NCBI GenBank assembly: GCA_002189035.1
Contig: NEEC01000018.1
Location: forward strand, 2,418,001 to 2,482,000
Reading direction: 5' to 3'
Length of the DNA stretch: 64,000 nucleotides
Origin: Utricularia gibba
Taxonomy: Eukaryota; Plantae; Magnoliophyta
Each line of letters starts with the position of its first letter. The stretch's first letter is position 1. Positions 1 through 64,000 of this stretch are shown piece after piece. The notes beneath the pieces are model-generated. The model saw only the letters and a list, made by a program, of their open reading frames with translations, was not told the origin of the DNA and did not search any database. The position numbers and the translations under genes are program-made.

Positions 1-480
1 CTTTGTGAAATGGAAGGAGGGGAGGCTCTTCAAATGCATACAAAGTCATTTTATCAATTCCATTCAGCCAGCAGCATGAAACCCAGAAACAGACTGTGTC
101 AAGAATTCACACATAGTTAAGCAGGCAACTAAAGCATTCCGAAATCAACCCATGATTCGACCTATGCATTAATGCAACGCCCTTCCCGGAAAGAAAAACG
201 ACATACACGAAACCAATGCCAACCCCTCCCCCTCCAAAAAAAAGATATAAAGAATGCAACTGGCATTCTGCAATTCGGACCCGCAGTATACCATATCAAC
301 TATCGAAAGATACAAAAACAACAAACCAACGTAAGGCTTACCCGCGTCCCTGTCTCCGCAAGTGACTGATCGTGAGCCAGGACGAAGGGGGCGATTGACA
401 ATGGTGAAGAGGTATAAACCAATCGACGTAATCGAAAGGGATTCACAAAGTTGTAATGGAATAAGATGTTTGGCGTCCGG
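1..480 (-). other. Probable 5' exon and first intron of a minus-strand gene continuing off the left edge
   Basis: Minus-strand donor GCGG|GTAAGC at ~341 followed by T-rich intron-like sequence; head-to-head with UGT copy 1. No coding sequence recognised. Confidence 0.35.
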
Positions 481-938
481 GCGGCGGTGTCTTTTGATAA
501 AAATATTGTATATAATTTTCGAGTTCCCCGGGCAATTCCCCCGTCCGGGCCGCAGTCAGCCCTGCGACTCCCGAGTTGACCCCACCCACTAATTTCCCCT
601 TTTCGCCAACAATTTCAATCATCACTACTAATTTAAAAAATCCCGACCGCTTTTACTTGGTAATGGTTCATGATGAGTCAAGCTTGAATTATTCGGCAAA
701 CTCAATTATATATAATTGAACACTGGATCAAAACATTACTCAATTGGGCTTGAATTCTCCCCAAAGACGTCATCTCACGGGCGTCCAACAAAGTATTGGG
801 CCCCAACCCCACCTCCTTAAATTTGGTGTGTTATAAATAAGAATTGTATTTTTCACGTAAAAAAACACCACTGGTTTATCTTCTGTCCATTTCATTTATT
901 TCCGGGGCTGCAGCAGTCCACCATACGCGGCCAGCATC

Positions 939-2475
939 ATGTCCCCGGGCAGCGGCGCGGCGGCGGAGGAGATCCAACTCCATGCTATCATGGTCTCAGC
1001 CCAATACCAAGGCCACATCAACCCCTTCGTCAATCTTGCTCTCGCCCTCGCTTCAAAGGGAATCACCGTCACTTTTGTTCACTTCCAGCATGTACACCAG
1101 ATGCTCTCTCGAGCTCATCATGCTACAGATGATGCTGACATCTTCGGGGAGGCCCGGGCCGCCGGCCTCGATATACGCTACGAGACGATAAGCGACGGGT
1201 TTCCTTTGGACTTCGATAGAGATCACAATTTCCATGAGTACGCCCAGGAGCTAGTTGTCAAGTTTCCACTCATTGCGGAGGAGTTTGTGGGGAAGAAGCT
1301 GAAACAATTTGGTTCTGGTTGGAGAAATTTCGTGGTGTTTGACACTCTCTATTTCTGGAATACCGGCATCGCCAAGAAATACAATATTGTGAGTGTTTCT
1401 CTCTGGACGCAGCCGGCGCTTCTATTTAACATTCTTTATCATCTGGAACTCCTCCGAGAGAAGGGCCATTTCCCCTGCAAAGGTAAATTCTCTTCTTCTG
1501 AGAACCCCTGGCTTCTTATCCAGTTGCTGATTTGTTCGGTCCACCTGTTGCCAAACAGATGATGCTGTGGAGGAGATAACTTATCTCCCTGGAATCCCAT
1601 CGATAAACACCAGAGACTTGAATTATCTCAAGGAATGTGAAGCCTTGACTGTGATCGGCAAAATCCTCACACACGCCTTTGGGGAGGTGAAGAAAACGGA
1701 TTTCGTTCTGCAAAACACGGTCGAGGAACTAGAGCCAGAGGTCCTTGCAGCACTAAATGGACACCAACCAAATTACGCCATTGGGCCCTTAAACTTCGCC
1801 GAAAAGTTCTTCTCATTCAGTCCCATAATGAAGAGCGTCTGGGCAGAGTCCGACTGCACCAAATGGCTAGAGTCCAAGCCCCCTGGCTCTGTCCTGTATG
1901 TCTCGTTCGGAAGCTTCGTCCATTCGAACAAAGAGCTTGTGGACGAAATAGCACATGGACTTCTTCTAAGTGAAGTGAACTTCGTGTGGGTTCTCAGGAC
2001 AGGAATCTTGAGCACTGGAGAACCCTACAATCTGCCTGATGAATACCAAGAGAAAATCGCGGGGAAAGGGCTGATAATCCCGTGGTCTAATCAGATCAAG
2101 GTGCTCTCGAATCCGGCCGTCGGAGGATTCCTGACACACAATGGATGGAACTCTACGGTGGAGAGCATGTGGTGTGGCGTTCCAATGATCTGCTTTCCAT
2201 TTGCACATGATCAGGTGACGACTAGGAAGCTAGTAGTGGATGATTTGAAGGTAGGAGTGAACCTCCTTCCAGATGGTGGAAGGTCCATTGACAGAAACCA
2301 AGTCGCGGAAAATATCAAAAGCTTCTTTCGCGATGGAGGAGGTTCAGACAAGTTAAGAGACAAGGCCAGCCGAGTGAAGGAGATGATGCATACTGCCTTC
2401 GAGGTTGGTGGTTCATCCAACAGAAACTTCGATCAGTTCCTTCAGGATTTGAAACAGAAGATCCTCAGCCTCTAA
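939..2475 (+). CDS. UDP-glycosyltransferase, UGT86-like, copy 1 (exons 939-1482, 1559-2475)
   Basis: N-terminal QGHINP with catalytic His; phase-1 GT-AG intron splices in frame; PSPG box WSNQIKVLSNPAVGGFLTHNGWNSTVESMWCGVPMICFPFAHDQ. Confidence 0.93.
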
Positions 2476-3107
2476 GGGATTCAACCGCCTAGATTGACTC
2501 TTTTTTATTTCCAAATAAAAACTCGCAAGCTCCTAGAATCATCTATGTTGTTGACTCTTGTCATTTCTGAGTAGAAACTCGCCGTTTTATCAACTCAGTA
2601 GCTAGGAGATGGAGGAAAACATGCAAGTAGCCCTAGCCCATAGAATCATCTCACCTTCTTATTTCTAAATAAAAGCTCTCCATTTTATCAACCCGGTCTT
2701 TTAAAGCTACAGAAAATGAAACGCATTGAATGCTACCCCTCAGTTCAGTCTAACTGGATGCTCGATCCCTTGGCGCAAAAGAGAGTTCCGGAGCAAATGA
2801 ACCTGACGGCTTGTTTCTCTTTTTCTTGTCTATGGCGACGTCAAGTCATTTTCTCTGATTTTCCAGGTGCACCTACTACCCCTGTGTTTTCAAAAGAAAC
2901 GCCAATCCTCTCGGAGACAAAGTCCAACACGCAATGCAGGAGAGGCGTGTTTGAAGCATTCAATATCCTAAAAGACAAATCAATCCCATAACCGATGAAT
3001 TGATCTATTCGATGGAGACTGCTGCGGTCCTGTGGAACATTCAACGTGTAATATAAAGCCGTACAAATGAAAACCTGCAAGTAGCTCAAAGGAGGTAAAG
3101 CAAAAGA

Positions 3108-4633
3108 ATGGCTGGGATGGGGATGCAGAATCTCCATGCTCTGGTGTTCCCTCTCCCACATCAAGGTCATATCAATCCTGCCATAAGCCTGGTTTTCAAG
3201 CTTGCTACCAAGGGCCTTTCAGTCACCTATGTTAACTTCGAGCATGTACACAAAATGCTGGCGAAAGTGCATAACAAGACAACTACAGAGTTCAATATGT
3301 TTTCTGAAGCCAGGGAATCAGGACTCGACATACGATACACAACCATTAGTGATGGTTTACCGGATGAGTTTGATAGAGTTGCTGGATTTGAGGAGTTCTA
3401 TGAACACATGATGAGCGGGTTTCAGCCTCTTCTGGATGATTTTGTTGCGGGGGTCCTCAGGTCAGATCCTAGGTCGATATATTTCTTGGTAGCAGATACT
3501 TTTTTCACATGGCAAGCAGCAGTTGTGGAGAAGTACAACATTGTGCATGTATCCTTATGGACGCAGCCTGCCGTAGTCTTTTCTTTGGCATTCCACAAAG
3601 AGCTCTTGAGAGAAAAGGGCCACTACCCACTAAAAGGTAATATCCAAAGACAGAGCAACCTAGGCCTGTAAAGCTGTTATTTTTCAGCACATCACTAACA
3701 AATTCGTGCTTTCGAACCAGATAATGTTGAAGAGCTTGCTGATTACATACCTGGAATCCCATCAGTTAATACAAAGGACTTCATGCCATATCTAAAGGAA
3801 TCCAATATCCATACAATCTCCTTCAAGCTTACTTCCGCAGCATTTGATCAGGTGCACAAGGCTGATTTTGTTCTACACAACATCGTCCAAGAACTAGAGT
3901 CTGGCGTCCTATCAGCCCTCAATCTACACCAGCCACATTATGCAATTGGTCCCATTAACTTTTACAAGGAGCTCACAGAAAATCCCATACAAAAGAGTTT
4001 GTGGGCAGAATCAAGTTGCACCAGCTGGCTTCAATCCAAGGCTGCTGGATCAGTTTTGTACATATCTTTTGGAAGCATAGTTCCAGCCAGCAAGCAAATG
4101 GTCGAAGAAGTAGCTCATGGGCTGATCCTCAGCCATGTGGACTTCATCTGGGTCACTAGAGATGCAGTAGAGAGAGGCAATGGCATGTTCCCTGCTGGAT
4201 TGGAAGAAGAGGTAAGAGATAGAGGATTGATTATTCCTTGGTGTAACCAGGCAATGGTTCTTTCAGACCCTGCAGTTAGAGCATTTCTCACACACTGCGG
4301 CTGGAATTCTGTGATAGAGAGCATCTGGAATGGGGCTCCGATGCTGTGCTACCCTGTAGATTTTGATCAGCCTATCAACAGGAAACTCGTGGTGGATGAC
4401 TGGGGATAGGGCTTAATCTTTGTGATGGAAAAGCAGTTAACAGGACTGATGTTGCTGCAAAGATTAGTTCCCTGATGACCGGATGTATACCAAAGGGTAG
4501 ACTTACAAATCTTAAGGATATCCTGAGGAATGCAACAGAACCCAGAGGATCATCTGAGAGAAACTTCAATGAATTCATCATCAACCTGAAGGAAAAGGTT
4601 CGCTTGAAATGTGCAGATGAGCAAAAGGCATGA
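3108..4633 (+). CDS. UDP-glycosyltransferase, UGT86-like, copy 2 (exons 3108-3636, 3721-4633; apparent -1 frameshift in G run 4402-4405)
   Basis: HQGHINP; PSPG WCNQAMVLSDPAVRAFLTHCGWNSVIESIWNGAPMLCYPVDFDQ. Adding one G after DDW restores GIGLNLCDG...GSSERNFNEFIINLKEK to TGA at 4631-4633, matching copy 3. Confidence 0.88.
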
Positions 4634-5169
4634 AACATGAATCGAGTGGGAGTTTGGCCTACGCCTCTATTGAGTGGTTTTTTTTTTTTCGACACAATGC
4701 CGCCGGTTAGTAAAAGAGAGCCAGGAGAGATCGAAGAACATTTGATTCAACTGAGATGCATAGATCACAGTGAATGTTTTACAGTAAAACGAACCTTTGT
4801 TTCCCTACAACTCACACACGTGAGACTGGTCCGCATTGTCCCCGATAGAAAGTTCTTTATCTGCAAAATTCAACGCCCTTAAAAAAAAAATGAACTGGAT
4901 TTCAACGATGAATTAACCTGTTCATACTAATTACCAGAACGGTCCAAATAGGCGTCTTATTCAGGTTTATTCAAAGAAACAATAATCTGACCTGCAACAT
5001 TGGAGCTCCGTTTACGGCAATTGCTTCCGTCCAAGACAAATGAATCGCCCTCACCCATTCCAATTTGATCAGATAGGAAAAGTCCACTGCGGACCACTCA
5101 ATCAAAACTTGTACTTATAAATGAATCTCTGTGTACCTCCGAAAAAAATCAGAACAGCTATCACGAAAG

Positions 5170-6701
5170 ATGGCTGAGAAGCAGAAGCTCCGTGCTCTGG
5201 TGTTCCCCTTCCCACTCCAAGGTCATGTCACCCCCGCCATAAATCTAGTCCTTAAGCTCGCTTCGAAGGGTCTTGCAGTCACCTTTGTTAACTTCGAATA
5301 TGTTCATAAAATGCTGGCCAAAGTGCATAGCAAGACAGATGCAGAGTTCGATTTGTTTTCTGAAGCACGGGAGTTTGGACTCGACATACGATACACAACC
5401 ATTGGTGATGGTTTACCCGATGAGTTCAATAGAGTTGTTCGACATCTGGAGTTCATGGAGTACATGCTGAGGGAGTTTCAGCCTCTTATGGAGGAGTTTG
5501 TGGGAAAGATCATAAGGTCAGATTCTGAATCCATGTATTTCTTAGTAGCTGACACTTTCTTTTGTTGGCAAGCAGCCGCTGCGGACAAGTTCAACCTTGT
5601 ACATGTATCGTTATGGACTGAGCCAGCCTTCGTCTTATCCCTGGTATGCCATCGAGGGCTCCTGAGACAAAGAGGCCATTACCCACTAAAAGGTATGCAC
5701 TACAGAGAGCACAACCTAGACCTGCGAAGCTGTTCATTTTCAAACATTTAGCAAATCACCGAAACAATTGTGCTTTTGAACCAGATAATGTTGAAGAGGT
5801 TATTGATTACATACCTGGCATCCCATCAGTGAATACGAAGGACTTCATGCCATATCTAAGGGAATCCGATATGGACACGATCTCCTTCAGATTTGGTACC
5901 AAAACATTTGATCTGGTACCCAAGGCTGATTTTGTTCTGCACAACACAGTCCAAGAGTTTGAATCCAGTACCCTATCCGCTCTCAGTAAATACCAGCCAC
6001 ATTATGCAATTGGCCCAATTAATTTCTACAAAGAGCTGACCAAAAGTTCCATAGACAAGAGTTTATGGGTGGAATCAAACTGCGCCAGCTGGCTTCAATC
6101 CAAGGCCCCTGGATCAGTTTTGTACATCTCATTTGGGAGCCTAGTTCCCGCCAGCGAACAAGTGGTTGAAGAAATAGCTCACGGGCTTATTCTTAGCCAC
6201 GTGAGCTTCATATGGGTGACTAGAGATGGAGTAGAGGGAAGTCATTTACACGTACTCCCAGTTGGATTGGAGGAAGAGCTCAAAGATAGAGGATTGATAA
6301 TTCCTTGGTGTAACCAGACCATGGTTCTTTCAGATCCCGCAATTGGTGGATTTCTCACACACTGCGGCTGGAATTCTGTGATAGAGAGCATTTGGTATGG
6401 AATTCCAATGTTGTGTTATCCATTAGATTATGATCAACCTATCAACAGGAAACTAGTAGTGGATGACTGGAACATAGGGCTGAATATCCAGAATGGGTAT
6501 ACAGTTGACAGGCATGATGTTGCCCAGAAGATTAAATCCCTGATGGCTGGAAATATATTAAAGGATGGTCATAAGATGAGAAATCTGAGTAACATGTTGA
6601 GGAATGCAATAGAGCCCGGTGGATCATCTGAGAGAAATTTTGATCAATTCATTACTGATCTCAAGGGAAAGCTTCACATCAAAGTTGCAGCAGAAGCATG
6701 A
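5170..6701 (+). CDS. UDP-glycosyltransferase, UGT86-like, copy 3 (exons 5170-5692, 5785-6701)
   Basis: LQGHVTP; PSPG WCNQTMVLSDPAIGGFLTHCGWNSVIESIWYGIPMLCYPLDYDQ; intron clearly homologous to the copy 2 intron; intact frame. Confidence 0.93.
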
Positions 6702-7258
6702 AATGTTTCAGACAGGTTCACATCAGTAGAATGTGCAATGTACTATTCAGTCAATATATTTGGTTAAAATTGTTATTCCCAGACACGTCATTTGATAATG
6801 ATTACCTTTCGAAAATGGTTTTTTCCAAGTGTGAGACTGTAGGCTGGTTTCAAGGAATAAAGTAGTATCAGAACGGGCAGGAGCTAGCATCATCCCAGAG
6901 AAACCAGAAGAACAGCTGACTGAATTTGAATACGAGATAAATAAATCATCCAATAGAGACAAAAAGAAACAAAACAAAAAAAAACAGTTGTTTGGAAAAC
7001 ATACCCCACCGTATCAAAAATACATTTCATATAGATAAGTCCTGAAAACATGGACCATAGATTGATTGGCAAAGCTTCATGGCAATTTGTAAATCAGGAA
7101 TCGTATAAAAAGAAACACAAAGAACGTTACCAAGAATTTGTTAAACGCACGAATCTATTCAGTATTTGTACAGGGAGACTTTTACCTTTTTACTAAACTT
7201 AATAGCCCTTGGCATGAAATTCATTGAGGTCATCCATAAGGATTGAATTTTCTTTAGT

Positions 7259-10200
7259 TCACTGTTCAACTTTTGTGAGTAAAAGTCTATACATGGGATC
7301 TCCACGAAATAGAACATGCCTCTCCCAATCTGAGGGCACTCCAAATGGATTTTCATTCAGCCAAACCTGTTCATCATTTTCCATAGCCCCTTGAAGTTGG
7401 GAAATAATGATGTATCCTTTACCATGTTTTATGAATTCCCTTTTCATTCTAATGGCTACACCTTCGATGTCAGACTGGAGAAAAACCTGTTGATCAAGAG
7501 TGGAAAAGTCAGGAGAACAATGAGCGTCAACTGGCATCCTAAAGACTAAAATCTCGATTATTTAAGTTGATATTATGTGATGAACCTAAAAGGACCCCAC
7601 CCGAAATTAAAGGAAATGTAAACATTGAGTACCTTTCCACCAGGCATAAGCATATCAATAATTGCTTTGACTAATGACCTTCGCAACATTCGTTGACAGT
7701 ATTCTGATTTTTTGAAATCAGGGTTTGGACACTGAAAAATGCGTACCAAAAACATCAGCTAGGGACATTACTGTACAAACATGAGAAACTTCCACAAAAG
7801 GAAATTCAAAGCATGAGACAAAAACCCATTATTGGCATAGCTTCTGAAAGGCAACTTTCCTGAATGGAGACAAGAGCCAGCTTCCCAGGATAATTGGAGA
7901 CTATAGATCTAAAGGTTGAAGTTACATCTGTTGCAATGAAATGCCTGAAAATAAATAAACAACTTGGTTTTTATGGGCTTAGGCAACTCCTTGACTGCTA
8001 CAAATCACAGAAAAAAGTTATATAAATATACAGATATGTGCATTTTCGATCTCTAAAGGTCAAAATCGAGGCTATTTCAAGAAACGAAAAAGCATACATA
8101 TTGTGAATTTCAAGCTGATGCACATCATCCAGGCAACGATCCACCAGCTGACCAGTAGCGGTGCAAAAAGTATTAAATTTGGAACCTCAAACCATAAAAG
8201 ATACTTTGCTGTAACAGCAATACCTTTGCATTCATTTCAAGCCCAAGGAAGTTCATATCATTTCTCCTTGTTGCCATTCCAAACAAGAACAAACCATTGC
8301 CTATAAGTACACATTATTATGTTAATTTCCTGTCAGCCCATGGACCAGATGAATCACAATTTGAAAATGCAATAATTGTAGAACAAACCAATGCCATGCC
8401 AATAACTAATAGGTGTATGCCAGTCTTATGCATCATGATGTAGAACTGTTTCAATAAAAAACTAAGTACCACTTCCGACATCAATAAATAGAGGCTTCAT
8501 TGGATCATCATAGACAACACTCCAGTCAATTTGGAAGGAATACGCCTGCATGAAAAAAAGTTACATATTTTCGTATATTATCATGAGGTAAAGAGATACT
8601 CATACTTTATCTAATGCCATAAGTCCAGGAAGCTTTCTACCCTTGAGAACCTCCCAAACAACCGTGGCACTGGCAACAAAATCACAGTTTGAAATATTCT
8701 TTGACCTCACCGCGAAATCTTTAAATTCCATTCTCCCAACAAAAGTGATATTGCAACTGGACACCATTACGAGTGCTTGGGCAAGCTCCAACATTCTACC
8801 TTTTCTTGAAGTGTCAAATGTCAATGGACCAATCCATAACACTTTCTGGAGAAAAAAGTAAATACAAAAGGTGAACAGCAGCATTCTGCACATCTTAGTT
8901 TCTCCGCAATCTATGATTCATCCTCATTGATACATTAAGTTTGTGTCTCTTCATGTGCTCAATCAATCCAAGTGTGGTTACTTGCATTTTAGAAGAACAT
9001 AAAAATGAATTCTCAAACGTATGATAGCGTTACCTTTGATTTAGAAAGAGAGTTGAATATTTCGTCCAATGATCTGGGTCCAATGTCAACTGGCTGCCAA
9101 CCTAGAATTACAAGAACACAAAGCCTCAGTGGAAAAAACAACATCGAACCAAAATCAGACACAAATTTAATCCGAGAACGTGAACTGACTTCCAAATTCG
9201 TATTCCACTCTTAATGTATTTCACATATGGTAAAAAGAGCTGCATAAAGCATTTTTGGTAGGCCTTGCTTCACAAAAAACCAAAATTTAATGGAAATACC
9301 TGGAGGAATAGAACAAACGGAAAACAGCTCCATCTCATAAGAACTATGGCCTTTTCTGCACCAAAAGTCTTTCGGAAGAATAAGAGGAATGTTTCTCGAC
9401 TTTACATGCTTCACTATGCTGGAAGCTTCTGCTAGTTCTTTAGTATTAATTAATTCCATGGGAACAGGTATGCCTAGGCCATGCATTATTTGAAATGCCA
9501 AGGTTCCCACAACGACCAAGCCATCGCATAATGAAGCCAAAGTATGCACTGCAGCAGCCTTGGCAGCAAGGTTTCCTCCTGTAAGCTAAATAAATTGCAA
9601 TCGGCAAGTTAATGCAAAAGAGGGCTTATGTATAAGTTTTAGCTAACACAAAATATACAAAGTTATAATCATTACAATAGCATAATAGGGCCTTTCGGCA
9701 GTGCTGATGATTCCCTTCATCTTGCAAAGATTCTCCTCAAAGAAAAATCCAGCAATATAGGCACCAGAGAAGCCAGCAATACCAACCGTCGATGCAAGAA
9801 TTTTATGAGATTCAGAAAAGGCATCATTGATGATCATATCAACCCAAGAGGCAAGTTCTTTGGAAAATTTGGAACAGTTGGCTGTCTCTTCTTTTAAGGG
9901 GTAGAGATTCTCAAGTAAAAGCACAACCTTATTTCCTTCAGTCTCCAAATTTGGAAATGGAGACCTGCTAATATATTTTTTTGGAACAACTTCAATTCCA
10001 AGCACCTCTGATAGAAAATCTGTACACAGAAAACTATTAAAAACAGGCTCGACATTAAAAAAGGATTACAAGTTTCGATATAATAATTGACCCACTTGCA
10101 ACAGTTTCAGATGGACAAGGTTCTGAAAGAGTGTCTGACCCAATGTTCTCATCCCATCTGCCAACGAGGACCACTTCAGCACCTGCTTTGTGTAAGTATG

Positions 10201-10835
10201 TAATTGTTTTTAAAGCACTTTCTGGCAATAATTTATGATCCATCATTCCTTGCAGTATAATCATGGTATCCATTCTGACCATGGCAATTTTTCCATGAAG
10301 CTCACTCTCGGGGAAGTTTCTAAGAAATTGCACGTGTGGAAATGTATATAATTCTCTCCTAACATCCTCAGATGCAATCTACAGAAGAGCATCTCAAGAT
10401 CAATGTTAATTAACTCAAAAGTGCAGGAGGCGATTTCGAGGACAATTATTCATAAGTATCCTCTGGAATTTTCTTAAGAAACCAAGAACATCAAATATTA
10501 AGAAAATCTGAATACCTTTCTTACACATGGATCTTCAACTTTCTTACCCTGAATACTTACTGCGTATAAGCAAAACCGCACACGGTGAGCGATTCAGAAA
10601 AATCCCATTTTCCTAATCAAAGAAATAAGTTTTGTGCTCTCCACAAATAAAGAATCTATCGAGGACCTAGAGACGGGATGAATGCGCATCTGCCTTTCCT
10701 TTTCTTGAACGCAGCACCATTTCTGGAATGAATAATCACATTTCGACAAGGAACCTCAGGCAATGTCAAAACAAAACCTTGATAAGTCGAGCTGAGACAG
10801 TAAATTCCTCCAAAATGAATGAACTGATTCATCAT
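7259..10835 (-). CDS. Fusion protein of ~678 aa: putative transit peptide + degenerate phosphoglycerate-kinase-like domain + TrmB/Trm8-type tRNA (guanine-N7)-methyltransferase-like domain
   Basis: Hand-built 13 exons with consistent phases: 10835-10667, 10559-10516, 10378-10096, 10007-9676, 9585-9300, 9101-9034, 8845-8606, 8545-8470, 8300-8224, 8147-8098, 7944-7860, 7731-7633, 7486-7259 (2037 nt). PGK landmarks: VRMD, LLENL, INDAF, VDIGP, LKGRKLPG. TrmB landmarks: PLFIDVGSGNG, NFLGLE, SIQCPNPDF, GKVFLQSD, WLNENPFGVPSDWE. Exons 1-2 and the exon 5 acceptor are less certain. Confidence 0.85.
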
Positions 10836-10950
10836 CGTCGTCTACCACAGAGGATCGCAGACACCAGATATTTAATTAATTACGATTTTTCTTTTCTTTT
10901 ACCATTTACATTAACGGTCGACTGATCTAACGAGCCGGGCCACACTTACA

Positions 10951-11230
10951 TCATGGGCGTCCAAGAAAGTATTGGGCCCTCACCCCACAAAAACTTCAAA
11001 TTTATTGTAATATAAATAAGAAATGAATTTATATGTGATTTTCCATGTACGCAAACAAAGATTCAATAAAAAAAGATAAAAATCTACTAAAATATCTTTT
11101 TTCTGTGCTTGATTTACTTCCCGGACTGCAGAAGCCATCCAAACGCGGCCGACAAATATGTCCAAGAACAGCGGCGCGGCGGCGGAGGACTGGGAGGCAG
11201 AACCAGGCTCTGGTGTTCCCTCTCCCGCTA
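10951..11230 (+). pseudogene. 5' relic of a fourth UGT86 copy (promoter + ~24 codons)
   Basis: gggcgtccaa(g/c)aaagtattgggccc, a TATA-like tataaataag and the leader align with ~774-970. ATG at 11158 reads MSKNSGAAAED (copy 1: MSPGSGAAAEE), followed by gctctggtgttccctctccc, identical to copy 2's ALVFPLP codons; homology then ends. Confidence 0.75.
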
Positions 11231-11564
11231 AAAAAAGCATTAACCAAAATAAAAATATGATGTTATTGGCCTCGTGGGTGACTTTGGCTTGAATGAGTGG
11301 ACACAGACACAGCACGAGGCGCCTCTCCTAACGAAACCCAGGCATGAGTTCATTCCTTCACCGGCGAGGTGGAAAGTTATTACAGTGTGTTTGCTGTGCG
11401 TCCCCACAAGGGTGTAGAGTGCTGCAACTTACGAATAACTCTACCCATCTCTAATCCATTCACACATGACTGACTATAACAAGCCAAGTGTTGTGTTGGC
11501 TATAAATATATATATAGAGTTGGATGACGGCAGCCACGTTCTTCCGCTGGTTGCTATGTTCTAT

Positions 11565-23220: not shown

Positions 23221-24648
23221 GATTCCCAAACCTGCAAAGGCCGGCCTCGTCGGGGGGTCGTTTTGTCTGTGAGCCCAACCCCTAGCCCTGCAAGGGTTTG
23301 TTTTCTGGGCCCAATTCGCCAACCTCGCAAATTACCTAGAATTTTTAATAAAATACATATTTGCACGCACGGGCATTTGCTTGTAATGAAACAGGTAAGG
23401 ATGTAAGAAATGGGTTTGTCATAAGCAGCCCCTAATCTTGGTGATGATGTATGTGGGTGGTAGGTGGAACACGACTCCAGGCCTGTAATAAGAAAGGGAA
23501 GTTGATCGGACGGCTGCGGGAGCTCCTTATCACAAACCGCTGGTCTTTCTTCCACCGACGCAACCAGCCCCACAGATCATCAATCAGGGTATTAAGGGAA
23601 CAAAATCAGGTGTATTAGAAAACATAAACAACATGGTTTCTTCAAGTTAGGACAATCGTATTCGTCTTTGGAGTGGACAGATGGTCAAGTTTCTCCTAAC
23701 CATAGTTTTCGACATTGAGGCTAATCATTAGGGCTATCGAAATACAGAGCAACCATGAGGTATTAAAACCGCCAGGCTGTGTGGCCCGGCACTGTGAGCT
23801 GTATGCTGGGTGTAAGCGCCTCCCTTGCTAGTGGCGCACGACCATCTCCCGCATTCGGCTCCTCCTCCTTGAGGCATGTTGAATGAAGAGCAATGAGGCA
23901 GGAGTATGGAGGACCTGTGGATGGAATCAACTACTTTCCTTGGATCCCATATATCAATTCTTAGTTGGACATCATTAAGGATGCATTCAAACAGTGGTTA
24001 TTCATGGAGTTCGACCTTTAAATAGTGAGCTAATAATACAGCAAAATAGGTGGCCAGCTAACATTCGAGGGGTATGAATGAATGAATGAATGATCCATCA
24101 TTTAGTGCTGCTGTCTGACAGTATTGCCGGAATTCCACAGCAGGTCGCCGGTCCGGAGTGAGTGTGTGTATGTGGCTGTTGCGCTGTTACTTTCATTTCT
24201 TTTTCTTAATTTCCCAGCAAACAACACAAAAATCCCCAAACAAAACAAAAATATAATGTGAGCTTCTATAAATGTGGGATATTCCCTCCCTCCCTCAGGC
24301 TCACTCGCCACTGCCCTGCTCCATCTTCCCCTCTTTTTCTCTACCTTCATTTGCTCTTCTCAGTTTTTGTTTCATTCTTCTTGTACATTTGTTTTCTCCA
24401 CTTCTGTCTTTCCAGCTTTCCGTGGCAAAATCCAGGTTTTCTTGGCTATCATCAAGCTCATACTTGTACATTTGAAATGAAAGGCGTGGCTGCAACAAGG
24501 AGTTGCTGACATTCCAGCTTTGCTCCCATTACTTTTGCCTCCCTGTGAAGCAAAATCAAATTCGTCACCTTTTTGCAACCCACTGTTCCCCTGTAGTATT
24601 TATTTTAGTCCTGCACCTGCAGATCTGGTTTTGTTTCCACTAGTAAAA

Positions 24649-27289
24649 ATGGAGTATCTCCCCTCGACGACCATTTTCTCCGGATCATATTCCAGCGATG
24701 TTAGACAGCAAATGGAGATGTTTTGGGAGCAGATCAGGGTGCCTTTGATTGTCCCCGTACTCAAACTGGCGGTTTTCTTGTGCTTGTCGATGTCAGTCAT
24801 GCTATTCATTGAGCGGGTGTATATGGCGGTTGTGATAACTCTGGTGAAGGTGTTCGGCAGAAAGCCTGAGAGAAGATATAAATGGGAGCCATTGAAAGAC
24901 GACGTGGAGCTTGGGAACTCTTCTCATCCAATGGTCCTTGTTCAAATTCCAATGTACAATGAGAAAGAGGTGAGAGTCAGATATCCAATTCCCCGATGCC
25001 TGCTTGTGTATATTCCCAAGACCAAGCTCTTTGGTTCCTCTTTTCCAGGTTTATCAGCTGTCGATTGGAGCTGCATGCGGACTCTCATGGCCGTCCGATA
25101 GGATTATAGTCCAAGTTCTTGATGACTCAACGGATCCCATCATCAAGGTAACAGCAAACAAAGTTGCGCTTGCAGTGAAATCGGGAGATAATAAACTGAA
25201 ACAAGTATTGTGTATGTGGGTGGGCGGCGGCAGAGCATGGTGGAGATGGAGTGCCAGAGATGGGCGAACAAAGGGATAAACATAAAATATGAGATCAGAG
25301 GCAATCGAAGTGGATACAAAGCTGGAGCTCTGAAAGAAGGACTGAAACACCCTTACGTCAAACAATGCGATTTCGTGGCCATCTTCGACGCTGATTTTCA
25401 ACCAGAACCTGATTTCCTCTGCCGCACCATTCCCTTTCTGGTTCACAACCCGCAGCTGGCCCTCGTCCAATCCCGCTGGAAATTCGGTACTTAACCATCA
25501 TTATCTTCAATAGAATCATACCCCATGTACGTAAGTGAGTGTTTTCAGAATGATGCATATCCAAGCAAGTGTCTGTCGGTGAGCCTAGAGCCATGGGGAA
25601 AAGCCAATGGGTAGGTGGTAGGCATAAATACCCAACCACCCATTCTTCTCCCACTAGTCAGTCACATGAGGAGGCTTTTTTTTGTGGGCTGGGCATATGT
25701 TTTTTATGCTAAAAATCTAACCCGTGGTCGGAGATTGTGGTGTGGTTCCTCATCGGTCCTGGGCCATGTGAAGCGATAAAGTGCTTCATCAGGGAAGGAC
25801 TTAAAGTGAAAGGAAACAAGGGATGATGGGACCGGGGCCGGGGCCGGGCCGGGATCGGGACCAGCAATCTTTGATTCCCAACCTACCAACTGATTGTGTT
25901 CCATCTTATCATTTTTCAGCAGCCCATGTCTTGTTGTGTAGTCATATAACATGTGTTGAATAATTTTTGGTTAAAGTGAATGCGGACGAATGCCTGATGA
26001 CCAGAATGCAAGAGATGTCGCTGGACTACCATTTCACCGTCGAGCAAGAAGTCGGCTCTTCCACATACGCCTTCTTTGGCTTCAACGGTGCACATCATGC
26101 AATAGTCATAATGTCCTTCTGGGTCAAGGCATGTAACAGTATTTTCTTAAACTAGGGACCGCGGGGTGTGGCGATTGTCGGCCATTGGTGAAGCCGGAGG
26201 GTGGAAGGATCGTACCACGGTGGAGGACATGGACTTGGCGGTCCGTGCCAGCCTCAAGGGATGGAAGTTCTTGTATCTTGGCTCCTTGAAGGTACGCATG
26301 GGTAGGTGCTTCAATAATTGATAGGAGGAGGAGGTGGTGCGTGCGTGAGAGTAGAGGGCCTGGGTAGATAACCGGGCAGGGTGCTGTGGTGTGTAGGTGA
26401 AGAACGAGCTGCCGAGCACATTTAAAGCGTACAGGTATCAGCAGCACCGTTGGTCGTGTGGTCCAGCAAACCTTTTCAGGAAAATGGTGATGGAGATTAT
26501 AAAGAATAAGGTTAGGTGAAGCAGTCATAATTAAGGCATCGCACTTCATTGATGATGTCTAATGATGATTGACTCGGCAGAAAGTGTCGGCGTGGAAGAA
26601 GGTCCATGTGATCTACAGCTTCTTCTTCGTCAGGAAGATTGTCGCCCACATCGTCACGTTCGTCTTCTACTGTGTTGTGCTCCCTGCCTCTGTGTTGGTA
26701 CCCGAAGTCGAGATTCCTAAATGGGGCGCGGTCTACGTACCCTGCGTCATCACCCTCCTCAACGCCGTCGGAACTCCAAGGTAAACAACGGTGGGGATTT
26801 TCGAATTGCTTTAGAAAGAAGATGAATGGGACAGGGGTGATCCGTGGATCAGGTCTCTGCATCTGCTGGTGTTCTGGATTCTTTTCGAGAACGTGATGTC
26901 GCTTCACCGGACGAAAGCCACCTTCATCGGACTGCTGGAGGCTGGGAGAGTTAACGAGTGGATCGTCACGGAGAAACTCGGTGACGCACGCAAGTTCAAA
27001 AGCGCCGTTAAGAAGCCCAGGTTTAGGATCGGAGAGAGGTAACCGGCACCGACCATCTTTCTCAAAGAAAAAAAGAAACATATCTTTTTACTGTTATTAT
27101 ATCTGCTGCCGGCGATGGGAATAGGTTTCATTTACTGGAGATGGCGACGGGGGGTACCTGTTGCTGTGTGGCTGCTACGACGTCTTTTATGGGAGAAGCC
27201 ATTACTTCCTATACCTGTTCGTACAGGCGGCGGCATTCTTCGTCGCGGGATTTGGGTATATCGGCACCTTCATCCCATCTTCGACTTAG
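24649..27289 (+). CDS. CSLA9: Cellulose synthase-like A (glucomannan 4-beta-mannosyltransferase), 9 exons; apparent -1 frameshifts in G runs 26163-26166 and 27149-27154
   Basis: [69 protein letters not shown]9 adjacency matches my recollection of Arabidopsis At5g03770/At5g03760; paralog identity is tentative. Confidence 0.9.
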
Positions 27290-28259
27290 GGGCTGTGAAC
27301 CGCCGGTGCTCAGTCCGCCGCCGTGGCCCTTCTTTATACAGGCCCCTTGCTGCTTTTCAATTGATGATGCTTGTGTATTGCAATTCACAGATTCTTGTTC
27401 CACCCCAAACTCAAAGCCCTTTCTTTTTGAAGTCACAAAGCGCAATGATTTGAATACAGAGTAAAATTGGTTCAAAATACCTAAAAAACAAAAAAAAAAG
27501 CTTCGACCAATCGAAAACTTGCACAGCTGATCCTCTTCCTCGGCACATGTTTCTTCTCATCGTCGGTCGACCGGAAAAGTCTCAACTCCGCTCTTCGCCA
27601 ATATAATGGATTCAATTCAAAATTGGATTAAATTAAATCTAAATCCATGATTTTTTTTAATTTCATTCCAATAACTTATTAAAAAAATCTATAAATTAAA
27701 AATATTATATTTAAACACAATTCGAAACATTTTTTAATTGAAAGTATAGATTGGTTTTAAAAGGCTGGGCCAAGTATTTGAGGTCAGCTTAAACTCCTCA
27801 GAGTCCAATTCAAGAAAATCGGGGTGTTTCAAACATGGGCCCAAACCTGAGCCCAAGGAGATTGGATAACGCAGATAAGGATCCTTCACTAAACTTCCAA
27901 GGAGAAAACTGGCCACCGGTCTTCGTAGGTCGGGTCCTCATTTTCGCCGGTGAGTTTCACTTTCAGCATTCGTCTACTTATCCGTGCCATCACAACTCTG
28001 CCGTTTATTTTCACGATATTCAAGGAGGCTGGAGTTTTCGTTGATTCTTTCTAGTGTTTTTCTGTTGTACTCCGTGCGAGGAAGTCCCTGTTTTCTGATG
28101 CGTGTCGAGGCGATATGTGAATATTGAGGAAAATTAATTGGTTATGTTGCTAATTGAGTTCTAGGCCTGTGATATGTGCTCTATTTGTTTTTTTCAGTGT
28201 GCAAATTGTCGCGAGTGGGGGCGGCAGATTTGTTTGCAAACTGACATTCTTCAGGAGAT

Positions 28260-29243
28260 ATGGAGGGTAGTCGCCAAGGCAGCTGCAGCGTAATGTGGTT
28301 CTTTAAAGACAAGGGTTTTGATGATAACAGCATCCACGAAATGTCTCGGCGGTGCAAGCGCCTGGAGGATGTGGACCGTGTGCAGGCATCTGAAAACTGG
28401 GAGTACTTGAAAAGCATAGGCATCCAGGAAAGGAAGCTTCCGGCGATAGTTGGAAAATGCCCCAAAATTCTGACTCTAGACTTGCGGGAGAAGCTCATTC
28501 CGATGGTTCAGTGTCTTGCATCTCTGGAGACAAAACCAAATGAGTTAGCTTCTGTCATTGCAAAGTTTCCCCATATACTCCTGCACAGGCTAGAAGAGAA
28601 GCTCTGTCCTCTCCTAGCCTTTTTTGAAGCTCTCGGCGCTCCTGAGAAGCATCTCGGTAAAATTATACTTCTGAACCCCAGAGTCATTAGTTATAGCATT
28701 GAAACGAAGCTCTCAAAAACTGTTGATTTTCTTGCCTCCATCGGTCTTTATGAGGATGGAATGATTGGTAAAATTCTGGTGAAGCATCCATGTATCATGA
28801 GCTATAGTGTCAGCAAACGATTGCAGCCGACTTATGACTTCCTGAAATCATTGGGTCTGTCGGTGCCCCAACTCCAGCGAGTTGCCTTAAACTTCCCTGA
28901 AGTTTTATGCCGAGATGTTGACAAGATCCTTAAGCCTAATGCTCTCTACCTGAAGTCATGTGGGTTCGATGGAGGTCAGATAACTGCCGTGGTGGCTGGT
29001 TATCCTCCGGTGCTGATCAAGAGCGTGGGTAACTCTTTAGAACCAAGAATCAAATTTCTGAGGCACGGAATGGGCAGAAAAATCCATGAAATTGTAGAGT
29101 ATCCGGATTTTTTTAGGCATAGCTTAAAGAGGAGGTTGGAGTTCAGGCATAAGATGTTGAGCCAGAAGCAGATAACCTGTAGCTTGAGTGAAATGTTGGA
29201 CTGCAACCATGGAAAATTCATGGCGAGATTTGGCTTCGTTTAG
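28260..29243 (+). CDS. MTERF6: Mitochondrial transcription termination factor family protein, mTERF6/PDE191-like
   Basis: Intronless 327-aa ORF with repeated mTERF motifs; MWFFKDKGFDD...ENWEYLKSIGIQERKLP...LEEKLCPLLAFF matches remembered At4g38160. Confidence 0.9.
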   Translation: MEGSRQGSCSVMWFFKDKGFDDNSIHEMSRRCKRLEDVDRVQASENWEYLKSIGIQERKLPAIVGKCPKILTLDLREKLIPMVQCLASLETKPNELASVIAKFPHILLHRLEEKLCPLLAFFEALGAPEKHLGKIILLNPRVISYSIETKLSKTVDFLASIGLYEDGMIGKILVKHPCIMSYSVSKRLQPTYDFLKSLGLSVPQLQRVALNFPEVLCRDVDKILKPNALYLKSCGFDGGQITAVVAGYPPVLIKSVGNSLEPRIKFLRHGMGRKIHEIVEYPDFFRHSLKRRLEFRHKMLSQKQITCSLSEMLDCNHGKFMARFGFV

Positions 29244-30223
29244 GTGGTTGTGTTGCTCTTTCTCCACCTGGATATGGCTTGTATCCATTACTCAAATGGA
29301 CTTCGTATGTGTATTTATTTCTATGCATAGTTGAGGCTTTCTTCTCTCTTTTTTAAAGGAACTTGGCACTCGCAAACACAAGCCATGTTTGATTTTGGAG
29401 GATGCATGCAAACAGTGTTGGGCCATTCTTGAAAAAAGAACAATGAATTATGGGCTGGAGCTGAATGTGATTATGAACGCTTCTTGGGCCCACTGAAAGA
29501 ACGAGGCCCAGGCTGGCCTTAGGTGTACAATCATCGATCGCTGGGAAGCGGACATTCCGCCGTGTTCTTCCTCCTCCTCTACCGTAAAATTTCTGACAGT
29601 TTGGACCGGCATATCTTCGCGGGGAATGCCCCGGGTCCCGGATGACCGATATTCCGCCGTCTTCTTCCCATTTGAGCAACAGGACAGAGGCAGATAGGTG
29701 GTGAGCTATTATCCATGTTGCAATCGAGGCCTAAGATGAGTCCAAAGCCACTGGTACGTGAGTCATTTGGTTGAGTTGAGTTATCATCACGTGGACCCGA
29801 AAGCAACTATACGTATGCATGTATGTATGTATGTATAGTGTGTTGTAAGGGCTTTTTCTCCAACCCACGAAGCCTAGAGGCTGGTGTATCCAATCTTCTT
29901 CACCATGTGGGTGTATCGCTGCAACAACAACGATATGGTCGATGAATCCCGGTGTTTTGGACCTTTCACACGGCGTGGTGTCGTGGGGGAGGGACCCTCG
30001 CCGCTGTAAATGTCTCCTCCAAAGCAGCTCACACCTTACAATAATCACATGGCACATTAAGACAGCTAAAGCTGGGAAGACACGCGTGTCCGATATACAG
30101 AGGTAATGGAATACAGGAGCAACGTTACATATCAACCTTCCCTTCCTAGAATCAAATCACACTTCGGAACATCAAACCCATCACAGATCTTTTACACGAG
30201 CCACATGTCTGTCACCAACGCTG

Positions 30224-31119
30224 TTACTTCTCCTTTGTTTCTAAGTTCAGGTTCAATTCTTCCAGTTTCTTCAGCCTCATCTGCTCGCTCTCGCTCAGCA
30301 GCTGCGTGCAAATAACAAGGTTTGTATTTCTCGCTCAAAGAAAAGACAAGTTATGCTTGGCATCACCTCCATCAGCCTCGCGATGAGTAGCGATTTTTCC
30401 TTGGTCCTCTCGTTGAGTACTTCAAGGGCTTCCTTGTGTTCTTTCTCCTGTTATCGATCACAAACAGCGGAGAGTATCAGGAACCAAAAACGGAGTAGAG
30501 CAGAAATAACTACTTCCCGTCTGTACCTTCTTCCGGCAGGTGACTCCAAGTGTTTTCAAGTCCTTGTCTGCAGCTTCAATTTTCTTTCGAACGAGAGACA
30601 CCTCTTTCTTCAGGGGTCCCCAGAGTTTCCAATTCCTGGTAATTAAGAGACGAAGAAGATAATAGCTACGGAAATGCAGGATTTTTTCAGCTGGATGAGA
30701 ATCTAGTGAATCTGATTCACATAAGATGATTAGGACAAGAAATGATTTTTTTCCAGCCTGGGTAAGAAAGAGAAGCTGTACCATACCAAGGAAAACATCT
30801 ACCGGCGGTTTAACTACAGGCAAGACCTAAAAAAGAGCTAGATACCGGGGGTTGAAATATTGAGGCTAATCGAAGGCAAGACCTCAAGAATCGTGGAGAG
30901 GCGCTTGGTTTCTTCTTCAATACGGCCGAGCTGCGCCTGGACTTTTTCTTTGACTTCCGTCTTCCTCTTCCGGATCTCTTCCTCTTTGGCCCTGTAAGCC
31001 GAAAGAGCAGACTTGGTCATCTCCTCGTCCACCTCCGCCGTGGGCCTGCGGAAGCTGGAATCCCCCAAAACTTGGTCGGAATGATCCGATACAACACCCT
31101 CTGACACTGCATCGGCCAT
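30224..31119 (-). CDS. RAB6-interacting golgin (DUF662/GORAB-like) coiled-coil protein (exons 31119-30883, 30635-30527, 30447-30367, 30301-30224)
   Basis: SALSAYRAKEEEI...VQAQLGRIEEETKRL, KEVSLVRKKIE, EKEHKEALE, ESEQMRLKKLEEL. Exon 2 is 109 nt and needs +2 nt (adjacent G4 and C4 runs at 30613-30621) to stay in frame. Confidence 0.85.
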
Positions 31120-32733
31120 TAAAAGCAAGCAAACCCAGGCTTTTCTTCTCCTCTCCTCTCCTCTCCTCTCCTCTTCTTCCTTTTGGAGGCGACTGGGTGT
31201 TCTTTTAGCCAATCACAGCATGGCGCTGTCAAGCTGCTCGTCGGGTGACAGGGAAATAAGAAAGAATAGAAGCCCTGTTTTTATTTATTTTAAAAAAAAT
31301 CTAAAAACTAAAAGCTAAGTTGGATTTTCTTTCTTTTATTTTGAAGGGTAGCTTATTTTGTTGTATTCATGGAGATGGAGCTTTTAATATTTAAATAGAT
31401 TATTTATTCCACTTCACTGCTCTGCTCACGGCTCACAGTGAATGATAAGACATTCGGCAGGTGAATATTGTATTATTCCTTGGTACGAGAAGTGTGTCTT
31501 GTCCTCGGAAACCTTGTCTTGCAAAACTAGCGCCAGCCACTGGGGCTCTCCTTGTAGGTGATGTGCAGAATGGGAGCATGAACAAGCCCGCCCGCCCGAG
31601 AGGGTTGGCCTCTTCTTCACTCATCGGCCAAGGCATGCATGATGCATGATGCACTCACCAGTCACCACTGCTGTTGGCTGCTGGCTGCTCTAAGAGGGTG
31701 CAGAAACCATGAATGACAGAGGTCCCTCCCTGTACCACCCTTCCTGTAGACATGCCGCCACATTTTTCCAACAGACGGGATCCTCGATCCAATGAATACA
31801 TAACAAGCGACAAAATGGGGGAACCACAACACAGTGGCTGGATGCAATAATAAAATCACTTACGCTGGCTGTCCATCGACCGGAGAGCAACGTCATTTTT
31901 ACCCCAACAAAGTGCTTGGTCATGACTTTCGGCATAGGTAACACGCTTCTCGAGCCACCATGTGTGAGAAAGAGTGTGCACGATGCCTCCCCTTCTTCAA
32001 TTTTCAGGTGTACTAACTATCAACCACAGAATTTCAGACAGCTTGCTTGAGCCTTGCTATCCACTTGTCTGTAATTTCCATGCGTAAACGGAAACCAATC
32101 CCAACTCCACCATCTTGGACAGGTTTGCCAATGTGCAAACTGGGAGCAATAGAACAGATTCATTTTCAACAGATGAGGAGTGAGGACTATCTATGAATAC
32201 TGGGCTCAATGAGGCCCATTTTGATGGGCTATCGTTTTGGGTTATAATTGGGCTTAAATCTCGATCCCTTCGTCGACTTGGAACAACTTTTGATTCCTCC
32301 CTCTGCTCTTCGTGTCTGGTGTCTGTTCTCTAGGTCAGATCATATAGACGAGCATTCTCCTTCGGGGTGATTAGTATATTCCGAGAAATTCTAGTCAGGT
32401 AAAGCATCATTTGTTCGCTAACTCCAGCTGATCACGAAGAGTGAGCTGATCTTGTTGACTTTTTGTTTGAATTTCTTTATCTCCGCCCCTGTTAATATTT
32501 TTCCTGAAGTTCTCATGCGTGTAAATCTGAATTCTTTATGGCTTCTAAATTCTTCAAGTACCAAATCTGATTAGTTAGTCAGTTAGCCGTGATTGAGGGG
32601 ACATACCTGAATTTGTTTAAGTAAGCTTCTAGCCTGCGGATTCCCGGCATATGATTCTGGTGCCTGTAAATTATTACGTGCGCAAGTTCAATGTCAAATG
32701 AATCATTCTCAGGAGAGAGACTAGTCGATACAG

Positions 32734-35700
32734 ATGGCTGAGGCAGAAGACAACAGTGTGCTGTTTACCATTTTCGTCTTGACTATAATCTTGCTTCCTC
32801 TTGTGCCGTATACTGTTGTCAACATTTACCAGAATTTCAAAAAGAAGAAGTCCAGCATAAATTGCCGTTGCTCAGCCTGCTTTCGATCGGGAAAGTACTG
32901 GAAATCCATACTCAAGCAGGCAAATTGTTCATTCTTGACTTCTCATTATGTCTTATATGGCTGCTGGACTTCTCCTCATTCGTCTTTGTTTTCATGATAT
33001 GCCAGATTTCAAACTTTTCAACTTACAGTAACTTGACAGTAGTATTGCTTTGGGTTGTTGTGGTGCTACTGGTGTGCTACATCAGGCATACAAACACCGA
33101 GGTACAACCTTTTTTTATTTGAACTGTTATCAAGCATGGGCATTGATCTCCTCCGAGAATCTGTTGTACGTTTTCACGTGTTTTTGTCATCCTCGCCTCT
33201 GAAATATGAGTTTGAATGATTTTGTTGCCAGGTCAATATTTTTGATCCGTTTAGCATACTTGGATTAGAGTCGGGAGCTTCAGAATCAGAAATAAAAAAG
33301 GCGTACAGGAAACTTTCCGTATTGTACCATCCTGATAAAAACCCTGACCCAGGTTTATGTTATCAAGTATATTTTGTTGTTTTCTCTAACCACGCAAAGG
33401 TACTAGTTCTCAATTCTTCAGATGATTAACTATTTCCTAACCTTTCTTTTCAGATGCGCATAAATATTTTGTAAATTCTATCTCAAAGGCTTATCAGGCA
33501 TTAACTGATCCTGTCTCACGGGAAAACTATGAAAAATATGGCCATCCTGATGGTAGACAGGTATTTGATTTTTGTAACAAAATTAATAATACAGAAATTA
33601 CTACCGTTTCTTTTGAGTTCTCTTAGTTGGGGATGAAATTAATGTGCTTGCTACTGTCCAGTTGTTGATACAGAAAAAAATTGGTTCAAATGCTTTTTTT
33701 TAACATCCAGGGCCTGCAAATGGGAATCGCCCTGCCCCAGTTTCTTCTTGATATTGATGGTACTTCTGGTGGAATTTTGATACTTGGAATTGTAGGGGTT
33801 TGCATTATCCTACCCCTGACGATAGCAGTGATATATTTGTCAAGGTCTTCCAAATATACTGGAAACTATGTTATGCACCACACCATGTATGCTTATTACC
33901 ATTTTATGAAGCCATCATTAGCTCCAAGGTACCCATCTGAAAACATATTGCCTGTTGGGTCATATTTTATTATCAGGACGTTGGTTGAATAGAATTTGAT
34001 AGTATTGTGCCTTTTTCACCTACAAATGGTTCATTTAGAGTTTTGCCTTCACTTTCTGGTCCTAAATGATTTCACGGCATGGCTAGCTGTTTTATCCCTT
34101 AGGCATATGATCCTCTGCACTAGTTTTTTTTTTATTATTGAAATTCCTCATTTCTTGTCTCTTATTCCTATTTTGTCCACATGTTACAGCAAGGTTATGG
34201 AAGTTTTCACCCGGGCTGCTGAATACATGGAAATTCCAGTACGCAGAACAGATGAAGAGACACTTCAGAAACTGTTTCTGTTAGTCCGAAGTGAGTTAAA
34301 TCTTGATCTCAGAAATATTCGACAGGAACAAGCCAAGTTTTGGAAGCAGCATCCTGCTTTGGTGAAGGTAAAATCATAGTCTCTTAACCTTTTCCAGTAT
34401 TTTGATAGGCTTCTCTTTCAATTATTTCTGATTTTTCTGGCAGTCAGAATTGCTGTTGCAAGCGCATTTGACTCGTGAAACTGCAACCTTATCACCACAT
34501 CTGCAAGGTGATTTAAGGAAAATGCTTTCACTGGCTCCTCGTCTTCTTGAAGAACTAATGAAGGTAATTCATCTTACTGCGGATGAGTTTCACATTAGGG
34601 TTCAGGTGCTAGTCTCTCGTTCAGTGGTTGTTTCAAATAGTTACTGTTTAGTTGGTTGAAATGTTCACTCCTAAATTTGTCTTATTTTAGGAGCTATTCT
34701 CACATAGATGACCATGTAATGTCTGTTTGTCACAGATGGCTATTATTCCGCGCACACAAAAGGGTTATGGATGGTTAAGACCTGCAATTGGAGTGGTGGA
34801 GCTATCCCAAAGTATCATTCAGGTAGATTTTCTTGAGAGTTGTCTGTAGTCAGTGGTCACGGTCCTTTTTATTCAATTGTGAGCTTGTTGAAACTACTTG
34901 GGAAGTAAGGCCGTTTCAAATGCAGGCTGTGCCTCTCAGTACAAGGAAGGCTACTGGAGGATCAAGTGAAGGTTATGGCCCATTCCTCCAGCTGCCGCAC
35001 TTCAGTGAATCTGTGGTCAAAAAGATTGCTAGAAAGGTGGCTTTTTGTTTTTGTTGAAAACTGCGTGGATGTATTCGCTTGTGCCCCGCACTGTATTTTT
35101 AAGGCCCATTTTACTTTGTGCAGAAAGTTCGTTCTTTCCATGACTTACGTCAAATGAAACCAGAAGAGCGTTCAGAGCTTTTGACTCAAGTGGCAGGTTT
35201 CTCTGCTGAAGAATCTCAAGATGTGGAGTTGGCACTTGAGATGATGCCTTCCATTGTGGTTGACATTACCTGCGAGACAGAAGGAGAAGAAGGGATTCAA
35301 GAGGGTGATATTGTCACTATGCAAACCTGGATTACTCTCAGTCGTCCAAATGGCTTGATCCGTGCCTTGCCTCATTCTCCGTTCTTCCCCTTTGACAAGG
35401 AGGAAAATTTCTGGTTATTGCTGGCTGACTCTGCCTCAAACGATGTATGGATGTCACAAAAGATCAATTTCATGGACGAGATGACGGCCATAACTGCAGT
35501 GTCAAAAGCAATTCAGGAGCTCAAGGAGGGATCTGGTGCCAGTGCTAGGGAAATGAAAGCAGCCGTAAAAGAAGCTATTGATAAGGTGAAGGCCGGTTCA
35601 CGGCTGGTTATGGCCAAGTTCCAGGCCCCTTCAGAGGGAAACTATAATTTAACCTCTTTCTGCCTGTGCGACTCATGGATTGGTTGTGATGCGAAGACGA

Positions 35701-35945
35701 ACATCCGCTTGAAGGTCCTGAGACGTAGCCGGGCCGGAACTAGGACCATAACCAATGCAGATGAGGCTCATATCCCAGAAGATGGGGGCGAAGAGGAAGA
35801 TGAGGAGGGAGAAGAGGAGTACGATGATGACTATGAAAGCGAATACAGTGAAGATGATGATGCCAAGGGCGGAGCAGTTGCCAACGGCTCTGCCCATGTA
35901 GAAGACCAGGATGGATCAGGTTCTGATGCTTCTGAAACTGACTAA
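32734..35945 (+). CDS. ERDJ2: SEC63/ERdj2 DnaJ-domain ER translocon subunit
   Basis: [13 protein letters not shown] start, J domain with HPD (YHPDKNPDP), [10 protein letters not shown], Sec63 domain, acidic C-terminal tail; first coding intron has a GC donor at 32920. Confidence 0.93.
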
Positions 35946-36128
35946 TTCTTTCTTATTGGTGGCCTGGCCTCACTTATGAATGGTGTTTCAGACGTAGTAC
36001 CAAATCTTAAATTTTGAGGATTGAGTTGATTAAATTTCCTGCGTCATGTACACGAATAAATACATAAAGAAGCGTTTTGGAGCAGTGGGAGGGAAAGCTA
36101 TGAGACATGGACAACAGGGGCATAACTA

Positions 36129-36497
36129 CTAAGAAGCTGGTTTGGGCAAGTCTGGAATGTGGATTGGAGTAGCTGCGTGGTATGCCGTGGGCGTAAATGC
36201 GGGGGAATGAATCCTGATTACCAAGCCGGGGAAAACGTCATCAGGGTCGTGTATGTGTGGATTCTCCTCGACGATGAACGGGTCACCGCATTTCTCTCCG
36301 ATGCTCTGCAGCGTCTCGCCTTCCTTCACCACGTATATCTCATCGCACCCACCAGCATCGCGATGATGAATCTCTGGCAGAAGAAACTCGCCTCGACCTC
36401 CTCTTCCACCGTCGCAGCAGGTGAGGACCAACGCCAGAGCCAGCAGCCCGGTCCAGTAACAACACGCAACAGCAGCTCCCAGCACAAACCTCCCCAT
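36129..36497 (-). CDS. Small secreted or membrane-anchored LysM-domain protein
   Basis: Hydrophobic N-terminus then CDEIYVVKEGETLQSIGEKCGDPFIVEENPHIHDPDDVFPGLVIRI. Confidence 0.9.
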   Translation of the reverse strand: MGRFVLGAAVACCYWTGLLALALVLTCCDGGRGGRGEFLLPEIHHRDAGGCDEIYVVKEGETLQSIGEKCGDPFIVEENPHIHDPDDVFPGLVIRIHSPAFTPTAYHAATPIHIPDLPKPAS

Positions 36498-39180
36498 TCC
36501 TCCTTTCCAAATGCGGCAAGAAGAAAAGTATTTGTAGCAGAGAGGAGAGAAGACGAGACGAGACGAGACGAGAGTTATATGATGGGAGTGGAGAAAAGAG
36601 GATTACGCGGTCGTCTTTGCAGTTGAGAAGGTGGTCAAAGAAACCGCCCAGGCTTTCCCTTGTAATCTGCGTGCTGCTGCTACGTAATGTAACACGTTAC
36701 CCTCGTCGCGAGGTGGTTTTGGTAACCGTCTTTTCTCACCAACGGAAACGGAACCCTCTTCTGCTAACATTAAAGGAAACCAACCGTCCCTTTTTACACC
36801 CGCAACTGCATCTGCATCTGCAACCGCAAGCGCAACCCTCCGATGGGATGTTGTGTTGGACCGGGCGGCGCGAGGAAACAATAATGGTGGCCTGGCCTGC
36901 CCCTATTATTACGAATTTGGAGCGCGACCAACGGTACCTTCAACGGCATTCAACCCTCTAGTCTAACTCTAACTCACTCCCTAGTCCCCCTTTTGCTATG
37001 TGGACTCCCTCCCTACTTGGAGTAGGAGTAGCCGAGTAGGTATTCAACTTCTCTCCCCTGTGTGTTCCAGTCAATCTGATAATACAAATTGGACTACAAA
37101 ATGAATAATGGACCCCACGTTCAGTTCTAATCCCTTTCAGTTGGGCTTCCAATGATTAAATTCTACAAACATCCGTCTGGTTCCCAGCCAGGCCCGCTCC
37201 CCCTCACTGTGAGCCGTCACATGCAAATTCCATTCCATCGTTGGGCTGCAATCTGCATGGTGTGTATTTGTTTGTTACTGATTTTTATTTTGATGGTCGC
37301 ACTGGCTCGCTGTGCGTTACTATTTTCTCTAGTCTGGCGACACCGCCTGCCACTGAATCATGAGAAAGAAAGGGGAAACCGGATCCATAACACGCAGGCG
37401 GCAGGACATGTTATCCAAACCTGCCAAATTCTCTTTGCCCCCCTTTTTCATTTTGGTAGTTTCCGTCATCATGTCATGCATGATGCATGGCATTGGTAAT
37501 CGTACAAAATGAGCAGTGTAGACTCGAGTGGAGAGGAAAAAAAATAAAAAAAAAGGCCACCATGCCCGCAGCTTATGTGTTTTTTTTTTTTTCCCCATTG
37601 GAGAGGAGGATGAATCATGATCCAGCTAGAACTGGGGGCATGATTCCAATGAAGGCACTAGGAATAATGATTGTAACAATAGGGCGTAGATGTTGATGGG
37701 CTTTGTATGAAACCCGTTGTGGCTCCTGGCAGTAAGTATCAACCATCCAGTCCCTCCCTCCTCCGCATGCTTATCTAATCTATGAATGTAATAGTGGAAG
37801 ACCAAGGTTGGCAGGGAGGGTAATGATGAATGGCGTATCTTGGGTGCCAACGGATCTTTCACTAATAATTGCAATTATTACATCATAATTACCAACGCGG
37901 GTCGCGTTCATCCATTCGTGGACTGGACTGGAGACAGACGATGAGATGTATCCATAGTTAGTCGGTGTTTGGCAGGCAGCACCGCACATTAATCCAGTGG
38001 ACTGTTTTGCACTCTACAAACTATGCTGCTGAATGGGCGTAATGCCTTTTATTCCAGTGAAGAGAAGAGAATAGAATTCTGGATTGGATGGAGGGAGTGT
38101 CACTCAGTGTATTTTGTTTTTATTGCACACACTTCTGCCACGCAAAATGTGACCAAAATCCTAAAAAATATTTGGCTAATGTGGACTCTCCGAAAATGAT
38201 AATAGATACTCAATAAATAAAACAAAAGAGAATCGATTAGGGGGCCGACCTCCCTTGGCTTCAACCAATCCTTTGCATCATTACGGATCTAGGCGGAGCG
38301 GAGCCGGCCGAGCCTACACCATGAGGAAATACCCATAATGCCCCTGGCGCCATCATTCACATGACGCCATCTCCTAAAAAGAAGTTGAAGCCAAGGGTGA
38401 TTTGATCATCACGATCAGAGTAAAATGGGACTTCCAAAACATCAATTCCCCCCTCCCACGCATGATTGATTACTACCGACTCCCCCTTCCCCCCTTGTCA
38501 TCTTTCTTCTCTTCCTCCCCTTTTGTCCCTCTGGCTATACATGTACTGCATCTAATGCATATGTATATGCATTTGCACATAACAGCAGCGTACATGTGCC
38601 TGTGTTCTGTGTGATGTTCCAGCTTTTTGCACTATATATACCAGCCACTCCCTCCCTGCCCTGCTGTGCCAGTTTCATCACATCGCACAGACACACACAC
38701 TCACTCGCAGGATTCTGGTTTACAACTTCCTCTGTTTCTCCGTGTTCCTTCTGTTTATTCGCCCGGTCGTCCTCTTCTTCTTGAAAAAGGTGATGGATCA
38801 TTTTTGGAAAATGGAGAGCCCCATGTTTTCTATCTGCATATTAGTTGCTTCTCTTCTTCCTTGTAAGATTGAATACGATAAGGCGGCATATGGGCCTGCC
38901 CTTTGCCTTACTACTAAATCCATGCGCTGGACTGGACGGGACTGGATGCTTGTTTTCTTTATCTTTTGAAATAGAGCTTGTTCTGAGTTCTCCAAAGAAA
39001 GAAGCTTCCATTCCGTTTCCCCTTATATATTATTTATGCCTTGTTCAGAATGCGCTTCTCTTTTTGTGTGTACCGATTTTGTTTTCCAATTTAGTCCTAT
39101 CCAACTTTAACTATCCCTCTCTAGTGAGAACACTGGGAATGGGATTGTGACTGTTGTTGGTCTCATTTGGCACTGCAGAT

Positions 39181-39381
39181 ATGGAGAAGCTCAACTCGAA
39201 GCTGTACTTGGAGAACTGCTACATCATGCAGGAGAATGAGAGGCTGAGGAAGAAGGCACAGATACTGAACCAGGAGAATCAGGCCCTCCTCAACGAACTC
39301 AAGCAGCGCCTCACCGCGGCCGGAAACCCCATCCCCGGCTCTTCCGCTGCCCCCAAGAAACCCACCAACAAGAACATCTGA
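39181..39381 (+). CDS. ZPR3: LITTLE ZIPPER microprotein (ZPR3/ZPR4 type)
   Basis: MEKLNSKLYLENCYIMQENERLRKKAQILNQENQALLNELKQRL leucine zipper; TATA at ~38633 and probable 5' UTR intron 38790-39178. Confidence 0.88.
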   Translation: MEKLNSKLYLENCYIMQENERLRKKAQILNQENQALLNELKQRLTAAGNPIPGSSAAPKKPTNKNI

Positions 39382-41246
39382 CGTTAGAGAAAAAAGGTGA
39401 AGCAGCAGCAGGAGGCTAGGTCCTGGGTGTACCAACCAGCAACTCTGCAATTATTTTCCGTTTGTTGTTACATTGCATAGGGCGGGCAGCCGGTTTTTGT
39501 TTCAAATACTAGTCGTTTGTTTTTGTGGTGTTGTCGGTAAAAAATATGCTCGAGGATGCAGTTGATCATCATCACTTGCTTACGACCAAGCTTTGTTCTT
39601 CTTCTCCGTTCCGTTCATGATGCGACGTGTTCAGAAGCTCTCTCGCATGCTTTTATGAATTTGTCCGTCCATTCCCATAACTCAGCTGGCTCCTCTCCTC
39701 TGCCCTAAGAAATGCAAATAGGTACAATACGAGCGCGTTAGGATACGGTGGTGCTCTTAACATCAAAACTGCATTGATGGATCATTTTTTAGCGTACCAC
39801 ACGGCAAATGGGAGGGGAAATCGAGTGGAAAGGGATGAAAGTCAATGGCGGTTGGTTTCTCCCTTGCTTCTTGGTTATTATGATTCGCAATTCATATCAT
39901 GTGACGGACATGACAACTTGGAATCACATCATTGACATTGAAAAAGGATACTCGATTGGTATTCCTCTATTTATGTTTGTATGGTATGCATGCTCCTGCT
40001 CTCTCCCAAGGCACCCATCATCCATCGTCTTTTCACTTTTAATTCGGCAGTGCTGCTGCTGCTGCAGTATTCAAACATGACAATGGGAATTGGGAATCCA
40101 TATTTCTTTCTCTGCCAGTGCCAAGCAAAGGTGAAATTATGGTATTGGTGGGCGAGCATTGGGAATGAATGACCGGCCTTTGCTCTCTGCCTGAAGATCG
40201 ATTTTGAGTAGCATGATTGCAACACGACATTCATCACATTAAGCACTACTTACCCCATTCCTATCCCATCTATCTCTCCTCTTGCTTCAGCAGATCTCCA
40301 GGGCATCAACACAGAATCTTGGCGTATCCTTTCTTTTCCTCCTCTCCTCAAGTCACAACACATGCCCGAGAATCATCATGGCACACAACTTGCCATACAG
40401 GCGACATGGCTGATCACTCCCATCTGTTGGCCTGGCAGAAGAGGACACAGGGAGGAAGGTTCCGTCTCCTTATCGATAGATAACAAGAACACCAACCCCA
40501 ACTTGACCATCATCCAGATATCCAAATCACTACAAGTTTCTGCCTTGCCCTGCCCTGCCCTGCCCCGCGACCGCCACCTCATATCTATCAGGTGTTACTT
40601 GTTAGAGACCGTTTCCCAAATTGCATCCCCCCAAAACGCTCAGAGATATAACAGTTCACAAATATGGGCTGTGATCCATCCGCACAAGTTTTTTCCCTGC
40701 TTTGCCCTGAACGTAGCCAGTTCTTTGTTTTTCTGGTTTCCAGGAAAACCCTACCCTGTTGACCGCTTTCCTACGGAACGGTGTTTTATTTAATTTCTTT
40801 CATTTTTTAATTATAGAAAATCTCTGGTTCGCTGTCACTGTTGCGTTGGCTAATTCGGCAGCTGAAATTACGGCTCGGCTCGGTTTCTGCAAGGTGTAAA
40901 CTGTAGCTCTTCTTCCCCGATTGTTTGAGCGACACCGTCATTGGCGTACCTTCATTTTGCCGTTGGTGTCAAGCATTGATTCGTGGAGTTCTAGTCCACT
41001 CGTTTCGAGTTTCATTTGGTTGTTCTTGCTACCATTCAATTGGGCTGCTCCTTTTTTTTTTTTTTTTTTTGGAATTGAAATGTTCGTGAAATGCGCATAT
41101 TTCTTCTTCCCCTGCTTTACTAATTCCTTCCTCTATTTTCTAATGCAGGCTCTTCTGGGGGAAAGAAGTTCTGTTTATGGTGATTTGCCTAATGTGCGGT
41201 GTCGTTTGTCTTGTATAATAAGTTTCAGACTGAAATTCCTTTGCCT

Positions 41247-43632
41247 ATGGCGCAGTTGATACTCCGTTGCTTTACGCATCTGGATGCTCGTCCGCCTGTA
41301 GGATTACCGGCAGTCCGGGCCAGACTGGAAGAGCGAAATGGTCTCTCTAGTTTGGGCCAAAAATGCTCTTCCAACCACAATGTCAGATGTTCATCAAGCC
41401 TACATACCTTCCATCATTTTCAGGATGACGATGAGCCTTTTTTGAACATGCACCCCGACGTATATAGGCTCAGAGGTGAGACAAACTCCGCAGTGGCCAA
41501 CCTTAAGCAGGCCACTTCAATTGGGAATGTGACTGAAATGTTGAGAGACTCTTCAATTTCGCGGAAGTCTAATGACGCCAAAATCAAGGTTGTTGGCGTT
41601 GGAGGTGGTGGCTCTAATGCTGTCAATCGCATGATTGAAAGCTCAATGAACGGAGTCGAATTTTGGATTGTTAACACCGATGTCCAAGCAATAAGAATGT
41701 CACCCGTTTTCCCTGAGAATCGGCTACAGATCGGTCAGAAGCTGACTAGAGGGCTTGGTGCAGGGGGAACCCGGATATTGGAAAGAATGCTGCTAATGAG
41801 AGCAGAGAGTCGATAGAGGAAGCTGTCCATGGAGCAGATATGGTGTTTGTAACTGTGAGGACTTTCTTGCATTAACCAAGTGATAGAAATGCCAATAAGT
41901 CGAATGGAAATTGTCACTTTTATCTTCAACTGGGGTTCTTTTGCATGGGCTATTGTTGTTCGTTATGATGTGCTATGCTTTCGTTCCCATGACTTTGATT
42001 TGCGGTGGTTTAGAATCATCTTTCTGCTGAGAACAAACTATTAGAAGATGTCCTACCATGCATCTGCTATTTCATGTTTGTATTATCATGCACAATGTGT
42101 AAATCATGTTATTCGCAGGCTGGCATGGGTGGAGGAACAGGGACAGGTGGAGCTCCAATAGTTGCAGGAGTTGCAAAGGCAATGGGTATTTTAACTGTTG
42201 GTGTGGTCACAACTCCATTTTCTTTTGAGGGGCGAAGACGAGCTGTTCAAGCCCAAGAAGGGATTGCTGCATTAAGGGAGAACGTTGACACTCTAATTAT
42301 TATTCCAAATGATAAACTGTTGACAGCAGTTTCCCCATCTACACCAGTCAGTGAAGCATTCAATCTTGCTGATGATATTCTTCGGCAAGGAATTCGTGGT
42401 ATATCTGATATAATTATGGTATAGTTCCTGACACAATGTAGGCTCTTCAGAGAGTGAGAGTGTCTGCCTATTCCATTGACTTTTTCGATGATTTTCTCTA
42501 TGGCACATAATTCTCGATAATATCCTTTGATTTGAAAAAATCATATTCTTCATGTGCATCTGAACTCTCGCTTGTTACCATGTTGAGTACTTCTTTGATT
42601 TGCTCGGAGTTATTGTTTTCAGAGCCTTATGGATCCTCTTATTGTGCATTGAGGCATGTGTGAGAACATTGTTTCGGTCATCTACAGATTCCAGGGCTAG
42701 TAAATGTGGATTTTGCTGATGTCCGGGCCATCATGGAAAATGCTGGTTCATCGTTGATGGGAATTGGCACAGCAACAGGTACTCTGAAATGGTCACCTTA
42801 CTTCACAGTGTTTTCCAATTGTTGGATATCTACCTTCATGGCTAGTTATCATCAAGTGTAGGAAGGGTCAATTCTGCAGCACTCATTTCCTAGTTTATTT
42901 TTGATCCCTTGATCACCACTCATTTCCTAGTTTATTTTTGTACTATAAAAAATATTACTTGGGTAAAATTCAGGAAAGAGCAGAGCCAGAGATGCAGCAC
43001 TTAATGCTATTCAATCTCCTTTACTGGATATTGGTATAGAGAGAGCCACTGGGATCGTGTGGAATATAACTGGTGGCCCTGATTTGACGTTGTTCGAGGT
43101 CATACATTCTGATCATGGAAGTTGCTATATTTTCACATATGCTGATGATTCATGCTGTTGTAATGAATGAATGAAAGTGGTAGCTTGCTTTTGGTCTTCT
43201 ACTACAGGTGAATGCCGCTGCGGAAGTCATATACGATCTTGTGGATCCAAATGCCAACTTGATATTTGGAGCTGTGATCGATCCGTCCTTGATTGGCCAA
43301 GTAAAAACTCCCAGCTTTCATATCCATATCTTAGTGTCGATCACCTTTCGTTAGTCTGTCTTTCCGTACTGATGCAGGTGAGTATAACACTAATTGCTAC
43401 TGGTTTTAAACGTCAAGAGGATGGTGAAGGACGTGCAACCCAGCAGGTACGGCTCCTCAATTTTTTTTTTTTTCTTTGTATGAATCCAAAGAACGAATAT
43501 ATGGGTACTCAGGGAGATGGAACACGAGGCGTGAACCAGCAGCCTTCCTCCCCGCAAGAAGGTGGTGGCGGTTCGATGGAGATACCCGAATTCCTGAGGA
43601 GAAAGGGACGCTCTCGCTATCCAAGAGCTTAA
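41247..43632 (+). CDS. FTSZ2: Plastid division protein FtsZ2 (7 exons); apparent -1 frameshift in G run 41763-41767
   Basis: [29 protein letters not shown] tubulin signature, PNDKLL, NVDFADV, FtsZ2-specific C-terminal peptide [17 protein letters not shown]. One added G restores GAGGNPDIG. Confidence 0.93.
42880..42940 (+). repeat. 24-bp direct repeat in an FtsZ2 intron
   Basis: cactcatttcctagtttatttttg occurs at ~42880 and ~42917. Confidence 0.8.
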
Positions 43633-44049
43633 GGACCATTAAATAGTAGTTACCAGTTCTCTCTCTCTTTGTATTAACTCCGTCAAAGGCACTGCACAAC
43701 GCAAACTCCCATCTTAAAGAAGCGGCATTGCATAAGTAATGGGCTGGCGTTCGTACTAGCCCGTCTAGTAATTCTGGCCCCTCAAACATGGGCCGACTGT
43801 GAGCCCCTAGAGTTTCCTTAGAAGATTTGCGGCACTGCACGAAACTCGCTGGCGTCCGGTGATGATCCCCTTTTCGGCGGCTTTGCTTCTCTCGCTGCGG
43901 TATGCCCAACGTTTCTTTCTTGTTTGATTCGAGACAAATATGTTCTTAGGAATCTGGCTGTCACTTGATTGCCAACTTATGTTTCTTTCTCTCTTTTTAA
44001 GTTTCTAGGCGTCCACTCCAAGTGCCTGGGAATTTCCCTTCAAGAAAGC

Positions 44050-44523
44050 ATGCGGAAAGCGGAGTTCTCTAGAGAAGAGGAGGTGTTCCAAGTCAGGAAG
44101 TTGGAAATCTCCGACAAGAACAAGGGTTTCGTTGACCTACTGCGACAACTGACTGTTTGTGACTCCATGTCGGATGAGCTATTCAAGGAACGATTTGATG
44201 ATATCGCTAGATATGGCGACGACCACCTCATCTGCGTCATTGAAGACACCAACTCCGGCAAGGTTGTTGCAACCGGTAGCATCCTTATTGAGAAGAAGTT
44301 TATAAGGAATTGTGGCAAAGTTGGTCACGTGGAAGATGTAGTTGTAGACACTGGTGCGAGAGGCAAGCATCTTGGAAAGAAAATCATCGAGTTTTTGTCG
44401 AATCATGCCAGAGAAATGGGTTGTTATAAGGTGATTCTTGACTGCAGCCTTGAAAATATGCCATTTTATGAGAAATGTGGTTTCCAGAAGAAGGAAGTTC
44501 AGATGGTGAGGTACTTTTCTTGA
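44050..44523 (+). CDS. GNA1: Glucosamine-6-phosphate N-acetyltransferase (GNAT)
   Basis: VRKLEISDKNKGF...IEKKFIRNCGKVGHVEDVVVD..ARGKHLGKK...GCYKVILDC. Confidence 0.93.
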   Translation: MRKAEFSREEEVFQVRKLEISDKNKGFVDLLRQLTVCDSMSDELFKERFDDIARYGDDHLICVIEDTNSGKVVATGSILIEKKFIRNCGKVGHVEDVVVDTGARGKHLGKKIIEFLSNHAREMGCYKVILDCSLENMPFYEKCGFQKKEVQMVRYFS

Positions 44524-44668
44524 ATAAACTTTTCCCACCTTTGAAATAATGTGTTGGTGAAGGAAAGAACTCGACCGTCAGGTTTAGAAAGACTTGCTTT
44601 TCATGATTCTTATTATGCTGATCAACAATTCTATGGGAGAAGAGACTTGAATACAAAGTTGTGTGGTC

Positions 44669-44890
44669 CTTATTCCTTGAAAATGAAGATTATCTTGCTT
44701 TTCCTTCACTGAAACCGACATCCGCTTTCTGGTTATTGCGTTGGCGTAGTAACACCTAACATATTGTCTACGGTTGTAGTTCTTATTCTTTGAAAATGAA
44801 GATGACCTTGCTTTTCCTACGCTTACAGTTATCCCCATTCTGGTGATTGCATTGGAGTAGTGTCACCTAACATATTGTCTACGGTTGTTG
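44669..44890. repeat. Two-copy tandem repeat, unit ~113 bp
   Basis: cttattc(c/t)ttgaaaatgaagat...cctaacatattgtctacggttgt starts at 44669 and again at 44782, between the convergent GNA1 and albumin 3' ends. Confidence 0.85.
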
Positions 44891-45076
44891 TTTAGTTCAG
44901 TTATAGTTTGATTATTCTTGAAGTATGAGCAAAAACTGGAGATGAAGAAGCTTTGTTCTTGCCATATTTATTTGAAAGAAAGGAAGAAGAGGTTGCAACC
45001 TCAGCTTCCAGCTTTATTCAAAGTGCATTCTTATTGAACCATCTCCTCGATGAAGAAGATGGCCGTTGGGACTCCC

Positions 45077-45532
45077 TCAGACGAGTACCATCTGCATGCG
45101 GCATTCTCTGGTTTGAAGATTGCATGCGCTGGGTAGCTCTCTGGCCCTTTCGTACACCTGCTCTGACTCCCAGGTTCGGCCTCGCCCCCGGTGCTGCTGC
45201 TGTTGAGCTTGGCGGGCGGCTTCTCTGATGGCCTCACACTGGCATTCCTCGTTAACATTTCGCAGCTCCTGGCAGCAGTTCATCATCTCTTCCTGCATTC
45301 CCTCCTGACCTCGCCTTATCAATTCAATGAAGCGCCCTCTCTGTGAGAGGTACCTTTCGCAGGAGTCGAATCGCATCCCCTCAATCTCCCGTCGGCAATG
45401 CTGCCCCCCTCTTCCCATGACGTCATCGAAAGAGTTTGTGGTTACCACGGTGGTGTACGTGGAGGCGGTGGTCACAGCCACCAGGAGAGCCATCCCTATC
45501 AAGAGACCCGCGGCTGCCTTGTTAGCGATCAT
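45077..45532 (-). CDS. 2S albumin seed storage protein precursor
   Basis: Signal peptide, TYTTVVTT propeptide, 8-Cys pattern C..C..CC..CxC..C..C, Gln/Arg/Glu rich; ATG at 45532 just downstream of a TATA box. Confidence 0.92.
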   Translation of the reverse strand: MIANKAAAGLLIGMALLVAVTTASTYTTVVTTNSFDDVMGRGGQHCRREIEGMRFDSCERYLSQRGRFIELIRRGQEGMQEEMMNCCQELRNVNEECQCEAIREAARQAQQQQHRGRGRTWESEQVYERARELPSACNLQTRECRMQMVLV

Positions 45533-45589
45533 TTCTGCTTCTGCTACTGGTGGGTGTGGTGGAGATAGAGTTGAAGAGTAGTGAGTGGT

Positions 45590-45700
45590 CTTTTTTATAG
45601 ACACTGCATGGGATTTACGTGTTGAGTGCAAGGAGATTAGGTGGACGGAAACACCTGAGAAATGCATTTCAGCCCTCCACATATACGCCTGCATGCATCC
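45590..45700 (-). promoter_or_regulatory. Seed-specific promoter: TATA, RY (CATGCA) elements, ACGT core
   Basis: TATAAAAA at 45599-45592, CATGCA at 45610-45605, TGCATGCA at 45690-45697, ACGTG at 45617-45621; RY plus ABRE is the established B3/bZIP seed module. Confidence 0.7.
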
Positions 45701-46061
45701 ACCCACTTTCCCTTCATCCCGGCCCCGGGGACGACATATGCACAAGGAAGGTGATACCTCCGAGGCTTCAAAATCCCAGTGAGTATGAATTGGATTGTTA
45801 AAGAAAATGAAACATTTTGAGCCGTTATAATTCACATTGCGGCCCATTGGATTGTTGATCCAGTGTTTCTGGGCTGGACAACTAGCATCTATTTTCCAAG
45901 GGCAAAAAAAGGAAAAACTCGAGTACGCAGGGGCAGGGCGCTCGAACTAGAAGCCAGCAACGGCATTACCTGTCCGATTTGGATCCACTTGAGTTTTAAG
46001 ATCGGAAGGTTAAATATGCTTCAACACCACCGCCCTCGTAGCACTCCTGATTAGGGACACC

Positions 46062-48125
46062 ATGTCTCGGATTTTTAACTCTTACCCTGCTTCAATTTTC
46101 CAGTTACCCTCAACACGCCGGCAATGGAAACGGACAGGGAGCGACCGGGTTTTCTTCGCGTCAACCAATGCTTCCGATTCGCTGCCTTCGATATCGCCAC
46201 CACCTAATTTCAGGGCTCCCGAACCGAAGCCCTTTTCCGTACGTCCAGATAAGATTCTGGACATCATTGGTTCTTCTCTTCCTTTGATTCTTAGACTTGG
46301 CACCGGTGCTCTCGTCTCCGGGTACCTGATTTTCTTTCTATTCACCCCCTTTTAGGATGCCGTGTGTTTCAACGCCCTTTTCATGAGCTTTTGATATATT
46401 GTTCTTTCACTTCTCATTGCAGATATTCCGTTCAGATAGTTCCAGCAAATGAGATTCCATCAGATCAGTATGCTACGGGGTTTGCTGGTAAGTTTTCGTG
46501 GTGTGTTTCTTTTGTAGTTACAAACGTGTTGCAGTGCCTTTTTGGCTTTCCCTTGTTACTGAAGAGCATTTACTGTTCTTGATTAAGAGTTTTTTTTTTT
46601 TACTCAGGTTTTAAGTTTAAGGAAACTTCCAAAATTGGATCTCGATCAGAGAAGCCAATTGAGATATACGAGTTCGAAGGGTACTACTACATATACTTCA
46701 GATCCTCGGTTTTCAAGTTCATGCTAATTGCTCTAATACGGAATTCTGGACTATTATTTAGAAATATTAGGCTGTTTTTTTCTCTGTTGCTTGAGTGTAA
46801 GCTTACATCACATTTTTCTTTTTATGTGCTGATTGGATGGAATGCCATGGGATTTATTCAGCTGCCCATTTTGTCGCAAGGTAAGCTTTGATACGTCGAT
46901 TTCTAGTGATGGGTGGAAGGTCTTTTACCGTGGAAAGTTGTAACTAAATGTAACAGGTTCGGGAAATTGTTGCTTTCTTGGATCTTGACGTGTTGTATTA
47001 TCCTTGTCCTAAAAATGGTCCAAACTTCCGTCCCAAGGTTCTTGAAATGGGTGGAAAACAGCAGTTCCCTTACATGGTTAGGCAGTTCATACCTCAATAC
47101 GCCATGTCTTCCAGTGGAGAAGTCACGCTCACCCTATCCTGTTCTTCGTTCGCTTTGCTGCCTTAGGTTGATCCAAACACAGGAGTTTCTATGTACGAGT
47201 CTGATGACATAATAAGATACTTGGCTGGCAAATATGGTATGCTGTTTCTTTGTGATTGAGACTTGTGGTTCAGCCTAGTTTTACCTGTCGGCATGGTGAT
47301 CTGATAACTTTGTCGTTGCTTGCTCTTGCCCCTAGTGATTTGATTTATTTTAATTGTTCAGGTGATGGTAATATCCCATTCATGTTATCTCTCGGCCTTC
47401 TAACCGTGAGTGTCGTCATCCTTCAAATATGATTGGATTCCTGTATCTTGGAGTATCTATGATGCTCATGATTTCCAATTTCCATTCCCACGTGCATTGT
47501 TTGGTAGACTTTGACAGCAGGTTTTGCGATGATCGGCCGAATGGGAAAGGTAATTTGTTCGTTCTCCCCATGTTCATCACTACTTTTCAGAAGTTCTCAT
47601 AATGTGCTGGGGAGTACTATTTCAGGGTTCTTCCTACACTTCATCAAAGTTGCCACCAAAACCCCTTGTGATTTGGGCATACGAGGTTACATACACTCTT
47701 CCTCGTGCTTGCTCAAACGGCATGTATGTGTTGATTGACTTGTGTTGTTGCGTGGAGTTCAGGCGTCGCCATTCTGCAAAGTTGTGAGAGAATCCCTCGT
47801 GGAGTTGGAAATTCCTCACATACTTCACAGGTAACTCAGACCCGATCGGCAACCCCATTCCGTTGAGTAATCATCTCAACTTTGCAATCCCTGCGTCTTC
47901 AGCTGCGCCCGTGGGAGTCCGAAGCGGCAAGTGCTGTACGAGAAAGTGGGACACTTTCAGGTACGCGGGCTTTATTTCGTTCATCACGGCTATAAGAGTG
48001 AGGAGAAGACCTATGAATCCATAAAATTTTCGCAGGTTCCTTTTCTGGACGATCCAAACACTGGAATTCAAATGTTTGAGAGTGCTGAAATTGTGGAGTA
48101 CTTGAAGGCAACCTATGCTGTATGA
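46062..48125 (+). CDS. Plastid-type protein with two GST-N/thioredoxin-like domains (GST2N family), 12 exons
   Basis: YEFEGCPFCRKVRE in domain 1; WAYEASPFCKVVRE in domain 2; each followed by (F)P(Y/F)xxDPNTG.xMxES. All exons splice in frame. Confidence 0.9.
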
Positions 48126-48789
48126 AGCGCCGTTGGTGGAGCATGTAACAGAATAAATGTATCTATCTGTTGGTGCATTCTATGGAAACACACACTACAC
48201 CGTCGCAAATCTCGATACCTGGGCTGCCACTAGTACTACTGCTACGACTACTACTTGCTACCAGGAAAGGAAAATAATGGGCCGTGGGGCATGGTGGTGG
48301 ATGACAATGTATTTATGGCGAGAACGATCTGTCGCCAGCCTTGTTTCAGCCCGCCCAAAACAAGCTTCTGTTTAGCCTGCACTGGCCATAAAAGGTAAAC
48401 CTGGATTACTATTACCTGGGCTGGCTTGGATGCGGTGGCGACTGCGCTCCTGCACCAGAATTTCATTCTCGTAAAACCTGGGCTGCCCAAAGCCACCCAA
48501 AACGTAATAAATTGACACAAGGAAGGGATTCAGATTCAGTTACGACGTGGCGGGCAATGAGTGGGGCATGACATTGAATAATTTAAAATACGGAGGACAC
48601 ACGTGGTTTGTAAATTGGAAGTAGCAAAACAGGAAAAAATTCATCCACCCCCAGCGCAGCGCAGCGCACCCCAGCCCCAGCCCCAATCAATGCTTCTTCC
48701 CTTTCCTTCGTAGCCTATCCATCAATCTGATCCCATCCCTTTTTCCGCCGAGAAGAGAAACTGCGTTGATTTTGGCGGTTCCCTCAATT

Positions 48790-50468
48790 ATGGTTGGCAG
48801 GAGGAGGAAGAAGTTGAAATCGTGAGTCTTTTTTTTTTTTTTTTTTTTTTTCTCAAATCCCCATCTTCAATTTCTTATCTTTTCCTTTAGTCCGAATGTT
48901 TTTTCTTCCGCTGCCCAACTCCCTTTTCGTCTAGGCGGTGTTCCTCTTTGTATTTTTCATCTTTGATTCTGAAGAGCTGTTATACTATATTCCGATGTCG
49001 TTACATTAGAGAATCTGGTAAGAATGAGGCTAGCAGTCTCTTTCGTACTTAGGCTAGCCTTGGGATTCAGCTTGTTTAGCTACATCTTTTAGTATAAAAA
49101 TTGGTTTTTTTTTTTTTTTTGGGTATCATAGTGGTTTTCTGTCTTACAATCAAGTTTCAGGAAGGTTTCTTTACTAAGTTGAAACTTGCACGCACGTTAT
49201 TTTGCTCTTTTATTATGTTTCACGGAACGGTAGTTTAGGATCATAACCGCTTCCTAGCGAACATGTTATACAGTCTTCGTGGTTGGATACTGTATTTCCG
49301 AGTTTGGCAACGCGATCACTTTGATAGCCTTTTACGGCATTGAAAAAATTTTGACCTTTTGCAATTTTTGGACTGTAGTTTGGCTGAAACTATCACCGAT
49401 GACAGAACCCTTTCAAGAGCTGCACCACATGGAACACAAACACAGTTTGAACTACCAACTGAGCTTTTAGAGTTGATAATTTCTCGGTTGACCTTGAGAG
49501 ACAATATCCGTGCTTCTGTCGTGTGCAAAAGATGGCTGGATGTTGCATCCTCTGTCCGAGTAGCAAATAAGCCTCCATGGCTGATGTTTTTCCCAAAATT
49601 TGGAAACTTATACGAACTCTATGATCCTTCTCAGCGGAAAACATACTGGCTTGAGTTGCCTGAGCTACAAGGTTGCAGGATTTGTTATGCCAGGGATGGT
49701 TGGTTGCTATTGTACAGGCCCAGAACTCTCAGTGTATTCTTCTTTTGCCCCTACACTCGGGAGCTACTTGATTTACCTAGCCTGGAACTAACATATCAAA
49801 TAGTTGCTTTCTCTGCTGCTCCAACATCTGATAGCTGCATCATTTTCACGGTGAAGCATGTAAGCCCTACTGTGGTTGCAGTTAGCACTTGTCATCCTGG
49901 GGCAAATGCATGGAATACCAACAATTACCAAAGTCGTCTCCCGTTTGTCAGTAGCATTTGGAACAAACTTGTTTTCTGTAATGGTCTCTTCTATTGTTTG
50001 AGTTTGACTGGTTGGCTGGGAGTTTATGATCAGGACAAGAGTTCGTGGACTGTACAATCCGTGCCTCCTCCGAAGTGTCCGGAGAATTTCTTTGTCAAGA
50101 ATTGGTGGAAAGGAAAATTCATGGCAGAGTACAATGGTGAAATTTTTGTCGTGTACACATGCTCTGCTGTAAACCCTGTCATATATAAGCTGGACCAGAA
50201 AAACAAACTCTGGGTGGAGTTGGAGACGTTGGATGGTATGACTCTTTTTGCAAATTTTTTGACTTCCCATGCCAGGACAGATCTTCTTGGATCCATGAGA
50301 AACAATGTGTTCTTCTCTAAGGTCCGTTTCTATGGAAAACGTTGTGTTTCATACTCCGTAGACAATGGGAGATATTATCCAAGAAAGCAGTGCTACGACT
50401 GGGGAGACCAAGATCCTTTTGGAAGCGTCTGGGTTGAACCACCGGATGACTTGTCCATTTTTCTTTAA
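48790..50468 (+). CDS. F-box protein with DUF295/KIB1-4-type beta-propeller (exons 48790-48821, 49379-50468)
   Basis: LPTELLELIISRL...RASVVCKRW F-box, PWLMFFP, GWLLL; small first exon MVGRRRKKLKS splices in phase 2. Confidence 0.9.
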
Positions 50469-50735
50469 GGAATTTGTTGTGATGATGGTGATGGAAGTTG
50501 ATTTCTTAGCATCGATCAGACCTATGTAATGCTCGGCCAACATGTATGCTGCAGAGGACAGGATGACCTTTCTTGATAGACTGTTTGCTCTTGCTTATCC
50601 AGGTTTACTTTCTTCAAAAGCAGCTTATCTTAGTAGTATTACGGTCTCAATTTGTTCATTTCTCATCGTGTAACATTCTAGTTAGTATTATAATTACAAT
50701 CATCTGAGAAAAACCTGGAATTTGTCCAGGCAATA

Positions 50736-50881
50736 TCAAGGAAGCGTTAGCCTCATTACTTGATTTGGCAGTGGCACTGACAACTGTGCTGCTCATTGTT
50801 GTGAGGGATCTTTGAAAACCTCAAGCTAAATAACAATTTTGATGTCAAGGAAGCGTTAGCCTCCTTACTTCATTTGGCAGT
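50736..50881 (+). repeat. 37-bp direct repeat (2 mismatches), copies 50736-50772 and 50845-50881
   Basis: tcaaggaagcgttagcctc(a/c)ttactt(g/c)atttggcagt. Confidence 0.85.
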
Positions 50882-51764
50882 AAGTAACAAGAATAGCTGG
50901 ATGCTAAATGTGTGTGAAACTGTAGATAGGAATCGTTTGCGGACTAAGCGAATAAGGACGTCTGTTTCTTCTAATCTTGATGCTCCTCCAACCGAGCTAC
51001 GTGGGTCACCTGATGCAGCTATCTATCGTAATGATGTCTCAAATTGCGGTTGATTATTCTCTGCAGGTACAGAGTTGTTCGCTCTTAGTCGCATGTATGT
51101 GATGGTTGGTTTTTAAATGCATGCGCAGTAATCCACTTGTATTCTTTGATACAAAAACATTATTGTATTCAAACCGAGGACACGTTCACTGAAAATTATT
51201 GGACATTTGTTGAAAATGGACTCTCGACTTGGAGGAAGGGTAGGGCAGGGCAGGATGTGTAGGAGAGTCAAACAGAGTAAATTTATTATTGTGAAAACCA
51301 ACCCTTCGATTTTAAATACTAGAAAACATGTTCATTTGAATGAATCAATCAAATTCGTATAAAATAGAATTATAATTTACAAATAGATTCAAAAATTCAC
51401 ATTTCTTCCCCATGATTGGGTAGGATTGTTTAGAATTTCTTTTTTGATTTAATGAGATGTTGTATTGTAAAACAATATTCTTGAAGGGGTGTTTTCCCAA
51501 CCTAAGCCCTTAAGGAAAAAAAAAATGACTTGAAAATTCAATTTTAACGTCTTCTCTTCCACGGTGCGAGGGAACCGGCCTCAAAATACACCAACTAAAA
51601 ACGGCAAGTTATCGACAATTGAACGCCAACGGCTCTATCTCCGACTCAGATTCCCATCCAGGAAAACAAAGGGAATTCCAGCCTCAAATTGATCCTGATG
51701 TCCTTTCTCAAGGTTGTTTATATAGTCTTCATGCCGCATCATTCACCATCAACCTTGTTTGTCA

Positions 51765-53958
51765 ATGGAGCATTCAAAGGGAATTCTTGTCTGGGATTTG
51801 CAGATACTTTTCTTGTTTTCTTGTGTAGTTCTGGTCATCATCAATGGAGCCGAAGCGTCACATAAGGTTTATCCCCATTTACAGTCAGTCCTGACGGTAA
51901 ATGTCTTGGAAGATCACCGAACTGGCTTCCATTTTCAACCCCAAAAGCACTGGATCAACGGTAAATATAATCCAAACTATGCTACTTTTTTAGTGTTTCA
52001 TTATTTGCGGGCGATGACATATGTTTCATCCGTTTCATGTGCTGGATGCATGAACCAATCTGTTCCCTGACAGATCCAAATGGTAAGAAAAAAAAAAAAA
52101 ACTGCATCTTTATCTTAATCTTCATGTTCTCGGGAGAAACTGTATCATCAAATTTTTGTATTCAGGACCGATGTATTTCAATGGATTCTATCATATTTTC
52201 TACCAGTACAATCCCAAGGGAGCAGTGTGGGGCAACATAGTCTGGGCGCACTCTGTTTCCAAGGATTTGATTAACTGGAAAAAATTGGAACCTGCAATTT
52301 ATCCATCCGAGCCCTACGACAAATATGGTTGCTGGTCGGGTTCTGCCACCGTACTCCCGGGAAACAAGCCGGTTATCCTTTACACAGGAGTGGTGGATGA
52401 GAATAATACCCAGGTCCAAGACTACGCTGTTCCAGCCAACATTTCAGACCCATATCTCCGAGAATGGGTGAAGCCAGATGACAACCCTTTGATTGTAGCG
52501 GATGTATCCGTCAACAAGACTTCATTTCGTGATCCGACCACCGGTTGGAAGGGAGCCGATGGCCAGTGGCGGATTCTCGTGGGAGGCCTAAACGAGGATA
52601 CCGGTGTTGCGTTGTTGTTCAAGAGTAAGGATTTTTTCAAGTGGGAAAAGGTGGATCATCCGCTTCATTCCGTAGCTGGGACAGGAAATTGGGAATGCCC
52701 TGATTTTTTTCCTCTGAGAATCGGTGCAAGTACAGCGCCGGACACTGACTCGACTTACGGCCCGGATGTGAAATATGTTTTCAAGGTGAGTTTGGACGCT
52801 ACGAGGTACGAGTACTACACCTTAGGGCATTATGATGCCGAGAAAGACCTGTTTGTTCCCGACAAGGATATGGTTGAAGGGTGGAAAGGATTGAGATTAG
52901 ACTATGGAAACTTCTACGCTTCAAAATCTTTCTTTGATCCCATAAAAAAGAGAAGGATTTTCTGGGATGGGCCAATGAATCCGATACAACAGAGGATGAT
53001 GTCAAGAAGGGCTGGGCAGGCATTCAGGTAGTTATCTATTTATTTGTTATTTAACAATAACCAAAATGTCCAACTCTTTCTTGCTTCCTTTTCAGGTCAT
53101 CCCACGGACAGCGCTGCTGGATTCCAGTGGCAGGCATCTTGTGCAGTGGCCAGTGGAAGAAGTGGAGAGCTTAAGAGGGCATAGAGTGGATTTGAACGGG
53201 AACAAGCTTCTAAAGGGAGAAATGGTAGAAATCACAGGAATAACCGCAGTGCAGGCAGATATTGATGTCACATTCTCTTTTGATAACTTGGACAAAGCTG
53301 AGCCCTTTAATCGTAGTTGGGATAGACAGGACGCAGAACACATTTGCAGCCAACGACGCTCTAATGTTTCTGGTGGTCTAGGACCATTCGGAATTGCTAC
53401 ACTGGCCACAGAGAAGCTTGAAGAATTCACCCCCGTGTTTTTCCGTGTTTTCAAGGATGAGAACAAGCACCTGGTTCTCCTTTGTTCGGATGCGTCAAGG
53501 TTGTGTTATTTACTTTTCCTTTCCCACTCCACTCCCTCTCATCATGAAACACTCGAATGCTCATAATTTTTTCCTTCGCCACCAGGTCTAGTTTGAAGGA
53601 TGGGAAATCGCGCATGAAGGATGGTAAGGATGCGTACAGGCCTTCATTTGGAGGATTCATAGACACCGATTTGAAGGACATGACTCTTTCCCTTCGGAGC
53701 TTGGTAAGGGACGTTGCCGTTTATGTCTGTTGAGATCACAATTTCACCTTACGCATGCGCCCATGTATCCAGATTGACACTTCCGTGGTGGAGAGTTTTG
53801 GAGAAGGAGGGAAAACGGTCATCACATCGCGTGTTTATCCCACTCTAGCCATTTTTGATAAAGCCCGCCTGTATGCCTTCAACAATGGAACTGAGCCCGT
53901 GACTATCAAGCGGCTTAGCGCATGGAGCATGAACAAGCCTCAGAACATGAACCATTGA
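51765..53958 (+). CDS. Cell-wall acid invertase (GH32), 6 exons including a 9-nt mini-exon 52074-52082; apparent -1 frameshift in G run 52964-52966
   Basis: WIN-DPN-GPM, FRDP, WECPDF (P marks the cell-wall type), SLDATR. One added G restores FWGWANESD. Confidence 0.93.
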
Positions 53959-54438
53959 GCTAAACCAAAGGGAAAAACATACTAGCCCTCGGACATCATA
54001 CTTCATAGCAGAGCCATGAAGTAGTATTTTGTTGTCGTATGGTAAGAGAAAGAACAACGGTAGGAATAAACCAATTAGGGTCGTATTTCACGTGTATTAC
54101 TGAAAACTAAAGGAATTATTATTTAGTTTATTTACAAAGGCAGTAATATACAATTACAGAATGATAGTCGGTCCTTTGGAAATTGCAATATTTATTATAA
54201 AATTATTAATGAATGAATTCACGTATTCGTAGTTCTCATCAAAATCAATTCAATAAATTAGTTCTGTTTCTCCAAATTGGGAAATGGATGATTTGGTTCC
54301 TTGGGATGTCGACGATAAAGCAGAAGCCGTGGACAATTGTTATCAAACGAAAATATAAATAGCATGGTCCACCCGTAATATACAGACGAAAACCAGGGGT
54401 CCCTTGTTCGGAGACATCAGACGGAATAGGCCTGAAAG

Positions 54439-54858
54439 ACCACTACCGCCGTTGGTCACGCCGTGTCGTCGCCTTGCAAACGGCTGCGGCATGTGTGTTC
54501 CGCCCTGATGTTTTTTGAAGGATATTCTTGAAACTGATTGAGAGTAAGCTTTGAGTTACCTGTTTTCCTTGCTGGTTGTTTGCTTTATCTCTGTTTGTGT
54601 ATTTCCGTTAATTGTTACTTTCTTCAGTTCGAGGGTTTTTTTATGCGGTTTCTCTTTAGTTTTCACTTCAGATAATTTGAGGAAGATGCTGGTTTGTGTA
54701 AACTGAAGTGGGTGAGCAAGGTTCCAGCAGCTTGTGTTTGCTTTCGTAGTGTTTATTTTCTAGACTCACTCTAGAGCCGGTTTGCACTTTTTTCTTATGC
54801 CGGGATGGGTTTTAGGTGTCTAAAGCTGGCAGTTTGGGTATTAGCACCACTCATGGTT
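54439..54858 (+). repeat. Copy A of a ~420-bp direct repeat (SPY 5' UTR exon and start of intron 1)
   Basis: Matches 62375-62796 except for one substitution and a 2-bp indel seen by eye; contains donor GAGA|gtaagc. Confidence 0.95.
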
Positions 54859-55100
54859 AGGGTTATTTTGGTACATGAAAACGTCCTCTGTTAGTGATGC
54901 TCATTTCTCTATGGGATGGAGCTTTTAGTATTCATTTATGTGAATCTGCGCAATCGAGGGAAGTCAACTGACCATAAGAAAAATTGGAAATTTGCCTCCG
55001 TCTGTACTTTCTTCCACATCATCAGAGGTGATGCCTCATGCAAGGTTTTCTTTTTCTTTTCCTTAGGGTCTTATTCTAGAATCTGAGCTTTTTGAGTTGG

Positions 55101-58100
55101 ATGGAATTGACTGGACTAGACGGTGATGATTCAAAGCTAAGGGGATTGGAGGGTGATCATGTATTATTGAAGGATGTAATGCCTGATTCTGATGCCAAAA
55201 ATTCTCCAAACATTGATTCCTCAAATAAGAATTCTGGAGGAACTGACGTGCTTTCATATGCAAACCTTCTTCGCTCCAGAAATAAGTTTGCAGATGCACT
55301 TTCTGCTTATGAGAGAGTGTTGGAGAAGGATTGTGGAAATGTTGAAGCTCATATTGGAAAAGGAATTTGCTTGCAGATGCAGAATATGGGAATGCTTGCA
55401 TATGACAGTTTTTCCGAAGCAATCAAGCTGGAACCGCAAAATGCTTGTGCTCTAACACATTGTGGCATCTTGTGTAAGGATGAGGGTCGCTTGGTGGAGG
55501 CAGCCGAGGTAACATTAGGGGTTAGGGTCGGTGGTGCTTGCATATGTTATGGTGTTGCATAATTCTTATCGTTCTTCATATCCTTTCCTTTATACTTACT
55601 TTTCTTTGATATAGATGTATCACAAAGCTCTGATGGAAGATCCATCATACAAACTAGCTGCAGAATGCTTGGCGATTGTGCTAACAGATATTGGGACCAG
55701 CTTAAAGCTTGCTGGTAATAGTCAAGAGGGAATTCAGAAGTATTATGAAGCTATCAAAATTTACCCGCACTATGCTGTAACTCCACATTTCCTTTTTTTC
55801 GCATCTTATGTCCCTCCCTTCCTTCATGCTTGGTGAGTCTCTGCTATTTTCTGTTCTTTTTGCAGCCTGCTTATTACAATCTTGGTGTCGTGTACTCTGA
55901 AATGATGCAATACGACATGGCCCTAAGTTGTTACGAGAAAGCTGCAATGGAGAAGCCCATGTATGCCGAAGCATTTTGCAATATGGGTGTTATATACAAG
56001 AATCGTGGGGATCTGGAGTCAGCCATTGCCTGTTATGAAAGGTGATTGACGAGTTATATCCCAGCTTTTCTCAGTTGTAACTCTTGGAATGCACACAAGC
56101 AAAGCAGAAGTTGAGGTTTAGAATTGCGCGTTTCTAAAATCATGTTTGTATCTGGACACCCTCGATAATATCTGTTCTAAAATATGTGTACGCTATTATA
56201 TTCAAGCTTAAGAAGAGGCCTCACTTGCAAACTTGTATTTGGTTTTTATAACATTTTCAAGGTTCTAATTAACCTCTACTTTCTCTTAACCTCTTGTGAA
56301 TTTTGGTCTTATGGACAGGTGCCTGTCTGTCTCTCCAAATTTTGAGATAGCAAAAAGTAATATGGCTATTGCCTTGACTGATTTGGGCACAAAGGTGTGG
56401 CTCTAGCTACTGCTCATTAGATCATTTATTTAGGAATTCCATCTCGTATTCGTTGGAAATTATTTAAATTCAGAAAAACCATTGGTTTGTCACACAAGAT
56501 GTGCACTGTTTTAAGAGTCCAGAATCTCACAGTAGATCCACCTTATGCACCGTGACCTAACGTGTTGTAATACTTTGGTGTTTTCTATCTTATTTGTGTT
56601 TCTTATTCTTTTGTTTTGATATTTGCACCTAAAACATACTCTGGAAGTTCTTATTTTTTTTCATCAGCATCGCTGGAAGTTCTTATGAATTTACTACATT
56701 CTTCATGTCAATATTTCTTCATTGAAATGCCCTGACCGTGTGCATATATATAAATTTTGAATTTTGAAATTAAGTGGAGCTTGTGGATTTACTTGATATG
56801 AGCTTCGTTTTTCAGCTTATGGTGGCTGACTTGGTGCTTATCAATTGTTTGTAATGTATGTCTAACAATGGGAAACTCTTAAATGGCATATGATATAACG
56901 GATCATTACCTGTCTTGGAATGCTGATCTAGGTAAAACTGGAGGGTGATATCAACCAGGGTGTTGCGTACTATAAGAAAGCTCTATCCTACAATTGGCAC
57001 TATGCTGATGCTATGTACAACCTTGGGGTTGCCTATGGAGAAATGTTGAAATTTGACATGGTAAATGGATTGGTTTTGGTATTTATACGTGTGATATAAT
57101 TGTTTCCTGTATCAGATGCTTTTCTCTTAATCCTATGGGATATTCATTCCTCGTAAGATGTTTCATTGGTTCTCTGGTGTTTCCTGATATTAGTGTTATC
57201 CAGCTAGACTCACGTTCAGCCACCTATGCAGGCTATTGTATTTTATGAACTCGCATTTCACTTCAATCCCCATTGCGCTGAGGCATGTAACAACCTGGGT
57301 GTGATATACAAGGATCGTGACAACCTTGATAAAGCAGTGGAGTGCTACCAAGCAAGTTCTGATGCTATAAAACACTTAACAATGCTATCCCTATACGTCA
57401 TCTGTTTTCTAATTTTAATAATATACTTGCAGCTTGCTTTATCAGTCAAACCCAACTTTTCGCAGTCACTCAACAATCTCGGAGTTGTTTACACGGTTCA
57501 GGTGCTAAATCTTTATTTTTGAACAATTCTTAATCATGGAAAGATGGTTTTCCAGTGATTTTTTTGTACGTAGGGTAAAATGGATGCGGCTTTGAGCATG
57601 ATTCAGAAGGCTATTGATTCAAATCCGAGTTATGCGGAAGCATATAATAACTTAGGTAATCTTGTCTTTGTATTGAGTTTTTGAGTGGATTTGGGTAATG
57701 GTATAACAATCATACAATTAACCTTCACTTGCTATCAGTGACAACCTTTGTGGTTTTTAGGCATATGTCTGGGGGCTTAGTAGTGAATAGGAGTTGGTAA
57801 GGGAAGGTAACTATCAGGTTGGGGATGGTATAGTTCAAAAAATTCGAAAAAAAAAGGAAAATAGAACTTTTGGCCTGTATTTGTTGCTAATTTCTGTGTA
57901 TGTGCAGGAGTTTTGTTTAGAGATGCTGGAAACATAGCTTTAGCAGTTGAAGCATATGAAAAGTGCCTCAAAATAGACGCAGACTCCCGCAATGCAGGAC
58001 AGGTGTTGAGTTTGTTAACTCTGAGAATGCAGCGAAGCACTATGTAGTTTTGATTATGTCAAGCATTTTTTTGTGGCATATTTCTTGTGTTCATACGTTT

Positions 58101-60885
58101 GTGGGGACTCCAAGTTGTTGTGTTATGGATATCTTTCTTTTTCGTACCGTGATGTATGTATGAGGGTATTCTAGTAATTCAGGATGGATTTGGTTTAACG
58201 TTCTGTAATTTTGTGCTATTCCTCCTTTCATACTTTTCCATTTACAATATGTTGCCTTTGTCATTTAGACTATTGGTACCTTTTTACGTGTGCAATAAAT
58301 GTGACAGATCCTTTTTTTTTTTTTTTATGATGGTTGTTTTTGCAGAATCGGTTGCTTGCCATGAACTACATAGATGATGGCACTGATGATCGTTTGTATG
58401 ATGCTCACAGGTCTAGTTAGTTAAATCACACCATGTTAATATGCTTTCTTTTACCTCTTCTATATACTTGTTGTGAATTTGTTTGTGATTGGATGTATGA
58501 CTCCTTGAGTGAGCTTTCTGCATGTGTCTTGGGTTGAATGCATAATTTCAGGGAATGGGGTACACGCTTTATGCGGCTATTTCCTCAGTATACATCATGG
58601 GATAACATCAAGCTTCCAGATAGGCCCCTTGTAATTGGATACGTGTCTCCTGATTATTTTACTCATTCTGTATCGTACTTCATTGAAGTGCCTCTTAACT
58701 ACCACGACTATGAAAACTATAAAGTGGTTGTTTATTCAGCAGTTGTGAAGGTAAACCTCATAGTGCTGAAACCTATGGTAACTTTCGAGTATATTTATTG
58801 TTTTGGTGATTTGCTCTAAGCATCTCATATTGTAGCCGTATGAGTATTTTATAGATAATTTTGGTTTCTGCCAGGCAGATGCAAAGACTAAAAAATTCAT
58901 GGATAGAGTTTTGAAGAATGGTGGAATGTGGAGGGATATCTATGGGATTGATGAGAAAAAGGTTGCTGCAATGGTCAGAGAGGACAAAATTGATATCTTG
59001 GTGGAACTCACTGGTCACACGGCAAACAACAAGTTGGGAACGATGGCTTGCCATCCGGCACCTGTTCAAGTATTTGAGTTGCAAAACATTCATATTTTCT
59101 GTCGTTGTCTATATCTTAGTTTGCTTCGTATCTTGACTGATAATTCTAACTGTGCTGCGGGCGTGAATTTTGAAAATTGAATTATTTATTTTGTTGACTA
59201 GTCAACTTTATCTTAGTCTCTGGAATTTGTTGTCGCAGACTCCCCTCTTCAGGTTATCATGATATTATTATAATCACGGCAATTTACTTGTTTTAAATGT
59301 GGTTGCAGAATCTGAATATTTTCAGTATCAGCAGTTGTTTAGCTACAGTTATCCATCTTCATTAACATCCCGTGCTATCTTTTTCCGAAAAAAATTAACA
59401 TAGAGCCCATGGTTATTGTAGGTAACATGGATTGGCTATCCTAACACAACTGGTTTGCCAACTATTGATTACAGGATATCTGATTCACTTGCTGATCCAC
59501 CTGGTACAAAACAAAAGTAAGAATCTAACATTTTTCCTGGTTCTTGTCCGTTATTTTTCATTTATAGTCATGTGTCATTTTTTATGATGTCAGACATGTT
59601 GAAGAGTTAGTTCGCTTACCTGACTCCTTCTTGTGCTACACTCCTTCACCTGAAGCTGGTCCTGTCTGTAAAACCCCTGCATTGTCTAATGGATTTATTA
59701 CTTTTGGTAGCTTTAACAATCTTGCAAAGGTATTGGAAGTATTAGAGTCCTTTCACAGTGATTGAGTTAATGTTTGTGTTCCTAAAGCGTCTGTTGTATT
59801 AGATAACTCCTAAAGTACTTCAAGTCTGGGCAAGGATTCTCAGTGGAGTTCCAAATTCTCGCCTAATTGTGAAGTGTAAACCCTTCTGCTCTGATAGTGT
59901 GAGACAGCAGTTTCTCTCAACTCTGGAAAAACTTGGTCTGGAGCCACTACGAGTGGATCTTCTGCCTCTAATTCTTCTCAACCATGATCATATGCAAGCC
60001 TATTCTTTAATGGACATCAGGTGATGCTTGTTAATTGGATGAATATGAAGTCCAAATTTTATTTGGATAGTAACATCATTATTATTTTCTCTCCGAGTAA
60101 AAGGGATTCATTAGCAGTCGTTGCTAATATTTGTATATCTGCATGTGTTTTCTACTTCAGTTTCTTTTATATTTCATGGATTGACGGAAATATCCTGTTG
60201 TGGCTAGTTTGGATACTTTTCCCTACGCTGGGACAACCACCACGTGCGAGTCTTTATACATGGGAGTCCCCTGCGTCACCATGGGAGGTTCTGTTCACGC
60301 CCATAATGTCGGTGTGAGTATACTCAAAACAGTTGGTAAGTGTAATGTTCTGCTTCCCTCTTTTAAGATGATAGATATGCCGACATTTACATCACCGCAT
60401 GCATATGCTTTGTGGGCATTCTTTTTGAAAAGTTAGGCCTTCTGGGTGGCATCTGTGCTACAGGTTTGGACAATCTGGTTGCTGCTAATGAAGATGAGTA
60501 CGTGCAGTTGGCTCTTGACTTGGCCTTGGATGTTGCGGCCCTCTCGACTGTGAGAATGAGACTGCGGGATCTCATGCTTGATTCTCCTCTATGTGACGGA
60601 TCTAGATTTACCAAAGGCCTTGAGTTGCAATACAGAAAAATGTGGAAACGGTACTGCGAAGGTGATGTTCCCTCTTCGAAACACAAAGAAGTGCCACCTC
60701 AACTCCATGAAAACTCTGAAGAGGTAACCGTGAAGTCACCTGCTGAACTTGCAACTGTGGATGCTTCTATCAACAGCACCCTTGTACAAGCCAATGGACA
60801 TAATGCTGGGCAAAGTTCAGTATCAAGAACTTCTTCACATGTGAAAGAAAACGGTTTGCTAATAAATGGGAATGGTGATGCATGA
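55101..60885 (+). CDS. SPY: SPINDLY protein O-fucosyltransferase (TPR repeats + catalytic domain)
   Basis: TPRs ([32 protein letters not shown]), [63 protein letters not shown]. Start codon uncertain by 3 codons. Confidence 0.96.
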
Positions 60886-61557
60886 AGGCTAACTAATTCT
60901 GTGGCACTGGTGTTGGAAGGTTCATTATGCCAGAAATCAGGAGGGTGAAAACCAAGAACCCCTACTCGGAGAGGAGGTTGAAGGCACCATCCAAGGATTG
61001 AAGGAGCACAATTGTGACTCTAGGCTGATCTGGCTGTGAATTGTTCCACTCCTTGTCGCAAAATTTAGTTTAGGAACCAGCTACTCTGATATATCATTTG
61101 ATGATGAACCGCATGAGATCTAGTCCAGTGATAAGGTTTTTTATTTTCTCGGGAACACAGTCTTGAATTCTAGTGTTCATGTAGGGCTTTCCGCGCGGGT
61201 CATCTGTGGCTCTGGATATAGAGTAATTAAAATTAGATTTTTAGTTGTCAGTATGAAATAAAAATAAAAACTCAATCCAAATCTTGAAATGACATCCAGA
61301 ATGCCCCTTCCCTTCGTGATGTCCGTTCTGTTATGCTTCTCCATGTCCCTTAGCTTGATGTAAATTAATTGACGGCAGGGCAGACCGGAGCTCACGGACC
61401 TACCCACGATTTTCTTTTCCGACGTCGTGGGTGCAAATGCTGGTTGTATTTTATGGGTTGAAGGGTTGTTTCGGGATGGACACCACCTGCTCGATGAAAT
61501 GATCTTTGCTTCTTATGCATCTTCTTTTTCCTGCTTTGTAGTGGCTTACTGTTCGAA

Positions 61558-62276
61558 ATGAAGTTGAGAGGGGCTTGCAAGAAGATTTACGACTATGTTC
61601 GGTATGATCTCAAGGAGATTGCATTTCCATCCTCTTTGCCCGATCCTCCCAACATCAAAAAAAGGCGCAAGCTTACTTTGAAGGAAAAATTTCTTGTGAG
61701 TTTACTACTGCATCTCATTTTTACTACATATCGGGGAATTTAGTTGTGTAGCATAATGATTCATTTGAAAGATTGCATTTGGTTTGCCGTCCCTCTGTTA
61801 TGTTATTCCATGAATAGTCAACTTGAAATAAATATCAACAGATATTCAAGGAAGCATGTAGGCTTTACAGAGCCAGCTGGACCAGAGATATTGGTCCTGA
61901 ACTGAGGCCACGCGCTTGCAAAAACAAAGACAGAGATGAATCACAAAATGGCAAAAAAGCTGAAGAGAAAGAACCCTCGGTTATCGAGGATCTCGGTAAG
62001 AAGAATCATTGCAGTGCATGTTTTCTAAAACAAGGCGGTGATCAATCACACTGGCATTTCTGTTATTTTATACGTGCAGCTGTGGCTGCAAGAGGGGGTA
62101 TGGAGACTCTAAGACCAGCACTTCAAAGAGTATACATGACCAGAGCCTCTGCCTACAGAGATGCCCTCAAAAGTTTTATCCAAGGTTACCAAGAAGGCAT
62201 TCAGCAAGTCATGGACGGGAAAAAGGAACAGTCCGAGCCTCCACAAAAGGATGATGAAAACCCAAAAGCTAGATAG
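61558..62276 (+). CDS. Conserved plant protein of unknown function, EMB2735-like (exons 61558-61695, 61841-61995, 62080-62276)
   Basis: DYVRYDLKEIAFPSSLPDPP..KKRRKLT, ASWTRDIGPELRP, EDLAVAARGGMETLRPALQRVYMTRASAYRDALKSFIQGYQEG; the name is from memory. Confidence 0.8.
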
Positions 62277-62374
62277 GGGTCATTTTTACTTGTATCCTTC
62301 TGACGATAGTTGGGAGAATCTCGACCTTCCTTAATCAACTGGAGCATGTTAAGCAGTTTGTAATGTGCAGGAGT

Positions 62375-62796
62375 ACCACTACCGCCGTTGGTCACGCCGT
62401 GTCGTTGCCTTGCAAACGGCTGCGGCATGTGTGTTCCGCCCTGATGTTTTTTGAAGGATATTCTTGAAACTGATTGAGAGTAAGCTTTGAGTTACCTGTT
62501 TTCCTTGCTGGTTGTTTGCTTTATCTCTGTTTGTGTATTTCCGTTAATTGTTACTTTCTTCAGTTCGAGGGTTTTTTTATGCGGTTTCTCTTTAGTTTTC
62601 ACTTCAGATAATTTGAGGAAGATGCTGGTTTGTGTAAACTGAAGTGGGTGAGCAAGGTTCCAGCAGCTTGTGTTTGCTTTCGTAGTGTTTATTTTCTAGA
62701 CTCACACTCTAGAGCCGGTTTGCACTTTTTTCTTATGCCGGGATGGGTTTTAGGTGTCTAAAGCTGGCAGTTTGGGTATTAGCACCACTCATGGTT
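62375..62796 (+). repeat. Copy B of the ~420-bp SPY-leader direct repeat
   Basis: Begins accactaccgccgttggtc and ends caccactcatggtt, as in 54439-54858; starts ~100 bp after the preceding stop codon. Confidence 0.95.
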
Positions 62797-63528
62797 TGAG
62801 AGGGTTCTCCTCCGCCTCTTCGCTTTTTCGCTTGGTCCCGATGAAAAGGGGAGCTTGGTTGTGACGGTGGCAGGAGAAGGTGACTACCATCTCCACATTA
62901 CGAAGGGTCTAGCGCGGGTTTTACTTACTTTCAAAAAATAAAATGGGAAATAAAATAAGAATAATTTCAAAAAATAGATAGAATAATGCAAAAAGTATTT
63001 TTCTAAAGAATTAGATATTTTATGTATCAATGTATAAATTACAATTTTACTATTTATATATTTAAATTAAAATAATTTAAAATCATCAAATAAAATATAT
63101 AATAAAAATAATCAATGTTTATGTAGAAATCTGAGCTTTGATGTTGGTGTGCGAAAGGTTTAGATAGACAAGAAGCATGATTGAATAAAATTGACATTAT
63201 ATATTCTGAAAGTACAACTTATTTATAATCCATTTATGATTTACAATACAAATTGTAGCAATAGAAAATGGTTTATGTTATGTTTCAAAATTATTAATAC
63301 TATTGAATGGAAAATAGTAAGTTGAACTTGCCACGCCACACTGTTTTAACTAACACGGCATCACAGCAGGTGGTACGTAGAACAATCCACTGATCTTCAA
63401 CCATCCTTCTTTTCTTGTAATCACTCTCACAAACGACGATCCAATTCCAGCCCAGCGGGTCGAATGAGAGTCAGCACCAACCATCCTACCTGGTCTCTAT
63501 CAAAGTGGATACATTGGGCTGACTTGCT

Positions 63529-64000
63529 TCATTCCAATAGTCGCCTGTGCTTGTACCAGGCAAGCGCAGATACATACAGAAATAGTGTGCCTACGAAGCC
63601 TCCTCCCACAGTAAAAAGAAACCTGGTCATTCCATGTTCCTCATCATTGAAAAGCTCAATCTTGATGTTCATTCCAAAAAGCCCAACAAGAGCAACAAAT
63701 GCACTCAGTACAAGTGTGGCTGTCATCAGCAACACCCCCATTCTTAGTAGATTGTTCTGCTTATCATCCAACATGATGTTGATGTAATCCTCTGTATCGT
63801 CCACGTACTCTCGCAGCTGAATACATGGAAAAACCAACAGTAATTTTTAACATCATTCCGCAGCAAGGATGTCAGGATACTGTGCATGAGTATGGATTGC
63901 TGCATACGTTCGATAGTTTGTTCAGAGTGCCCTCCGTCTGAACAAAGTATGCTTCCAAGAGCATTTCTAGCTCTTCAACGTCAAATGGCTTAGTAGTTGA
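63529..64000 (-). CDS. 3' part of an MRS2/CorA magnesium transporter (exons >64000-63908, 63816-63529)
   Basis: DVEELEMLLEAYFVQ..GTLNKLS-LREYVDDTEDYINIMLDDKQN, TM1 ending in GMN (FGMNI), TM2. Confidence 0.93.

Follow-up and report, generated by a model that had tools for sequence, protein, structure and literature searches.

Does the minus-strand locus between positions 10835 and 7259 of the window (the whole 64,000-nucleotide stretch of Utricularia gibba DNA that was analyzed) encode one protein that joins a phosphoglycerate kinase (PGK)-like part to a TrmB-like methyltransferase part, and what would such a protein do? The gene model for the locus contains 13 exons and specifies a single protein of 682 amino acids. 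The reading frame opens with the ATG at 10835, closes with the TGA at 7261–7259, and is intact in between, with zero stops and zero frameshifts. The model was evaluated using RNA contigs from four runs (X1, X2, X5, and X6) that belong to three studies. All 12 exon junctions are present at the model positions when the four runs are taken together, as expected from the original prediction that one gene joins the two parts. The junction from the PGK-like part to the methyltransferase part (8606/8545), for which a transcript check had been proposed, is found spliced in X1, X2, and X5. A single X2 contig of 1,903 nt contains exons 3–13 fully spliced with zero mismatches and spans both domains, and the fused in-frame form has the deepest junctions in every run. 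The fusion locus is one gene, expressed as one correctly spliced mRNA.

The coding part of exon 1 extends from the ATG at 10835 to 10667. The joint of exon 1 with exon 2 (10667/10559) is present in X1 and X2, contigs cover 10667–10852 and 10667–10858, and the 5′ ends of the RNA contigs fall at approximately 10852–10858. Exon 2 is 44 nt in length (10516–10559) and is bounded by the joints 10559/10667 and 10378/10516 in X1 and X2, with phases that fit. A 58-nt exon 1 ending at 10778 was ruled out by the RNA, which supports an exon 1 that reaches 10667 followed by the 44-nt exon. Exon 1 encodes most of a basic N-terminal segment that is poorly conserved within the family. There are 1 acidic and 7 basic residues among residues 1–60, and the matching region of an orthologue model (residues 1–77) has pLDDT values below 50. 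These approximately 80 basic, disordered residues look like an organellar presequence, and the protein would presumably be targeted to an organelle.

The PGK-like domain begins at approximately residue 86 in exon 3 (10096–10378), which is defined by RNA joints and provides a weak match to positions 4–54 of the Pfam PGK profile. Exon 4 (9676–10019; joints 10019/10096 and 9585/9676) and exon 5 (9300–9585; unambiguous joint 9585/9676) match the same profile with E values of 4.7e-18 (profile positions 75–187) and 7.3e-07, respectively, and the Pfam search suggested earlier is thereby answered from single exons. An acceptor for exon 5 at 9578 was rejected; it breaks the frame, only 9585 keeps the frame open, and the RNA agrees. 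A plasmid tblastn search with exon 4 re-found bacterial PGKs only. Exon 6 (9034–9101; joints 9101/9300 and 8845/9034 in all four runs) carries the GW..VD.GP segment, and exon 7 (8606–8845, from RNA contigs) completes the domain. Residues 86–479 match the HMM for the PGK part of the family at 3.7e-139, and the family profile matches solved PGK structures at 3e-90. The closest solved structure to the orthologue model is the Chlamydomonas chloroplast PGK (7zy7), with a TM score of 0.83. The PGK fold is present by both profile and model comparison.

The PGK-like part terminates with LPGLMALDK at 8606. It had been noted that no stop occurs here and that a canonical intron leads on in frame, and this is correct: intron 7 (8546–8605) is a 60-nt GT-AG intron in phase 0 that is followed by six TrmB-like exons. 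Unspliced reading past 8606 encounters a stop after one codon (GTA TGA). The intron is unspliced in an X5 contig (8517–8634), and its retention would leave a PGK-like-only product of 479 amino acids. Exon 7 also has alternative donors at 8641 and 8711. The joint 8544/8640 is found in X5, and the 8641 donor causes a frameshift with a stop at residue 472; the joint 8544/8710 is found in X1, and use of the 8711 donor deletes 35 codons without a frameshift.

The TrmB-like domain starts in exon 8 (8470–8545), assigned from RNA joints and the family HMM, with the first portion of SAM motif I (FIDVGSG). The remainder of motif I (NG) and the acidic residue of motif II (FLGLE) are encoded by exon 9 (8224–8300; joints in four runs). 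Exon 10 (8098–8147; joints 8147/8224 and 7944/8098 in all four runs) is 50 nt in length, and exon 11 (7860–7944; joint 7860/7731) ends in LALVSIQ. Exon 12 (7633–7731) contains the motif IV region CPNPDFKKSEYCQRMLRR (C575–R592), which aligns with SDPWPKKRHEKRR of solved TrmB structures. The coding part of exon 13 (7259–7486; joint 7486/7633 in all four runs) carries VFLQSD and NPFGVPSDWE ahead of the TGA, and the 3′ ends of the RNA contigs lie at approximately 7194–7201. The direct matches to Pfam Methyltransf_4 are weak (E of 0.14–0.21) because each exon encodes just 25–33 amino acids; there are two, in exons 9 (profile positions 12–35) and 12 (positions 81–111), and they are colinear. The TrmB assignment was made from orthologues and profiles. 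Residues 478–681 match the HMM for the methyltransferase part of the family at 2.2e-97, the family profile matches solved TrmB structures at 7e-11, and orthologues match PF02390 (Methyltransf_4) at up to 2.9e-26. Orthologues align to positions 7–192 of the 194 in TIGR00091, which corresponds to full-domain TrmB-fold homology. The proposed homology of the C-terminal half to TrmB/Methyltransf_4 is upheld by these values. A match of exon 13 alone to citryl-CoA lyase among solved structures (E 0.14) was dismissed as chance.

Intron 11 (7732–7859) is a GA-AG intron (CAG/GAAAGT ... TTTCAG/TGT). The joint 7860/7731 is present in X1, X2, and X5, and a loose end in X6 reads into exon 12. An unspliced X1 contig (7707–7889) has the same GA at the donor. 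The joint has a 5-nt ambiguity, and no GT-AG or GC-AG pair was found within it when all 5 shifts were checked. The GA intron is spliced out exactly and in frame in all runs. With this joint the coding sequence is 2049 nt in length, and the total of 2037 nt given previously is incorrect. The shorter figure was probably obtained with a GT donor 12 nt upstream, since the 12-nt difference equals an in-frame GT donor inside exon 11. That donor, which would drop VSIQ, was rejected because all RNA junctions use 7860/7731.

GA-AG introns represent approximately 0.01% of annotated plant introns, and a functional example in SYMRK of Trema orientalis arose by a single-base change at a conserved intron position (PMC10668435). 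Intron 11 resembles the Trema case in having a GA donor that arose by a change of one base at a conserved position with exact splicing retained, and differs in that the ancestral donor was GC in Trema (PMC10668435) whereas the orthologues of the present gene have GT. Retained-intron contigs exist here beside the exactly spliced form. The locus provides a well-supported natural GA-AG intron where relatives have GT.

The fused protein belongs to a known family. The locus is a single nuclear gene and an orthologue of land-plant PGK4B, the name given in 2020 by Foflonker and Blaby-Haas to a family that includes rice LOC_Os10g30550 and for which the function was left unknown (PMC7826186). The fusion is genuine, but it had already been described in print at that time (PMC7826186). 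The protein is 53% identical to that of Abeliophyllum over residues 2–668 and 50–52% identical to those of many eudicots. The same two domains occur in the same order, and the 50–53% identity is colinear over nearly the full length. The family-specific motifs CPNPDF, VFLQSD, and NPFG..SDWE are shared, as are the intron positions and phases at the domain boundary and after VSIQ. The domain-boundary intron of Abeliophyllum has the same position and phase and is approximately 5.5 kb in length, whereas the introns of the present gene are very short, with 60 nt for this one. PF00162 and PF02390 are both found in 120 of the 120 relatives listed, from Amborella to eudicots, and fern and lycophyte members likewise carry both. 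The survey of orthologue architecture that had been recommended shows a fusion maintained throughout land plants, from lycophytes and ferns to eudicots. The family is labeled variously in databases as "phosphoglycerate kinase", "uncharacterized protein", and [quoted passage not shown]. No functional study of the fusion had been known earlier, and our literature searches for one turned up only PMC7826186.

Relative to canonical phosphoglycerate kinase (EC 2.7.2.3), the PGK-like half keeps the whole two-lobe fold together with the R.D, ND.F..SH(R/K), and K219-equivalent positions, but it has lost H62 and R65 (HxGRP), R122, K215, N336, E343, and the GGGD and TGGGA glycine loops. The basic patch of PGK for 3-phosphoglycerate (3-PG) consists of H62, R65, R122, and R170 in human numbering. 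In the present protein HLGRP, ENxRF, and AHR are replaced by RWDEN, ENLYP, and SHK, respectively. The nucleotide and phosphoryl-transfer positions GGxK (K215), WNGP (N336), E343, GGGD, and TGGGA appear as TGGNLAAK, WIGP, FDT, VGRME, and ASATV, respectively. Across the family HxGRP is not conserved, and ENxRF has become ENLS/Y, WNGP has become WIGP, GGGD has become VGxx, and TGGGA has become ENASV. No family member examined retains the nucleotide and phosphoryl-transfer motifs. With the 3-PG basic patch and the ATP/phosphoryl-transfer loops gone, the PGK-like half is predicted from these motifs to be a pseudo-kinase, and PGK catalysis would not be expected. The earlier suggestion that it senses glycolytic metabolites or nucleotides fits poorly with the disappearance of the canonical 3-PG and ATP binding motifs from the whole family.

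A function in arsenate handling, by analogy with the algal relatives PGK3 and PGK4A, would be very improbable. The genes for algal PGK3 and PGK4A adjoin ArsJ and GAPDH3 (PMC7826186). PGK4B is akin to PGK4A, a PGK3 mutant of Chlamydomonas is sensitive to arsenate, and the possibility was raised by the authors of that work (PMC7826186). The analogy, however, draws on the algal relatives and not on PGK4B itself, and the motif losses described above include those required for any PGK-type reaction. ArsJ and GAPDH3 were not found adjoining the present gene, whose downstream neighbor encodes a UDP-glycosyltransferase.

Across its entire length the TrmB-like half is homologous to the class I fold of bacterial TrmB and eukaryotic Trm8-METTL1, the tRNA (guanine46-N7) methyltransferases (EC 2.1.1.33), and it has in common with them SAM motif I, an acidic residue following strand 2, a (T/S)D motif, and (T/S)xWE at the C-terminus. 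At the level of sequence, the SAM motifs D-V-G-S-G-N-G and L-G-L-E are present here, and they show little or no variation among 60 family members. It differs in having a PGK fold of 400 residues where those enzymes have a short N-terminal extension or a WD40 partner, in an altered RHxKRR loop (EHRWRM in the family and EYCQRM here), and in motif IV. The (F/C)PDP hallmark cited earlier is absent from motif IV, where the gene reads CPNPDF; Asn577 aligns with the Asp in the SDPW of 1yzh and 2fca. Asn occupies this position in 101 of the 109 family members with a recognizable motif, with D, V, or I in the others. The Asp is kept in Amborella, in Persea and Cinnamomum (Lauraceae), and in Psilotum, and Val or Ile is found in two members. 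A catalytic carboxylate shifted by two residues (N-P-D for D-P-x) was considered. It would fit Psilotum (DPN), Amborella (DPD), and most angiosperms (NPD), and it was rejected because the VPN of Pteridium has an acid at neither position.

These changes bear directly on the proposal of a genuine tRNA m7G46 methyltransferase of organelles, with a PGK-like domain that would couple carbon status to tRNA modification by sensing a glycolytic metabolite or a nucleotide or by binding RNA. The catalytic Asp of motif IV, which has the pattern (S/T/P)-D-P-(W/H), is D133 in Aquifex TrmB, and its replacement in D133N or D133A abolishes activity (PMC6320965); the corresponding PGK4B residue is Asn in most members, this one included, and is Val or Ile in two. 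Orthologues score 82.8–91 bits against TIGR00091, below the NCBIfam TrmB equivalog cut-off of 112.65 bits, and the residues for canonical 3-PG and ATP binding are lost. Arabidopsis does not have the PGK4B fusion (PMC7826186), yet its chloroplast tRNA carries m7G46 (bioRxiv 10.1101/2024.06.14.598963), which speaks against the proposed link to this organellar modification. The proposal draws some strength from the full-length TrmB homology with its SAM, (T/S)D, and C-terminal (T/S)xWE motifs, from the species that keep the Asp, and from yeast Trm8, which requires a non-catalytic partner (PMC6320965) and sets a precedent for a scaffold. Motif IV and its surroundings (QCPNPDFNKPEHRWRM) also rank with the best-conserved segments of the family. 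Such conservation fits a working active site, and the protein may be catalytically active, even as an m7G enzyme whose mechanism has been modified. Taken as a whole, the m7G46 proposal is unlikely, and the designation "TrmB-type tRNA m7G methyltransferase" is not sustained.

The most probable explanation is a presumably organelle-targeted, SAM-binding TrmB-like module carried on a pseudo-PGK scaffold, and not a canonical m7G46 enzyme. The protein consists of three parts: the putative organellar presequence; a complete two-lobe PGK fold that lacks the 3-PG basic patch and the ATP/phosphoryl-transfer loops; and a bacterial-type TrmB-like class I methyltransferase fold. The third part keeps DxGSGNG, LGLE, QSD, and the C-terminal SDWE, with the catalytic Asp of motif IV changed to Asn and the RHxKRR-type basic loop altered. 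In its most likely mode of action the C-terminal domain would bind SAM and then either methylate a target other than tRNA G46 by the canonical mechanism or act non-catalytically. The role of the dead PGK fold would be that of a rigid module for docking or for recognizing the substrate, and not that of a sensor of glycolytic metabolites.

A more specific version, to which we assign a clearly lower probability but would still consider seriously, is that PGK4B is a still-active SAM-dependent methyltransferase with a changed target or chemistry, for which the dead PGK fold provides substrate recognition. Motif IV would then have changed from DPx(W/F) to NPDF, a form that is strictly conserved and similar to (D/N)PP(Y/F), the motif of amino-group methyltransferases. 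If this is correct, the present copy would be a fast-evolving variant of such an enzyme with a rebuilt substrate loop (R586C and W587Q).

The present copy has evolved rapidly. It has 112 unique changes compared with 32 in Abeliophyllum, its closest relative (approximately 3.4-fold; chi-square of 44), and 26 changes at family-conserved columns compared with a median of 7.5. R586C, W587Q, and G282T alter residues that vary little or not at all in other members, and N552D/A553V further distinguishes this copy from its PGK4B relatives. The changes at R586C, W587Q, and G282T suggest that this copy may be losing function. A gene that is relaxed or dying in this lineage, a pre-pseudogene that is still transcribed, would also be compatible with the change of the intron 11 donor from GT to GA, the retained-intron contigs, and the frame-shifting alternative donor. 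Against decay are the open frame of 682 codons, the exact in-frame removal of the GA intron in all runs with the fused form deepest in each, and the retention of 162 of the 188 highly conserved columns. The acceleration affects both domains alike and may simply reflect a generally fast-evolving lineage. Decay is judged quite improbable. The gene remains intact and expressed in this lineage, where it evolves approximately 3.4 times faster than that of its closest relative and has gained a GA splice donor.

The fusion is annotated in hundreds of plant genomes. PGK4B is conserved from lycophytes to eudicots and is missing in Arabidopsis, which probably explains why it has gone unstudied. With the kinase motifs gone and the catalytic Asp of TrmB replaced, annotations such as "phosphoglycerate kinase, cytosolic-like" and "tRNA m7G methyltransferase" are probably wrong, and neither half of the protein can safely be assumed to do its textbook job.

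The fusion gene is located on the minus strand and was assigned 13 exons using a manual and scripted exon model, which was subsequently compared with assembled RNA contigs from four runs (X1, X2, X5, and X6) of three studies. The coding part of exon 1 spans 10835-10667, and exons 2 to 7, the last of which closes the PGK-like half, are found at 10559-10516, 10378-10096, 10019-9676, 9585-9300, 9101-9034, and 8845-8606, respectively. Exons 8 to 12 of the methyltransferase half are found at 8545-8470, 8300-8224, 8147-8098, 7944-7860, and 7731-7633, respectively, and the coding part of exon 13 (7486-7259) ends with a TGA stop at 7261-7259. The CDS of 2049 nt encodes 682 amino acids. All 12 junctions appear at the model coordinates in the RNA contigs of region 6800-11400, when read after correction for the stated cut offsets of the contig mapping. 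The inter-domain junction 8606|8545 is spliced in X1, X2, and X5, and a single 1,903-nt contig of X2, from 7194 to 10380, joins exons 3-13 across both domains with zero mismatches. No transcript end was detected between the PGK-like and TrmB-like domains in the contigs of the four runs. One mRNA encodes one polypeptide, as the original prediction of a single fused gene had held; its 13 exons stand, and its CDS of 2037 nt falls 12 nt below the length that the RNA supports.

The transcript is bounded, since RNA depth is zero at 6800-7107 and at 10958-11111 and the contigs start at ~10852-10858 and finish at ~7194-7201. The gene (7194-10858) is compact, with introns of 60-198 nt a 5' UTR of ~20 nt, and a 3' UTR of ~60 nt, whereas the Abeliophyllum orthologue spans ~18 kb and has a domain-boundary intron of ~5.5 kb in place of the 60 nt observed here. 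An unspliced contig of X5 spans this 60-nt intron 7 (8546-8605), the retention of which is predicted to introduce a stop one codon on and to yield a PGK-like-only protein of 479 amino acids. Alternative donors are used at 8641 in X5 (frameshift, stop at residue 472) and at 8711 in X1 (in-frame loss of 35 codons). The fused in-frame junction is the deepest in every run, contig depth being a poor gauge of isoform proportions. Contigs of X1, X2, and X5 at 11224-11400, ~370 nt past the 5' end of the gene, represent a separate transcribed unit. A convergent ORF of 351 amino acids on the plus strand (5646-6701) resembles a UDP-glycosyltransferase in its C-terminal half (PF00201, E 1.3e-19) and may belong to a UGT that is truncated or split over several exons, because the match is limited to profile positions 267-414.

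The introns are GT-AG in 11 cases and GA-AG in intron 11 (7859-7732). The RNA joins 7860|7731 in X1, X2, and X5, and an X6 contig ends at 7860 with a loose end that continues into exon 12 for 10 bases. The joint has five ambiguous bases (TTCAG on both sides); no shifted version is GT-AG or GC-AG, and GA-AG is therefore the reading that preserves the AG acceptor. Contigs retaining the intron occur in X1 and X6, and the unspliced X1 contig (7707-7889, no mismatches) has the identical GA, which argues against an assembly error confined to the window. Exon 11 contains a GT donor (CTT|GTCTCC) whose use would remove VSIQ, but the RNA joint at 7860|7731 speaks against it; we infer that this donor gave rise to the 2037-nt CDS, as it is the sole in-frame way to lose 12 nt. 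Abeliophyllum and Solanum share this intron position (codon boundary VSIQ|CPNPDF), where their donors are CAG|GTAATA and CAG|GTAGGT, respectively, so the change from GT to GA is specific to the Utricularia gibba lineage. About 0.01% of annotated plant introns are of the GA-AG type, and the intron of Trema SYMRK is one functional example that was studied (PMC10668435). The RNA-supported GA-AG intron is one of the points of value at this locus.

Searches of single exons with Pfam detected PGK at 4.7e-18 and 7.3e-07, together with a weak N-terminal match, in the PGK-like half. In the TrmB-like half, where the matching exons encode only 25-33 amino acids each, two weak colinear Methyltransf_4 matches were obtained (profile positions 12-35 and 81-111). 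Residues 86-479 and 478-681 match the family PGK-half and methyltransferase HMMs at 3.7e-139 and 2.2e-97, respectively. Against solved structures, the family PGK-half profile detects PGKs at up to 3e-90 (top match, Chlamydomonas chloroplast PGK, 7zy7), and the C-terminal-domain profile detects TrmB (1yzh, 7e-11; 2fca/7nyb, 9e-11; E. coli 3dxx, 7e-10) and, more weakly, METTL1 and Trm8. The orthologue P0173 was modelled with AlphaFold from a 60-sequence alignment (mean pLDDT 80, pTM 0.77); residues 1-77 of the model are disordered, and its PGK part superimposes on solved PGK structures with a TM of 0.83.

With exon 4 as the query against 1.84 billion representative proteins, full-length relatives of 600-690 amino acids were identified. 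PF00162 and PF02390 are both present in 8 of the 10 relatives scanned, with Methyltransf_4 at up to 2.9e-26. The Aristolochia orthologue as query retrieved 517 proteins at E < 1e-10, and both domains occur in 120/120 of the matches listed. The fusion is found in Amborella, Nymphaea, magnoliids, monocots, and eudicots, and also in a lycophyte (Diphasiastrum) and ferns (Psilotum and Pteridium). Identity to family members is 50-53% over nearly the full length. Abeliophyllum (Oleaceae, Lamiales) gives the best match; there the alignment begins at residue 2, and the domain-boundary intron is identical in position and phase. The public gene model P0239 at the Abeliophyllum distichum locus (L001, 501-18958, GCA_043235775.1) has 846 amino acids, with PGK and Methyltransf_4 followed by a histone H2A C-terminal domain (PF16211), and is probably two adjacent genes merged by annotation. 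The same fusion protein has been published as PGK4B, for example rice LOC_Os10g30550 (Foflonker & Blaby-Haas, Mol Biol Evol 2020, PMC7826186). The architecture is thus already known, and the Utricularia gibba gene is a further, unusually divergent PGK4B member. A literature search found no functional work on PGK4B later than that paper, in agreement with the original prediction, which knew of none.

The motifs of this protein and 20 family members were compared with canonical PGKs by alignment and HMMER. Canonical HLGRP is RWDEN here and is not conserved in the family. Canonical ENxRF, AHRAH, and GGSKVxxK are replaced here by ENLYP, SHKIL, and TGGNLAAK and in the family by ENLSx, SH(R/K)IL, and GGGNLxxK, respectively. 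For WNGPxGxFE, GGGD(S/T), and TGGGA, the corresponding segments are WIGPLTFDT, VGRME, and ASATV here and WIGPVKFxx, VGNAA, and ENASV in the family. The His of HxGRP is kept in all three fern and lycophyte members, and Psilotum and Diphasiastrum also have the GGxK Lys; all three likewise lack WNGP, the Glu, and GGGD. Among the 68 columns invariant in six canonical PGKs, 37 are retained. In PGK, the motifs missing here make up the basic patch for 3-PG and the site of nucleotide binding and phosphoryl transfer. Because these motifs are lost, the PGK-like domain is, judging from its sequence, a pseudo-kinase family-wide.

The methyltransferase half keeps SAM motif I (DVGSGNG), the acidic residue in LGLE, QSD (canonical TD), and the C-terminal SDWE (canonical TEYE), and most of these motifs are invariant or nearly so family-wide. 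Motif IV is CPNPDF (residues 575-580) and not the TrmB hallmark (F/C)PDP cited in the original prediction, with Asn opposite the Asp of SDPW in 1yzh and 2fca. The family sequences compared have CPNPDF in 101 cases and CPDPDF in three (Amborella, Persea, and Cinnamomum), with single variants in Psilotum (CPDPNF), Pteridium (CPVPNF), Kingdonia (CPIPDF), and Nymphaea (CPNPEH). The TrmB-catalytic position varies in the family (D, N, V, or I) and the flanking CPxP is invariant. Conservation of this Asp is high in both TrmB and Trm8, and it is considered the catalytic centre; changing Asp133 of Aquifex TrmB to Ala or Asn abolished activity (PMC6320965). Orthologues match the NCBIfam TrmB equivalog model end to end at 83-91 bits, below the cut-off of 112.65. 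The original interpretation as a tRNA m7G methyltransferase is partly supported: the TrmB homology and SAM motifs are upheld, but the catalytic Asp and equivalog score are not those of the canonical enzyme. Arabidopsis is without PGK4B (PMC7826186), yet its chloroplast tRNAs carry m7G46 according to the literature, so the fusion is not needed for m7G46, at least in Arabidopsis, and the suggested link with organellar tRNA modification is not supported.

This copy departs from the family at 26 of ~200 highly conserved columns (median 7.5 for 110 members), and larger departures occur only in non-angiosperm members or partly mis-predicted models. Among the changed residues are G282T, within the GGG of what was the GGxK loop; N552D/A553V; and R586C/W587Q, within the EHRWRM loop following motif IV. 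A relative-rate count gave 112 unique changes here and 32 in the sister Abeliophyllum (Solanum outgroup, chi-square 44), with the excess in both domains. With its reading frame intact and its introns precisely spliced, the gene is unlikely to be dead, and the fast change may be a general feature of a fast lineage.

The first ~80 residues are basic (1 acidic and 7 basic residues in the first 60) and poorly conserved; together with the disorder of the equivalent 77 residues in the P0173 model, this would fit a presequence for organellar import. Among canonical proteins, PGK and TrmB of plastid or bacterial type are the nearest relatives. The protein is strongly conserved overall, with the motif IV loop ranking among the most conserved parts. 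By its motifs, the polypeptide combines an apparently dead PGK fold with a TrmB-like fold in which the SAM motifs are intact and the canonical catalytic Asp is absent. It is likely that the gene is PGK4B, that both halves are non-canonical, and that the product is not the standard m7G46 enzyme. The C-terminal module is predicted to bind SAM; in place of the textbook reaction at G46, it would either methylate something else or act without catalysis, and the PGK fold may serve as a docking or recognition scaffold. What is noteworthy for the family is that the canonical catalytic residues appear to be lost family-wide in both halves.
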